DNA of 64,000 nt, from assembly GCA_029856145.1 (NCBI GenBank), contig JAHQWK010000020.1, positions 64,001 through 128,000 on the forward strand, written 5' to 3'. The notes under the pieces were generated by a model. It searched no databases and had not been told where the DNA came from. It saw only the letters and a list, made by a program, of their open reading frames with translations. Shown here in pieces: positions 1 through 64,000 of the stretch. The position numbers and the translations under genes are program-made. The stretch comes from Promethearchaeia archaeon (GTDB lineage: Archaea > Asgardarchaeota > Lokiarchaeia > Sigyniarchaeales > SOKP01). The first letter of the stretch is position 1, and each line of letters starts with the position of its first letter.

Positions 1-2236
1 CCTTAAATTGTTTATTTGCCCACTCAACTGCACTTTGTATTCGTGTTCCCCCTCGAGTAGTAACAGAAAGAAGCTCATCTGCCAATTTCTCTAAATCAAT
101 TTTTTCATCTAATCTTTTCAAAACATGAGTGTTTGACTCAAAAAAAGTGATACCCAGTTCATCTTTGCGCATTCCATAGCATAGCATTGTTATACAAATA
201 CTCATATACGCAAGTTTATCTCCCGTCATACTGCCTGAAATATCAAGCTCAAAGCAAGCTGTTTTTAGTCCTTTAGCAGTTTCAAAAACAAAAAAGTCGT
301 CGTATTTTATGTGATCTAATTTTTTACCTTTTTCTAAGATGTTATTTATAGTCTCCTCAAGATCAATATTTTCAAAATCGTCTCCTATGGAATATGGTCT
401 TACTATATTAATTGGAATTGGCCCTGTTGTAGAACTGCCTAAATGTGCTCTTGAATAATAAATACCTAGATCAATTAACATTTTTTTTGCCAATTCTTTT
501 ACTTTCTGTTTAGTGGTTTCCTGTAAATTATTTCGATGAATAAACCATTGTTTAAGTAGATTTTCTCCACTACCAGCTGATAAGCACGAAATCATTTTAT
601 TTTCGCCCTCTTGACCTCCGATTTGTTGAGCACTTTTTAGAGCATCACTTAAATTAAAATTCCCTAGAGCCCCTAATGCATCTCTATTATCAGAAGCTAA
701 TGCACTGGCTGTTAATTCTCTTATCCTTTCATAATTTAATTGATCTTGAATTTGATTCATTAAATTACTTAATCTTTGAAAATCTGCTTTATTTTTTTCT
801 ATTAATTTTTTTAGCAACTGATAGGTAGGTTCAATTAATTCGAAAATTTCATCTTCAGGCATTTGAAGTTTCTTTCCAATCTTCTCTATAAGTTTTGACT
901 CTAGGTTTAATCCTATTTTTCTTAAAAATTCGGTTGCATTTTTTAGTTGGTAAGGAGTTTCACAAGATTCTAAAGTTAAAGAAGTAAGATTTGGAATGTT
1001 CTGTGCCATTTTTTGGCTACAATGCATATTCGGAGAGCTATTAGCCAACTGTTGTAATTGATGAGTTAGAGTTTTAAAAGCTTCAAATTTTTTACTTTGG
1101 TTCATAGCTTCGTTAATGGCATTCTTAAGTGCTTGATTGAATAATGAATTCCATGATTTGTTTGCAAAAGCAGTTTTCGTTAAAGTTTCAAGTGAAAGAC
1201 TCATTTGGGAGTTTTCAATTTGTTGATCAAATTTATCTAATAGTGAGGTTCTTAGATTAGTGCCAAAAAATTGGTCAAGCGAATTTGCCAAATTGAAGTT
1301 ATGTTCAAATGAAGATTGTTTCATACTATTATTTAAAACTTTATCTGGATTAAAATTGGGAGTTTCTCCTAACTGTTTTGCTGATTGAAATAATTGATCT
1401 AAATTATGAATCTTATTTTGAAGTTCCTTTTTCAGATTCTCTAATTGATCTTTAGGAATAGCGTTAGTATCTTTTAAAAATTTCATAGATTGAAGAAAAT
1501 CTTCTAAACTTCCTAATTTTAATAATTTATTTAAATCATCTTCAATATTTTGATTATTAAGAGCTTTGCTTGTAATTTTTTCCCATTCTCTTAAAGATTG
1601 TTCTTGAATTAAATCATTTAACCCTAAGTTAGTACCTGCTTTAAGATCCTTGGGATCTAAAGAATTAATCTTTTGAAGCATTCTGTTTTTTGCTTCTTCA
1701 AGTAATTTCTCGAATGACGTTACTTCTTCTTTATATAATTCAGAATCGTCATTAAAGAAATTAAGTGCTGATTTATAAGGTTCTTCATGCCTCTTTTGAT
1801 TTAATTCTTCTATGAATTGTTCCAATTGCTGAATCATATCTGTATCAAATGATTTTGATAATTCAATCTCATCTATTAGATCTTGGAATTGGTCTAATTC
1901 TGATTTGATTTCCGAATTTGTTAATTCGTTTTCAAAATTATCAACTTCATTCTCAATGAAAAATGATTCCATTAAATTTTTCTTATAATTTGGGAAGAGA
2001 ATCTCAAAAGAAATATCTTTTGCTAAATTTTGGTTATCTGGAAAGGAGGTAACAGTACTAATTTCAATGAAATCATTTGGAGTAATTGATCCCTTACGAT
2101 AGTATCGTGATACAATTAATTTTGGTATTGATAATACTTGTCTTGGAGATGGCATTTGGGTTATATCCGGATGATTTCTCATCCTTCTTATGAACTCCAC
2201 AGCAAATTCACATGGGTTTTCAGGAAATACTCCCAA
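1..2236 (-). CDS. VWA-domain protein (CoxE/ViaA-like partner of MoxR ATPase), 3' end beyond window
   Basis: Not in ORF track (runs off window). Manual translation from TTG at 2236 behind GGAGG gives LGVFPENPCEFAVEFIRRMRNHPD..., MIDAS motif CFELDISGSM (~230-260) and TRGGTRIQSAVEWA near the window start. Confidence 0.85.
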   Translation of the reverse strand, partial: MGVFPENPCEFAVEFIRRMRNHPDITQMPSPRQVLSIPKLIVSRYYRKGSITPNDFIEISTVTSFPDNQNLAKDISFEILFPNYKKNLMESFFIENEVDNFENELTNSEIKSELDQFQDLIDEIELSKSFDTDMIQQLEQFIEELNQKRHEEPYKSALNFFNDDSELYKEEVTSFEKLLEEAKNRMLQKINSLDPKDLKAGTNLGLNDLIQEQSLREWEKITSKALNNQNIEDDLNKLLKLGSLEDFLQSMKFLKDTNAIPKDQLENLKKELQNKIHNLDQLFQSAKQLGETPNFNPDKVLNNSMKQSSFEHNFNLANSLDQFFGTNLRTSLLDKFDQQIENSQMSLSLETLTKTAFANKSWNSLFNQALKNAINEAMNQSKKFEAFKTLTHQLQQLANSSPNMHCSQKMAQNIPNLTSLTLESCETPYQLKNATEFLRKIGLNLESKLIEKIGKKLQMPEDEIFELIEPTYQLLKKLIEKNKADFQRLSNLMNQIQDQLNYERIRELTASALASDNRDALGALGNFNLSDALKSAQQIGGQEGENKMISCLSAGSGENLLKQWFIHRNNLQETTKQKVKELAKKMLIDLGIYYSRAHLGSSTTGPIPINIVRPYSIGDDFENIDLEETINNILEKGKKLDHIKYDDFFVFETAKGLKTACFELDISGSMTGDKLAYMSICITMLCYGMRKDELGITFFESNTHVLKRLDEKIDLEKLADELLSVTTRGGTRIQSAVEWANKQFK

Positions 2237-2240
2237 TAAT

Positions 2241-3182
2241 TTATCCTCCTAGGGTTTTATGAATGATATTCTCTATTATATTTTCGACTTTTACTCCAGG
2301 TTTAGGTTTTAAACTTCCAAGTAGAACGTGCCGAGCAATTTCAGAAAGATAAATATACTCAGATTCTTTTTCTTTGACTTTTTTTTCTTTCTCTATAATT
2401 CTTTTTCTTGCTAATAATTTAGCAATAGCAATTCCTGCTCTTATAGAAGCAGGAATTTCAATATCGATTTTATTTTGTCTAGTTTCTTTAATAATTGAAT
2501 AAATTAATTCTAATTCAGATTCTTCAATAATAAAATGTTCAGGCAAATTAATTCTTATAATATCTAATTCTGTTGACTTATCAGGATAAGTTAATTTGAT
2601 CCAAACTTTTATTCTATCTTTTAAAGCTTCAGATAAGCGATGAGTTCCTGATAGTTCTTCAGGGTTCATTGCACATATAAAGAAAAAATCATTATCAGCC
2701 TTTATTCGCCCTAGATGAGCGATTCCTATAGATGCTTCTTCTAGAGGTTCTAATAAAGTATTTTGAGAATATTCTGTAGCCCTATTAATTTCATTAGCTA
2801 AGAAAGTACCCCCTTCTAACATAGCATTTAATAATGGTCCAGGATTAAAAGCTTCAAGTACAAATCCTTTCTTTAAAGTTATAGCGGGATCAAATGAACC
2901 AACAAAATGAGAAGGTTTAATGCTCTCATCCATTGTTAACCATTGAAAACTCTTGTTTTTGTTCTCCTTCGCTCTTAAACTAGCAAAATATCGACACAAT
3001 ATAGTTTTTCCAACACCGGGAGGCCCTACTAAAGCAGGAAATAATCCTGTAGATTCTGCATCTCTTAATAATTCTAGAGCTTTACCATATTGACCTGAAA
3101 GAACTATATCAATTTGTTCTTCAGTAATATCCTTAATTAGATGTTGGTTAAATAATTCTTCAAATCTTTGTTTATTTATCAT
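2241..3182 (-). CDS. MoxR-family AAA+ ATPase (CoxD/GvpN/CbbQ-like)
   Basis: Walker A GPPGVGKT, Walker B FLANEINR, AMNP, LSEALKDR; directly upstream of VWA gene. Confidence 0.9.
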   Translation of the reverse strand: MINKQRFEELFNQHLIKDITEEQIDIVLSGQYGKALELLRDAESTGLFPALVGPPGVGKTILCRYFASLRAKENKNKSFQWLTMDESIKPSHFVGSFDPAITLKKGFVLEAFNPGPLLNAMLEGGTFLANEINRATEYSQNTLLEPLEEASIGIAHLGRIKADNDFFFICAMNPEELSGTHRLSEALKDRIKVWIKLTYPDKSTELDIIRINLPEHFIIEESELELIYSIIKETRQNKIDIEIPASIRAGIAIAKLLARKRIIEKEKKVKEKESEYIYLSEIARHVLLGSLKPKPGVKVENIIENIIHKTLGG

Positions 3183-3344
3183 GTTTAAATCTCTGTGGCA
3201 TTTTTACATAAATTAACGATTTTCTTACATGAATATTAAGTGTTTGTTAATATAAAACTTTAAAGTTAATAATTAAAAGATATTATATTTTCTTAACCCG
3301 CTTGATTGAATTTTACATAATTTCTAAGATAAAATTACCTTAAT

Positions 3345-4181
3345 ATGATAAAGCCTTATTTTGATGAGAAAAATTTCATTTTGTATCATGGAGACGCTTT
3401 AGATATTCTTAATCAATTTGAAGAGAGAAAATTTGATTTAATATTTGCTGATCCACCTTATTTCTTATCAAATAATGGAATTACGTGCAAATCAGGCAAG
3501 ATGGTTTCGGTTAATAAAGGGGAATGGGATAGATCAAAAGGTTTCGATGAGGATATTAAATTTATTGATTCTTGGTTAAAAGCTTGTAAAAGAATTTTAA
3601 AAAAAAATGGTAGTTTATGGGTTTCTGGAACTTTTCATATTATCTATAAAGTAGGTTATCTATTAGAAAAAAATGGTTATGATATTATTAATGATATCGT
3701 AATGTATAAACCAAATGCTCCACCTAACTTATCATGTAAATATTTTACACATAGCCATGAAATAGTATTATGGGCTCGCAAATCTAAAAACTCACATCAT
3801 ACATTTAATTATGAGAAATTGAAGACTTGGAATAACCCCAAAGATAAATTGAAGAATAAGGATAAGCAAATGAGAAGTGTTTGGTCAATTCCTTTAATGC
3901 CTAAAGATGAGAAAGAATATGGTAAACATCCAACCCAAAAACCATTGGAGTTGTTAAACAGAATAATATCATCCTCCTCGAATGAAGGTGATTGGGTATT
4001 AGATCCTTTTGCAGGAGCCGGTACTACAGGAATTGTATGTAGTATTTTAAATCGAAAATTTATTGGAATCGACTCGAATGAAGAATATTTGGATATAGCA
4101 ATTAAAAGATTTAGAGACAAAAAAAAAGAGGATCTATTATTTTCTCCTAAAACTAAAAATCATTTGATGAAATTTATTTAA
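3345..4181 (+). CDS. beta-class amino (N6A/N4C) DNA methyltransferase, DpnA (M2.DpnII)-like
   Basis: DPPY catalytic motif N-terminal to HPTQKP and LDPFAGAGTT SAM motif; DpnA-like segment LSNNGITCKSGKMVSVNKGEWD. Confidence 0.9.
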   Translation: MIKPYFDEKNFILYHGDALDILNQFEERKFDLIFADPPYFLSNNGITCKSGKMVSVNKGEWDRSKGFDEDIKFIDSWLKACKRILKKNGSLWVSGTFHIIYKVGYLLEKNGYDIINDIVMYKPNAPPNLSCKYFTHSHEIVLWARKSKNSHHTFNYEKLKTWNNPKDKLKNKDKQMRSVWSIPLMPKDEKEYGKHPTQKPLELLNRIISSSSNEGDWVLDPFAGAGTTGIVCSILNRKFIGIDSNEEYLDIAIKRFRDKKKEDLLFSPKTKNHLMKFI

Positions 4182-4290
4182 ATCTACTAAATTCCAGAAT
4201 TTCTATGAAAAAATATAATAAAAACGTTTATTAAATAAAGCAATTTTAAATTTAGTAAAACTAAATAGTTGACTATAATTAGGGATATAA

Positions 4291-6669
4291 ATGCAATTAG
4301 AACAGATTCATCTTTTAAATTATAAAGAACGTACACTAAGAATGAAAAATAAGTTAATTAAAACACCTCAGGAAATTTGTGTAGAAAGAGCTAGATTAAT
4401 TACAGAATTCTACAAAAATACTAAAGGAGAGAACCCAATTATTAGGTTTGCGAAAGCTATGGATTATTATTTAACAAACATGACAATTAAAATATGGAAA
4501 GATGAATATATAGTCGGTAATAGATGTACGAAATATGTAGGCACACCTATGTATCCTGAAGCTCGGATAGATACAATAGAACAAGATATTGACAATTATG
4601 ATACTCGTCCCGTGCAAAAACTTTTCTTAACAAATGAAGAAAGACGAGTTATAAAAGAAGAAATAATTCCTTATTGGAAAGAAGAAGAAATTACTGTGCA
4701 AGAGCGATTCCAATCTTATTTAGACTCAGATTTAAGAGATATAATGGAAAAACTAGTTTTTACTGTAGATGTGGAACTTTCTAGTGGAATTGGTCATTTT
4801 TTTCCTGGACATGAAAATGTATTAAAAAATGGAATCAATGGTTTAATTAAAAAAACAAGTGAGAGTTTAGAGAAAATCTCCACTGACAAAGATAAAAAGA
4901 CTTTCTTAGAATCAGTACTCATTTTACTATATGCTGTTAAAAAATTCATACAGAGATTTTCAAATTTAGCGAGAAAAATGGCGGAGAATGAACAAAATCC
5001 TGAACATCGGAAAGAGCTTAATAATATCTCCGAAATTTGTGAAAATATTTCTGGTAATCGTCCAAAAAGCTTTGAAGAGGCGCTACAATTAATTTATTTT
5101 ACTCATCTAATAAGTGGTCTAGAAGATGGTGGTTTTGCCATTTCAGTAGGTCGATTAGATCAGTATTTATATCCATATTATTTAGAAGATATTAAAAAGA
5201 GAAATATAACAAAAGAAAAAGTGCAGTTTCTTATTGAGTGTTTTTTCATCAAATTATCTACATTATGGAATTATGCTATTTCAAAAGGAGTAGTAGCTGT
5301 GGAAGGGCCTCCTATTGCTGAAAATATGGTAATTGGTGGATTAGATCGTGAAGGGAAAGACGCCTTAAATGATTTATCTTTAGTTATTTTAGATGCATAT
5401 ACTCATATTAAAACTGTTCAACCAACTTTTTGTGTTAGGATACATAAAGATACTTCAGATGATTTTCTTATAAAAGTTGGAGAATCCATAAAAGCTGGTA
5501 CTAGTATTGCTCTATTCAATGATAATGTAATGATCCCTGGACTTATTAATCGAGGATTTACTCATGAAGATGCTCGAGAATATGCGCCAATAGGATGTGT
5601 TGAGCCTCAACATCCCCATAAATCATATGGTTCGACAAATGCAAATCAATTTAACGTAGTGAAATGCTTAGAATTAACATTAAATAATGGAGTTGATATG
5701 CTAACTAGGAAAGAATATGGACTTAAAATTGGTAAAGAGATTACTTCTTATGAAGATCTATTGGATGCTTTTAAGAATCAAGTCAAATTTTTCATTGATT
5801 ATATGGTGAAAACAATGTATTTACTCGATAAAGCAATTGCTGAACTTACTCCTCAACCATTTTTATCTGCAACTATAGATGATTGTATTGGGCGTGGTCT
5901 TGATATAACCAAAGGTGGAGCAATTTATGATTTCACAGGACCACAACTTATAGGTTTAGCAACGGTTGCGGATAGTCTTGCTGTAATTAAAAAAGTTGTT
6001 TTTGAAGAAAAACTCTTAACTTTTAAAGATTTAGTTCAAATGCTTGCTAAGGATTTCAGAGGTGTATATCAAGAAAGAAAAGGAACAGAATGGCGGGAGA
6101 TTTTTATAAATAAAGTACCAAAATTTGGAAATGATGATGATTACGTTGATCAGATAGCTGTAGATATTTCAAAATTTTATTGTGAAGAAATTTCAAAACA
6201 TTCAAATTATCGAGGAGGGAAGTTTAATCCTGGATTTTATTCTACTACATTCCATTTGGCATTTGGCATTTTTACAGGAGCTTCTGCTGATGGCAGACAA
6301 AAAACAGATCCTCTTTCAAATGGTCTTGGTCCTACAAGTGGTATGGATAAAAACGGTCCCACAGCAATTCTTAATTCTATTAAAAAACTCAATAATAAGT
6401 TAATGACAAATGGTAATTCACTAATATTATCTTTTCACCCAAAAACATTGAAATTAGAAATTTTAGTACCCCTTATTAGAACTTTTTTTGAACCTGAAGG
6501 CGGTTATCAAGTACAATTTAACATTGTAGGAAAAAAAACTCTATGTGATGCTCAAATAAATCCTAATAATTATAGAGGGTTAGTTGTCAGAGTTGCAGGA
6601 TATTCAGTCTATTTTACAGAGTTGTCGAAAAGTGCCCAAGATGAAATTATTGCTCGAACTGAATATTAA
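4291..6669 (+). CDS. glycyl radical enzyme (PFL2/glycerol dehydratase-like eliminase)
   Basis: GRLDQYLYPYY, single-Cys finger IGCVEP, C-terminal glycyl loop VRVAGYS. Confidence 0.92.
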   Translation: MQLEQIHLLNYKERTLRMKNKLIKTPQEICVERARLITEFYKNTKGENPIIRFAKAMDYYLTNMTIKIWKDEYIVGNRCTKYVGTPMYPEARIDTIEQDIDNYDTRPVQKLFLTNEERRVIKEEIIPYWKEEEITVQERFQSYLDSDLRDIMEKLVFTVDVELSSGIGHFFPGHENVLKNGINGLIKKTSESLEKISTDKDKKTFLESVLILLYAVKKFIQRFSNLARKMAENEQNPEHRKELNNISEICENISGNRPKSFEEALQLIYFTHLISGLEDGGFAISVGRLDQYLYPYYLEDIKKRNITKEKVQFLIECFFIKLSTLWNYAISKGVVAVEGPPIAENMVIGGLDREGKDALNDLSLVILDAYTHIKTVQPTFCVRIHKDTSDDFLIKVGESIKAGTSIALFNDNVMIPGLINRGFTHEDAREYAPIGCVEPQHPHKSYGSTNANQFNVVKCLELTLNNGVDMLTRKEYGLKIGKEITSYEDLLDAFKNQVKFFIDYMVKTMYLLDKAIAELTPQPFLSATIDDCIGRGLDITKGGAIYDFTGPQLIGLATVADSLAVIKKVVFEEKLLTFKDLVQMLAKDFRGVYQERKGTEWREIFINKVPKFGNDDDYVDQIAVDISKFYCEEISKHSNYRGGKFNPGFYSTTFHLAFGIFTGASADGRQKTDPLSNGLGPTSGMDKNGPTAILNSIKKLNNKLMTNGNSLILSFHPKTLKLEILVPLIRTFFEPEGGYQVQFNIVGKKTLCDAQINPNNYRGLVVRVAGYSVYFTELSKSAQDEIIARTEY

Positions 6670-6754
6670 TCTTATTTTTTTAAAAATCTAAGAAAAACAA
6701 TAAAAATTTTAGTTATTCTAATTTTAACAATATAAATATATAAAAAATATAGTT

Positions 6755-6856
6755 GGGCCTGTAGATCAGTGGAAGATCGCTTGATTTCATTAAGCAAGAC
6801 GCTTAATTTCAAGATTCGCATTCAAGAGGTCACGGGTTCAATTCCCGTCAGGTCCA
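6755..6856 (+). tRNA. tRNA-Ala(CGC) with 30-nt intron (about 6786-6815, position 32/33)
   Basis: Acceptor GGGCCTG/CAGGTCC+A with G3:U70; T-arm ACGGG-TTCAATT-CCCGT; removing 30 nt gives anticodon arm CTTGA-TTCGCAT-TCAAG; CCA not encoded. Confidence 0.92.
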
Positions 6857-6888
6857 TTCTATTTATACACATCTAAAGAGGATTTTAT

Positions 6889-9489
6889 ATGGCACAAGGA
6901 ACAATTTATCCAAAAAGGTACAATTTTAAAGCGGTTCAAGAAAAGTGGATAAAATATTGGGATGAAAATAAGATATATGCATTTAATAAAGACCGAACAG
7001 ATGAAATTTTTACTATTGATACACCACCTCCCTTTGTAAGTGGAGTTTTACATATAGGACAATATCTAAATTACGCTTGGATTGATTTTGTAGCAAGGTA
7101 CCGTCGAATGAGAGAACAAAATGTATATTTTCCTCAAGGATGGGATTGTCATGGATTGCCTGTTGAGTTAGCAGTCACAAAGAATTATGGAATTTCTAAA
7201 GATGATCGAGAAAACTTCTTAGAGAAATGTAGAGAATGGGTAGAGAATAACATTGAAAATATGACAAAGCAATTGAATGATTTAGGGTATTCGACTGATT
7301 GGGAATATACTTATAGAACGATGAATGATGACTACAAACGAAAAGTTCAACTTTCACTCTTAGAATTCTATGAAAAAGGTATGCTTTATAGAGATAAATT
7401 TCCAACTCATTTCTGTGTAAATTGTGAAACATCTGTTGCAAAAGCAGAAGTAGGTTATCAAGAAGAGTTAGGAAAATTATGGTACATAAAATTACCAATT
7501 GTAGAGAGAGAAAATGAGTTTATTACTATTGCTACAACACGTCCTGAATACATGGAAGCTTGTGTTGCCGTAGTGATTCATCCAAATGATGAACGTTATT
7601 ACGACATTTCTGCTGCTAAAATAGAAATTCCATTCACGAATAGAACCGTTCGCGTTTATATGGATCCTTCAATTGATATGAATTTTGGTACTGGAGTTGT
7701 TTATGTCTGTACATATGGAGATGAAATGGACATTAAATGGAAAATTGAATATGACTTGGATGAGATCCAAATCTTTACTGAAGATGGTCATATGAATGAA
7801 AATTCTGTATATCAAGGTTTAACCATTATGGAAGCACGAGAGCAAATAGTTAAAGATCTTGATAAAAAAGGATTAATTGAAAAAATTGAAGACTATGAGC
7901 ATAATTTAATAATTCATTCAGAACGGTCATCTTGTAGAAAGCCAATAGAATATTTACCAGTCTATCAGTGGTTTATAAATGTGAAGGATTTTACACAGGA
8001 AATTATTGAATCTGGAGAAATTATGAAATGGTATCCTGAAAAACAAAAACAAAGATTAATAGATTGGGCAGAAGGATTAGATTGGAACTGGGTTATTTCA
8101 CGTCAGCGCTTTTTTGGTACCCCTATTCCATTTTGGTATTGCAAGGATTGCGGTGAAATTATCCCACCTAAAAGAGAGGATTTACCATTAAATCCTGTGA
8201 AAATTTCACCACCTATTAACCAGTGTTTAAAATGTAAAAGTAAAAATATCATAGGTGAAAACGATGTCTGTGATTGTTGGATTGATTCTAGTCTTACTCC
8301 CCTAGAAATATCAAAATGGACAGAAGATAATGAATTTTTTAAAAGAGCTTATATGGATGCTAAAGTTCATCGATCACAGGGTTATGAAATCATCCGTACT
8401 TGGTTGTTTTACACCTTATTTCGATGTAAAATATTAACTGGAAAAGCTCCTTTTTATGAAGCAATGATTAATGGAATGGTTGCTGGCCCAGATGGAAGAC
8501 ATATGTCAAAGAGTCTCGGGAACTATATTGCACCAGAGGAAGTGATGCCTGAATTTGGTTCTGATGCCATAAGATATTGGACAGCCATGGGTTCTTTAGG
8601 TGACGATTATCCGTTTGAATTTACTTGGATAAATCAACAAACTAAACAACCTGTTTCAGATAATTTTATTCTGAAAGAAAAACAAAAACTTCCAGAAGAT
8701 AAATTTAATAAGAAATACAGGAGAAAGTTTGAACAATTAATTGGTGCTTCAAGATTTTTAACTAAAATTTGGAATGCTTACAGATTTTTATTTTTAAATA
8801 TGAATAAGATTAAGATTGATAACATTAATGTTAATCCTAATGAACTATCAGCTATAGACAGTTATTTCTTTTCAGAATTTAACAAAAATTTAGATAAAAT
8901 TACAAAATATTTTGAGGAATATAATTGGCATGGAGCTATGATGATTTTACGTACTTTTTTCTGGAATGAGATTTGCGATAATTATGTTGAAGCAATAAAG
9001 CATAAATTTTATTCTAAAAATCAAGAAACGCGAGAGATTTCCTTAAAGAATGCATTAAACCTTTTTTACAAATTATTAACCATATCATCTGTTATAATGC
9101 CATTTATTTCAGAAGAAATTTACTCAATTCTCTATAAACAATTTAAACATCTAAAATCTGTTCATATAGCGAAATGGCCATTGCACTATGAAACGATTTC
9201 AGAAGATTCAGCTAATAATGGAAAATTAATTATTGAAATAATTAAAGTTCTAAGGATGCAAAAATCAAAGCTTCAAATACCTTTAAACCAAAGTATAAGA
9301 AAAGTCATTTTGATTTCAGATACAAATCAACTGAAAAAGATTGATAAATTAAAAAAAGATATTAAACAAACTCTTAGAATAGATAATTTAGAAATAATTG
9401 AGAAATCTCAGGAAAATAATATTAAAGAAAAATCAGATTTAAAACAAATTATTGAGGATTTGAATATCACAGTCTATTTTTTTAAGTAA
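6889..9489 (+). CDS. valS: valyl-tRNA synthetase (archaeal type)
   Basis: IDTPPP, HIGQ (HIGH), GWDCHGLP, IATTRPE, WVISRQR, HMSKS (KMSKS). Confidence 0.93.
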   Translation: MAQGTIYPKRYNFKAVQEKWIKYWDENKIYAFNKDRTDEIFTIDTPPPFVSGVLHIGQYLNYAWIDFVARYRRMREQNVYFPQGWDCHGLPVELAVTKNYGISKDDRENFLEKCREWVENNIENMTKQLNDLGYSTDWEYTYRTMNDDYKRKVQLSLLEFYEKGMLYRDKFPTHFCVNCETSVAKAEVGYQEELGKLWYIKLPIVERENEFITIATTRPEYMEACVAVVIHPNDERYYDISAAKIEIPFTNRTVRVYMDPSIDMNFGTGVVYVCTYGDEMDIKWKIEYDLDEIQIFTEDGHMNENSVYQGLTIMEAREQIVKDLDKKGLIEKIEDYEHNLIIHSERSSCRKPIEYLPVYQWFINVKDFTQEIIESGEIMKWYPEKQKQRLIDWAEGLDWNWVISRQRFFGTPIPFWYCKDCGEIIPPKREDLPLNPVKISPPINQCLKCKSKNIIGENDVCDCWIDSSLTPLEISKWTEDNEFFKRAYMDAKVHRSQGYEIIRTWLFYTLFRCKILTGKAPFYEAMINGMVAGPDGRHMSKSLGNYIAPEEVMPEFGSDAIRYWTAMGSLGDDYPFEFTWINQQTKQPVSDNFILKEKQKLPEDKFNKKYRRKFEQLIGASRFLTKIWNAYRFLFLNMNKIKIDNINVNPNELSAIDSYFFSEFNKNLDKITKYFEEYNWHGAMMILRTFFWNEICDNYVEAIKHKFYSKNQETREISLKNALNLFYKLLTISSVIMPFISEEIYSILYKQFKHLKSVHIAKWPLHYETISEDSANNGKLIIEIIKVLRMQKSKLQIPLNQSIRKVILISDTNQLKKIDKLKKDIKQTLRIDNLEIIEKSQENNIKEKSDLKQIIEDLNITVYFFK

Positions 9490-9510
9490 TAGAGATTTTT
9501 CAACAATTAT

Positions 9511-10320
9511 TTATCCTTCTCCTTCTTCATTTCCGTGTAGAGATTCAGTTTCAGTAGAGAGTTCATTATCATCTGGGGTTTCACTACTCGATACTTCTTC
9601 AATTCCTAATTGTGTAACCATAGCACGTTTCAAATCAGTTTTATTTTTTGGTAACCCAAACATATCTGCATATTTATCAGTGGTGGTTAGTTCGTGGGAT
9701 CTTCCCTTTTTTACAGCATTTATAAACCCATTATCTATGAGATATTTTACATGTTCATATGCGCCAGTACCTCTCAATTTAATAACCATTGATTTCAAAA
9801 CTGGCTGCTTCAAAGCAATAACTGTTAAAGTTCTCAAATATCTTTCTGCTATTGCTCCTCCTTTAGCAAATTTAGAAACTTTTTCAGTATATTCTGGTTT
9901 AATTTGCATTTGATATCTATCTCCAATTTGTGCAATGACAAGAGCAGTAGAGCGTTCTAAATAATCAAAAGCTACTTCATTTACTAATGCTTCCACTTCT
10001 TTCTTAGGAAGTTCCAATTTTGTCGATATTTCTTCTATGGTTAGGGGTCTTCCAGCAGCGTACAAAGAAGCTTCAATTAAATTTCGATGGAAAATCCTTA
10101 CTTGGTTTTTTAATAATTCTTCATCAAGAATTGTGGTTTCCGAAGTGTCTTCAATCAAATTGGTTTGTAAATCATCTTCTATATCTTCGGCTTCCTCAAA
10201 TTCTTCTATTAATGGAGTTTCTGATTTTAAACTAGATTCTCCACTTAAATTAATTTCTTCTATTTTTTCTAAATCTTCTTCTTGTTTATCATCAAGAGCA
10301 TTTTCGTGATTTTCTTCCAA
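9511..10320 (-). CDS. scpB: SMC-Scp complex subunit ScpB (kite) with acidic N- and C-terminal tails
   Basis: LIEASLYAAGRPL, LRTLTVIALKQP, TTDKYADMFGL; GGTGA SD before TTG; operon with smc and scpA. Confidence 0.92.
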   Translation of the reverse strand: MEENHENALDDKQEEDLEKIEEINLSGESSLKSETPLIEEFEEAEDIEDDLQTNLIEDTSETTILDEELLKNQVRIFHRNLIEASLYAAGRPLTIEEISTKLELPKKEVEALVNEVAFDYLERSTALVIAQIGDRYQMQIKPEYTEKVSKFAKGGAIAERYLRTLTVIALKQPVLKSMVIKLRGTGAYEHVKYLIDNGFINAVKKGRSHELTTTDKYADMFGLPKNKTDLKRAMVTQLGIEEVSSSETPDDNELSTETESLHGNEEGEG

Positions 10321-10361
10321 ATTATCACCATATTTTATAATTAATCCAATAAATTTAGTTT

Positions 10362-11363
10362 TTATTTAACATTGACACTAAAATCTTGAAAATCTTCAAC
10401 TTGAGACAGAGTTAATTTATTCCCAGTTGATAGGAACATTAATGCTAGAAACATACGGACAAAAGAAAATATCCGCCCAATACCACTTTTCTCTTCATTT
10501 TTAATAATATCTGCCAATTCGTAAAATGTAGGTTCTTTATTATTTAGATTAATCGTAGCCTTAATTCGATTGTACCATGATTCATGCAGTTCTTCTACTG
10601 TTTGTTCTCTTCCGCTTATATGTTTAAGAAGTTCTTTAGGGAGTTGTGCTTTAGATTTCATTTGAATCCTTTGTTGTTTTATTTCTTCTTTTCTCATTCG
10701 TCTTCTTCTTAGTTTTTCTTTATTCTGCATAACTTCTATAATAGCAGATCTCATAGCATCAAATAATTCATCTTTTGTGGCTATTTGCATTTTAGGTTGA
10801 ATTGGTTGAGGTAATGCTTTTGGAATGGTCCTACCATGTGCTTGCCTGAATCTCTCCAACTCTTCTCTTTTTTGAATTTGTTCCTCTTCTCTAATTATAC
10901 TTGAAATTTTATAATGATGTAAAACTGCAGAAGTTTTAAGCGCAATTCCCGAAATTTTATAATTTATCAAGTCTTCGTGGAGCATTTTATCGAAAAATTC
11001 ATCAACTAATTTTGCTAAATCATAAAACGCAATTTCTGATTCTTTTGCTATTTCCGAATCTAATAGACTCGAAAATGGTGGTTTTTGCCAGAATTTTAAT
11101 TCAAGCTTTTCTTTCCTCAATAAAGCAAGATCTTCCTCATCATCAAATCCAGCAACTAGTTCTTCTTCTACTTCTTCAATTTCTTGAGATCTATCTGTAA
11201 ATTCAGGATGGGATACGACCTCTTGAAGTAAATCAATTATTTCTTTTTTCTTAGATTTAGAAGGTATTTTTATATTATTTTTCGAGGCAAATTCCTTGAG
11301 TTGTTTAACAGTCCAATCATTAAAATTATATTTTTTAGTAGAATTTTGTTCATTTTCTGATAT
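10362..11363 (-). CDS. scpA: kleisin ScpA with N-terminal SAP/Rho-N-like extension (probable ATA start at 11363; track ORF starts at internal TTG 11120)
   Basis: Kleisin N motif YDLAKLVDEF...YKISGIALKTSAVLHHYK and C motif FVRMFLALMFL...LSQVEDFQD; frame open 81 codons upstream of 11120 to an ATA with GGTGA 6 nt upstream and an in-frame TGA beyond. Confidence 0.85.
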   Translation of the reverse strand: MSENEQNSTKKYNFNDWTVKQLKEFASKNNIKIPSKSKKKEIIDLLQEVVSHPEFTDRSQEIEEVEEELVAGFDDEEDLALLRKEKLELKFWQKPPFSSLLDSEIAKESEIAFYDLAKLVDEFFDKMLHEDLINYKISGIALKTSAVLHHYKISSIIREEEQIQKREELERFRQAHGRTIPKALPQPIQPKMQIATKDELFDAMRSAIIEVMQNKEKLRRRRMRKEEIKQQRIQMKSKAQLPKELLKHISGREQTVEELHESWYNRIKATINLNNKEPTFYELADIIKNEEKSGIGRIFSFVRMFLALMFLSTGNKLTLSQVEDFQDFSVNVK

Positions 11364-11390
11364 ACAATATCACCATTTTATATAATTTAA

Positions 11391-14300
11391 TTATTCTGTA
11401 ATCGTTGGTTCGACATCTTCCAGTTCAAGAAGTCTCTTGGCTTCCTCTTCTAAATCAACACTAAAAATATCTGTTATTCCACTTTGTTGCATTGATACGC
11501 CGTATATTCTATCTGAATTCACAATATTTTCTTCTCTGTGAGATATAACCATAAATTGAGCCTGCGAAGCGAATTCTTTTATGACCATTGAAACACGGTG
11601 AACGTTTGGACCATCGAGCGCAGCATCAATCTCATCCATTACGTAAAATGGAGCAGGATAAAATTCTTGAACTGCAAAAATGAAAGATAATGCTACAAGC
11701 GTTTTTTCCCCACCACTTAAAATTTCTAGTGAACTAATTTTCTTACCTCTTGGTCTTGCTTCGATAGAAATACCCCCTTCAAAAGGTTTATCTGGCCTAT
11801 CTAAGATCATTTTTGCAGAACCCCCTGGAGATAATTTCTGAAAAATCCTTGAAAATTCCCGATTAATTTCATGATAAGCTTTCATGAAAGTGCGAGTTTT
11901 TTCTAACTCAATTTTATCAATCGCATCAAGAATTGACTTTCTTTCTCTTTGAATTGTCTGTCGCCTCATATCTATTTCATCAAATCTTTCTTTGACTGTG
12001 TCATATTGTTGAATTGCCTTCAAATTCACGGGTTCAAGAGTTTTTTTCTTTTTTGTTAATTCCACGATATCCGACTGTAGTTCTGCTTCAATAAGATCAT
12101 CAGTTACTGGCGGCAATGAACCGTATTCTTTAGAACGCTGAAATAAGGTTTCTATTTGGTCAGTACACATTATCTTTTTGGACTCATAATTATTTATTTT
12201 AGAATTTTCCATAGAAAGATCTGATTTTAAATCTGTTATAACTTTCTGATATTGCTTTTGCTTTTTCCATGATTCATCTTTTTCTTGTATATACTTGTCA
12301 ATCTCTTTTTGTTTTTCATCTTTCTTCGCATTTTCATTAGCTAAATCTTCTTTCAATATTTCTAAGTCTTTTGTTATTGATTCAACTTGTTCTTCAGTAT
12401 CCTTTATATCTTGACCCAATCCTATTATCTTTTGTTCTCTCTCTTTATTTTTATTTAATTCATTTAATTTCCCTTGAGATCTTTGTAAATCTTTATTTAA
12501 TTTATTTAATTTTTTCTGAGCTGCTTTTTGAGATTCTAACTCTTGAGATTTTTCATCTCTTAAAGTATTTATAACCTGTTGCTTTTGATCTACATTTTTT
12601 TGAATTTCTTCAACTTGGGAATTTAATCCTTGCATATCATCTTGACAAGTCTTAATTCTATTATTAGCATCTACGTTCTCTTTTTTAATATCTTCAATAG
12701 TGGTGATAATCCTCATCACATTTTGAAGTGCTCTTAGACGGTCCATTGTATCTTCAAGGATTTTGTTTTCAGCATCTATCTGTTTTCGCAAATTCTCGGT
12801 TATTTCCCAGAAATTTTCTTTTCGAATAAGAAGCTCATCAATATTCTTTTGTAGTGAATTTTGTTCAACTTGAATATTTTTTATGTTTTCTTCTGTTTTG
12901 ACTATTATGTTTTTCTTTTCTTCAATAAGAAAATTCAATTTTTCTACATTACCATCAATCTCTACGATATTATCAAATAAATTCGTAATTCCGTGTAATT
13001 CTTGTAACTTTTCTCTTAAATTTTCTAATTCCTTTTGCTTTTTATCAATATCATCTTGAATTTTAGATATATTATCCCAATAGGTATCCTTAAGTTCTTT
13101 CAATTTAATTATCTCAGAATCCAAGTTATTGACTTCTAATTGTCTATTATCGATAATTTCCTTTCTTTCATTTATTTCTTCTTCTGCTTTTTTAATTCTT
13201 TCATTTAATTCAGATTTTCTTTTACCAATTTCTTCAAGTCTTTTATTATAAGATGAAAGGTTTTCAGAAAAATGCTTTACTTGGATTCTAGCCTCAGTTA
13301 ATTGTTGCTCATTTTTATTAAAATCATCTGTTTGAGATTTAATGCTTGCTGAGATCTCTTCCAATTGTTTATATAATTCTTGGCTTTTAGACATAGTTAA
13401 TTTTCTTAAAGAGAGATATACATTTTCAAGAATTTCCATTAGGTCTTGAACAAAATTATCAAATCTAATCGTCGAAGATTGGACTTCAACATCAGCGGAT
13501 TCTTTTACTTTTTCGATTAATTGACTAATTGTATCATCAGCATTATCTGTAAATAACTTTAAAGTTTGCATAATAGAACTAAACATATTTGTCATTTCAG
13601 TAGGTTTTTCTGTATCGGCACCAATGTCCTCAACTGATTTCATAATATCAATTATATCTAGAATAAATTTTTTGAAATCTTCTGCAGAGGTTTCAATTGC
13701 TTCTGCATTTGATTGTTGTATATTACTTTTAATAGATTCTACTGAAATGTTAATATTCTGGGTAAGCATGTTTAAAATTTGAAGAATTCCGGTAATATCT
13801 TTTGTATTTTTATCATATTCTTCTTCAGAAACTTCAATTTTCTTAAGGAGATTTTCTCGTTCTTGTGAAAGATCTTGTAACCGTCTTTGAATATTTTCTT
13901 TTCTGGATTCAGATTTTTCTGATTCACTTGTGACTTTTGAAAGAGTTTTACTTAAGGAATCAATTTGTAGTTCTAATTTATTCTTTTCTCGATCTAATTT
14001 TGTTAATTCTTTTGTAAGGATTTTTAATTCTGTATTGATATTATCAATCTTTGCATTGTTATCATTGATTTCAGATTCAAATGAATAATTCTTCATTTTC
14101 ATTAATTCTAAGTCTTGTTCATTTTTCCTATAGATTGAGTTTTCTTGCTTTAATTTCACTTTTAGATCGTTTAAATCTTTGTTAATATCCTCATTTTCTT
14201 TCAATAATTCTTTTACAGCTTTTTCAGCATCTCTACCTTCACTTAAATCAGTAATTTTCTTCTCGATAGAAATTTTCTTTTCATTTAATTGTTGGATATT

Positions 14301-15842
14301 CGCTTGATTCATTTTAATTTCAGTATTTAATGATGATAAAGAAGCTTGAAAATCTGTCAATTTTGAATTTAATTGATTTTTTACTGCTTGAATACTATTT
14401 ATATTGTTTTCTAAATCTTTTTGACTTTGATTTTCTTTAGATATTTTGGCATTTAAGTCATTAATTCGTTTTCTAATTTCTGATTCTGTCTTTTTTGTTG
14501 CTTCAATGGCTTCATCAATACTTTCGGTATCTTTTTTCAATTTTTCTAGCTCAGTTTCTAATTTTTGCTTCTTTTCCTCATTCTTTTTTATAGTTCCTCT
14601 GAGCATCTTAATTTGAGCGTTATTAGATGAAATATTTTGTTGTATTTTGGAGATTTCTGCTTTAAAAAGAGATTTTTCATCATCAGTATTTTTTATTTGA
14701 AGATCCAAATCAGCTTGGTTTTGCTGTCTTTTTTCAATTTCTTTTTTGGCCTCTTCTATATGATTCTCATAATCTAAAATTTCATTTGAAACACTTTCTA
14801 TTAATGAATCAAAAGTTTGTCCCTCTTCAAGCTTCATTTGTTTACTTTCTAAAGTTCCAATTTCATTAACTAATTTTTCGATTGATTTTTGAGCTAAATT
14901 TAGTGTAGTTTGACTTGATGAAATTTGTGTCTTTACTTGGGTAATATTTTCAGTAATTTGCTCTCTCTCTTTTTCTTTCTCGGTAATTGTTTTTTGAATA
15001 TTATCCATAACAAGTGATTCTTGTTTTAAGATATCTTCTTGTCTATTGATTTTTTCTTGTAATTCTTCAATGATTTTTAAAGAATTTTCGATTTTTCTTT
15101 CTAAATCATCTTCCTCTTGCCGTAACTTTGAAATTTTTAAAGCAATCAACTGAGAATTTAAAAAATTTATTTGATCATCTAATTCCTTCCAAGCTAAAGC
15201 ATCGTTTTTCTCCTTTTCCACTTTTTTCAACTGAGAAGAAACTTCTTTAAAGATCGCTTCAAATTGTCCTAAATCTCTTTCTGCTTTTTCCAATTCTTTT
15301 AACGTAGCATCTTTCATTTCATCATATTTTTGAAGTCCGATTAATTCTTCAATAAATCTTCTACGATCTTCTGCATTCATATGAGTTAATTCCACAATTT
15401 TTCCTTGAAGGACAAATTGATTACTTCCATCTGGATCGATATTAGCCGCTGCTAACGCATTAAGAATTTGTTGGCGAGTAGTTTTTTTTCCATTCATTTT
15501 ATAGCCACCACCACCACCTCTCTTGATAGTTCGAGTAATTTCAAAATCAATGGTGCCTCCTGGAAAAGCATTTTCAGAATTATCGAAATATAGTGTGACA
15601 GAAGCTCTTTGAGAGGGATTTTTTCCTCTTGAACCCGCGAAGATGAGATCTTCAAGACTTTTTGCTCTCATAGTTTTCTTACTTAACCTACCTAACGCGA
15701 AACAAAGAGCATCTATAATATTAGACTTACCTGCCCCATTTGGTCCAACGATGCACGTAAATCCACTAGAAAGTCGAATTGTAACAGTTCTATCTCCAAA
15801 ACTTTTAAAACCACTCATTGAAATTTTTTTAATATAAGTCAA
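11391..15842 (-). CDS. smc: SMC chromosome segregation ATPase, extra-long, non-canonical central domain
   Basis: GFKSF, Walker A GPNGAGKSN, Q-loop VLQGKI, PVNLKAI, signature LSGGEKT, Walker B/D-loop MDEIDAALD, ISHR; long coiled coils. Confidence 0.95.
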   Translation of the reverse strand: MTYIKKISMSGFKSFGDRTVTIRLSSGFTCIVGPNGAGKSNIIDALCFALGRLSKKTMRAKSLEDLIFAGSRGKNPSQRASVTLYFDNSENAFPGGTIDFEITRTIKRGGGGGYKMNGKKTTRQQILNALAAANIDPDGSNQFVLQGKIVELTHMNAEDRRRFIEELIGLQKYDEMKDATLKELEKAERDLGQFEAIFKEVSSQLKKVEKEKNDALAWKELDDQINFLNSQLIALKISKLRQEEDDLERKIENSLKIIEELQEKINRQEDILKQESLVMDNIQKTITEKEKEREQITENITQVKTQISSSQTTLNLAQKSIEKLVNEIGTLESKQMKLEEGQTFDSLIESVSNEILDYENHIEEAKKEIEKRQQNQADLDLQIKNTDDEKSLFKAEISKIQQNISSNNAQIKMLRGTIKKNEEKKQKLETELEKLKKDTESIDEAIEATKKTESEIRKRINDLNAKISKENQSQKDLENNINSIQAVKNQLNSKLTDFQASLSSLNTEIKMNQANIQQLNEKKISIEKKITDLSEGRDAEKAVKELLKENEDINKDLNDLKVKLKQENSIYRKNEQDLELMKMKNYSFESEINDNNAKIDNINTELKILTKELTKLDREKNKLELQIDSLSKTLSKVTSESEKSESRKENIQRRLQDLSQERENLLKKIEVSEEEYDKNTKDITGILQILNMLTQNINISVESIKSNIQQSNAEAIETSAEDFKKFILDIIDIMKSVEDIGADTEKPTEMTNMFSSIMQTLKLFTDNADDTISQLIEKVKESADVEVQSSTIRFDNFVQDLMEILENVYLSLRKLTMSKSQELYKQLEEISASIKSQTDDFNKNEQQLTEARIQVKHFSENLSSYNKRLEEIGKRKSELNERIKKAEEEINERKEIIDNRQLEVNNLDSEIIKLKELKDTYWDNISKIQDDIDKKQKELENLREKLQELHGITNLFDNIVEIDGNVEKLNFLIEEKKNIIVKTEENIKNIQVEQNSLQKNIDELLIRKENFWEITENLRKQIDAENKILEDTMDRLRALQNVMRIITTIEDIKKENVDANNRIKTCQDDMQGLNSQVEEIQKNVDQKQQVINTLRDEKSQELESQKAAQKKLNKLNKDLQRSQGKLNELNKNKEREQKIIGLGQDIKDTEEQVESITKDLEILKEDLANENAKKDEKQKEIDKYIQEKDESWKKQKQYQKVITDLKSDLSMENSKINNYESKKIMCTDQIETLFQRSKEYGSLPPVTDDLIEAELQSDIVELTKKKKTLEPVNLKAIQQYDTVKERFDEIDMRRQTIQRERKSILDAIDKIELEKTRTFMKAYHEINREFSRIFQKLSPGGSAKMILDRPDKPFEGGISIEARPRGKKISSLEILSGGEKTLVALSFIFAVQEFYPAPFYVMDEIDAALDGPNVHRVSMVIKEFASQAQFMVISHREENIVNSDRIYGVSMQQSGITDIFSVDLEEEAKRLLELEDVEPTITE

Positions 15843-16018
15843 AATTTATCTCCATTTCTACTCTTCATTATTAAAAAAATAGTGTGATTACACCTATAAA
15901 TATTATAATATACGATATAAAAAAAAACTAATTTTCGTTTTCCAGTTTTAAAAATGATACCCAGTTAATTTTTTCTACTCAAACTAAAAATTATCAGATT
16001 TTACATTAAATATTTTTA

Positions 16019-17209
16019 TTACTGATTAAAAATCGTATCAATTATAACCTTTATTTGTTTGGGGTTTATTATTGTAAAGAAAAAATCACAATTTATATTG
16101 TTAAAACCTTTATAAGCATTGTTTTTATAATTAGTTCTTTTTGAGGGTTTAATAATCCCCATATTTAACATCTCTTCAATTAGACTATAAAACTCATTAT
16201 TATTTTTTATACATTCTAAAGATTCACAAGAAAGTTCATAGCATTCCATTAATTCATTAAAGGAAATGTAATAATTCATTTTGCTTACAAAAAAATTCGA
16301 AAGATTATCTAAGAATACAACAGTTAATATATCCTCTTCCGAAAGATAATTTATTATGCTAAATTCATCAGAGATTTGAAATGTATCAAATTCATTCTGG
16401 CAAATTTCTAATAACTCAAAATTACAAGCCCCTTTATTATTTTTTATTGTTGGATATATATCTCGAAGAATTTCAATTCCTTTTCCGGGAACAGGGACAT
16501 ATTCTTCACAAATTAAATCTGTTATATATCTAATTAAGTCTTTATCAATTTCATGTGAAAAACTTAATAGAACTCTTTGTTTAAGAATAGAATAAAGCTC
16601 ATGATATGAGAAAAAGTCTAATTTATGTTTAAAATCAAATTCAGAAAGTAAATCCATTGTACCTGGTTTTAAAAATTTATTTACTGTAGAAATTAAAGTA
16701 ATATTTGTTTCTTTACTAAATTGTAAGAATTTATGAAATATTTCAGGCTCTAAATATTCAATATTATTAAAAATAAAGAACAAATGAGAATCAGTTTTAT
16801 TACAAATAAATTTAAAAGTATTCCATAAGTGGGCAATGTTTGAATTTAAGATGGTTCGATAATCGAAGTTAAAATTAGAAAAGCTTGTTAATTCATTTAA
16901 TAGTGAAAAAATTAATTCTTCAATTTCTTTTTCTTTGCAATCTACACAAACTTTATTAATTTTAAAACAATCTTTGTTTTGCATTAAAAGATCGTTTATT
17001 ACTTTATTTACTATTACTTTTTTCCCAATCCCATTCATTCCGTGATAAAGAACGTTAAGGCAAAACTCGTCAGAAATCGAATCATTTAAAATCGAAAGTA
17101 AAGAATTTTCTTCTTTTTTTCTGTATAATAAGCGTGGTGGGATATAATTTGGGTCAAAGAGAGCTTTGGGGCCTATATAATTTTTATTTACATTGGATTT
17201 TATTATCAA
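16019..17209 (-). CDS. Cdc6/Orc1-like AAA+ protein with degenerate ATPase motifs
   Basis: N-terminal LFDPNYIPPRLLYRKKE typical of Cdc6; Walker A-like GMNGIGKK; Walker B position FIFNNIE; FSYHELYSILKQRV lid motif; C-terminal winged-helix-like region. Confidence 0.75.
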   Translation of the reverse strand: MIIKSNVNKNYIGPKALFDPNYIPPRLLYRKKEENSLLSILNDSISDEFCLNVLYHGMNGIGKKVIVNKVINDLLMQNKDCFKINKVCVDCKEKEIEELIFSLLNELTSFSNFNFDYRTILNSNIAHLWNTFKFICNKTDSHLFFIFNNIEYLEPEIFHKFLQFSKETNITLISTVNKFLKPGTMDLLSEFDFKHKLDFFSYHELYSILKQRVLLSFSHEIDKDLIRYITDLICEEYVPVPGKGIEILRDIYPTIKNNKGACNFELLEICQNEFDTFQISDEFSIINYLSEEDILTVVFLDNLSNFFVSKMNYYISFNELMECYELSCESLECIKNNNEFYSLIEEMLNMGIIKPSKRTNYKNNAYKGFNNINCDFFFTIINPKQIKVIIDTIFNQ

Positions 17210-17426
17210 TTTTTTAGCCTTTGTTTAAAATGATTTTAGACATATGTATTTAAACCCCACCCCCAGAGGGGTGATTAAAAGTAAAATTAAAAAGTTAATT
17301 CTTGAATTTCTGATGGAGAATTGATATTTCTCACTCTTTCAAGAACTTTTCTGAAATTTGGCATAAAAAATTACTCTAAATTGAAAATCAGAGTTCTAGA
17401 AGAGAATTTCAGATTAAATTTTTTAA

Positions 17427-18383
17427 CTAATCAAAACTTTCTAATAAATTTTTTAAATTTTCTGCTAACAATGGTAAATATTCATAGGATTTAATTTTTA
17501 CTTTCTTATTTAAACAAAGCGCGACCAAATATAGTCTTGCATCTCCTATATCTAATTTTCTTAGAAAAATAATTCCTTCTTTTTGAAATTCTGAATGTTT
17601 CTCTGGAAATTCTACATTTGTTACAATATCAATTGTATTTATATCCCATTCTTCTAGTTTTTCTAATGCTTGAGTTAGCCTCGGAGCTATAGACTCGCAA
17701 ATTTCCTGATAAGCTTGATTTGTGCTTCTGCTAGCAATTATAAAACAATTCTGATCCAATAGCAGCGTAGAGCTATTATAAGTCTTGCCCATATAATCTT
17801 TCAGTAAGGTTTGAAACATTTCAGATTTGTGAGTAGCATAAAAAGCACCATCAGAGAAAGCCTTCAATAAACTTGGTTCATCATATATTGAAGTTTTTAA
17901 GATAGAAAATTTAACATCTTTAATAATAGATGAAATTTCATGATCTAAAGATTTGATGTTATTAACAATATTTTTATTATTTTTAATATCCGGATCACAT
18001 TTATGTAGTAAGATCAAGAGTTGAAAATTATCAGGGTGTGATTCTGAGGTAATATTTATTATATCTTTAAGAAAAACTAAGGCTTCTTCAAATTTTTTAG
18101 GTGCTTGGATATCTATAACATAAAAAATTGATTGCATTTCCGTAAAATACTTACTTTTTTCACCTATATATATTTTTCTATAACTCTTTTGACCACCTAA
18201 ATCCCAACGGACTATTGTAGTACCTAATAATGAGTTTGTATGAAGAGTTCTTTTTGCCTTTATAGTTGGTTTAACTGTAGTTAGTAAACTAAATTTCTTA
18301 TCTAATATTAATAAAATTGATGTCTTTCCACCACTTTCTAAACCACAGAAAAGTATTTTTTTATACTCTTTTGATTCGCTCAT
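17427..18383 (-). CDS. small GTPase (Rag/Arf-like, Asgard type) with C-terminal roadblock/longin-like extension
   Basis: G1 GLESGGKTS, G2 PT, G3 WDLGGQ, G4 HKCD, G5 TSI; about 135-aa extra C-terminal domain (STLLLDQNCFIIAS). Confidence 0.85.
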   Translation of the reverse strand: MSESKEYKKILFCGLESGGKTSILLILDKKFSLLTTVKPTIKAKRTLHTNSLLGTTIVRWDLGGQKSYRKIYIGEKSKYFTEMQSIFYVIDIQAPKKFEEALVFLKDIINITSESHPDNFQLLILLHKCDPDIKNNKNIVNNIKSLDHEISSIIKDVKFSILKTSIYDEPSLLKAFSDGAFYATHKSEMFQTLLKDYMGKTYNSSTLLLDQNCFIIASRSTNQAYQEICESIAPRLTQALEKLEEWDINTIDIVTNVEFPEKHSEFQKEGIIFLRKLDIGDARLYLVALCLNKKVKIKSYEYLPLLAENLKNLLESFD

Positions 18384-18411
18384 ATCTTTTATAGGATAAT
18401 ATTGAATTTAT

Positions 18412-19230
18412 TTATGCTTTAACTATTTTAATTTTTATTTTTATTTTATCAATTTTTTCTTTAAGTCGAATTTCTCTTAGTTTTCTTGGAAAATTTAAAT
18501 CTAGCTCATCAAAAATAAAACCACTTGAACCCTTTGGTCCTTCTATAATTTTTAATTTAGATGGAGATATATTTCCTTTATAAAAAGAAATAATTTTACT
18601 ATTACCAAGAAATTTTCTTTTTAGATAATGACCAAAAGTATTACAAGCAACAATAGGGATTCGATTTTCAAGAGCACGCGCTTGTAAATAAACATGCCAA
18701 TTTTCCATTCCATCCTCCCTTATTTGAGTTGGAGAAAATAAAAGATCAGCACCATTTTCGACAGCCAATCGAGGAGTTTCAAAAAAAGCCATATCAAAAC
18801 AAATAAGAATTGTGAAACAATAGGAGCTATTAATTTTAAACACCTGTAATTCTTTACCTGGTTCAAAGTGTTCACGTTCATAAGCGTATAAGTGAATTTT
18901 ATCCTGCCTTCCAATTTCCTCACCATTTTCATCAAAAAAATAGGATGTTATTGCAGGTTTTTTTGAACTAGTTCTTTTCTCCCAAATTGCTCCTGATATA
19001 AATTTTACATTGTATTCTTTAGCTAAATTTTTTATAAAAGAATAATCATTACCTCTTTGTTGTTGGAAATTCTGAGTTGGATCTCTAAGAAAAGGAACCC
19101 ATCTTTCCGGGAGGCAAATTATATCGCAATTTTTGTGCGTTTCCAATAATTCTTTTAGAATATTTTCTATTTCATTATAACATTTTGTTCTTTTTTCAAA
19201 TAATTCAGGTTGAATACAGGCTACTCTCAT
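18412..19230 (-). CDS. carbon-nitrogen hydrolase (nitrilase/amidase family)
   Basis: CLPE, DKIHL, ICFDMAFFE, ARALEN: E-K-C triad. Confidence 0.9.
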   Translation of the reverse strand: MRVACIQPELFEKRTKCYNEIENILKELLETHKNCDIICLPERWVPFLRDPTQNFQQQRGNDYSFIKNLAKEYNVKFISGAIWEKRTSSKKPAITSYFFDENGEEIGRQDKIHLYAYEREHFEPGKELQVFKINSSYCFTILICFDMAFFETPRLAVENGADLLFSPTQIREDGMENWHVYLQARALENRIPIVACNTFGHYLKRKFLGNSKIISFYKGNISPSKLKIIEGPKGSSGFIFDELDLNFPRKLREIRLKEKIDKIKIKIKIVKA

Positions 19231-19238
19231 TTTTAAAA

Positions 19239-19994
19239 TTACTGAGTGTTTTCTTTATTGCTAATCTCTTCTATTATATCAAATAATTCATTTAAATTAG
19301 AGATCTCATAATTAGGCTTTATATCTCCTTGATCATTAAAATCTGCATTATAAGTGTCATATTTACCTCCACGATGAAGATAAACGCTATAAATATTGTT
19401 TAAATTAGCTGGAATTATATCTTTATCAATACGGTCTCCTACATATATTGTTTCTTGACCAATAACTCCAAATTTTTTTAAACAGTAATTGAATAGTTCT
19501 GGATTAGGTTTTTTAATACCAATTTCATCTGAAATAACTACTAAATCAATTAATTTATCAACATTAAGTCTTAAAATCTTTTCATATTGCTTTATAGGGA
19601 TTCCATCAGTTATAATGGCTGTTTTTATTGATAATTCTTTTAATTTATTTAAACTTTCTTCTACATCATCATAAAGCGTTATTGAATTAACCTTTTCTGC
19701 GTGGTATGCCATTACTGCTGCTGCTATAAATTTAAAACCATCGTTATAAGAGATATATTCTATGTTATCCTCCATTTGATTCAATCTTCTAATGAAGTAA
19801 TTATAATGTTTTGACGAATTTGAACCATATTCTTTCACAATTTCCTTTAATATCCGAACTGCTTTCTTTTTATCTATATTTAGCCCCAAATTAATCATTG
19901 CATCGAGACCTTTAATTCTTGCTCTTTCAGATAACACGGTTGAATCAAAAAGACAATCATCCAAGTCAAACCCAATTAATTTTATAGGACTCAT
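19239..19994 (-). CDS. HAD-superfamily hydrolase (archaeal subfamily IA)
   Basis: FDLDDCL, ITDG, KKPNP, YVGDRIDKD. Confidence 0.9.
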   Translation of the reverse strand: MSPIKLIGFDLDDCLFDSTVLSERARIKGLDAMINLGLNIDKKKAVRILKEIVKEYGSNSSKHYNYFIRRLNQMEDNIEYISYNDGFKFIAAAVMAYHAEKVNSITLYDDVEESLNKLKELSIKTAIITDGIPIKQYEKILRLNVDKLIDLVVISDEIGIKKPNPELFNYCLKKFGVIGQETIYVGDRIDKDIIPANLNNIYSVYLHRGGKYDTYNADFNDQGDIKPNYEISNLNELFDIIEEISNKENTQ

Positions 19995-20201
19995 TGTTAG
20001 ATTCTGATTTTATCTAAAATTCATTGAAAATATTTATGTTGATTGCTAATATTAATTATTCTAGGATATTAGATATTAAGTTAAGATAAATTTATTTATC
20101 TTTAATAATATATAATCTTCAATATTAATTTATTCTAGGTTATACAGAAAAAAAAGCTGTTCTTGCAATTTAATAATTAAATCTTAATGGAGATTCATTA
20201 A

Positions 20202-21398
20202 TTGAAAACCATCGTTGCTTTGTCATATTTTCATCGTAAAATTGGTCCATTAGTCTTTTATTCTTATCCAAAAGATATGTTAGAAAGAGAATTATCACTT
20301 AAAATTGCAAACATTATGGATCAGCAATTTAGCGAAGGTTTTTTTACACATTCTTTTGAAAATTTAAAATCATTGAATTATTACTTCGAGATTCATTCAG
20401 ATTGGGCTAGAGGAAATAAAGAAATGTTGATGGTTTCAACAATTCTTGATCAGCAAATCTCTACTGAAGATGAAGAAAAAATCTCAATTTTATGTACAGA
20501 GTTTTCAGAACAATTACAATCAAATGAAGAGATTTATACTGCATTTTATATAAATGATGTAAATAATTTTGATGAAGAAGATCAGGAAAGCATAAGAAAA
20601 AACGAATCCTTAATAAAAGCGTGGGTAGAGAATCTATATTGGTTTATTATAGAAGATACACGGGAAAAAACTGAAGAAGAGGAAATCGCAATCTTATTAA
20701 ATGATAAACATATATTTATGACCTTAGAGAAGTTGTCCGAAGGTCCTATCTTATTAGAAGGGCTTAGAGAATGGTTCATTGAAAATTTTCCTGAAAAAAA
20801 TTTTAATGAAATTATTGAAATATTAGATGAACGACAATTTATTTTTATTAATCAAATAGGCTTAGTAGAGAAATATGTACTTTTAGTAAAAGAAGTAAAT
20901 GCTGAAAGAATACCACCAGATAGCATCATTGAATATATTGATGATAAACCAGAATTGATTGAATTGCTTCTCCCTAAAGTTCAAGAATATTTTAGTGAAT
21001 ATGAAAAGAAAACTAGGGAAGACATAAAGGAAGATGCTTTCACATTATATCAAATTATGGCAGATCCAAAAAAGTATAGTGTTCTTTCAGAATTAAGAAA
21101 TGGATTAATATCAAAAGATAAATTACCAAAATTAGTATCGAAAAAATCTTTGGATTCATTAATGGAAAATATTGAATTCTTAAAGAAATTTGATGTAATT
21201 GAAGAATTAAATTATAATAGTGAAACTTATATTGTTTTAAAGACCAATTTGCAAATAACAACTGCATTTCCAGAATGGATGAGAAAATTATTACCAAAAG
21301 AATCTGAACCCGTGGTAGCAGATAAGTATAAAGCAAATAGAAATAAAAGTAAAAAAACTTCAAAAAATAAAAAAAGTAAAAATTCTAAAAAAAAGTAA
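20202..21398 (+). CDS. longin/uDENN-like N-terminal domain protein with probable winged-helix C-terminus
   Basis: N-terminal SYFHRKIGPLVFYSYP and ARGNKE resemble uDENN/longin first strands (F..xGP...P); inference by motif recall. Confidence 0.55.
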   Translation: MKTIVALSYFHRKIGPLVFYSYPKDMLERELSLKIANIMDQQFSEGFFTHSFENLKSLNYYFEIHSDWARGNKEMLMVSTILDQQISTEDEEKISILCTEFSEQLQSNEEIYTAFYINDVNNFDEEDQESIRKNESLIKAWVENLYWFIIEDTREKTEEEEIAILLNDKHIFMTLEKLSEGPILLEGLREWFIENFPEKNFNEIIEILDERQFIFINQIGLVEKYVLLVKEVNAERIPPDSIIEYIDDKPELIELLLPKVQEYFSEYEKKTREDIKEDAFTLYQIMADPKKYSVLSELRNGLISKDKLPKLVSKKSLDSLMENIEFLKKFDVIEELNYNSETYIVLKTNLQITTAFPEWMRKLLPKESEPVVADKYKANRNKSKKTSKNKKSKNSKKK

Positions 21399-21433
21399 CT
21401 CCCAGAAAATAGTCTTTTTAAGAACGAATAATA

Positions 21434-21685
21434 ATGCCTAAAAAAGAAGAAACTCATGAGGATTTAAAAAATCTTTTAGGTTATATGGGAATTGAAATAC
21501 TGGTAGCAATTAATAATGGAGCTAAAAATTATGAAACAATAAAATTATTTTCTGGCTTACCAATTTCTTGTATAAACGGGAGAATACCAGTTTTACGTGA
21601 CTTAGGTCTTATAAAACAAAATAACGATGAATATTTTTTAACAGAGAAAGGAATTCATTTTCGAAAAAGATTAGAAGTAGAATAA
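21434..21685 (+). CDS. small winged-helix protein
   Basis: 83 aa; LRDLGLI...YFLTEKG wing motif. Confidence 0.7.
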   Translation: MPKKEETHEDLKNLLGYMGIEILVAINNGAKNYETIKLFSGLPISCINGRIPVLRDLGLIKQNNDEYFLTEKGIHFRKRLEVE

Positions 21686-21695
21686 TTTATAAAGT

Positions 21696-21772
21696 TTGAC
21701 ATCAGTTTGGGGCGACAATGTCATCGCTACCGAGCAAGTAGCTAGCTTTGTCATAAGTTCATCATCTGTCAA
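21696..21772 (-). ncRNA. C/D box sRNA (2'-O-methylation guide)
   Basis: Minus strand: terminal stem TTGACA/TGTCAA, box C ATGATGA (21765-21759), C'-like GCGATGA (21727-21721), box D CTGA (21705-21702); GC-rich relative to flanks. Confidence 0.85.
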
Positions 21773-21778
21773 TTGATA

Positions 21779-22264
21779 CTAATCTTCTTTACTATTTAAT
21801 TCTTGATTATTAATCTCCTTTTTATAGTACTTTCTCATATAATATCCGGGTCGTTTTAAACCACCACATTCATCAATTATTTGCTTTAACCCTCCTTCTT
21901 GCGAAATGATGTTTTCATATCTAATATAATCTTGTTGTGTAATTTCATTTCTTTCCATTAAGTAATCTAAAATATTAATTGCTTCTTCATTTTTTGTACA
22001 CCTTCTTAAAAAGTCAATCACTCCAGGATTAAATAATTCATTAGGATATAAATTATTAGATTCCTGAGGTTTTTCCTCATTTTCTTGCTCTACATCCATA
22101 TCAATTGAATTCATTTTTATTGATTTTTTTCTTGTTGAAATTTCTTCAATCAAATGAGGGAATTGCTTATTAAGTTCATCTTTATCATAAGATATTTTTA
22201 ATCCGTTTGATTCTTCAATTTCAACTTTTTTGAGATCTTTTCTATTTTTATTTTTTTTTTTCAT
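21779..22264 (-). CDS. DUF2095-like archaeal protein
   Basis: FPHLIEEI, PGVIDFLRRC, EAINILDYL, RPGYY motifs. Confidence 0.75.
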   Translation of the reverse strand: MKKKNKNRKDLKKVEIEESNGLKISYDKDELNKQFPHLIEEISTRKKSIKMNSIDMDVEQENEEKPQESNNLYPNELFNPGVIDFLRRCTKNEEAINILDYLMERNEITQQDYIRYENIISQEGGLKQIIDECGGLKRPGYYMRKYYKKEINNQELNSKED

Positions 22265-22439
22265 AATAATAATGATTTCTATTTATAGTTGAGTCTTTAA
22301 ACGAATATTGGTTATACAATTATTAATTTATATAATTATAGAACATCCAAAAATTTTTGCTCATAATAGAAAATAATAAAATTAATTAATTTCAGTAAAT
22401 TTTTGAAGATATAATAAAATAAAAGATTGTAGTGAGAAA

Positions 22440-23024
22440 TTGAAGTCTGGATATAGCTATGTAAAAGAGACTTTTGAGAAACATGAAAAAGGTTATAAAA
22501 CACCTCATTGGTATCGTGGAATTGAATATCGAAAGGGTAGATCAATTCAAAGAGTTGAAAAACCAACTAATATTCATCGCGCAAGAACTTTAGGTTATAA
22601 AGCAAAACAAGGATATATAATAGTTAGAGCTAGAATAAGAAAGGGAGGAATGCATAAAACTCGTCCAAAGCGAGGTAGAAAACCAAGAGCAATGGGTGTT
22701 TCTAAGTATACAACTGGAAAAAATCTTCAATGGATCGCTGAGGAACGTGTTCAAAGAAAGTATCCAAACATGCAGGTTCTTAACAGTTATAAAGTCTATT
22801 CTGATGGGAAACATTGGTATTATGAAACAATTTTAGTTGATCCTAATCACCCTGTCATCAAGTCGGATCCCAAAATTAACTGGATAGTTCAACCACAACA
22901 TACAAAAAGAGTAACTCGTGGTCTTACATCTGCGGGAAAAAGAGCTCGGGGATTAAATAAGAAAGGTTGGGGTTCAGAAAAAACTCGACCAAGCATTAGA
23001 GCTAATAAAGGTCGTGGAAAGTAG
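22440..23024 (+). CDS. rpl15e: 50S ribosomal protein L15e
   Basis: RARTLGYKAKQG, IAEERV, VLNSY, ILVDPNHP, RGLTSAG. Confidence 0.98.
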   Translation: MKSGYSYVKETFEKHEKGYKTPHWYRGIEYRKGRSIQRVEKPTNIHRARTLGYKAKQGYIIVRARIRKGGMHKTRPKRGRKPRAMGVSKYTTGKNLQWIAEERVQRKYPNMQVLNSYKVYSDGKHWYYETILVDPNHPVIKSDPKINWIVQPQHTKRVTRGLTSAGKRARGLNKKGWGSEKTRPSIRANKGRGK

Positions 23025-23078
23025 TAAGATTATATGATTTTATGAAATTAAAATAGAAATTTAATTTTTACTTATTCT

Positions 23079-23876
23079 CTACAATGTGTTTACTGAAATA
23101 GTCATCCCGCCATCTAAAATCATGTTCTGGCCTGTTATATAATCTGAAGCAGGTGAAGCTAAAAATAAAGCGACATCAGCAACTTGTCTTGGTTCCCCAA
23201 TTCTGTCTAATGGAAGTTTAACATTTCTTTTTTTCATAAATTCTCGAATAAATTCAGGATTACCCTTGTACATAGGTGTTAAAAATAAACCTGGACAAAT
23301 TCCATTCACTGTAATATTAGTGGCCCCGAGTTCCAGAGCCCAAAGCTTCGTAAAACTAATAAGCGCTGCTTTACTTACACTATATATTCCTATATATGGA
23401 TTAGCTCCGCATTCTGTACCTGCACATGAGGCAATATTAATAATTTTTCCTGCTATAGGTTTGAAATCTTGTTTACTCATTTTTCTATAGAATGATTTTG
23501 TTACATTCCAAGCACCTTTAACATTTACATCCATGACTTTATCATAATCTTCTTCTTTTGCAACAAGTGAAAATGTACCTACTCTGACACCTGCATTATT
23601 CACCAATATAAACACATTATCAAACTTTTCAAAAACTTCTTTTCTCATTTCTTTAACTTGATTGACATCAGATATATCTGCTTGAGCTAATAAAATATCC
23701 ACATTATATTTATTCAAAATGATTTCGCGAGTTTTTTCGATACTTTCAAGATTTATATCATTTAATACTAAACTAGCACCTTTACTTGCATAAGCAATTG
23801 CCATTTCACGACCAAATCCACTTCCTGCCCCTGTAACAAGGGCTACTTTTCCTTCTAAAAAGTTTTTATTCATCAT
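23079..23876 (-). CDS. SDR family oxidoreductase
   Basis: TGAGSGFG, NNAG, YSVSK, VNGICPG. Confidence 0.95.
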   Translation of the reverse strand: MMNKNFLEGKVALVTGAGSGFGREMAIAYASKGASLVLNDINLESIEKTREIILNKYNVDILLAQADISDVNQVKEMRKEVFEKFDNVFILVNNAGVRVGTFSLVAKEEDYDKVMDVNVKGAWNVTKSFYRKMSKQDFKPIAGKIINIASCAGTECGANPYIGIYSVSKAALISFTKLWALELGATNITVNGICPGLFLTPMYKGNPEFIREFMKKRNVKLPLDRIGEPRQVADVALFLASPASDYITGQNMILDGGMTISVNTL

Positions 23877-23915
23877 ATTTTTCTCTTAAATTAATTAAAT
23901 TATAAAAAGAATTAC

Positions 23916-25649
23916 CTATTTTCCAAATAAACCCTTATTTTTTTTATAAAGACCAAGTAATTTCATTGCGGGGGGTGTTTCAAAAGCAATATCTACATCA
24001 ATGACTGCTGGTTTTTTTGAATCAATGGCACGTTGCAATGCTGTTTTTATTTCTTCGGGGTTACTTATCTTCTCTCCATGGCATCCAAAACCTCGAGCAA
24101 TTTCTGCATAATCTATTGGTGGAAAATCTACATCATAGTATCTTTTATCCAAATTAAGTTTTTGATTTGATTTTATCATACCCCACGCGCAATTATTACC
24201 GATTATAATAATTATAGGAAGATTTAACCTTACTGCTGTTTCCAATTCTTGTACATTAAACATAAAGCTACCATCTCCAGTAATACATACGACTAATTTA
24301 TCTGGTTTAGCCATTTGTGCGCCAATAGCATATGGAATCCCAATACCTAAATGACCCATTGAAACAGAGCGAAAAAAACTTCTTGGGGGGCGCGGTTTAA
24401 GACTTATTAAATCCAATGAAAAAACAAAAATATCTCCCCCATCGATGACTAGTTGTGTATCATCTGGTATGAAATCTAGAACTTCATATATAAGTCTGTG
24501 AGGTTTCATGGGTAATTTATTAGATTTTAACATTTTTTCTATCTGTTGTTTATCACTTTTCCTTACATCTTGCAAATATTCATTCCATTGAGACCATTCA
24601 GTAACTTTTTCTTTAGGAAGATTCTTTTCCATTTCTTCTAATAGTTGATTAATGACAGCTTTGGCATCTCCAACAATTGCAACGTTCACTGGTCTATTTT
24701 TACCAATTTCTGTCGGGTCTATATCAACTTGGATAATTTTTTGATCTTGATTCCAAAGAGGGGAAGCTCCATAAATAATTGTATGGTCCCATTTACACCC
24801 AAGAGAGAGGACTACATTTGCTTCAATAGCAGCTCTTCTATATGCCATTGCAGTCAATTTTCCTCCTACAAATGTTTTATCTGTTGTAACTGCTCCTATC
24901 CCGCTTAAAGTTGTTCCAACAGGAATATTGTAGGTTTCTGATAGCTTATTTACCTCATTAAAAGCTTCTGAAGCTATGACACCGCCACCAGCTACAATTA
25001 AAGGTTTATTAACAGTCTTTAAAAGCTCTACTGCCTTAATTATACAGTCTATATTTCCAGCAGGTCTATATAATGGACGATAATGTTCTGGATCTAAAAC
25101 TTTTTTAAAATCCTCCTCCGTAGCTTCTCTAACTAATGCTGTTTCCCTTAATTCGAGAAATACAGGCCCCCTTCTTCCAGTCAACGCAGTTTTTATACAT
25201 CTTTGAACGGCATGTGGTATTTCATATGGATCTTCTACTGAAACTTGTAATTTTGTAATAGGTTTCATTAAACTCATTTGGTCTAAATCACCTTGCAATA
25301 TTCCGATATTATCAAACATTCTAGCGATTTGAGAACCAATTACCAACATTGGTATCGAATCTGCATTTGCTGCAGCAACAGCGGGGATCAGATGAGTGAC
25401 TCCAGGACCTGCTGTCCCAAAACAAACCCCTATTTCTCCAGTTGCTCTTGCCCATGCGTCTGCCATATGTGCTCCAGCTTGTTCGTGCCGTACCATTACA
25501 GTGTCAATACCTTCTTCACGACCCCAGCGCCCAATAGCATCATAAATCTTTAGTAATTCTCCACCAACAAGACCAAAAATTTTAGTAATGCCTTCTTTTA
25601 TTAGGCATTTAACTAGTAAATCGCCACCATTTAACATTTGATTTGACAT
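23916..25649 (-). CDS. ThDP-dependent enzyme (acetolactate synthase / 2-hydroxyacyl-CoA lyase-like)
   Basis: VRHEQAGAHMADAWAR, TAGPG, GDGSF...NN ThDP motif. Confidence 0.9.
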   Translation of the reverse strand: MSNQMLNGGDLLVKCLIKEGITKIFGLVGGELLKIYDAIGRWGREEGIDTVMVRHEQAGAHMADAWARATGEIGVCFGTAGPGVTHLIPAVAAANADSIPMLVIGSQIARMFDNIGILQGDLDQMSLMKPITKLQVSVEDPYEIPHAVQRCIKTALTGRRGPVFLELRETALVREATEEDFKKVLDPEHYRPLYRPAGNIDCIIKAVELLKTVNKPLIVAGGGVIASEAFNEVNKLSETYNIPVGTTLSGIGAVTTDKTFVGGKLTAMAYRRAAIEANVVLSLGCKWDHTIIYGASPLWNQDQKIIQVDIDPTEIGKNRPVNVAIVGDAKAVINQLLEEMEKNLPKEKVTEWSQWNEYLQDVRKSDKQQIEKMLKSNKLPMKPHRLIYEVLDFIPDDTQLVIDGGDIFVFSLDLISLKPRPPRSFFRSVSMGHLGIGIPYAIGAQMAKPDKLVVCITGDGSFMFNVQELETAVRLNLPIIIIIGNNCAWGMIKSNQKLNLDKRYYDVDFPPIDYAEIARGFGCHGEKISNPEEIKTALQRAIDSKKPAVIDVDIAFETPPAMKLLGLYKKNKGLFGK

Positions 25650-25715
25650 ATTTAGACCTATTACAAATAAAAAATAAAGTTTATGATAAAAAGAGATTCA
25701 ACAAATATGTACAAA

Positions 25716-26159
25716 TTAGAGGGCAATCAATTCGAGATAATAACCTAAAATATCTTTTGTGTCTAAATAGAAAAATTCAACTCTTCCAACTTTTCCTGAT
25801 TGAATCACATCTATATTATATACATTCTTAAAATGATTAATTTTTGTCTCAGTATTTTTGGTATATACGCCTAAATGATGTAAGCCTATATTTCCTTCTT
25901 TAAGAAATTCAGAATATAAATGATCACCAGTAGATTCTAATAATTCAATAATTTCAAACTGTTTACCACTAAAATTTAGCATTATTTTTTTCATTTTAAA
26001 TTCCACTTCTTTTCCTTTATAAGTTACAGTGCTAGTTTGTTCAATAACCTTGATTTTTCCATTAAGATCCAGTAAAACATTATACAATGATGCTGCTTTT
26101 TCAATATCTTTAACTAAGATTCCAATTTGATCAAATTTTGATAATTTTAGTTTTAACAT
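25716..26159 (-). CDS. VOC family protein (methylmalonyl-CoA epimerase/glyoxalase-like)
   Basis: DQIGILVKD, FEIIE, GLHHLG, YLDT...YLEL. Confidence 0.85.
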   Translation of the reverse strand: MLKLKLSKFDQIGILVKDIEKAASLYNVLLDLNGKIKVIEQTSTVTYKGKEVEFKMKKIMLNFSGKQFEIIELLESTGDHLYSEFLKEGNIGLHHLGVYTKNTETKINHFKNVYNIDVIQSGKVGRVEFFYLDTKDILGYYLELIAL

Positions 26160-26176
26160 AATTGCTAAATTAATTT

Positions 26177-27466
26177 TTATTTTACTTCTTTTGCAAACTG
26201 TAATTTAGAAATTGGTTTTTTTAAGGGAAATTCCCCTTTTAAGATCATTGATTTCAATTGTTCAGCTAATTTTATTGCTCCATATCTATCTGATTGTCTT
26301 AAAACAATTGGGATATCTTTGCCTTCGAATTCAATTGTTTTTAAATCTAATTCAAAAGCTTCTGGACATAAATGAGTACAATTGCCACAATTAAAACAGC
26401 GGGAACGATCTATAGCAGAGATCATACCCTCTTTTATAATAAACGCATTAGTAGGACATTTATCAATAGCTTTGCACTCTTCACAATTTTTACAGGCATC
26501 TGGATTAAACCTCATAAAAAAATTATTTTTCCAAACATCGCCATAAGTGATTTCTCCTACTTTTTCACGTCCTACGAGACTTAAAATTGTTAATTTAACT
26601 AATTTATCAGATTTTATTATATTATTGAAGATATTCTCATTTAATATAGGAATAGGGAGGGCTAAGCTACAAATAGGCTCCAATCCATAAGAAGTTTTGA
26701 ATGCACCCATGTATTCTGGTTTCATTCCTTTAAATGGAGCGATAGTCATCATATTAGGTTTTTCTATATAATTACGAGTTCCAGGACCCATGAGATGTCC
26801 TATATTTCCGTTTACAAGAACAGGAGAACCAACACCAAACGATTCAAATTCAGGATCATTTTGAAAGGGATTAAGTGCTCCACATCCAGAAAAAGTAATT
26901 TCTGTTTTATTAGGTGAAAAAGGAAGACAAGAGAAAATTGTGTTAACATTATAAGTTTCGCAATTTATCATAGCATTGTAATTCTTTATAGCTTGTCTAG
27001 TTCCTGCTAATTTGGCAAATTGCATATCTTCTAAATCCATTACTTTTTCGATGGTTTCACCTTCAGCACTCTTAGCTAAGATTTCTATAGGTTTTCCTTC
27101 AGCAATTTCTCTAAATAAAGAACCACCACAATAATTGTCTTTCGTACGACTTTGAGTAGTTCCATAGATAATTAGATCCACTATACCTAAATATTCATTT
27201 GGACAAGGTCCAGGAAAAGCAGGTATTCCATTAATATCAACTTCAGTAAATTTTCTCAAAGTTTTCGGTGGTGAGAGTCGAAAAGAGAAAATCCCCATAA
27301 TTCCGCTCATAAGCCCTTTTGTTGCTGTTGTAACGATATCAACATCTTCAAATTTAACTTTCTTACCTTCACTTATTTGATCTATTAATTCTTGAACGGT
27401 TAATACCACAGCGGACCCATTTTCAACCTTCTTTCTGATTTCTGAAAGCTTTCTTTTTTTGGCCAC
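26177..27466 (-). CDS. DUF39 / methanogenesis marker 16-type metalloprotein with C-terminal 2x[4Fe-4S] domain
   Basis: VDIVTTATKGLMSG, GPCPNE, TFSGCGALNPFQNDP; CxxCxxC...CP and CFNCGNCTHLCP. Confidence 0.8.
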   Translation of the reverse strand: MAKKRKLSEIRKKVENGSAVVLTVQELIDQISEGKKVKFEDVDIVTTATKGLMSGIMGIFSFRLSPPKTLRKFTEVDINGIPAFPGPCPNEYLGIVDLIIYGTTQSRTKDNYCGGSLFREIAEGKPIEILAKSAEGETIEKVMDLEDMQFAKLAGTRQAIKNYNAMINCETYNVNTIFSCLPFSPNKTEITFSGCGALNPFQNDPEFESFGVGSPVLVNGNIGHLMGPGTRNYIEKPNMMTIAPFKGMKPEYMGAFKTSYGLEPICSLALPIPILNENIFNNIIKSDKLVKLTILSLVGREKVGEITYGDVWKNNFFMRFNPDACKNCEECKAIDKCPTNAFIIKEGMISAIDRSRCFNCGNCTHLCPEAFELDLKTIEFEGKDIPIVLRQSDRYGAIKLAEQLKSMILKGEFPLKKPISKLQFAKEVK

Positions 27467-27585
27467 TAGAAATCCTCACATAAATTCAAAAGCTAACATT
27501 TTAAATATTTATTTATAATAAAATTTTTTTATTTTTATAATTCTTAAGATAATTATAGAGAGTTTAGCAGTTTTTTGAGGTTATA

Positions 27586-28311
27586 TTGTTTTTGTCATAT
27601 TTTGAATCAAGACTACCAGCAGATTTCGATAATTTTACAGAAATGCTTAAAAAATTAGAATTTTGTGAAAAGCTAGGGATTAAAAATGTTATTTTGGAGC
27701 CTATAAATAAATTAAAAGTAATACCATTAGAAATAAAAAAGAAAATAAAAAGCAATACAACACTAAACGTATTTTTTCGAATTAATTTAAGATTAAATAA
27801 TCTTGAGGATTTCAAAAAAAGAATTAAACAATATAACAATTGTTCTGACATCCTTTCAATTGAGTCCTTAAATAAAGAAGTTCAATTACAAGCAGCAAGA
27901 GATTCAAGGGTTGATATTATCTCTTTTTCTAATCTGCAGATAATTAAAACACTTACTCCCGGAGTAATCTCACTCACTAAACAAAATAATTCATTTTTGG
28001 AATTTTCGTTAGCTTCAATCATGATAACAAACAAGGCAAACCAATCAAAAAATTTTAGAAATCTATATAGATTTATCCAGTTAGCTTTAAAATATAAAGC
28101 AAATTGTATCATTAGCGGAAATTTTGATGATTTGTATGATCTTAGACACCCTAGAGCCTTAATAAGCATTTGCAATTCTCTTTTAGGAATTTCTTTAGAT
28201 AGAGCAAAGAAAATCTTTATAGTAAATCCAATTTTATTGTTGGAGAGAACTGAAAAACATCATAGTAATAAACTTGAACCAGAAGTTAGATTAATTAAAG
28301 GTGGGGATTAA
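27586..28311 (+). CDS. rnp3: RNase P protein component Rpp30
   Basis: AARDSRVDII, SFLEF, YDLRHPRAL; adjacent to Pop5. Confidence 0.85.
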   Translation: MFLSYFESRLPADFDNFTEMLKKLEFCEKLGIKNVILEPINKLKVIPLEIKKKIKSNTTLNVFFRINLRLNNLEDFKKRIKQYNNCSDILSIESLNKEVQLQAARDSRVDIISFSNLQIIKTLTPGVISLTKQNNSFLEFSLASIMITNKANQSKNFRNLYRFIQLALKYKANCIISGNFDDLYDLRHPRALISICNSLLGISLDRAKKIFIVNPILLLERTEKHHSNKLEPEVRLIKGGD

Positions 28312-28313
28312 TA

Positions 28314-28646
28314 ATAGGTCGAAAAGAAAGGCAGAGATATATTTCCTTTAAAATAATTAAAGAAAATAAAATAGATATCACTCAAAATTCACTTTTAAAA
28401 TCAATTTGGCAATCGATCTGGAGATATTTTGGATTGAAAGAAGCAAATAAAATTGGATTATGGTTAATAGAACTTAATTTGGATGAAGAATATGGAATTA
28501 TAAGATGTTCTCACCAGACTAAAGAAACAATAATTTCTGCTTTAAGCCTTGTAAAAGAAATTAATGGAATAAAAGTCATTCTATCACCATTTAAAACTTC
28601 AGGAACTATTCTATCACTAAAAAAAAGAATTAATAAAGAAAAATAG
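28314..28646 (+). CDS. rnp2: RNase P protein component Pop5/Rpp14 (ATA start at 28311 or 28314)
   Basis: Upstream in-frame extension of track ORF gives RKERQRYISF...IWRYFG, plus GIIRC and KTSGTILSLK; in-frame stop at 28296 leaves no ATG/GTG/TTG before the conserved N-terminus. Confidence 0.85.
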   Translation: MGRKERQRYISFKIIKENKIDITQNSLLKSIWQSIWRYFGLKEANKIGLWLIELNLDEEYGIIRCSHQTKETIISALSLVKEINGIKVILSPFKTSGTILSLKKRINKEK

Positions 28647-28672
28647 ATTTAGATTAAAAAATTATTTTTTAA

Positions 28673-29113
28673 TTGAAAATGAAGGTATACAATTTAACAA
28701 AAGCCCATATTCAGCATATTGATGATATCTCCAGAACTACATTAAAACTTTCATTATTAAACATAAAAAATCTAGAGAATAATCCATTTCTTTTAATAGT
28801 TCAATCAATTATTGAGAACTCTATAAAAGTCTCAATTTATCCACTAAAAAAAGAGAAAATCATAAAGGTGACATTCTCAACATTAAACTTTTCTAATGAG
28901 GTTTTTGATAGAATTTCCAATATCTTTCAAAATTATCAGGTTATTCATACATCCGGATTTTTACTTATTGAAAAACAACTTTATTATGAGTGTTATTTGA
29001 ATTTAAATTTAGATGAAACAAAAGCTATGGGTTTAGATGCTTCTTTAAATAAGATTAAAAATATATTTAAACAAATAAAAATAGAAGAAATTGGACTGAA
29101 AAAACATATATAA
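28673..29113 (+). CDS. hypothetical protein, possible C-terminal ACT-like fold
   Basis: 146-aa ORF co-oriented in operon; VIHTSG...YECY pattern. Confidence 0.6.
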   Translation: MKMKVYNLTKAHIQHIDDISRTTLKLSLLNIKNLENNPFLLIVQSIIENSIKVSIYPLKKEKIIKVTFSTLNFSNEVFDRISNIFQNYQVIHTSGFLLIEKQLYYECYLNLNLDETKAMGLDASLNKIKNIFKQIKIEEIGLKKHI

Positions 29114-29117
29114 AACT

Positions 29118-29570
29118 ATGATGAATATTTGGAGAGTCTTTTTGAAATTATCAGACGGAGAAGATAAAGAGCTTGAATTATTTGATGCTAAAGGATATTT
29201 TGGAGGGTACTTGAAGATTAAAAGAAGTTATTTTAATGCTCTAGTTAAAACAATTAAAATGACTAAAAAATATCATACTCAAAAAACAATTGAAAAGGTA
29301 GTTGGACCTGATGATGATGATTGGACACAAAATCCTTGGATGCTTATAATAGTAAAAGATAATGAAAAAAAAAACCCTTTTTGGTTTTTCATTAAAAGAG
29401 AAAAAGATTTATCTGGTATCCTTGTTGCTATAGGCCCTAAACCATTCGCTGAATATAATAGTAATAATTCACTAGACGCTAAACGAGAGATTAAACGTCT
29501 GATGAATTATATTATAGTTTATTTAAATAAATTTAATTGTGTTGTCATGCTTCCTAGTTTTCTTCACTGA
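29118..29570 (+). CDS. hypothetical protein
   Basis: 150-aa ORF, tight packing, normal composition. Confidence 0.7.
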   Translation: MMNIWRVFLKLSDGEDKELELFDAKGYFGGYLKIKRSYFNALVKTIKMTKKYHTQKTIEKVVGPDDDDWTQNPWMLIIVKDNEKKNPFWFFIKREKDLSGILVAIGPKPFAEYNSNNSLDAKREIKRLMNYIIVYLNKFNCVVMLPSFLH

Positions 29571-29725
29571 ATGGAAGATATTTCAATTAATTTTTAATAC
29601 TAAAGTTGATGTCGAATTTTTAGTAAAACATAAAATTTATACGAAAAATATTAAATTCAATTTTAATTATCAATTTTTATATTTAGCATTACAGAAAATA
29701 GAAGTATTTAAAAATAAATGGCTTT

Positions 29726-30529
29726 TTGATCTTGAAGAGAGAGAATTTTAGAGTATTAACCTGTATTATAATTATAAATATAACTATAGTTTCCCTATTT
29801 CTTTTAGCAAATGGCTATTGTGCTACTGAAGAAATCAATTCAAAGTATGGAGAATCCCCTGTAATTGATGGTTATATGGATCTCTCAGCAAAAGAATGGA
29901 ATAAAGCTGCCTTTAATGATGAAATTTCATTAGAGGGTATTCCTATTGATTTATGGGTTATGCATGATGATACAAATCTTTATATTTCTATCCAGTTTGA
30001 TTTATTACTCGGACATCACAAAATAAATGAATTTATTGGGCTCATTATATCAAATAGTTCTTCTGAGGATAAAGAAGAATTTATTGATGCTAAAATAATT
30101 CAGTTCACTAATATCTCTGCAAATGAATATAACTATTTTGATTATAATGTTAGTGGGAGCGTTTTTTTAATCGATACAGAAAAAAATGGAGATGGAGCTG
30201 CTAAACTTGAAGAACTTACATCTACTTATGAATTTGCTTTACCCATTAAAGGCCATGATGCAAATGAAGATGATGCAGCATTAGATTATGGTAATGGTTA
30301 TGCTTTCAATATTACTTATGGAGAAACACCAGCCTACCCTGGTGGTATTAAAAAAAGTTCAATAGTTCTCATCAATATTAAAGCATTAGCTGGTCCAATA
30401 CCATCAATTATCAATGTTGTTTTTTCTGTGTTAAGTATAATAGTATTTAGCGTTCTTGGAATTGTTCTAGGTTTTTACATTTATAGAATTTTTAAACTAA
30501 AAGAAAATATAGAAAAATATAGAAGATAA
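29726..30529 (+). CDS. secreted/membrane-anchored protein, CBM9/DOMON-like beta domain
   Basis: N-terminal hydrophobic signal, PVIDG...EW, HDDTNLYISI, YEFALP, C-terminal TM plus basic tail. Confidence 0.65.
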   Translation: MILKRENFRVLTCIIIINITIVSLFLLANGYCATEEINSKYGESPVIDGYMDLSAKEWNKAAFNDEISLEGIPIDLWVMHDDTNLYISIQFDLLLGHHKINEFIGLIISNSSSEDKEEFIDAKIIQFTNISANEYNYFDYNVSGSVFLIDTEKNGDGAAKLEELTSTYEFALPIKGHDANEDDAALDYGNGYAFNITYGETPAYPGGIKKSSIVLINIKALAGPIPSIINVVFSVLSIIVFSVLGIVLGFYIYRIFKLKENIEKYRR

Positions 30530-30530
30530 T

Positions 30531-30944
30531 ATGTCAAAAATTCCTAAACAACCAGAAAAGAAACAAAAAACAAAGGAAAAATATCGATCTGATGAAAATT
30601 TTGCTTTTAGATCAATAATCATATCAGCTATATTAGGATGTATTTCTTTTATTGTATCACTTCTTTTTAATGCTGAAATAATAACAGTTTTTATGAATAT
30701 AGATTTATTATGGACCTTTATTGATATAAGCATAAAAGTAATTGCTGTTTTATTGTTTTTTCTATTTATTATTACCAGCTATGCGAATTATAAAGAATTA
30801 ATTGGTAAACGATTAAATTGGAAAGAACTACTTTTACTTATATTTTTCTCTATTGGTCAGACTCTGTTAAATCCATCAGTTTTTATTCTTACTCTTATTG
30901 GTATATTTATTATTTTAATCTACTTATTTCTTATTCAAGAGTAA
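30531..30944 (+). CDS. membrane protein (about 4 TM)
   Basis: Hydrophobic segments. Confidence 0.7.
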   Translation: MSKIPKQPEKKQKTKEKYRSDENFAFRSIIISAILGCISFIVSLLFNAEIITVFMNIDLLWTFIDISIKVIAVLLFFLFIITSYANYKELIGKRLNWKELLLLIFFSIGQTLLNPSVFILTLIGIFIILIYLFLIQE

Positions 30945-30969
30945 AAATACAATTTTTAAAAGTTCTGCT

Positions 30970-31713
30970 ATGAACTCAGAATTTTTATATATAGGACACA
31001 GAGGAACCAGAACTATTTTTGATGAAAATACAATCACCGCATTTGAAAAAGCGATCGAATTTGGTGCTAATTGTGTAGAATTTGATGTTCGAGAGACTAA
31101 AGATGGGAAATTGATAATTCTACATGATCCTACATTAAATAGAACGACAAATAGTTCAGGTTTATTAAAAAATCTTTACTATGATGAGATAAAAGAATTC
31201 AGAACTAAAAACCATAATGATACTATCCCTCTCTTATCAGAGGTTTTGAAAATATTAAAAGGAAAAACAATGTTTATGATTGAGTTGAAAGATGATAATA
31301 TAAAAGAAGATATTCTAAAGATTGTTAATAATCATAATTTATTGGAAGATTGTATTTTTAGTGGGAGAAATTTACACGAATTAGGCGAAATAAAGTCGGA
31401 TTACCATAATAGTCGAATATGCTATAATATTACAAAAGGTTTAGGTTTCAATATCAGTAAATTTTTGAAATTTGGAAGACTTAAGAAATTCAAGATTAAA
31501 CCTGATTTAATAAGTTTAAGATCGAATTTAATAACTAAAGAATTTATTGAAATTTGTTATAAATATAAAATAAAATCTTTAGCATGGAACTTTTTATTAT
31601 ACAACGATCCAATATTTCAGATTAAATCTTTAATTGATTTAGGTATTGATGGGATTTTATTTGATAACCATAGAAATATTACAAAAATTAAACATTGGCT
31701 TTACTCAACTTAA
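30970..31713 (+). CDS. glycerophosphodiester phosphodiesterase
   Basis: GHRG, ENT, EFDV, TKDG..IILHD, IELK, GIDGILFD. Confidence 0.93.
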   Translation: MNSEFLYIGHRGTRTIFDENTITAFEKAIEFGANCVEFDVRETKDGKLIILHDPTLNRTTNSSGLLKNLYYDEIKEFRTKNHNDTIPLLSEVLKILKGKTMFMIELKDDNIKEDILKIVNNHNLLEDCIFSGRNLHELGEIKSDYHNSRICYNITKGLGFNISKFLKFGRLKKFKIKPDLISLRSNLITKEFIEICYKYKIKSLAWNFLLYNDPIFQIKSLIDLGIDGILFDNHRNITKIKHWLYST

Positions 31714-33770
31714 CTTTTTGACTTGATTATTGAAATACCACTAGGTAAATAAAGAAGAATTTCGTCTATGGATAATAACTTAATCCAAATTCTTGATTCC
31801 TTATCACTATTTTTATAAAAAGTAGATAAAATCTCTTTAGCTAACTTTCCTTTTGTGAAACCACCAGATTTTGATGGAATAATAGTTATAAGATTTTTAG
31901 TTTGCTTTTTTATTGCGGGTTTTGGACCGGAAATGAGTTTAGGATAAAAAATTTTCCGATTATCTTGAGAATCTGCTTCCAATTCAATAATTTTTAATCC
32001 AATTGTCAATTCAGTTTTAACATTTTTAATAAAATTCTTTTTACCAGAAATTATAAAAGAGCCTTTTTGTAAAAACTCACCTGAGGGAGGGCTTTTTGAA
32101 ATTTGATCTGTATGAATGTAAAATACATCAACTATCCCCCAGTTCTCTTTCCATGCCCGTGAATATGTTGCAACAAATTTGCCAGTCTCATCAATAGTGT
32201 TTAATGGAATCTTCTTATTATCTGGATTTTTAATTACTACTAATGAAGATCCAGGGAAATTTGTATGAAAAATTAAATCATTTTGATCAAGATACTTTTT
32301 AAAAATAATCTCATTAGAGGATGCATCTCTTCCCCCTATAATTAGATATCCATCAGATGAAATAAACCATCTAAACTTCTCATACCATTTTTTCTTTGGT
32401 TTTTTAATCAAGAAATCAACTTCAGCTTCTATTAACTCTCTATCTAGCTTTAATTTATTAATTTTTTCTTTAGTTTTTTCAATGGCGGTAATAGTTCCTT
32501 TTAATTTTTTATCTGCTTTTTTTCCCTTAGAATATATATTATTGGCATTTTCCCCGATGCTTTTTTTTAAATCTAGATAAATGCTATTATCATTAATATT
32601 TATTAAAACTTGATTAGTTGAGGGAATTACCTTCTCAAAGAAATCTGTTCCATTTAAATTTTCCAATTTTGCTGTTTCTAGTTTGTTGTTAATTACTTCC
32701 CATGAATACCCTTTTTTTTTTGCATCCAAAATTACAGTTTTTAATTTTTCTAAGGAATTTAAGCGGGCATATATTAATTCTCCAATTTTGTAGTATTTTA
32801 CCTTCTTATTTTTGAGCTCTTCAAGGTATTCTTGTTGATTTTTTAATATCTTTTCTTGAGATTTTATTTGTTCTTCAATCTTTTGATCTTTAGGACTTTT
32901 TAGGGTTTCAGAATCAATTTTTGAAAAATACTTGTCAACTGCTTCGTTAAATGAGGTAAAAAGTTTTTTAGGATTTTTTTTAAGAATTTCAATTTCAAAG
33001 GGAAGTACTGAAATTTGATTTTTATTGTTATCAAATACAATATATGCATTTACTTCACCAAATAATAATTGATTTCTTAACTTTTTAAAGGAATCATATA
33101 ATTTTTCGTATTCTTTATCAGTAAGATTTTTTCCAAGACTAATTTTATCAATTTTGGTTCTATGGCATATTTCTTCACTATATAACCCGGAAATATGAAT
33201 ATTTCTGGAAAGATCTCTAACAATCTCCACCTCAGAGTTTTTAAATAAAGCTTTAAATTCTTCTTTATTTAAAGTTAAAAAATCTTTTCCTTGAGATCTA
33301 GGAAAACTATATTCTTTTTTAGGGAGGATCTCTCTATCTCTAAACTTTCTATACTTTTTAGCAACTTTTATAATATTTCTTTCATCCAACAATAAGAAAT
33401 TACCCTTGTTAAATAATTCTATAACAAATTTCCAAGGTTGGCCTGAATTATCACTTAATTCAATTATTATAATTCTATCAAATTGGTGTTGAGAAATTTT
33501 TAATATTCTCCGGTTTTTTAATAACTTTCTTAGAGAAATTATATATTGACTTGGATATTTTGGGATAGGATAATCATATTCGGTTAAATTAATCCGTGAA
33601 TCCTTTTTGATAATTAAGTTTTTCTTTCCAAAATTAGTATTGATTTTTAATATCAATATATCTTCTACTTCATATATATTTAGAATCGTACCGTTAATCA
33701 ATATTAAATCTAATTCTTTTACAATAGCAAATACGTCAAAATTAGTAAATTCTGTTGATGTTTTAATCAT
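31710..33770 (-). CDS. rqcH: ribosome quality control protein RqcH/NEMF (NFACT)
   Basis: LRKLL, QHQFDRI, IELFNKGN, KWYEKFRWFISSDG, GGRDASSNE, SGEFLQKGSF. Confidence 0.93.
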   Translation of the reverse strand: MIKTSTEFTNFDVFAIVKELDLILINGTILNIYEVEDILILKINTNFGKKNLIIKKDSRINLTEYDYPIPKYPSQYIISLRKLLKNRRILKISQHQFDRIIIIELSDNSGQPWKFVIELFNKGNFLLLDERNIIKVAKKYRKFRDREILPKKEYSFPRSQGKDFLTLNKEEFKALFKNSEVEIVRDLSRNIHISGLYSEEICHRTKIDKISLGKNLTDKEYEKLYDSFKKLRNQLLFGEVNAYIVFDNNKNQISVLPFEIEILKKNPKKLFTSFNEAVDKYFSKIDSETLKSPKDQKIEEQIKSQEKILKNQQEYLEELKNKKVKYYKIGELIYARLNSLEKLKTVILDAKKKGYSWEVINNKLETAKLENLNGTDFFEKVIPSTNQVLININDNSIYLDLKKSIGENANNIYSKGKKADKKLKGTITAIEKTKEKINKLKLDRELIEAEVDFLIKKPKKKWYEKFRWFISSDGYLIIGGRDASSNEIIFKKYLDQNDLIFHTNFPGSSLVVIKNPDNKKIPLNTIDETGKFVATYSRAWKENWGIVDVFYIHTDQISKSPPSGEFLQKGSFIISGKKNFIKNVKTELTIGLKIIELEADSQDNRKIFYPKLISGPKPAIKKQTKNLITIIPSKSGGFTKGKLAKEILSTFYKNSDKESRIWIKLLSIDEILLYLPSGISIIKSKS

Positions 33771-33842
33771 ATTAGGTTTAATTTCTAGTTTATCAATAAT
33801 ATATAATGATTTTTATAATAAATAATATTTATAATAATAATT

Positions 33843-34283
33843 ATGGGAAGGCGCAAGAAGGTAGATATTAAAAAAAGAAGACAAAGGCTTTTAAAAGAGA
33901 AGAAGAAAGAACAAAAAAAACAATCAATTCAAGTTGAAAAAAAGCCATTAAAATCATTTGACCTTCGTATGGAGAAGGAAACAAAGCTGTACTGGATTCG
34001 GGCACTTACTGGAGCGCTAAGTGCATTTATAGGACGCTTGTTATTTGGATTAATTGGTTGGTTCATGTTAATGTGGATGTTATTATGGTGGTTTTTATTT
34101 CCATTTGTCGTAAGTTTTAATATTCTAAAATACGAATACGACAAAGAAGAGTGGCATTGGAAGAATATTATATTGCCGGGTATTGGTATGTTCTTTTTCT
34201 TATTTATGATCGTTGGTGTTTTTCTTCATACATTACTTAATTTTATTCCAGGCTTTTCGTCGGTTCTTGAGCTTTTTTTATAG
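33843..34283 (+). CDS. EMC6/Rab5ip-like three-TM membrane protein
   Basis: LYWIRALTGALSAFIG...GIGMFFFLFMIVGVFLHTL matches the EMC6 pattern as recalled; basic N-terminus. Confidence 0.6.
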   Translation: MGRRKKVDIKKRRQRLLKEKKKEQKKQSIQVEKKPLKSFDLRMEKETKLYWIRALTGALSAFIGRLLFGLIGWFMLMWMLLWWFLFPFVVSFNILKYEYDKEEWHWKNIILPGIGMFFFLFMIVGVFLHTLLNFIPGFSSVLELFL

Positions 34284-34300
34284 AAACATTTAAATCTTCT

Positions 34301-34813
34301 TTATAATTGAATTCTTTGTTTTACTTTCATTTCTTTCTTTTCTTTTGAAGTAAAAACGATTTCTTCTAATTTGTATATACGTTCACAATAAATACATTGA
34401 ATTTTCAAGGGTTTTTCTTCTAAAACTAGAAATTCAGTATCGATAGGCTCTTTTTCTGAATTAGTAATACATGTCTGATTAACACATAAAATTAATTTTT
34501 TAATTATCTGAGGAAGTTCTACCTTTTTCTTTTCAATCAATTTATAATTTTCAATTAAGGAAATTGTAGCGTTAGGAGACAATATAGATATTTGTTGCAT
34601 TTGAGTTTCGTTAAGAAAAACATTCTCAATTTTAATTATATCTTTCGTTTGATATTTTTTTGATAAAACATTAACTCCAATTGTCATTAAATTTTTAGAT
34701 TCATCGATACCAGTAAGATTGAGAATTGTTATAGCATATCCGGCATCTATATGATCAATAACAGTTCCTTTAGATATTTTATCGATTTTTAATTTTTCTT
34801 CTAACATTTTCAT
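34301..34813 (-). CDS. pyrI: aspartate carbamoyltransferase regulatory subunit
   Basis: GTVIDHI, KDIIKIEN, SPNAT, CVNQTCITN, CIYCE. Confidence 0.95.
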   Translation of the reverse strand: MKMLEEKLKIDKISKGTVIDHIDAGYAITILNLTGIDESKNLMTIGVNVLSKKYQTKDIIKIENVFLNETQMQQISILSPNATISLIENYKLIEKKKVELPQIIKKLILCVNQTCITNSEKEPIDTEFLVLEEKPLKIQCIYCERIYKLEEIVFTSKEKKEMKVKQRIQL

Positions 34814-34854
34814 AAAAAAAACTATCTTGATTGAAAAAATTTATGTTAACTATT

Positions 34855-35883
34855 TTATAATATTGAAATTGAAGTAAAAAATAATATTGTTGATATACAA
34901 AAATTAAATGTTAAATTATCGTCAATCTCTAAGTCCAAATAATCTATTATACCAATGATCATCATTCCAATAAAAGGAATCAGAAACAATCCTGGAACGC
35001 TGAATCTATAATAATTTCTTAGTATAAATAACACAATTACTCCTGAGAGAAAGGCAGCAATGATACCTCCAATTAGTCCTTCATAAGTTTTATTTGTTTT
35101 TCTAATCTTTCTGCGACCAATTGTTCTCCCAACTAAGTTTGCGGTTACATCTCCAAAAATAGACATTGCCATTGAAGTACAGATTATTACTGGCCCGATG
35201 GGTTGAATTATACCATATAACAAAATTATGGAAAAACATCCAATACTCATAGAAATATGAGGTCCTAACCTCATATGTAGTTCTTTTTCCCTTAATATTT
35301 GATTGACTTGTTTTAAAGGATAAAACTCGGGAGTTAATATTCTTACAATATCAGCCGTCAATAACCCTATCAAAGATATCACAACTAAAAAAACTACTAA
35401 ATTTTGAGAAAAAATCATTATATCGCCGCCTATATATACGAAAAGATTTTGTAATAGAAACCCTAGAGTAAAATAAAAAAAAATTATTCCTAATACAACA
35501 AAATGGGTTAATTTTCTATATATATCATATTTAAGAGGGAGTTCTGTGAATGGTTGAAGTTTAATATTATTATTGCTTTTTTTCCTTATTTTAATTCTAT
35601 GTTTCTCTCGAGAAATGAAAAGATAGAATAAAGGCAAAAAAAATATGATAAACGTAACCGTTAAAATATTAAAGGGAAACTCTATAAATTCTCTACTAGG
35701 GAGATTAAATATGTTTATTAGGACTAGATTTATTGTAATAGAAACAATAAGAATTAATGCATTTACTAAATTATTTATAAAAGCTCCTATGTCTCTTTTC
35801 TTTCTTGCTAAATAAGTAATATAAAGAATAAATAAGCCATACAAGTATAAATAGCATACAATTATTATCGAAAGAGCATTCAA
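34855..35883 (-). CDS. CTP-dependent polyprenol/dolichol/diacylglycerol kinase family membrane protein
   Basis: RKLTH, LREKE, GDVTANLVG, KTYEG, DDNL. Confidence 0.85.
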   Translation of the reverse strand: MNALSIIIVCYLYLYGLFILYITYLARKKRDIGAFINNLVNALILIVSITINLVLINIFNLPSREFIEFPFNILTVTFIIFFLPLFYLFISREKHRIKIRKKSNNNIKLQPFTELPLKYDIYRKLTHFVVLGIIFFYFTLGFLLQNLFVYIGGDIMIFSQNLVVFLVVISLIGLLTADIVRILTPEFYPLKQVNQILREKELHMRLGPHISMSIGCFSIILLYGIIQPIGPVIICTSMAMSIFGDVTANLVGRTIGRRKIRKTNKTYEGLIGGIIAAFLSGVIVLFILRNYYRFSVPGLFLIPFIGMMIIGIIDYLDLEIDDNLTFNFCISTILFFTSISIL

Positions 35884-36033
35884 GAATGATCAAATTAATA
35901 AGATTTTAATATTTAAAAGATCCTTTTATTTTAAGATTTTCTTGAAGTAAGAAGGTTTTCAAATCTAGAAATAAATCTAATACCATAAAAATATCATAAA
36001 AATCTGTAAAATTTATTAAAAAAGTAATTAGAA

Positions 36034-36438
36034 TTAGCGATCTTCGAAAATTTTATATAGATTTTTAGCAGCAATCCTCATAACTTTTACAGTCTTCATT
36101 AAAGTGTCAATTATCGTTCCAGCACAAACAATTACTAATCTTCCTGCATTTGTAATAACAATATAGCCATCTTGAGCTCGAACAATAATTTCACTTAAAT
36201 CTTCCTGAAATAAAGTCTGGATTGTTGATCGCCCGGTCATTAATAAGGCACTTGAAAGACCACAAAATTGATCTCCATCAACCTGATATTGTGGTAATGC
36301 GCTAAATGCTATTTGATAACCTTCTTGAGATACAAGAGCAATCGCCTCAATATCTGCATTTGATGTTATAAATGTAATTTGAGGACTAATTTTTTCGATA
36401 TCCTCTTGATTGATTCCTAAGTCAGACCCAAATTGAAT
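36034..36438 (-). CDS. roadblock/LC7 domain protein (probable ATT start at 36438)
   Basis: Frame open 66 codons upstream of track ATG: DIEAIALVSQEGYQIAFS...LSEIIVRAQDGYIVITNAG completes a roadblock fold; AGGTG 7 nt before ATT, in-frame TAA just upstream. Confidence 0.85.
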   Translation of the reverse strand: MQFGSDLGINQEDIEKISPQITFITSNADIEAIALVSQEGYQIAFSALPQYQVDGDQFCGLSSALLMTGRSTIQTLFQEDLSEIIVRAQDGYIVITNAGRLVIVCAGTIIDTLMKTVKVMRIAAKNLYKIFEDR

Positions 36439-36856
36439 ATCTCTACACCTTTAGTGCTTTTAGATTTTATAATTATTATTATAAATATAATAATTTTTAT
36501 CTTATTATATTTTTATTTTCACAACTTAAAGTTTCTTTTTAACGTGATCTTAGTAAACTAAAATATAAAAATTCATTATAATTATGAATTATGGAGTTTA
36601 GCGCTCTTATTCTTATTCTCATATATCAAATTTAGGGCAAGTTAAAAAAAAAGTGTTAAATAGCTATTTATCAAAATGTCTTATTTCTTCTATAATATTT
36701 TTAAACGCGTACTTTATTTACTATTCAAAAGTAAATTTTAATACTTTATAAACTTAAAATATTTAAAAACCTATTAAAATTGATTTAAAGGTTTAAACTT
36801 TTTTATACTTAGAATTTATTATTTTAAGAATTACACTCTAGCAATGAAATTAAATT

Positions 36857-39163
36857 ATGATAACAACACGAGAATTTATAAATTATCAATATTCTCTGAT
36901 ATTTGGTTATTCTTCTCCAAATGAAGTTATAGTTGGAGATGTAATTGGCCCTGGAAGGCTTACAAGAGAAAAAGTGAATGAACTTTCGAAGGAAGTCATT
37001 AAATATTTAACAATGTATAATGCAGTTCTGCGGGATTATACAGGTGCAGAAGTATTCAGTATTGAGTTTGATTTATACAATGTTGATGAAAAAAGTGCCC
37101 GAGTTAATATTTACCCCAAATCAATGATTTTCATACCAGGAAAATATAAAGATTGTGAAAGTTTATTACTTGCTTTGAAACCCGAAACTGGAGTTTTAAA
37201 TATACATAAATCCAGAGAATCGTTGAATAATATAAGTAAACTATTTTTTGAGGTAGAAGAGTTTTCTGATCGCCCAGAATTAAATAGAGAAAATAAGCAA
37301 GATTTATATAACAAATTTGCCTCAAGATTCAATAAGAAATTTTATGGAGAACTAGTTGAAGATAAATGGAACAAGAAATTAATTGGTATAAGTAAAACTC
37401 TACCAACTGAAAAAGAAATGTTAAATACATATGCTAAAGTTATCTCTAATGTTGAGGTTTTATGGTATAAAAAACCTATGGAGATTAATTTGTTGAATTC
37501 TAAATTTCAAAAGATTAAAAGCTTATTCAATGGACAACATGCAATTGAACATCTTAAATTCTCAATATCTGAGCCAAGTGCTAATTTTATTGTTGACAAA
37601 ACTTTAAATTTAGGGACGAATCTCATCAATTTAGCAAATACAGGTACTATAGATGAATCTCTAGATGAAATAATTATTTTTATGGTTAATTTTGTTATAA
37701 AAAAAATAAAAAATTATAGTGAACCTCATACAGCAGAATGGCTAATGGCTAATGTAAATACAGTGCTTATTGATTTACAAGGACATTTAAATAAATTTTT
37801 GGAATATTCTAAAAATTTTCTTAGTACAGGGGAAATGGGGGATCTTGATGAATTGTTAAACAAATTTGAATATTTTATATTAAATAAAGGAAAATTAGAA
37901 AGCGAAAATTTCGATCCTATATGGAAAATAGCAAATAAGTTTATAGAACAAGCAATAACTCAAAAAATGAGTCTACGAATAATAGAATTAAGTTCAGTTT
38001 TTAGTTATTTTTCAGAAATCATAAATAAGGGGCTTAGGCTAATAAGATTATCACTTCCAAAATATCTTTCATATCGCCGATTAAAAACTCTAACTACTAA
38101 TTTAATAAATAAATCATATGAAAAATTTAACCAGGAGCAAAAACCCGCAAAACTTTTAGGACAGAAGTTAATAAATAAGTTTAAAGCATTTCTTTTTAAT
38201 CAAATTGAAACACATCCACTTCTATTAAGAAAGGATCTTAAATATAATGAAAGAGAACTAATAAGAGAGTTTACTTTCTTAGTTGATAAGAATACTGATA
38301 CATTTTTTAACGAAATAGATTTGAAAATAGATGATTTAATTTCTTTTGCGGAGATCCAGATGGAATCTAAAATAAATAGTATAAAAAATCATATTGAAAA
38401 ATTCAAGAAATTTTCAACGGAATTACATTATCTATTAAGCTACGTTTTAAGGCATTCTACAATAAATCGCTATATAAAGGAAGAACCTGATAAAGAAATT
38501 AGTGATCCTGTAAGCTTCTCAAATAGATTTCATAGATTTTTAGAAAAAAGAATAGGAGGTATAAATCTAGATTGGAAGTCTTATGTTCTAGATTGGATTA
38601 AAGATTATTCTAAGAAATATCTAAGGCCAGAAGAACAAAGGGCATGGACATTAGACGAAGTTTATAATAATTTTATTGGGTATTTTGAAGAGAGAGAATT
38701 AAATGAGCAAAAAATCGAAAATTTCTTAACATTTTTAGATGCATATATTGCAAAGTTATCCAATCCAGAAGAAAGAAGTTTGTTACTTGAATTTTATAAA
38801 AATTATGAACTTAGTATTGACATCAATACCGAATTTCCGAAGTATGTTAGAAATAATATTAAAAATGAGTTAAACAATCTAAATCCTCAACTAGAAAATA
38901 TTACTCCTTTCAATTATTTTAATCTAGATGGGAATGAGACATTTTATGATTATATAAAAGATACAGAATTAAAGTATTTTTCAAAATTAGTACCAAGGCC
39001 TTTAACTGTAATTTTAAAACATATTTTAACAAATGAGGAAAAAGAATTATTTAATGGTGATCTTTTTCATGTGCTAGATTTCAAATTCTGGCACAATAAT
39101 GCTCGATTCGAAATATCAGATAACTTTAAAGAAGTTTATAGAGAATGGGTGAGGGAATTATGA
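36857..39163 (+). CDS. large hypothetical, mostly helical protein
   Basis: 768-aa ORF, no motif recognised. Confidence 0.8.
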   Translation: MITTREFINYQYSLIFGYSSPNEVIVGDVIGPGRLTREKVNELSKEVIKYLTMYNAVLRDYTGAEVFSIEFDLYNVDEKSARVNIYPKSMIFIPGKYKDCESLLLALKPETGVLNIHKSRESLNNISKLFFEVEEFSDRPELNRENKQDLYNKFASRFNKKFYGELVEDKWNKKLIGISKTLPTEKEMLNTYAKVISNVEVLWYKKPMEINLLNSKFQKIKSLFNGQHAIEHLKFSISEPSANFIVDKTLNLGTNLINLANTGTIDESLDEIIIFMVNFVIKKIKNYSEPHTAEWLMANVNTVLIDLQGHLNKFLEYSKNFLSTGEMGDLDELLNKFEYFILNKGKLESENFDPIWKIANKFIEQAITQKMSLRIIELSSVFSYFSEIINKGLRLIRLSLPKYLSYRRLKTLTTNLINKSYEKFNQEQKPAKLLGQKLINKFKAFLFNQIETHPLLLRKDLKYNERELIREFTFLVDKNTDTFFNEIDLKIDDLISFAEIQMESKINSIKNHIEKFKKFSTELHYLLSYVLRHSTINRYIKEEPDKEISDPVSFSNRFHRFLEKRIGGINLDWKSYVLDWIKDYSKKYLRPEEQRAWTLDEVYNNFIGYFEERELNEQKIENFLTFLDAYIAKLSNPEERSLLLEFYKNYELSIDINTEFPKYVRNNIKNELNNLNPQLENITPFNYFNLDGNETFYDYIKDTELKYFSKLVPRPLTVILKHILTNEEKELFNGDLFHVLDFKFWHNNARFEISDNFKEVYREWVREL

Positions 39164-41550
39164 TTAGTGGTGTTAAAAGGAAGACAACTGCAGTTGAAAG
39201 TACCTTCAGATTTTTTCAAACTGTTGATTTAATAATTTCTCATTTTAAAAGAGAGGCTGACAAAAATAAAATCTTTGAGCTTATTAGTCAAAAAACAAGT
39301 CTTAGTGATTTACTAATTGCTACTGCAACTATTCATATTTACCACAGTTTAGGAATTCGAGTTCAAAAGCTATTGGATAAGGATAAATTTACTTTTGACT
39401 CGACTAAAAAATTAGAACTCAACGAAAAAAAGACGATTATTGATGAGGTTAATTCGCTATTAAAAAATTCCTTAAACCTTGAAGTAAATCTTCTCAACAA
39501 GATAATTGATTTAGAAAATATATTTATTTCTTTTTTGATCGAAGAACGAAAGGAAGAAATTCAAGATATTCAAAAAGAGCGAATGTTAAAAGATCTTGAA
39601 GGTCAGTTTGAACAAGAATTGCAGGAAATCATTTTGAATTATCCCCAATTTTACTTTTATGATTTAATAGGTGATTTAATTGGTCTTAATAATGAAGTTA
39701 AAAAAGATATTTTGGAAGAATCTGCTGCTTTTAAGGATATATCTGTTGAATTAGAGAAAAAACTAGAATTAGAAGAAAAAGAAGATAAATTCATAGAATT
39801 AGCGACTTTAGATCGACTAATAAATAAAATCCAGACCGATTTTGAATTTAAATCATATAAAGAATTACAAATTGAAGCAATGCCCGTAAGAATGATAAAA
39901 AGGAGGGTAATAGACTATAACTTTAACAGGTTTCCCATTTCAATACCAGGATTGAAGGTATTTATAGAAGCAAATAATCTAAAAAAAGACCTTATTTATA
40001 AAATTGAAAGTGCTCTTAAAGAAAAAATCGATTATGACCAGTTTGAAAAAAATATTCTTAGTTTTTTAAAATTTGCATTAATTAAAAAACTCAAAGAAAA
40101 TCCAAATGATTTTATCTACTTCTTACAAAGCATAAATGAATGTGAATTTGATGATATAATATATACACTAAAAAAATATGGAGTATACAATATTCTACAT
40201 CTCTTAAATGTTGATGAAGAGCTTACAGCTAAAGTAAAAAGCAATATAGTTAGATACAATATAAAAAAGCTAGATATTGTATCTTTAAATGACAATAAAC
40301 AGAACTTAATTTATTTAGCAAAAAAAGCGATTTCTGAAGGGAATTTCCAACATATCAAAGATACCATAGAAAGATCTGAAGAGATCTCCGAATTTGAATT
40401 ATTAAATATATTAAAACAAGATCCAAATAAACATCAAGGTTTGTTAAGAATTTTAGAAGAAAAAGCAGGAATAAATATTAATAACTTGCGACAGTACATT
40501 AGAAAAAAGCAGGCCATCGATAAAGTCTTTTTAGGTGAGCTAAAATTAAAAAATTATTCTCACATATTATTTATTTTAGAATTTGAAGAGATTTTGAATA
40601 AAATAGCAAAAGACATTTTCTTTTATATTTTATCTAAGATTTTAAGGCAACTTAGCAGAATAATAGAAGTATATTCTAAGGTTTCCAATGACAGATCACT
40701 ATTCTTATTAGCTTTAAAAAAAATAGATGGAACAACTGATTCAGAAGAGTGGATTAAAGTAAAACTTGAAGAATTGATAATTAAACGATTAAATAAGAGA
40801 CAAGAAGAATTGGTTATTGTATTTAATGCAAACAATCAGCCTTTTTTAGTTAATGGATTTATATTGGCACGATTGATGGAAAAATCTTTAAAAGAAGCGA
40901 TTTCTGAATTAAGAAATAATGGAAGTTTAATATATCAAAATGTTGCTGAATTAAAGTTAAAATCTGATATAATATCTCCAATTTCATATTGCATTGGATA
41001 TGACATAATTAAAAGATTTGAAAATTTTGAAGAACGCCGTAAAGCAGAAGTAGAACTTATAATTGAATCTAAAGAAAAACAAAAAGAGGAGAAAGCTAAA
41101 AAAATCCGTGAAGTACAAGAATTAAGTACTTTAAATTGGATTGAACGCAGAATCACAAGTTCTCTAATGAGAATTAATAGCCCCGGAATTAACCCAAATC
41201 AATTGTATTGGCAAGAAAAAGATACAAAAATAGCTACTGATAATATTAAACTTCATAGTGAATTAAAAGGAGAACCTATTGAGTTAATCTCTGAATTTTT
41301 TAATTTTACCATAGAAAAAATTAGGAATTTTGGTTCAGATATTAAATTACCCGATTATGGAAAAATTAAGGAGATGGTAAATAATATTACTGAAAAAACA
41401 TTAATGAAAAGACTTAAAATCGCTCCTACTCCTGAAGAAAAAAAGAATTTACTCGATGGAGAACGGTATGAAATTGGGAATCAGGTTGCTGTAAAAATTG
41501 GTAAGTTACTAGATAAGGCATTGTATACTAAATTTAGAAGTAAGAAGTAA
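39145..41550 (+). CDS. large hypothetical helical protein (start possibly ATG 39160)
   Basis: 801-aa ORF overlapping the previous stop (translational coupling); no motif recognised. Confidence 0.8.
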   Translation: MGEGIMISGVKRKTTAVESTFRFFQTVDLIISHFKREADKNKIFELISQKTSLSDLLIATATIHIYHSLGIRVQKLLDKDKFTFDSTKKLELNEKKTIIDEVNSLLKNSLNLEVNLLNKIIDLENIFISFLIEERKEEIQDIQKERMLKDLEGQFEQELQEIILNYPQFYFYDLIGDLIGLNNEVKKDILEESAAFKDISVELEKKLELEEKEDKFIELATLDRLINKIQTDFEFKSYKELQIEAMPVRMIKRRVIDYNFNRFPISIPGLKVFIEANNLKKDLIYKIESALKEKIDYDQFEKNILSFLKFALIKKLKENPNDFIYFLQSINECEFDDIIYTLKKYGVYNILHLLNVDEELTAKVKSNIVRYNIKKLDIVSLNDNKQNLIYLAKKAISEGNFQHIKDTIERSEEISEFELLNILKQDPNKHQGLLRILEEKAGININNLRQYIRKKQAIDKVFLGELKLKNYSHILFILEFEEILNKIAKDIFFYILSKILRQLSRIIEVYSKVSNDRSLFLLALKKIDGTTDSEEWIKVKLEELIIKRLNKRQEELVIVFNANNQPFLVNGFILARLMEKSLKEAISELRNNGSLIYQNVAELKLKSDIISPISYCIGYDIIKRFENFEERRKAEVELIIESKEKQKEEKAKKIREVQELSTLNWIERRITSSLMRINSPGINPNQLYWQEKDTKIATDNIKLHSELKGEPIELISEFFNFTIEKIRNFGSDIKLPDYGKIKEMVNNITEKTLMKRLKIAPTPEEKKNLLDGERYEIGNQVAVKIGKLLDKALYTKFRSKK

Positions 41551-41689
41551 TCTTCTTCAATATAATCTTTATTTTAAATTTTTATTCCCATTTCTAACTT
41601 ATTATTTTAAAACTTCTTTTTGAAATAAAAAAGATATTAAAATATTCTTTCCTTAATTTACTAAAATTAGATAGAATTGTTACATTCTT

Positions 41690-41965
41690 ATGGCTTCAGT
41701 ATTTTCATGGATTAAAAAAGAAATTGTGTATTTAAAAGATTCCTTTTTCCAAATAGTTAAAGCATTATTTCTTGTTATTTTAGCATCTAGCGGTTTGATA
41801 TGTGCTATATTCTTAAGATATTTAGGATATAGTGGCACAATCATTTCATTTGTTAGTATTATTATCGAACTTATATCTCTCATTTTGTGTTATTTCTTAT
41901 TACGGGGATATTTAAAAACAAAGGAAAAAACTGAAGCTTCTACATCCAAAGGTAAGAAACTCTAA
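41690..41965 (+). CDS. small two-TM membrane protein
   Basis: Two hydrophobic helices, basic tail. Confidence 0.65.
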   Translation: MASVFSWIKKEIVYLKDSFFQIVKALFLVILASSGLICAIFLRYLGYSGTIISFVSIIIELISLILCYFLLRGYLKTKEKTEASTSKGKKL

Positions 41966-41977
41966 TAATAGAGGAAA

Positions 41978-42706
41978 TTAAATAAAAATTTCCCAGGGTC
42001 GCTCATCGATATGCTGGGAGATCAAATATTCTTTTATATCTTCCTTCAAAATATATGGATCATATTCCCATGCTCCCTGTTTATTAAAAGAAACACATCT
42101 AACTTTTTTAAGATTTAATTTAGACTTTACTAAAAACCCATACATAGCAACTTGAGGGAGAGAAAGCAAAAAATTTCCTTCTGGTTTATAATCAATCACT
42201 TTAACAACATCATTTTCAATTTGAATTAAATCAATATGACCTGTTATCGCCACATTTTCTTTTTTACCCCAAATCGGAACCTCTATTGCAACAGCATCTT
42301 TATCCTTAATTAAAATGTTTTTCAAAATTGGTTCATGCCCAGGAACACCCGAGATATTGTTTTCTTGATAATTTTCAAAAACATTTTGAGCATACTTTGG
42401 TAATTTTGATTCAGAATCAGAATACCGAATTTTACCAGATCTAATTAGGTTTTTACTATAACTTCTAATAAAAGCAGATTTAAGACCTTTAATTTTAAAT
42501 TGAGATACCCTCGGAAATTCTCTTGAATTAAATAGTCTATTAGGGATTACCCCTTCGTAGACTCTTTTAAAATGGACCTTAAGCCTATTTAATTCTTCTC
42601 GATTAGTAATAATTTGAGAGTATTTTTCTTTATGATGCTCCTTATTCCAATTAAAAGAATAAGGAATATTTTGATGGATATATGTCTTTATCTTAAGTTT
42701 AAACAA
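41978..42706 (-). CDS. PD-(D/E)XK nuclease family protein (RecB/Cas4-like fold, no FeS Cys)
   Basis: H...EVPIW...GHIDL...IDYKP...QVAMY motifs. Confidence 0.85.
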   Translation of the reverse strand: MFKLKIKTYIHQNIPYSFNWNKEHHKEKYSQIITNREELNRLKVHFKRVYEGVIPNRLFNSREFPRVSQFKIKGLKSAFIRSYSKNLIRSGKIRYSDSESKLPKYAQNVFENYQENNISGVPGHEPILKNILIKDKDAVAIEVPIWGKKENVAITGHIDLIQIENDVVKVIDYKPEGNFLLSLPQVAMYGFLVKSKLNLKKVRCVSFNKQGAWEYDPYILKEDIKEYLISQHIDERPWEIFI

Positions 42707-43033
42707 TATAAATACTCTCTCTTAATTTACCAAATCTATATAATACAATTAATATAAATTCTAAATTTAATTAAAGAATTTCACTTATTAAAAACAATGT
42801 GTTAACAATTTATTAATTTATTAAATTTACTTTGACCATATCTCCCGACATAAAATAGTAAGGAAACTTGAGATATCTGTAATTTGTAATTTAGAGAAAT
42901 CTACCCAAATACTAAACTTTTAAATATATTATTGGTAATATTTTAACGAAGAATAAGAATTGAATTGCATTGACTGTAATTAATTATTTGAGCCTAATCA
43001 CTATAGAAAGGGATAAAAAATAGCAGGATTCTT

Positions 43034-46000
43034 ATGAATACTCTGAATTTAGATATTTTAATTAACATGCTAAATGACACCTTAGCAAAGGATGTTAACC
43101 AAATATTCAGTAATCTCTTAAATGAAATTCAGAATTATTTAGATTTAGTTCCAATCAGTCCAAATATAATAATCATTATTACAGATGAGCTAAAGGAATA
43201 TTCAAAAAAATTTTTTAGTCTTGGAGTAAGGAGAACACTGATAAATAATCAAACTCAGATAGAAATTTCAGAAAAATATTTAAAATTTTTACATTTTATC
43301 CTACTAAGAGAAGCTTACTTAAATTTTGTCCCATATGAATTAAGAGAGAAACAGATTATCCAAATTGTTATTCATGAAATAATAGAAAGTGATCTTTTTA
43401 AACTAGGGGTGATTAGTGAATGGAAAGAGCTAGTTCGAAGTAATATAATCAATTATGACTTTTTATCATCTCAATTTGATAAACTCGATAAGTTTTTTAA
43501 GCTTGAAGCAACAGAAACGACTCAAAGTCCTACACAATTCTTTTTTGAATTTATTCGCAGGAATGTTTCTGTAATTCATGATAAGATGGATGATTTTTAT
43601 GATATTCTTTATGAAGAATTTATCTATAAAACTTCAAAATCTCTCTATAATGATGCGATTGTAGAAACAATAAGAGTTCTTGTAAAAATTTTTTACCAAG
43701 TAAAATTTTTTAAAAATTACAGTGAGTTTGAAGACCATTTTATTGAACTTAAGGAGAAGGGGATTATCTCTACTAATTTAAGTAAGAGAAAGTTTAGCGA
43801 AAATTTACGTTTGATTAATAAATATACTATAATATCTCCTTCATATAAGCTAAACTATCATAAAGTAAACATAGTTGTAGCTATTACTGTTCTAAAGTTT
43901 AATCCTATTTTAGATCGAAAAGATATTTATTATTTCTTAGACAGAATCCCTTTTTTACATAATCCTATTTTTACGAAAAACGGATTTTCTGAGGAAATCT
44001 ATTGTTATTTTGTTATACCTAAAATTTATTTAAAAGATTTATTGAAATTTATTGAAAAACTAAAAAATTTTGGTTATATTATTAATAAAGAATGCTATAT
44101 CTGGAAAGCGTATAATAACAACCTAAACTTGAACTATTTTAGGGAATACTTTAAAGCATTAAATAAAATCATAAATCCAAATCATGTGGAGTATGATGAT
44201 AGATTTGAGCTTAAATTCTTAGATCTATATGATGAGCCTCATAAATTAATTGATCTTAATTTATTAGAATGGGTTATATTTGAAAGAGTTGCACAGTCTA
44301 GTCCCACAGGTATGGGTTTCGGACGTAGAGCAGACATACTTCAGTCACTTAAGGACGAAATGTTAAATTATATTGAAAGTGAAAGAGTTCTAATAATAAA
44401 TTTAAGGGATTCTCTTAGTGTATTTTATAAAAAACCACAATTAAAAAAGGAGCTACTTGATTTTTTAGATAGCAATCAGAAGTTTGGTTTTTTTTATATA
44501 AATGATATGCTTCAGCAAATATTTAAATACTTAGATGCAATTAAAAAGTTAATAAAAAGAAATCCTGAAATTAAGACTATAAGTAAACTCCAGGAGTTTC
44601 TAAGATTTCACCAATTTTCTCAGTTGATGGAAGAAAATATTTCTTTCAAAAATAAAGATATTCAATCAATAGTATTTAGAGATTTCATTCCATTATTTTT
44701 TAAATCATTTCAAGAATTTAGAAAATTAGAAGAAAAATATGGTTTTATCTATAATTTCTTTGAAGCTTGTAGAAAGTTAAAAATATATAGTTTCGATTTG
44801 ATGAGACGAATCATTAGAGATGAACAATTAGTTAAAAAAATTTATTATACAAAAGAAAAAAAACTTAAAGGATCTTTTGAGAAATTTAAACCATATAAAA
44901 TTACTAACCAAATGCTCAATTCCACATTTATAAAATTTCTAGATGCAAACTTAATTTCCCCTCAACTGATTAATACTATAACAACAAGTTCATTTGCCAA
45001 ATATCATCCCGTTCTGCTATTAAAAGACACAATTAATGTTAACAATCAAATAGCAAAGATTATAAAATATTTTCCAAGAGTGTTTTTAGAAAAAGTTAGG
45101 AATTTATTCACAAATGAATCCTTTATAGTATTATTTACTTATTTCCTAAATATTAAAGAAAAAGATTTATTTTGTTCGATTCTATACCGCATTTTTAAGG
45201 AAAATATTGTTAGTTTTAAGAGATACTTTACAAGTGGTTTATCACCTTTTGTATTAATCAAAGATTTTTATGATTTTGATAGAAATAAGTTTTTTTATAC
45301 AAAGGATTTATTTGAGGAAAGTCTTCTTTATATACAAAAAATATTAGGGGATCCTTTAAATCCGCTTCAGGATATTAAAACAACTAATCAAGAAAGATTT
45401 TGGTCTAAAGATCAAAATATTATCAATTTAGTAAAAGCTGTTGATAGTCGTGTTTCACATGAACAACCTGACTTCAATTTCAATAGGTTAAATAAATTGA
45501 TTGAATTCAATCGTAGTCTTAAAACAATACTTCTTAATCCAGAAAAATTTAAAAATTGTCAACGGGCAAATTTTTTTAAGAATTTTATTAAATCGATAAA
45601 ATTCATCCCAAATTTTCAAGCTTTTGGCCTAAATCAATATTTCTTATACATTCGTCCTTCAAATATAGATGAAATAGATTTTAAGCATCTTCTAATTAAT
45701 ACTTTTCAGTCTATTAAATATCCAACAGTAATAGATGATACAAACTCTTTTTTAATTAAATACATATTTCCTTATCGCAATCCCAATATGAAACATCTGA
45801 ACTGGTATTTAAAAACAAAACTTATAATACAGGAGTATTGTCTCTTTTCTTTTAAAAAAATAATTCAAATTTTCAATTTTAATTATAACCTGAATGCTAA
45901 TGGATGGAATTATGATTCAAATAGATTCAAAATATACATGCAGAATATACTTTTTAATCCAGATTATGAATTAGATTTTTCTAAAATACGACAGTTAAAT

Positions 46001-46654
46001 ATGATCGATCCATCAAAACAAAATTCTATTGGATCTAATTCAATATTTTTCAAATTATTATTTGAAATTTACACTTGGAAAGCTGTAGATATAAAATCAA
46101 TCTTAGGTACGCGGAAATATTCAATTATTAATAATATTACAACACTAATTGCTAAAAATTTAATTTTTCCCTATATCTCATTGAAAAATTTAGAGTTCCA
46201 GGATAAAATCTACATAATTTTACCTAATGTAAAAGAAGAACTGAATCAAACCATCATAAAAATTTTTAACTTCTTTAACTATGGTTTTATTTATGAAATA
46301 GAAGGAGATTATTATATCCATGGCTTTGCAGAACAAATTAGATTTGAAAATGGATTGATGATAAAAATATATTTTCCACAATCTGAGGTTGATGAATTTC
46401 TAAAAGTTTTTGATTTACTATTTCATTATTTAGAAATCAATAATTATATCATTTTAACAGATTTAACATCTAGCAAAAATTTCCTAAACTGGATTTTTGG
46501 AGATTTAAGTTTTCTAGACTCTTATAATCCTTTAATCAATTTAAAGTGGAGTAGTAAAGATAAAATTTGGTTAAATCATAAACTTTATACCGAAAAATTT
46601 GAGAAAATTTATCCCGATCTTTTTTATGGAGAGAAAAAATATCATTCACTTTGA
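43034..46654 (+). CDS. 1206-aa protein with repeated Lrp/AsnC-like modules
   Basis: Recurring linker motifs SPSYKLNYHKVNI, FIPNFQAFGLNQYFLYI, IFPYISLKNLEF each followed by alpha/beta segments; inference. Confidence 0.6.
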   Translation: MNTLNLDILINMLNDTLAKDVNQIFSNLLNEIQNYLDLVPISPNIIIIITDELKEYSKKFFSLGVRRTLINNQTQIEISEKYLKFLHFILLREAYLNFVPYELREKQIIQIVIHEIIESDLFKLGVISEWKELVRSNIINYDFLSSQFDKLDKFFKLEATETTQSPTQFFFEFIRRNVSVIHDKMDDFYDILYEEFIYKTSKSLYNDAIVETIRVLVKIFYQVKFFKNYSEFEDHFIELKEKGIISTNLSKRKFSENLRLINKYTIISPSYKLNYHKVNIVVAITVLKFNPILDRKDIYYFLDRIPFLHNPIFTKNGFSEEIYCYFVIPKIYLKDLLKFIEKLKNFGYIINKECYIWKAYNNNLNLNYFREYFKALNKIINPNHVEYDDRFELKFLDLYDEPHKLIDLNLLEWVIFERVAQSSPTGMGFGRRADILQSLKDEMLNYIESERVLIINLRDSLSVFYKKPQLKKELLDFLDSNQKFGFFYINDMLQQIFKYLDAIKKLIKRNPEIKTISKLQEFLRFHQFSQLMEENISFKNKDIQSIVFRDFIPLFFKSFQEFRKLEEKYGFIYNFFEACRKLKIYSFDLMRRIIRDEQLVKKIYYTKEKKLKGSFEKFKPYKITNQMLNSTFIKFLDANLISPQLINTITTSSFAKYHPVLLLKDTINVNNQIAKIIKYFPRVFLEKVRNLFTNESFIVLFTYFLNIKEKDLFCSILYRIFKENIVSFKRYFTSGLSPFVLIKDFYDFDRNKFFYTKDLFEESLLYIQKILGDPLNPLQDIKTTNQERFWSKDQNIINLVKAVDSRVSHEQPDFNFNRLNKLIEFNRSLKTILLNPEKFKNCQRANFFKNFIKSIKFIPNFQAFGLNQYFLYIRPSNIDEIDFKHLLINTFQSIKYPTVIDDTNSFLIKYIFPYRNPNMKHLNWYLKTKLIIQEYCLFSFKKIIQIFNFNYNLNANGWNYDSNRFKIYMQNILFNPDYELDFSKIRQLNMIDPSKQNSIGSNSIFFKLLFEIYTWKAVDIKSILGTRKYSIINNITTLIAKNLIFPYISLKNLEFQDKIYIILPNVKEELNQTIIKIFNFFNYGFIYEIEGDYYIHGFAEQIRFENGLMIKIYFPQSEVDEFLKVFDLLFHYLEINNYIILTDLTSSKNFLNWIFGDLSFLDSYNPLINLKWSSKDKIWLNHKLYTEKFEKIYPDLFYGEKKYHSL

Positions 46655-46767
46655 AAAAATTTCTCATAAGAAACTTTTCTCTTAAATCTTACTTTAAAAT
46701 GGTTATAAAAATTTGGTCAATTTATAATTTCAGTGTTGTTTAAAAGGGTAACTAGAGATTAATTTTT

Positions 46768-46809
46768 GTATGCCAGGTGCTCATGAAGGTCACCCGATCA
46801 TGTAAAGTC
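46768..46809. repeat. 42-bp direct repeat, copy 1
   Basis: GTATGCCAGGTGCTCATGAAGGTCACCCGATCATGTAAAGTC, identical to 47442-47483. Confidence 0.97.
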
Positions 46810-46920
46810 TACCAGTTTTGCAATGTCTTTATGGATGGACATTTACATTCTATTTCTTTTTTATCTTATAAAGTGGTAATAAAATAGTGGAGAGAAATAA
46901 CTCTACAAGATTGTAAAATC

Positions 46921-47220
46921 AAAAATGGTCTATGGATAAAATTGAATTTGCCACAATACGAACTTGATGAATTCCTTAGACTTTTTGATTTGTTATTTGA
47001 ATATTTAGAAATCAAAGATTACATAATATTAACGGATTTAACTAATGGTAAAAGTCTTTTAAAAGGAATTTATGGAAGTTTAAATTTTTTAGAATCTTTC
47101 AATCCACTGGTCAATTTAAAATGGAATGAAAAGGATAAAATCTGGATGAACCATAAATTATATACAGAAAAATTTAAAAAAATTTATCCAGACCTTTTTT
47201 ATGGGGTAAAAATTCAATAG
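46921..47220 (+). pseudogene. orphan diverged copy of the C-terminal ~100 aa of the 43034-46654 protein
   Basis: NGLWIKLNLPQYELDEFL...NHKLYTEKFKKIYPDLFYG aligns without gaps to NGLMIKIYFPQSEVDEFL...NHKLYTEKFEKIYPDLFYG. Confidence 0.85.
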
Positions 47221-47441
47221 AAATGTAGAAAAAATAAATGAAAGTGAGATAAACTATTCTCATATAATTTTTATTAATAATTTTCTTTTTCCGGCTTAGA
47301 TTTTATTTTAGGTTTTAAATCTATGTTGTTTAAAATAGTTTAATTCTCAGAAATTAAATTTTTATTATAGTCTATCAAAATTTTCATTTCAAGATAATAT
47401 ATTTTTTAGTGAGGTTTAAAAAAAAGAAATCAGATGTATTA

Positions 47442-47483
47442 GTATGCCAGGTGCTCATGAAGGTCACCCGATCATGTAAAGTC
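47442..47483. repeat. 42-bp direct repeat, copy 2 (extends into inverted repeat TAAAGTCC/GGACTTTA)
   Basis: Identical to 46768-46809. Confidence 0.97.
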
Positions 47484-47571
47484 CTTAGGGACTTTAATAT
47501 TCTATTTTTTCTTTTTCCTTTATTAAAAAAATTTAATATTTTCTAAGAACTTTCCTTAATTTTTAATTTTC

Positions 47572-48885
47572 TTAAACCTGATTAAAATTCTTTGGTTTTA
47601 TAGCAAATTTAGATGAAAAAAGAAAAACAATTGATATTGATGTAAGTGAAACAACCGTAATGATCAAGATATCCATTGATACATATTGAGACAGAAATGT
47701 TCCGAGGGGTAAAAGGGTTATACTGGCTAAATTTGAGGATAATGACATAATCCAATATCGCAGATTCTCATTTTTTCCAGTTCTGGAAATCTGCAGAAAA
47801 ATATTCGTATATAATACCACAAATAACCCGCCTAGGAGGTTAATAAAGGAATATATTAATACCAAGATCATTATGTTTGAGAATAGTAGCAGAACTAAAC
47901 TAAATATATAAATTAAAGTTAAATACACTATAGTTTGTAATACACTTTTATTTTGAATAATATTCGGGTCTTTTTTTAAATCTATGATATTTAGTATCTT
48001 CTTAGCTAAATAAAACCCCATTATATTAAAAACCGTAAAAATAATATAAAAATCTGAATATAAAGAAAAGCCTTCCTCTCCAAATCGGGAAAGAATGTAA
48101 GAACTAAAAGGATAAGCTATTAATTTATCGCTCCATAAAAAAAAATAAGCTATAAATATAAAGGTAATAGCAAAAGGTGAAAAGATTAGTAAATTATTCT
48201 GATTTTGAAAGGCCTTCATAGAAGGTTCTTGATTTGGCACTTTGGAGGAAGATTTCTTCATAAAAATGAATATTAATAATAAGGGGGAGGTTATTAACCA
48301 TCCTACTACAAAGAAAATGTTCCAAAAATCTATAGAATCAATTTCTTTAACACAAAGTTTGAAAAGAAATGAGGAAAGTAATATACCTATTGAGGAGCAA
48401 GTATTGATTAATATAATTATATTTCGTTCACTTTTTTTATCGGGAGACTCTAAAAGTAGTTTTGACATCCCTGTTCTAATTACTGCTTGACTTATTAGAA
48501 ATAGAACTAAGAAAATAGCATAACTAAGAAGAGATTGATTATATATAATAAACATTAAGAAGCTTAAAGATAGAACAAAACTAAAGGAGGTTATTATCTT
48601 GTTCTTATACTTTGAATATTTATCAAAAAAAAGTCCCAATGCGGGGAATGAAAACAAAACTAAATATGATAAACTCTGTATTAGTGATAAACTGGATCTA
48701 TCTACATTTAAAACATCGAAATGAAATAAAGGGATATAAACAAGGACGTAGATTTGAATCAAGCTAATGATGAAATAAACTAATGAGAATACGACATAAT
48801 TGTTCTTACTATTTTTTATTTTTTTTAGGGCTTTTTGAATATTTTCCCTACTAAATTTTTTCTCCAATTTTTCGTGAGTGAGCAT
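47572..48885 (-). CDS. MFS transporter
   Basis: About 12 hydrophobic segments in 6+6 arrangement; GLFFDKYSK motif-A-like loop. Confidence 0.8.
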   Translation of the reverse strand: MLTHEKLEKKFSRENIQKALKKIKNSKNNYVVFSLVYFIISLIQIYVLVYIPLFHFDVLNVDRSSLSLIQSLSYLVLFSFPALGLFFDKYSKYKNKIITSFSFVLSLSFLMFIIYNQSLLSYAIFLVLFLISQAVIRTGMSKLLLESPDKKSERNIIILINTCSSIGILLSSFLFKLCVKEIDSIDFWNIFFVVGWLITSPLLLIFIFMKKSSSKVPNQEPSMKAFQNQNNLLIFSPFAITFIFIAYFFLWSDKLIAYPFSSYILSRFGEEGFSLYSDFYIIFTVFNIMGFYLAKKILNIIDLKKDPNIIQNKSVLQTIVYLTLIYIFSLVLLLFSNIMILVLIYSFINLLGGLFVVLYTNIFLQISRTGKNENLRYWIMSLSSNLASITLLPLGTFLSQYVSMDILIITVVSLTSISIVFLFSSKFAIKPKNFNQV

Positions 48886-48988
48886 ATCACTTTATTTCAG
48901 AAGATATAATTAAACCAATTGAAATTTTTATATTGGGCATATCGATTTTTGTATTGCGGTTTAAAAAGATAATTTTAGATAAAATTAC

Positions 48989-49129
48989 ATGAATTTATTT
49001 AAATGTCCTAATTGTAGATTATGTATAGATTTTGACATCTTATTCAAAAAAGAGCTATGTCCTATGTGTGGTATGCCTTTAGACTATTGTATTGATAAGA
49101 ACCCACCTAATATTGATAAGAAGTGTTAA
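48989..49129 (+). CDS. 46-aa CPxCG zinc-finger micro-protein
   Basis: Manual translation MNLFKCPNCRLCIDFDILFKKELCPMCGMPLDYCIDKNPPNIDKKC; below track length cutoff. Confidence 0.65.
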   Translation: MNLFKCPNCRLCIDFDILFKKELCPMCGMPLDYCIDKNPPNIDKKC

Positions 49130-49578
49130 TTTTGAAGATATCTCAGAGACCAATTTAATATATAAATAGATTTTTTCCCATAGCTTTTTTAGAAATCTGC
49201 AAAATCTAAAAACCAATTGAAAGCTTAAGGCTTCAAGACACAATTAAATCCTCTAAATTTAACTAAGATTTATATCTTAATAATTTAAAAAAAAAATTTA
49301 GATATCCTTTTGATTTAAACCATTATTTTCGAGAGAATTAAAAAATCTACCACATACATGACAATAAGTGCATTTTGAATCTAAATGTATACTGGTTCTA
49401 CAGGATGGGCATTTAATATAAATGGTGTTATGAAAATACATAAAAAATAATCTATAATTCTGTATTTAAATTACTACATAAATGCTTAAAATGGATGAAA
49501 TTTATTAGAGGGCATAATAAAATTTAAACGTTATTTTAGATATTTTAATAAGTATAAGACATTAAATAGCTAAAAAAA

Positions 49579-49653
49579 GGACCTATAGCCTAGCCTGGAT
49601 AGGGCGTCGGACTTCTAATCCGAAAGTCGCAGGTTCGAATCCTGCTAGGTCCG
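49579..49653 (+). tRNA. tRNA-Arg(TCT)
   Basis: GGACCTA/TAGGTCC+G acceptor, anticodon arm TCGGA-CTTCTAA-TCCGA, T-arm GCAGG-TTCGAAT-CCTGC. Confidence 0.97.
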
Positions 49654-49656
49654 CTC

Positions 49657-50805
49657 TTATTTTGAGGCTTTTATTTTTAAGTCTACAACAATTAATTCAG
49701 ATTTTGGCGAATAATGCTTTACAATTTTAGAAAAAATAATAGATTCAATTTCCCAATTAAGAAGAGTTAGTTCTTCTTCAAGAAACTTTAAAGTTTTTTC
49801 TATAGGGTTTGGTTTTTCTGAGAATTGATAAAAATGTAGAATCCCCCCAGATTCTTTCATTAAGAAGCAAGCTACATCAATGAAATTGATTGAACTTTCG
49901 GGTAAGTTCATAATTATCCTGTCTGCTTTGTTGTATAATGATTTGCTTAATTGGTTTGTGGGCTCAAGAAGATTTTTAACATCAATGTTGTTTGGGAAAA
50001 TTTCTCCGTTAAGTTTATTTAATTTGATATTGTCTTTCAAATATCTATAGGCATTGGGGTTTACATCAAAAGCATAAATTTTGACATTTTTATTTTTCGC
50101 GATTTGAATTGAGAACGTTCCAACTCCCGCAAACATATCAAGAATTATCTCATCTTCTTGTATCTCACTTGAAGCAATCCTTCGTCGCTCGAAAACCAAT
50201 CTTGGAGAAAAATATATATTCTTAATATCAAGTCTGAAAAAGCAATCATTTTCCTTATGAATTGTTTCAGATTTATCCTCGCCATTTAAAAGAGTCAATT
50301 CTCTTAAACGATACTTACCTTTTATTTCACTTTTCTTCTCATAAACGGTTTTGACATTATTATTTACATCTATTATCGCATTAGCAATTTTATCCTTATA
50401 ATCATGATACTCTTTATCATATAATTGATTAAATTTATCAAATTCGATTACAGCAATATGTCCAATAATGTCATATGATTTTGGAATTAAATCTAAATAT
50501 TCATCTGGAATTTTACCTTTTACTGCTTCCTGAAGTGTTTTATATTTATAATTTTCGTTAGGTATTCCTTCTTTGGAAATCATTTCAAAATTGATTTCTT
50601 TATCTATAACTGTTTTTATTTTATCAAGGATAGATTGCCCTTTTATTATTGGATATAAAATATAATCGTTCTCATGTAAAATTTTAAATTTATGGTTAAT
50701 AATTAGAGTAGCTTTAAGATTTTTTTTTATAAAATCAATAAAATGCTGTCCGTCTTTCTTTTTCAATTTAATATATGTAATTTCTTTTTTGTTATTGATT
50801 TCCAT
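49657..50805 (-). CDS. trm5: tRNA (guanine37-N1) methyltransferase Trm5/Taw22 family
   Basis: SYDIIGHIA, YFSPRL..ER, DMFAGVG, RIIMNLP. Confidence 0.9.
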   Translation of the reverse strand: MEINNKKEITYIKLKKKDGQHFIDFIKKNLKATLIINHKFKILHENDYILYPIIKGQSILDKIKTVIDKEINFEMISKEGIPNENYKYKTLQEAVKGKIPDEYLDLIPKSYDIIGHIAVIEFDKFNQLYDKEYHDYKDKIANAIIDVNNNVKTVYEKKSEIKGKYRLRELTLLNGEDKSETIHKENDCFFRLDIKNIYFSPRLVFERRRIASSEIQEDEIILDMFAGVGTFSIQIAKNKNVKIYAFDVNPNAYRYLKDNIKLNKLNGEIFPNNIDVKNLLEPTNQLSKSLYNKADRIIMNLPESSINFIDVACFLMKESGGILHFYQFSEKPNPIEKTLKFLEEELTLLNWEIESIIFSKIVKHYSPKSELIVVDLKIKASK

Positions 50806-51229
50806 TTATCTCATTTAGTTCAAATGTTATTGTTATTCTTTTTCCCGGAATTTTTAGCATTTCAATTAAAGCACGATTTATCTCATTTGATGATTTTGTA
50901 CAATTAACCAGTACGGTTCTGTTGCAAATATAATTACTTGTACGAAATACCATATCATCTTTATCTAATAATCTTAGCTCTTTATTTCCAAAACCATAGA
51001 AGGAATCTTGGATATTTTCTATTTTTAATGTAACTTTTAATTTTTTTCCATTATTTATTTTTTCTTTCAAAGTGGAATTTAAATCAAAACAAGCTTTTGT
51101 AGCATTAATCCCTACGATACAATTTCCTTTCCTTGTTAAATTTTTAACTTTTGTAAGTTCTATCGTTGTTTTATGAGTGCTTAATATATTTTCATGGCCA
51201 AAAGCATAAATTTTGTCTAAAATAGTCAT
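50792..51229 (-). CDS. DUF371 family protein
   Basis: GHENILSTHKTTIELT, GNCIVG, VFRTSNY. Confidence 0.88.
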   Translation of the reverse strand: MTILDKIYAFGHENILSTHKTTIELTKVKNLTRKGNCIVGINATKACFDLNSTLKEKINNGKKLKVTLKIENIQDSFYGFGNKELRLLDKDDMVFRTSNYICNRTVLVNCTKSSNEINRALIEMLKIPGKRITITFELNEINGNQ

Positions 51230-52876
51230 TTAATCACTTTTAAAGAATTTAATAAGGGGGTCTAGTTCATTAAATTTAGCAATCTCGAGTTTATATTTAG
51301 ATTTTAAAATATCGGCCAATTTAATTATGATATTTTTTTTAGAATATTGGACAACTTCATTGAATTGATTAATAAATTCCTCAGGAATTAATATTCCGCA
51401 TTTAGAATAATTTTGAGAATGAAATTTAAAAAATAATTCTAACTTTTGCACTAAACTCTGGTAAATTAAATTTTTTTCACTCAATAAATCAATTGATTCA
51501 TATTGGCCCATGGGAAAAGAAAAGCTTAGTTCTAGTGGAATAATTCCATAAAAATCAGAGAAAAATGCCACATGAAGAAGTTTCCGGGGTATTATTGAGT
51601 TATTATTAATTTTTTCTAACCAATTCTTGATACTTGGTGATCTATCGCCCTTTGCATCCAACTCAGGTAAAATTACTAAAAATTTTGCATTTTCTGGAAC
51701 TCTATAATTATCTTTTAATTTGGCTTCATAACGATAAAGCAGAGGTCTTTCAACACTTTCTAGAGAAGAATAAAGCCTACCGTGCGTTTTATACAATTTC
51801 TCATGTGTTTCAAATAAAGGTAAATATGATTTAATTAATTTTGAAGCTTTAACTAAACTAGGATGATTTCGAATCCTTTGTTCAACAAGCTCCCATAAGT
51901 TACCTTCTTTAATCGCTTGCCGTATTGTTCTTAATTCTGAAAATGACAAGTATAAATTATGTTTAGCTAATAGTTCAGTTCGCAATGTTTCATCGAATTT
52001 TAACACTTCTTTAGGGTTATAGTCACAACATATAGGACAGTGGCATGGAAATTCTTCTAATTCATCTAATTTCCTTGTTCCCGTAGATAATGTGAAATAT
52101 CTGTTTTCTTTTGCAAATAATATGTATGCTGCGGAATCCATTAAGTCGCACCCGCATGCCACGGCTAAGGAAAAGAATTGAGGTAAGCCTAATCCGAACA
52201 TATGAATAGGTTTATTCCATATTATGTCTTTTTTTACATTCAAAAGAATTTCTATTACTAAATCAAATCTGTAGTTTAGGAGTGATTTAACTAAACCTCC
52301 TATTGCGTAAACTCCAAAATCTAGTTTACTCATTTCAGTTGTGCTTGTTTTTAATAAATCATCATATTTAGCTCCATGAATTGGGCCAAACCAGTGACAA
52401 GTATCCTTGATTCTTCGATTAATGTTTTCTTTAGCTCGCTCTATTGTTATATCAACTTTCTTTTTAGCGATATCATAATTATCATCAGGTTGAACAGGTT
52501 CATCTAAGATCACAGCAAAATCTGTTCCAATATCTTCTTGGAATTTTTCTATTTCTGCTGCTTGAATTTTTAACTTGTTTTTGTTGTACATATACTTTTG
52601 GAAAGCTCCACTATCCGTTGCTGTTATTCCATCAAAATTTAAATGTGAATGTAGTCCTTTCCTTAAGATGTCATCTCGGATTTGTTTATTCTGATAGATA
52701 ATATAAGCATTTGTAAAAACACATTGAGCACCTATTTTTTTCAAATCTGAAGTTGAAATAATATTTTTGTATGGATGTAACACAGGAAATAAATTGGGAG
52801 TGATCATTTGTTTGTTATTTACAGTTAATTTTCCAATTCTTCCTAAAGCATCAAAATCAGAGATCTCCCATTTCAT
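51230..52876 (-). CDS. tgtA: archaeosine tRNA-guanine(15) transglycosylase
   Basis: TDSGAFQ, IHMFG, GCDLMDSAAY, CHCPIC, HNL, LWELVEQR; no C-terminal PUA domain evident. Confidence 0.93.
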   Translation of the reverse strand: MKWEISDFDALGRIGKLTVNNKQMITPNLFPVLHPYKNIISTSDLKKIGAQCVFTNAYIIYQNKQIRDDILRKGLHSHLNFDGITATDSGAFQKYMYNKNKLKIQAAEIEKFQEDIGTDFAVILDEPVQPDDNYDIAKKKVDITIERAKENINRRIKDTCHWFGPIHGAKYDDLLKTSTTEMSKLDFGVYAIGGLVKSLLNYRFDLVIEILLNVKKDIIWNKPIHMFGLGLPQFFSLAVACGCDLMDSAAYILFAKENRYFTLSTGTRKLDELEEFPCHCPICCDYNPKEVLKFDETLRTELLAKHNLYLSFSELRTIRQAIKEGNLWELVEQRIRNHPSLVKASKLIKSYLPLFETHEKLYKTHGRLYSSLESVERPLLYRYEAKLKDNYRVPENAKFLVILPELDAKGDRSPSIKNWLEKINNNSIIPRKLLHVAFFSDFYGIIPLELSFSFPMGQYESIDLLSEKNLIYQSLVQKLELFFKFHSQNYSKCGILIPEEFINQFNEVVQYSKKNIIIKLADILKSKYKLEIAKFNELDPLIKFFKSD

Positions 52877-52903
52877 ATTATCTACCTTCTTTAATTTAAA
52901 TAC

Positions 52904-53497
52904 CTAATCGAAAAACTCTTCTAACCGATTTTCTTGAAATAGTTTTTCCAACCAATCTATTTTACCTATAAAATAATTATTTCCATCTTGATTTCCGAGT
53001 ACGATATCTACAATAATTTTAGCTATTGAATAAATACTGAGATTTGTCGTATTTATTTCAAAAAGTGGAAATTTTGATTGTTTTTGAATAAAATAATTCA
53101 CGCAATTGCCTAAAATTTCTGCTTGAATGTTTTCAATAATTTTTTCTGAAGTATATTTTTTTTTTTCTAACCTTTTGTATAATTCATCCGGATTACATCT
53201 TAAAATGAACGCATAATCAATAAAATTTTCTGGAATAATATCAGAGAAATGACTTTCTATTATCAGGAAAGGTGAATCAGCTTGCCTAATCTCATCAATC
53301 TTTTTTAAGACATAGGGCAAAAATATTTCAAAATCTACAATGTAGGTTTTTCTTTCTTCATCATATTCGAATGAAAATTTATCAGAAATTGCTAATTCAT
53401 TCAAAGAGATCATTTTAGCCTGCAAGAAATTAGTTATTTCTTTTGCTACTGAGGTTTTCCCACAACCTGGTGTTCCGGAGATTAAAATATTTTTCAT
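52904..53497 (-). CDS. adenylate kinase AK6/Fap7 family
   Basis: ISGTPGCGKT, IIESH, LRC, ENIQAEI. Confidence 0.9.
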   Translation of the reverse strand: MKNILISGTPGCGKTSVAKEITNFLQAKMISLNELAISDKFSFEYDEERKTYIVDFEIFLPYVLKKIDEIRQADSPFLIIESHFSDIIPENFIDYAFILRCNPDELYKRLEKKKYTSEKIIENIQAEILGNCVNYFIQKQSKFPLFEINTTNLSIYSIAKIIVDIVLGNQDGNNYFIGKIDWLEKLFQENRLEEFFD

Positions 53498-53572
53498 TTC
53501 TAAATTTATAATAGAGTAGGATAATTAAAAAAATGAATGAATATACTTGAAATTAATTCAAGCTAAAAATAA

Positions 53573-53646
53573 TGGGAAAGGGGGGCTTCGAACCCCCGAC
53601 CTCACGGTTATCAGCCGTGCGCTATACCAGGCTAAGCCACTCTCCC
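53573..53646 (-). tRNA. tRNA-Ile(GAT)
   Basis: GGGAGAG/CTTTCCC+A acceptor, CACGG-CTGATAA-CCGTG anticodon arm, GGGGG-TTCGAAG-CCCCC T-arm. Confidence 0.96.
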
Positions 53647-53783
53647 TTAACAGGAATGTTCACAGTATGAAAATGCATATTTTAAAAAACGTTTTTTAAC
53701 GAATAAATTTAATAAATCGTATTTAAAAAATTTTTTGACCTAAAATATAATAGATAAAACGTTGTATTTTATATTAGTTAGCA

Positions 53784-54215
53784 ATGCCTAGAATTTTAAA
53801 TTATTCAATAGTAGGTTTAGAGGATTATACAATTAGCTTTGAGAGTTATTGTTCTTTATGCGAAATTCAAAAATACTGCAAGTTTGGAAAAGAAGAACCT
53901 TTTTCTATTAAAATCAGTTGTAGTGATTTAAATCGGGCAAAAGAAAAAGTAAAATTTGACCAACTTCAAAGACTACAAAAGACAGAAGATGTTTCAGTTC
54001 CATATGAAGAGCTAGTTAAAAAGGTAAGAATTAATCTGCAAAATATAATTTCTCAAATATGGAAAGGGAAAATTAAAGCTCAAAAAGAAGAAATTAGATG
54101 CTTAGACTCTAGAAAAATTGATCCTATGTTAGTTTCACAACAAGGGCAGAATTGGTGGCAAGATTTTAACGCAACAATTAAAGTTATTAATCAAGAGTGT
54201 GAAAAGATTACCTAA
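53784..54215 (+). CDS. hypothetical protein with Cys cluster
   Basis: CSLCEIQKYC...C; 143 aa. Confidence 0.75.
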   Translation: MPRILNYSIVGLEDYTISFESYCSLCEIQKYCKFGKEEPFSIKISCSDLNRAKEKVKFDQLQRLQKTEDVSVPYEELVKKVRINLQNIISQIWKGKIKAQKEEIRCLDSRKIDPMLVSQQGQNWWQDFNATIKVINQECEKIT

Positions 54216-54271
54216 CCTAATGTAAAAGATTTTGTAGACTTTAAATACGCAGTATTAAATATTATTATGTC

Positions 54272-54904
54272 ATGGTTTTGTATGGACAAATCATTAAGAA
54301 CATTTTCTCCATAGATGAAGTGTTTAATGCCATAATCGCAGTGCTGGAAAATTTTTGTATCGCTTTCAATAATTTCTTTTTAATTTTATGCAAATATCTG
54401 AAATTTATTTTTGTTTTTATTATTTTAACTATTGGAATTCTAACTTTATTAAGATTAAGAGGTGTTTATCGACAATCTAGATTAGTTAGTAAAGATAAAC
54501 AAGAAGATCTATTCATGAAACCAAGATTAATTTTAGGATGTTCCTATATTGTTTTAGCTTTTGGAATTCTTTTTAATTATATCACTTATTTTTTAATTTG
54601 GATTTTGGATCCACTACCTGATAAATTAATCTTTAGTTTTATTGATTTTGATGGGATCGATCCTTTTTATCTAAATAGGCTAATGAATCTTAGTACTTGT
54701 CAGTTTCCTCATGAAAAAACTATATATTATTGCTTTTCTTATTTTTCTTTATTTTCATTACTACAAATATTAGTAAGTCTATGGTATCTCATCAATAATA
54801 ATCGTTTGATTAATAACCCAAGAAAAACATTCATGTGGTTAATTTCTGGTGTTATGGAAGGACTTTTATTCGGTTTCAATACATCTCTTCCATTTTTTTT
54901 GTAA
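54272..54904 (+). CDS. membrane protein
   Basis: About 4 hydrophobic segments. Confidence 0.7.
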   Translation: MVLYGQIIKNIFSIDEVFNAIIAVLENFCIAFNNFFLILCKYLKFIFVFIILTIGILTLLRLRGVYRQSRLVSKDKQEDLFMKPRLILGCSYIVLAFGILFNYITYFLIWILDPLPDKLIFSFIDFDGIDPFYLNRLMNLSTCQFPHEKTIYYCFSYFSLFSLLQILVSLWYLINNNRLINNPRKTFMWLISGVMEGLLFGFNTSLPFFL

Positions 54905-55141
54905 AAATTTAACATGCATAACTTTAATTGCATTTTCTAGATACACACAGATTCTGAGCGAAACATTTAAATAATATATTTATATATATATTATTTGCAT
55001 CAAAGAATATATTAGAGTTTCAGTCACGTATATTTTTACAATTTCAAAATAGTATTTTATTCGGTACACGGGTTAATTTTTGCTTAGAAAGATTTATTAG
55101 AAGGATATTTATAATTTTAAAAATATAATTGGGTTGGTATT

Positions 55142-56029
55142 ATGGAAGTTGAATCAGATTTAAGTAATTTATCAAATTTATGCCCAGAATGTGGAGGCAA
55201 GATTATTTTACTTCATGAGAAGGGCGAGACTGTCTGTGGACAGTGTGGTTTAGTTATAAGTGAGCGTATTGTTGATATTTCGCATAGTGGAAAAAGGGCT
55301 TTTACTAAACAAGAAAAAGAAAGTAGAGAACGAACTGGATCTCCGATTTCAATTTTATTACCAGATATGGGACTAAGTACAATTATAGATAAGGCTAATA
55401 TTAAAAGTCCTGATTTGAAAAGAGCTGCTAAATGGAATTCTCGAATGACTTGGGATAAGAGGAATATGTTGATTGCTACTACCGAATTAAAAAGAATTGG
55501 AAGTAATCTAAACTTACCAAATCATGTTAAAAAAGCAGCAATAAGATTATATATAGAAGCATTTAAAAAGAAACTGCTCCGTGGGAGATCTATTAATGGA
55601 ATGGTTGCTGCGTGTTTATATTTTGCGTGTAGAGAAATAAAAATCCCACGAACTTTACAAGAAATTTTAGATCAAACCTCAATAAGCGCAAAAAATGTCA
55701 GAAGATGTTATAGAACTCTGATTAGAGAATTAAATTTAAAAGCTCCTTCTACGGATCCAATTTCTCTTATTCCAAGATTTATAGCAGAATTGGAATTAGA
55801 TGCAGATGCAGAAAATGTAACAATAAAGATTTTACAAAACTTTACTTCTAAATTTTCCACAAGTGGTAAAGATCCGAAAGGTTTATGCGCAGGAGCATTA
55901 TATTTAGTATGTAAAAAAAAAGATAAAAAAATATCACAGAAAGATATAGCAAACCTAGTAGGTGTAACTGAAGTAACTCTTCGCTCAAGATATAAAGAAC
56001 TTGTAAAAATGTTAAATATTATGGTTTAA
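55142..56029 (+). CDS. tfb: transcription initiation factor IIB (TFB paralogue)
   Basis: CPECG...CGQCG Zn ribbon, RTGSP, LLRGRS, PRTL, SGKDP, GVTEVTLRSRYKE. Confidence 0.96.
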   Translation: MEVESDLSNLSNLCPECGGKIILLHEKGETVCGQCGLVISERIVDISHSGKRAFTKQEKESRERTGSPISILLPDMGLSTIIDKANIKSPDLKRAAKWNSRMTWDKRNMLIATTELKRIGSNLNLPNHVKKAAIRLYIEAFKKKLLRGRSINGMVAACLYFACREIKIPRTLQEILDQTSISAKNVRRCYRTLIRELNLKAPSTDPISLIPRFIAELELDADAENVTIKILQNFTSKFSTSGKDPKGLCAGALYLVCKKKDKKISQKDIANLVGVTEVTLRSRYKELVKMLNIMV

Positions 56030-56050
56030 ATAAAATTTAAACTCTTTTTT

Positions 56051-56632
56051 TTAATCTTCTTTTTTTAACATTATTTTTATAAAATCTGGTAAAGTTAATA
56101 GATAGCTTTGAGCATTTGGTAAGTGATCTTTGATTTTAATAAATAATTGAGAATAATTTTCAGCTTTTTCCTTTTGTTTAAGTACATCATTTCGTGTTTG
56201 TTCTCTTACTGGTTCAACCGGAATTCCCCTCATTACTACACGAGCAGGAATAGTTAATCCAGGAGGAACCTGACTTTGATTTAGAATGATTACTCCTTCT
56301 CCAATTGATGCTTCATCGTATATTAATGTTCCTTCTTTTATTTGAACATAATCTTCTAAAAAACATCCTAAAAGTGTAACCCCTGATTCAATAATACAAT
56401 ATCTTCCAATATTTATTGAACTTTTTTGAGAGCGTGTAAACATCATTACACCATCAAAGATAGTCGTATATTCCCCTATATTAATTGGAGAATTTTCTGC
56501 GCGAATGATTGATCCTGGCCAAATTATAACATTTTCATTAACACGTACGTCACCGATAAGTGTTGCCATTGGCGAAACATAACTTTTTGGACTAATATTA
56601 GGTTTTTTTCCATTATATTCTATTATTGGCAT
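56051..56632 (-). CDS. gamma-carbonic-anhydrase-like left-handed beta-helix protein lacking Zn-binding His
   Basis: ATLIGDV, IWPGSIIRAE, hexapeptide repeats, GIP. Confidence 0.8.
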   Translation of the reverse strand: MPIIEYNGKKPNISPKSYVSPMATLIGDVRVNENVIIWPGSIIRAENSPINIGEYTTIFDGVMMFTRSQKSSINIGRYCIIESGVTLLGCFLEDYVQIKEGTLIYDEASIGEGVIILNQSQVPPGLTIPARVVMRGIPVEPVREQTRNDVLKQKEKAENYSQLFIKIKDHLPNAQSYLLTLPDFIKIMLKKED

Positions 56633-56728
56633 AAAATCTTCACTAAATTTTTTATAAAAATAAGGTATAATTATTAGTATTTAAATTCAAATTATTTCTT
56701 AAGAAATTTAAACTTTTATTTAATCCAT

Positions 56729-57553
56729 TTAGATATAGGTTTTAAAAGGATCTTTAGATTCAAATAAAACAAATTCAACTTGAGGAAATTCTAGACTCAA
56801 AATGTGGCATAATTTTTTCATTGCTAGAATTTCATTTTTATAGTGTGATATTTCTATAAGATTTAGGCTAAGATCCCTAGCAAGAATACCATCAAAGTAA
56901 TTAAGATTTCCCGAAATATAACAATCACAACCAAGATTTACTGCTTTTTTAATAAGTCTAACATTTGATATATCTCCTCCAATAACACATATTTTTTTTA
57001 TTACTCTTCCAAGATCTCCTACAAATAGCACTGATTTTAAATTAAAATTTCTTTTTATTCTCTTAATTAAATCTTCTAAAGTAAAAGGATCTTTTTGGTT
57101 TGGATAATTCAATAGTGAGCAGATTCTCCCAACTGGGATTTTTTTTCCATCATTGTTCTTAATTTCTAATACATTTTCTAATTTTAAATAAAGAACATTG
57201 ACGAGTGTATCTGAAACCCCACCTTCTGCTGCAATAAATGAGGAATTTAGTACAAATATCGAAATTGGGTATTTTGAAAGTAAAGATAATTTATCTATTA
57301 TGTTTTGATTGAATTTTTTTATTGGCTTGTTAATTAAGCTATGATGGGATATTATTAAACTGACTTTATGTTTTAAGGCAAAATATATCGCTTCTAAGCT
57401 TAAATCTATTGTTAACATAACCTTTTTTATAATTTTATTACTTCTAACTTTATCAAAATATAGTCCATAAATCTCTGAGTTTAGCCTAAAAACTTTTGGA
57501 GATAACTTATTTGTTAAGAGCTCTTTTAATTCTTGAAATAGCATTATAATCAC
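56729..57553 (-). CDS. Nif3/YbgI-like dinuclear metal protein (partly degenerate)
   Basis: GL...KKVMLTID, IISHH, GCDCYISG, SHYKNE. Confidence 0.85.
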   Translation of the reverse strand: MIIMLFQELKELLTNKLSPKVFRLNSEIYGLYFDKVRSNKIIKKVMLTIDLSLEAIYFALKHKVSLIISHHSLINKPIKKFNQNIIDKLSLLSKYPISIFVLNSSFIAAEGGVSDTLVNVLYLKLENVLEIKNNDGKKIPVGRICSLLNYPNQKDPFTLEDLIKRIKRNFNLKSVLFVGDLGRVIKKICVIGGDISNVRLIKKAVNLGCDCYISGNLNYFDGILARDLSLNLIEISHYKNEILAMKKLCHILSLEFPQVEFVLFESKDPFKTYI

Positions 57554-57684
57554 TCAATTCAAGTGCATATAGGAAAAGTCTGAATGTTTTAATATGATAA
57601 AACTGAGTAAAGATTTTTTAATTTTAAATTAAAATATATAAATTAAATTGAAAATATCTTAAACTAAAAAATGGTTCAAAAAAC

Positions 57685-58098
57685 ATGAAACAAAAAGATT
57701 GCATATTTTGTAAAATGGCGGATAGAGAAATCCCCTCGAGAATTATATTTGAAAATGACTTTACTCTTGCTTTTTTAGATATTTCTCCAATTTCTAAGGG
57801 ACATACTATCGTTATCCCAAAAAATCACTACTCAAATTTAGAGGTTATACCTGATTATGAACTTAGCGAAGTTTATAAAGTAGTAAAGAACTTAGCTATA
57901 AGGATTCATAAGAAGATAAAAATTGATGGATATAATGTGCTTCAAAATAATTTTGTTGCGGCAGGTCAAGTAATTAAACATTTTCATGTTCATGTAATTC
58001 CTAGAAACAATGATGATGAAAAGTTTCGAATTAAAATACCTAGAGTTCAAGCATCAGAAGAAGAACTTGAGGAAATTTTTGAAATCTTGAAAGCTTAA
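57685..58098 (+). CDS. HIT family protein
   Basis: DCIFC, AFLDISP, GHT, AGQVIKHFHVHVIPR. Confidence 0.96.
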   Translation: MKQKDCIFCKMADREIPSRIIFENDFTLAFLDISPISKGHTIVIPKNHYSNLEVIPDYELSEVYKVVKNLAIRIHKKIKIDGYNVLQNNFVAAGQVIKHFHVHVIPRNNDDEKFRIKIPRVQASEEELEEIFEILKA

Positions 58099-58171
58099 AA
58101 TAAAATTTTCAAATCTAATTAAATTTAAAATTAGTTTAGTTTATAAAAATATGTGAAAAATTAAGTTAGAA

Positions 58172-58372
58172 ATGAATGTTAAAAGTTTTATTAAAAAATT
58201 TCGATCCAAAACGAAAGAATTTTTTTCCGATGAATATGGAGGGAACCTTATTGAATATGCCCTATTAGTTGGATTTGCTTTATTTATATTTTTTATTATT
58301 GTAGGTGTTGTAACTTCATTGCTAGATTGGACTGTAGGATTATCAAATGATTTTTTTAATTTATTTGGATGA
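58172..58372 (+). CDS. Flp-type (type IVb/c) pilin-like protein
   Basis: Basic leader, FFSDEYG/GNLIEYALL with E+5 Y+6, hydrophobic helix; 66 aa. Confidence 0.7.
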   Translation: MNVKSFIKKFRSKTKEFFSDEYGGNLIEYALLVGFALFIFFIIVGVVTSLLDWTVGLSNDFFNLFG

Positions 58373-58410
58373 TTTCATAAATTATCATTAAATAAATAGA
58401 TTATATTCAA

Positions 58411-58779
58411 CTACGCTTTAACTATCTTATTATCTATAAGCCTAAAGTTATACTTTTCTCCCAATTCATCTAGCTGATTTATTACAAATTCACCATCTAA
58501 TTTTAAATGATCTAAAAATATATTAAATGGGATTTTATCTGTCCTTTTTAAATAATTTCTAATCCTATTATCAAGATCTTCTTTATCAGGAATTTTTTCT
58601 TTTCTTTTTCTCGTTCTTAATTTCTCTAAAAGTGAATCATTTTTACTATCATTTAAAAAATATTCTACAATATTACTGATTACTTGTGCTTTTGTGGCTC
58701 CAAACACATCTACTAATTCTTCAATTAATTTCATATAACTTTTATTTAACGTAACTGTTGTTCTTGTAGTCTCTGTCAT
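58411..58779 (-). CDS. ribbon-helix-helix (CopG-like) protein
   Basis: Likely start ATG 58779: RTTVTLNKSYMKLIEELV...KAQVISNIVEYFL. Confidence 0.7.
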   Translation of the reverse strand: MTETTRTTVTLNKSYMKLIEELVDVFGATKAQVISNIVEYFLNDSKNDSLLEKLRTRKRKEKIPDKEDLDNRIRNYLKRTDKIPFNIFLDHLKLDGEFVINQLDELGEKYNFRLIDNKIVKA

Positions 58780-58991
58780 TTTATCATTGAAAATAAGTAA
58801 TTCTACAATATGTATAGAAAAATATTCATTTTTAAATCTTATGTTAATTGATGATAATAATGCATAAATAAGCATCATTTATATATTAATTAGAATTTAC
58901 TAGATCATAAGAATAAAATTTTTCACTTGAAAAATTAAATCGTCGCAAAATTGTCGTTTTTAAATCTATCTTAAAAGTGGAGGAATAAATT

Positions 58992-59246
58992 ATGGCAAAT
59001 AAAACCACAATAGAAAATTATCTTGAATTAAAAGAATTTTTCTCACCCATCCAATTTAATTTAATTAAAACTCTAAGAGATGAGGGTCCTTTAACAAGGC
59101 GGGATTTAGTTAAGGAATTAAAAATTCCAAGAACAACTATATATGATAATTTAGTAAAACTTCAAAAAAGAAAATTAATTGAAAAATTTTCACGTACTGA
59201 TGGAAAAAGAGGCCGTCCACTCATTTTTTGGGAATTTAAAGGTTAA
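58992..59246 (+). CDS. winged-helix transcription regulator (TrmB/ArsR-like)
   Basis: GPLTRRDLVKELKIPRTTIYDNLVKL...GRP. Confidence 0.85.
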   Translation: MANKTTIENYLELKEFFSPIQFNLIKTLRDEGPLTRRDLVKELKIPRTTIYDNLVKLQKRKLIEKFSRTDGKRGRPLIFWEFKG

Positions 59247-59559
59247 AATTTTATTTTTTCTTTTTTATTTTTATTAATCCAAATTATTAATACTTTGTTA
59301 ATATCAATATAGTCTCTTATATTTCCACTGCAAATTTAATTTTTGAATAGTATTATAAAGTTAATTAATATATTTTAGAATAAGGCCCAGTTAATTATTC
59401 GTATAAATTATTTAAATAATATTATTAAAAATTAAATAAACTAAAATTTCATGATTTAACTTAAATTTCCCAAAAAAGTTCCAATCGAAATAAAGGAGTA
59501 TAAAAAAATATTTAATAATTAAAAAATAATTGAATTATCTATAAATATTTGAAACCATT

Positions 59560-61392
59560 CTATTTTGGGATATAATAATACTCATTTATCCGTTTTTGAT
59601 AAATATCTTTATTACTTCCAATTTTATTTACACGAGGTCTTTTCGTAATACCATCTCTTCTAAACGTTATCCCCATAATCTTTAGAAACGTATTAAACCC
59701 ATCTCTTAAGTTCTGAGGTGGTAAAGCATTACCTTCTAGTCCAGGACTCCCTTCAAAAACTAATATTGAATCTGCTATAAAATCTTGTGTTATAATATCA
59801 TGCTCAACAACAAACCCAGATTTTTTTAATTCCTCAATAGATTTTCTTAGTAGTTGAGCAACTTGTAATCTCATTTCAACATCTAAAAACGCTGATGGTT
59901 CATCAAATAAATAAATATCAGCTTCAGTAGAAAGGCATTTCGCAATTGTGATTCGCTGTAACTCACCCCCACTTAATTCAGAAAGATTTCTCTCCTTTAT
60001 ATTTTCTAAATTTAAATTATTAATCAATCTCTTTTTATAGGATTGACTCAGATGAGGAGCTAATTTAATTTTTGTAATAATGTCAGAAACTTGTCCTTCC
60101 TCTTCAATTTTAATATACTGAGGCTTTATGGCGACTTTTAATTTTTGTGAGTTCTCTTCATTAAATATCTCATGTTCATCAGTAAGGTTGTAATTATCAG
60201 TATTTACTATATTCGCGATAGAGTTTATAAACGTAGTTTTCCCAATTCCATTCGGCCCTAAAATTCCAATTATTTCACCAGCATGAATTTCACTCCCAGA
60301 AGCGTTCAAATGAAATCTCCCTAATGAAATCTCAATGTCATCATAGGAGAAAACAATATCTCCAGAATCAAATAATGATTCTTGAGGTGGACGTTCATGA
60401 AATATAATTGGATCTTCCCTAAATCTTATATTTTCATCTTTAATATATCCATTTAAATAAATATTAATACCAACTCTAACACCTTGAGGATGAGATACTA
60501 TTCCATACACACCAGGTTGTCCATATAAAATCGAAACATAATCACTCAAATAATCTAAAATAGCTAAATCATGTTCAACAACAATTATCGTTTTATTCTT
60601 TTCTGATAATGTACGGATTAATTTTGCCATATTAATTCGTTCACTTACATCCAAGTATGAACTTGGCTCATCAAATAAGTAAACTTCCCCGTCTTTAAGA
60701 TAAGCAGCAGCAATGGCTACTCTTTGTAATTCTCCCCCTGACAATACTGAAATATCTCTATCTAAAATTTTACTAAGATTAAGATTTTCAGAAATCTGAT
60801 CTAGCTGTTTCCCCCTATCATTTTTATTCAAAAGATCTACTACTTTTCCGGAAACAAATTTAGGAATCACAGTAATGTTTTGAGGCTTATATATAATCTT
60901 GACTTTGTTATCTTTAAGTTCAATGAAATACTGATGAAGTTCAGAACCTTTGAAATGTTCAATTATTTCTTTCCAATCAGGGTGTTCCTCACCAAATCTA
61001 CCAAAATTAATTTTTAATTCATTCGAAAGTAATTTTAATAAAGTACTTTTTCCAATTCCATTTTGTCCTATGAGTCCAAGAACTTTTCCTTTTTTTGGGA
61101 TTGCCATTCGAAATAGTGAAAATTGATCTTGTCCATACCTATAGGAAATTTGATTTTCTAAAGGATCGGGCAAATTTACTATGCTTATTGCTTTAAAAGG
61201 ACACTTTTTAATACAAATACCCTCTCCAGAGCATAAGCTTTCTGTAATTATAACAAATTTCTCATCAGGGCTTAAAACTATTGTTTTGTCTCCAGTCCTA
61301 ACTCTAGGGCAATATTTTATACATGGTTTTTCCCCAAAAGGGCTACATTTATCTGGTTTGCAAAAATCCTTATTTAAAACTGCAATTCTCAT
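59560..61392 (-). CDS. rli: ribosome recycling ATPase ABCE1/Rli1
   Basis: N-terminal FeS domain, two ABC domains (GQNGIGKS, GPNGIGKT, LSGGELQR x2), ITFRRD. Confidence 0.96.
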   Translation of the reverse strand: MRIAVLNKDFCKPDKCSPFGEKPCIKYCPRVRTGDKTIVLSPDEKFVIITESLCSGEGICIKKCPFKAISIVNLPDPLENQISYRYGQDQFSLFRMAIPKKGKVLGLIGQNGIGKSTLLKLLSNELKINFGRFGEEHPDWKEIIEHFKGSELHQYFIELKDNKVKIIYKPQNITVIPKFVSGKVVDLLNKNDRGKQLDQISENLNLSKILDRDISVLSGGELQRVAIAAAYLKDGEVYLFDEPSSYLDVSERINMAKLIRTLSEKNKTIIVVEHDLAILDYLSDYVSILYGQPGVYGIVSHPQGVRVGINIYLNGYIKDENIRFREDPIIFHERPPQESLFDSGDIVFSYDDIEISLGRFHLNASGSEIHAGEIIGILGPNGIGKTTFINSIANIVNTDNYNLTDEHEIFNEENSQKLKVAIKPQYIKIEEEGQVSDIITKIKLAPHLSQSYKKRLINNLNLENIKERNLSELSGGELQRITIAKCLSTEADIYLFDEPSAFLDVEMRLQVAQLLRKSIEELKKSGFVVEHDIITQDFIADSILVFEGSPGLEGNALPPQNLRDGFNTFLKIMGITFRRDGITKRPRVNKIGSNKDIYQKRINEYYYIPK

Positions 61393-61531
61393 TATTTAAT
61401 TCACAATTATTTAAAAGCAAAAATGAAAAATATAATTTGCTTACGTTAAATATACTATTATACATAATAGAAAAATTTTTGTAATACAAAATATTATCTC
61501 ATTAAAGCAAAAGCTATTTAGTGAAGAAAAT

Positions 61532-63238
61532 TTGAATGAAGATTTTCCAGTTCATTGGCTAGAAGAAATTGTTAAAGAAATCTACTCGCGTAAACCTAAT
61601 GAAATAACACTCTCTACAGGTAAGACCCCCTCAGGTCATATCCATTTAGGAATATTAAGAGAAATAATAATTTGTGATGCTTTAAGAAGAATTTTTGAGA
61701 AAGATGGTAAGACAGTCAATAATTTGTTATTTTTCGACAGTTTAGATGCTGCTAAGCGATTTCCTCCATATATAGGCAATAATTTTCAAACCGAGCACAT
61801 AGGGAAACCTTTTGCTATGATTCCATGTCCTTATGAAGATTGTAAATGTGAAAGTTATGCTTATCATTTTGGTAACGAATTAATAGAAGTGTTTCCTGAT
61901 TTTGGAATTAAATTAAGAATAATTTGGACCCATGAGTTATATAAAACAAAAAAAATGCAGAGAAAAATAAAAATTGCCTTAGAAAATACAGAGAAGATTA
62001 AAAAAATCTTGAAGAAATACATAATCCCTACATTGAAAGAAGAAGATAAAGAAGATTTCATAGAAATGCAGAAAGATTGGATGCCCGTAATGGCTATATG
62101 TGAAGAATGTAACAGAATTCAACATCGAGATAATAAAGGATCCATTAAACCAAATAGAATAAAAGAATACTTTAGAAACGAAGAAACTGTCTCATATGAA
62201 TGTGAGGCGTGTGGGCATGCTGGAAAGATTTCTATTTGGAGTGGGAGATTAAAATTAAATTGGCGTGTGGATTGGCCTGCTAAATGGGCTTTATATACAA
62301 CTACATGCGAACCTGCTGGTAAAGACCACAGTGTAAAAGGGGGGGCTTATGATACAGGAATTGAATTATGCCAAGCATTATATGAATATGAGGGACCTGT
62401 TAAAGTTCCTTATGAATTTATAAGATTAGGTGATCAAGACATGGGAACTTCTAAAGGACATATTTTTACTCCAAAGAATTATTTAAATATCGCAGATCCA
62501 AGAATTTATAGAACAATAATTTTAAGAACAAATCCAATAAAACACATTACATTTAGGATTGAAGAACTTCCGCAATATTATGATTATTATGAAAGAATGG
62601 AAGATATTTATTATAATTTAGAAATTACAGAAGATCCTGATGAAAGTAAGTTTTTTAAATACATATTTCCCTTAACTCAAGTAAGCGATATTCCTAAAAC
62701 AAAGTTAAACAGATTACCCTTAAAACTTTTAACATTTTTAACCCAAATTCAAAATATTTTAAGTTTAGAGAGAATCTATGAAAAAGCTAAATTCTACGCA
62801 GAAAAACACAATTTTAGTAGTATAATTACTATACAAGAATTCGAGGCACTTCTTTCCCAAACAAATAACTGGATTGGAGAAGTAAAAAAAATATTTGAAA
62901 GTGAAAAAGATCCAAAAATTAAAAAAGAGATCATGAGAAAATTAGAGCTTTTTACCATTCCGGAAGAAGTTGATGAAATTATATTAGAGAAAATGGATAA
63001 AAATCAGATCAAAGGTATCCATCTTTTAAGAGAATATTGTAAAAAAATTGAAGCTTTAGATGCTGATTCCATTCAAAACAAGATCTTTTCTATTGCAAAG
63101 AATGATTTAGATCTTTCTCCAAGAAAATTTTTTGAAGCTATCTATCAAATAATCTTAGGTAAAAAAAGTGGTCCACGCTTAGGATCATTTCTCTCCTTGT
63201 TAGATAAAAGTTGGCTATTAGCGAGATTAGATATTTAA
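61532..63238 (+). CDS. lysS: class I lysyl-tRNA synthetase
   Basis: HW, TPSGHIHLG, KLNWRVDWPAKW, EPAGKDH, MGTSKG, GPRLG. Confidence 0.96.
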   Translation: MNEDFPVHWLEEIVKEIYSRKPNEITLSTGKTPSGHIHLGILREIIICDALRRIFEKDGKTVNNLLFFDSLDAAKRFPPYIGNNFQTEHIGKPFAMIPCPYEDCKCESYAYHFGNELIEVFPDFGIKLRIIWTHELYKTKKMQRKIKIALENTEKIKKILKKYIIPTLKEEDKEDFIEMQKDWMPVMAICEECNRIQHRDNKGSIKPNRIKEYFRNEETVSYECEACGHAGKISIWSGRLKLNWRVDWPAKWALYTTTCEPAGKDHSVKGGAYDTGIELCQALYEYEGPVKVPYEFIRLGDQDMGTSKGHIFTPKNYLNIADPRIYRTIILRTNPIKHITFRIEELPQYYDYYERMEDIYYNLEITEDPDESKFFKYIFPLTQVSDIPKTKLNRLPLKLLTFLTQIQNILSLERIYEKAKFYAEKHNFSSIITIQEFEALLSQTNNWIGEVKKIFESEKDPKIKKEIMRKLELFTIPEEVDEIILEKMDKNQIKGIHLLREYCKKIEALDADSIQNKIFSIAKNDLDLSPRKFFEAIYQIILGKKSGPRLGSFLSLLDKSWLLARLDI

Positions 63239-63277
63239 CTTTTTAAATTCTTTATTTTAGATGAACAAAATTATTTA

Positions 63278-63454
63278 TTAGGGTTCTTTCTTTTTCCTTC
63301 TGAATAATCTTCTTTTTTTCTTTTCTTTTAAGTTATTATAACATTCAGTACAATAAGTAAAAGCCTCTGTAATCATTTCTCCACATTTTTTACAGTGTTT
63401 GTGAGGGTCAATATAAGTTTCAGCCTTTTTTTTATATCTTTCGAATTTACTCAA
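63278..63454 (-). CDS. 58-aa Zn-ribbon protein (DUF2116-like)
   Basis: Manual translation from TTG behind GGAG: SKFERYKKKAETYIDPHKHCKKCGEMITEAFTYCTECYNNLKEKKKRR... Confidence 0.75.
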   Translation of the reverse strand: MSKFERYKKKAETYIDPHKHCKKCGEMITEAFTYCTECYNNLKEKKKRRLFRRKKKEP

Positions 63455-64000
63455 GTTAAATCTCCAAATGATTTTAAATATATAATTACTAATGAATTAT
63501 AACTTTTTCACTCCATTCTTATCAATTTTTATATGATAAAATTGAGTATTTTTTAATTTATTTGTTATCTCTACTGGATATGACGAAAACTTTGAAGTAA
63601 GAGCTTCTTTATCTGTAATTAATTTATTTAATCCGTGAAGGTGCTTGAATTAATATATCTGGGATCAAACTCAATAGAAAACTCTTTATGTCTTTAAGCA
63701 AAATAATTACCAAAATTCGAGTTTAATTTTATTAATTATAACATGAATGTGGTTTTAAGTTTTGTTTTAAGAGTTAGTTGAAAAATTCAAATAGATTTAA
63801 ATTCTTACCAATAAACACGAATCTTATAGATTTTTGATGATTGTGGTTGTTGAGAAAAAATTTATGTTTTTATAAATCTTGTTATAAATATTAATGAAAT
63901 GGTCAAAAAGAGTAAGTACAAACTTTTTTCATATCTTATTGAAAATTGTTTAATCTACTACAAGAGTTTAAGAGAAAACAACAAAATAATCTCATTCGCA

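Follow-up and report, generated by a model that had tools for sequence, protein, structure and literature searches.

Can an SMC complex that retains its kleisin and kite partners do without the hinge? The hinge is a defining domain of SMC proteins and is held necessary for their dimerisation; a role as the site where DNA binds and enters during loading and loop extrusion has also been proposed. The question is raised by a locus in the window, a 64,000-nt stretch of DNA from a Lokiarchaeial genome, in which the original prediction had described four co-oriented genes, each departing from its canonical form. Coordinates, model scores and motifs confirmed this description. The four genes, all on the minus strand and at the positions originally assigned, encode an Orc1/Cdc6-like protein, an SMC, an ScpA-type kleisin and an ScpB (Table 1). 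With gaps of 27 nt (smc to scpA) and 41 nt (scpA to scpB), smc, scpA and scpB form a tight operon. Both scpA and scpB are single-copy genes in this genome, found only at this locus.

Table 1. Features of the smc-scpA-scpB locus, in window coordinates
Feature	Position	Strand	Evidence
Degenerate Orc1/Cdc6 paralogue, 396 aa	16019..17209	-	TIGR02928 far under cut-off; Walker A GKK, Walker B NN, sensor-2 region PGKG
Long hinge-less SMC, 1483 aa, canonical ABC heads, ~570-residue arms	11391..15842	-	SMC models and motifs
Apex module in hinge position, SMC residues 680-835	13338..13805	-	AF2, HHalign repeat
ScpA-type kleisin, 333 aa, ATA start	10362..11363	-	6ivh_A profile match and Foldseek of C-terminal domain
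HeH (helix-extension-helix, Ish1/Rho_N/SAP-like) at kleisin N-terminus, followed by acidic linker	11220..11324	-	PF10281
Shine-Dalgarno GGTGA + 6 nt + ATA start codon of scpA	11361..11374	-	Layout kept in genus
ScpB kite, 269 aa	9511..10320	-	PF04079, TIGR00281

Heads, arms and apex of the long SMC

The SMC heads retained intact Walker A, Walker B and signature motifs (GPNGAGKS, LSGGEKT, VMDEIDAALD). The protein scored 608.5 bits against TIGR02168 (cut-off 567), 626 bits against TIGR02169, below the cut-off of 729, and 144 bits against SMC_N. Each arm strand consists of ~570 residues of coiled coil, compared with ~350 in canonical Loki Smc (~1.6 times the usual length), which would give arms of roughly 80 nm rather than 50 nm. 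In an AF2 model of residues 600-920, the long antiparallel arm folded back at its centre as a hairpin, with arm segments at pLDDT >90. A length of ~1475-1514 aa is kept throughout families f1 and f2; in the alignment, the long Smc of family f4 lacks two segments of ~90-97 columns, one per strand.

The hinge is absent rather than just divergent. The SMC_hinge model (PF06470) gave no match to the whole SMC at E<=1 or to residues 660-860 at E<=10, and a Pfam search with the isolated SMC centre returned only coiled-coil noise. HHalign aligned the apex to the canonical Asgard hinge alignment with a probability of 0.2%, against 94.8% for the control. A canonical hinge visible to an HMM had been named beforehand as refuting the variant condensin system; the check was run, and none was detected.

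The apex module instead consists of two homologous helical units of ~59 aa (residues 680-738 and 751-809) with a short loop between them (~742-750). The unit-to-unit repeat reached 98.1% in HHalign, and AF2 predicted an all-helical hairpin with moderate confidence (pLDDT 52-80). Between families, the apex is 33-37% identical and the flanking distal arms are 20-26% identical; its hydrophobic fraction is 0.41-0.44, compared with 0.28-0.30 in the distal arms. The apex is also less charged than the distal arms, with few charged residues, and is net acidic. Among 1.84 billion representative proteins, the module was found only in these SMCs and in one family of headless proteins.

RecN and Rad50 tips pair through helical contacts. 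Two long Smc molecules would pair via the apex module, and the contact would probably be a helical bundle like that at RecN tips or beside the Rad50 hook. A homodimer prediction with two copies of apex residues 645-875 and an alignment gave a score of 0.01, which speaks neither for nor against such pairing. Alternatively, the apex could be a docking or higher-order assembly device rather than a homodimeriser, and the complex a rod-like tether, a scaffold, or a pair joined only through heads and kleisin. The module also occurs at the N-terminus of the headless proteins (~920-1180 aa), often as two matched stretches, and in family f2 the headless protein sits in a conserved operon; the module can therefore work outside an SMC. 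However, the headless homologue is absent from the window's genus, whose own genome gave a single match; a homotypic helical module is the simplest means of pairing two arms, and all other parts of a ring-forming Smc-ScpAB are kept. We consider the docking alternative improbable and retain apex-mediated pairing as the preferred reading.

Tips without an SMC hinge on long coiled coils are shared with RecN, Rad50/SbcC, archaeal ASRP and arcadin-4. Among known members of the SMC superfamily, it is proteins of DNA repair (Rad50, SbcC and RecN) that have coiled-coil tips without a hinge, and this genome retains a second, hinge-bearing SMC of 1153 aa on contig C9. The long Smc might accordingly have shifted to a repair or tethering role like that of Rad50 or RecN, with the C9 protein in charge of routine chromosome organisation. 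Unlike all of these proteins, however, the window's heads score far better as Smc (608-626 bits) than as Rad50 (<100 bits) or RecN (31 bits), a zinc hook is missing (no CxxC in the SMC, which is cysteine-free between residues 48 and 1070), and the protein is partnered by ScpA (kleisin) and ScpB (kite) rather than by Mre11. Moreover, it is the C9 SMC that is the divergent one (193 bits), and it probably belongs with the SMC5/6-related proteins that have been described from Asgard archaea (bioRxiv 10.1101/2024.01.07.573240). A repair role is thus very unlikely in our judgement, and a chromosome-organising Smc remains the favoured interpretation.

Kleisin, its N-terminal extension and the ScpB kite

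A profile built from seven kleisin orthologues matched the ScpA N-domain 6ivh_A (E 4.6e-6, 96 positions). In Foldseek, the top matches of the AF2 C-terminal domain were ScpA/Scc1 C-terminal winged-helix domains (4i99_C, 5xg3_C, 1w1w_E and 6qpq), at TM 0.6-0.8 and rmsd ~2.5 Å with weak E-values of 0.02-0.09. Sequence matches to 5xns_C and 4i99_C were weak, and PF02616 reached 14.5 bits in the C-terminal part only, below its gathering cut-off of 24.6. Together, the profile and structure matches showed the kleisin to have the two ScpA domains, an N-domain and a C-terminal winged helix.

The HeH domain claimed for this kleisin was borne out by PF10281 (Ish1; 31.3 bits, cut-off 26.6, E 2.6e-7); PF12949 and PF07498 (HeH and Rho_N) matched the same region more weakly, under their cut-offs. 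AF2 predicted a helix (residues 19-28), an extended stretch and a second helix (39-50) at pLDDT 82-86. The first ATG/GTG/TTG comes only after the HeH region, which is read in frame from a conserved start of the form GGTGA + 6 nt + ATA/ATT/ATC; no in-frame ATG, GTG or TTG for scpA occurs before position 11120, and the same layout is present in 12 genus members. A -1 frameshift from an out-of-frame ATG via A_AAA_AAT upstream of the HeH was considered and rejected, because conservation covers GGTGA + 6 nt + ATH but neither this ATG nor the slippery site.

The kleisin HeH was also found in genera g12, g16, g17 and g18. A resemblance of the domain to a Topo VI B tail was rejected: searching the whole genome with the 56-aa HeH region (E<=1) did not recover it, and neither did PF10281. 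An N-terminal extension of HeH, zinc-finger-like or Lys-rich type accompanies every long Smc examined; the HeH type is limited to most genera of the window's family, and elsewhere the extension is zinc-finger-like, Lys-rich or P/A/K-rich. Since it is not one conserved domain, the extension may lack a common role and simply be a disordered or basic tail of a generic kind.

The kite scored 115.3 bits against PF04079 (cut-off 27.4) and 94.1 bits against TIGR00281 (cut-off 89.2), showing that this protein, the sole ScpB in the genome, is a true ScpB. It comprises an N-terminal extension (residues 1-80), a core (81-230) and an acidic C-terminal tail. A charge count gave the 80-aa extension a net charge of -22, in agreement with the acidity originally noted. 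The ScpB that partners canonical Loki Smc is 196-199 aa long and has no such extension. Acidic ScpB extensions accompany the long Smc in families f1, f2 and f26; in family f4, the kleisin and ScpB extensions are neither clearly basic nor acidic.

Judged from its domain family, the kleisin HeH is a putative extra DNA anchor near the heads, a part that the zinc-finger-like or Lys-rich tails might play in relatives, and the acidic ScpB tail may mask or regulate it. The acidic apex is probably not a DNA-binding site. Its acidity, like the nucleic-acid-binding character seen in the extensions, is compatible with the HeH replacing the DNA contact of the hinge, but no more than that. The variable, DNA-binding-like kleisin extensions and the acidic ScpB tails suggest a shift of DNA contacts toward the head module.

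Ancestry and relation to known SMC complexes

The long SMC was found in 60 of the 68 sampled genomes of family f1 and in all seven of family f2. In a tree of SMC heads, the long Smc clade was monophyletic across the order (support 100), and within it f4 branched first, followed by f2 and f1, indicating vertical inheritance. The deep nodes of the tree lacked the resolution to place the long clade among the canonical Asgard SMCs or to date the duplication. In the sister family f2 and in some genera of the window's family, a canonical Smc with a hinge and a short ScpB occur beside the long Smc. A canonical Smc with a strong hinge was present in other genera but was not found in 24 genomes of the window's genus. 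As far as found, the long system is the only ScpAB-type complex left in that genus.

Co-occurrence across Asgard genomes, proposed originally as a check, was examined: hinge loss, long arms and the kleisin extension go together. The original prediction of a remodelled SMC-kleisin-kite complex therefore holds for the deviant set of features, which is real, but not for a canonical Smc altered in place; as the head tree and the coexistence of both forms indicate, the locus is an order-wide paralogous Smc-ScpAB system of this Lokiarchaeial order.

Like Smc-ScpAB of B. subtilis and Pyrococcus (4i99, 5xg3, 6ivh), the window's complex has heads with all motifs, antiparallel arms, a two-domain ScpA, an ScpB kite and the gene order smc-scpA-scpB. 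Unlike it, the complex has no hinge but a duplicated helical apex, arms ~1.6 times as long, a kleisin HeH and an acidic ScpB extension, and, as a paralogue, it occurs side by side with canonical Smc-ScpB in related genera. With moderate confidence, we favour a lineage-specific chromosome-organising complex of Smc-ScpA-ScpB type, paralogous to canonical archaeal condensin, joined at the apex, bridged by the kleisin and anchored by the HeH. As in Smc-ScpAB, the kleisin of such a complex would bind one head at its neck and the other at its cap, bridging the two.

An SMC5/6-related complex is given as a second SMC system in Asgard and TACK archaea in the searched text of PMC8665677 and bioRxiv 10.1101/2024.01.07.573240. 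Compared with that complex, the window's complex falls on the canonical (condensin/cohesin-related) side and has an ScpB-type kite. The hinge-less form is not mentioned in the searched text of Yoshinaga and Inagaki 2021 (PMC8665677) or of the bioRxiv study (10.1101/2024.01.07.573240), and literature searches on hinge-less SMCs, on Asgard SMC and kleisin proteins and on HeH in Asgard archaea found no description of it.

In this lineage, an unrelated helical module has replaced the hinge and the arms have become longer, while the heads, kleisin and kite were retained. The long version outlived canonical Smc in several genera, and some related genomes carry both forms, which offers a natural test of what the hinge contributes. 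As the system lies in Asgard archaea, it bears on how eukaryotic SMC complexes arose.

The neighbouring Orc1/Cdc6-like gene

The Orc1/Cdc6-like protein scored 51.7 bits against TIGR02928 (cut-off 181.3). Its Walker A (GIGKK) and Walker B (FNNIE) are invariant in 10 genus members, and Walker B is lost in every genus of the window's family checked. The original description of a dead Cdc6 was thus correct: the two genuine Orc1/Cdc6 proteins of this genome carry GKT and DE where the paralogue has GKK and NN. An origin-like site at the locus, also proposed at first, was not supported; the sequence flanking the cdc6-like gene contained no origin-like repeats, only AT-rich chance matches, and the nearest genuine orc1/cdc6 gene is ~57 kb away. 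A change in GC skew at ~10 kb was rejected as a sign of an origin, as it coincides with a switch in gene orientation.

The cdc6-like gene adjoins the long smc in seven of eight genera (g1, g12, g14, g15, g16, g17 and g18) of one family only, so the link is one of conserved gene order within that family. The adjacency is kept despite an identity of only 43-57% between the Cdc6-like proteins of these genera and that of the window; in g17, where scpAB has moved onto a different contig, the gene is still directly next to smc. These observations, and the purifying selection on the degenerate motifs, would fit a single four-gene system in which the dead paralogue binds DNA and serves the hinge-less Smc specifically as its loader or targeting factor, comparable to ParB for bacterial Smc or to the pre-replication-complex-dependent loading of cohesin. 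On the other hand, genus g13 and families f2 and f4 also have the long Smc, but there cdc6-like and smc are not linked. A 176-nt gap separates the two genes, Pfam detected no winged-helix domain in the Cdc6-like protein, there are no repeated binding sites nearby, and conserved gene order on its own is weak evidence of interaction. A four-gene system is hence somewhat unlikely.

The ATPase-dead paralogue could possibly be a family-specific accessory of the three-gene complex, for example a targeting or loading factor, although we lean against this. The conserved neighbourhood suggests a tie between relatives of replication initiators and SMC loading. The fuller combination of a hinge-less Smc, the dead Orc1/Cdc6 paralogue as its dedicated chromosomal loader and the kleisin HeH as DNA anchor is improbable; if true, such an arrangement would prefigure both the coupling of cohesin loading to replication and the anchoring of DNA by subunits associated with the kleisin. 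Like non-catalytic ORC subunits and archaeal Orc1/Cdc6 paralogues, the protein has AAA+ ancestry, has lost the acidic residues of Walker B and is kept under selection. Unlike known degenerate Orc1/Cdc6 proteins, it is very divergent and has a conserved place immediately upstream of smc rather than at an origin.

Organization of the smc-kleisin-scpB locus

Four minus-strand ORFs span 9511-17209 of the window (C20:64001-128000 of a 3.55-Mb, 97% complete genome), transcribed in the order cdc6-like, smc, kleisin and scpB, with intergenic gaps of 176, 27 and 41 nt, respectively. The heads of the long Smc were canonical, matching SMC_N with 144 bits, TIGR02169 with 626 bits and TIGR02168 with 608.5 bits, and Walker A, Walker B and the signature motif were all intact. 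On the basis of these partners and head motifs, we argue for an Smc-ScpAB-like, ATP-driven DNA-organizing complex. Homologues from public sources carry the labels Promethearchaeota or Lokiarchaeia. In the window's own family (f1) and the sister family (f2) alike, the operon has a class I aminoacyl-tRNA synthetase (866-915 aa) as a conserved neighbour, and the Gtr1/RagA-type GTPase is a eukaryote-like signature protein.

Features of the long-Smc locus and related loci (window positions unless prefixed; G, genomes, G000 being the window's own; L, loci; C, contigs; g1, the window's own genus; g13, another genus of f1)
Feature	Position	Strand	Basis or remark
Class I aminoacyl-tRNA synthetase	6889-9489	plus	Convergent, downstream side of the four-gene set
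Class I aminoacyl-tRNA synthetase, relatives	L025:4257-7001; L028:11594-14338; L035:13915-16662		
ScpB	9511-10320	minus	ORF call
Kleisin gene	10362-11363	minus	ORF call and upstream extension of frame
scpA Shine-Dalgarno GGTGA and isoleucine start	11361-11374	minus	Layout also in L014-L024, L035
Long SMC, 1483 aa	11391-15842	minus	ORF call
Orc1/Cdc6-like gene, 396 aa	16019-17209	minus	ORF call
Gtr1/RagA-type small GTPase	17427-18383	minus	Directly upstream of cdc6-like gene
Second SMC of own genome, 1153 aa	G000 C9:162919-166380 (L012:5920-9381)	minus	
Split long smc, g1	L019, G005:C1:2197392-2201840		In-frame TAA
Long-Smc C-terminal fragments	G007:C82:63522-63749; G017:C85:28392-28616; G003:C98:91086-91307; G011:C63:34964-35110		
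Kleisin with CPYCGKIFQRLSQHKC zinc-finger-like N-terminus, g13	L079:2433-3485	minus	
Headless protein, f2	L037:3997-7122; L038:3178-6255	minus	Apex-module similarity

An apex module in place of the hinge

The hinge profile PF06470 gave no match in the long Smc, either with the whole protein (E ≤ 1) or with residues 660-860 alone (E ≤ 10). HHalign of its central alignment against the canonical Asgard hinge alignment returned a probability of 0.2%; as a control, the divergent second SMC of the same genome was compared with the same hinge alignment and scored 94.8% over 177 columns. No cysteine occurs anywhere near the centre, indicating that the protein has no Rad50-type hook. Each arm strand has ~570 residues, versus ~350 in canonical Loki Smc; the version in family f4 has 1299 aa and lacks one segment of ~90-97 alignment columns per strand.

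The two strands of the apex module (residues 680-738 and 751-809) are homologous to each other (HHalign 98.1%, E about 1e-13). Identity between families was 33-37% in the apex versus 20-26% in the adjacent arms, and the hydrophobic fraction was 0.41-0.44 versus 0.28-0.30; compared with these arms, the apex contains few charged residues and is net acidic. AlphaFold2, run on residues 600-920 with a 20-sequence alignment, gave a plain helical hairpin (helices 601-741 and 749-920) with pLDDT above 90 in the arms and a moderate 52-80 at the apex. The f2 long Smc carries Gly and Pro at matching positions in both repeats, so that the tip, instead of forming a straight hairpin, may be kinked or bundled.

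When the apex profile was searched against 1.84 billion representative proteins, 44 proteins matched: long SMCs, their fragments and one headless family of ~920-1180 aa that bears the module at its N-terminus. The f2 headless protein (~1025-1041 aa) bears the helical module of the SMC apex at N-terminal residues 73-232 and, more weakly, at 340-460; it gave no match in Pfam, and its gene lies in a four-gene cluster that is conserved and also encodes a JAB/MPN-like protein.

Kleisin, ScpB and the Cdc6-like protein

The ORF list places the kleisin start at TTG 11120; upstream of it the frame stays open for another 81 codons, which encode an Ish1/HeH-type motif (PF10281, 31.3 bits; cut-off, 26.6). 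Twelve g1 members share a start layout of GGTGA, six bases and then an ATA, ATT or ATC codon, with Ser-Glu/Asn encoded next (ATT-ATG in a single member), indicating that the gene begins at the isoleucine codon ATA, 11363-11361. Such a start could reduce the amount of kleisin made relative to Smc. The profile built from seven orthologues matched the ScpA N-domain of known structure, 6ivh_A, at E 4.6e-6; its matches to ScpA/Scc1 C-terminal domains were weak. Among PDB structures, the AlphaFold2 model best matched the C-terminal winged helices of ScpA/Scc1 in complex with Smc heads (4i99, 5xg3, 1w1w, 6qpq; TM 0.6-0.8), and the HeH segment was modelled as a confident helix-extended-helix. The N-terminal extension is HeH in g1 and in the f1 genera g12, g16, g17 and g18. 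A zinc-finger-like motif, CPYC...HKC (CPYCGKIFQRLSQHKC), replaces it in g13; long Lys-rich tails are found in f2 and another family, f26, and a P/A/K-rich tail in f4.

Window ScpB has an unambiguous core and an N-terminal extension of 80 aa with a net charge of -22. Among f1, f2 and f26 members whose core start could be placed, extensions measured 78-178 aa with net charges of -19 to -47; that of f4 is P/A-rich. ScpB next to canonical Loki Smc has no extension.

We infer that two Smc molecules pair through the apex, which is hydrophobic, conserved and repeated. As hypotheses that fit the composition and the pattern across relatives, the acidic apex may have lost DNA contact, the kleisin extension could provide it, as the original prediction had proposed, and the acidic ScpB tail might regulate that contact.

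The Cdc6-like protein gave a weak match to TIGR02928 (51.7 bits) that extends over most of the protein. Across the g1 proteins (69-84% overall identity), GIGKK and FNNIE do not vary; the Walker B acidic pair is absent from every f1 protein checked, and g13 retains GKT. Two genuine Orc1/Cdc6 genes lie elsewhere in the genome. By coordinate comparison, the cdc6-like gene is directly upstream of long smc in g1, g12, g14, g15, g16 and g17, and it still abuts smc in g17, where scpA-scpB is on another contig. It lies within ~1.2 kb in g18, with one opposite-strand ORF between, and 30-40 kb away in g13; the nearest homologues in f2 and f4 are elsewhere in the genome, away from long smc. The conserved order is suggestive, but not proof, of shared function. 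The sequence on either side of the cdc6-like gene contains no repeats of a kind expected at an origin; the original prediction had raised loading near an origin-like site as a possibility.

Distribution and descent of the long Smc

The long form (about 1475-1514 aa) is present in every g1 genome with an assembled copy, with 75-90% identity within g1 and 43% to f2. The apex module was found in 60/68 f1 and 7/7 f2 genomes sampled, and in only 3/226 other genomes of the phylum, all three stray or doubtful. In a head-domain tree, which left the order of deeper branches without resolution, the long forms grouped together with support 100, and canonical Loki Smcs formed a separate clade with support 98. 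Recent decay of the hinge in place was rejected, since the long forms are a separate clade, order-wide, and occur beside canonical Smc in f2. Thus, distribution and tree indicate that the long Smc is an old paralogue of canonical Smc, passed vertically through the order.

The f2 genomes have three SMCs; the canonical one (1200-1207 aa, strong hinge of 106-116 bits) is followed by a short 196-aa ScpB. Within f1, g13, g18 and part of g16 keep strong-hinge canonical Smc; in genomes at least 90% complete, none was found for g1 (0/24), g12, g14, g15 or g17. This patchy pattern (G079, G166, G174, G180, G183, G212 and G215) implies repeated loss with the hinge-less paralogue retained. ScpA and ScpB are single-copy in the window's own genome, both at this locus, and in g1 the long Smc is the only partner available to ScpAB.

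The searched text of two comparative studies of how archaeal SMCs evolved (PMC8665677; bioRxiv 10.1101/2024.01.07.573240) reports two SMC complexes, at times three, in Asgard and TACK archaea and makes no mention of a hinge-less form; wider literature searches found nothing on one. The second SMC of this genome, on C9, has a hinge (27-32 bits) and only 193 bits on SMC equivalogs; it is probably a member of the SMC5/6-related class of these archaea (same sources). ORFs of 416, 218 and 171 aa beside it, none with a Pfam match, could be its kleisin and kites.

In several g1 members, the last 48-76 residues of the long Smc recur at 85-90% identity in short ORFs or fragments located ~7-17 kb past the smc end; the window's own genome has no such copy. 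In a closed g1 genome, an in-frame TAA splits long smc into 878 and 529 aa, which could reflect pseudogene formation, strain variation or an error in sequencing.
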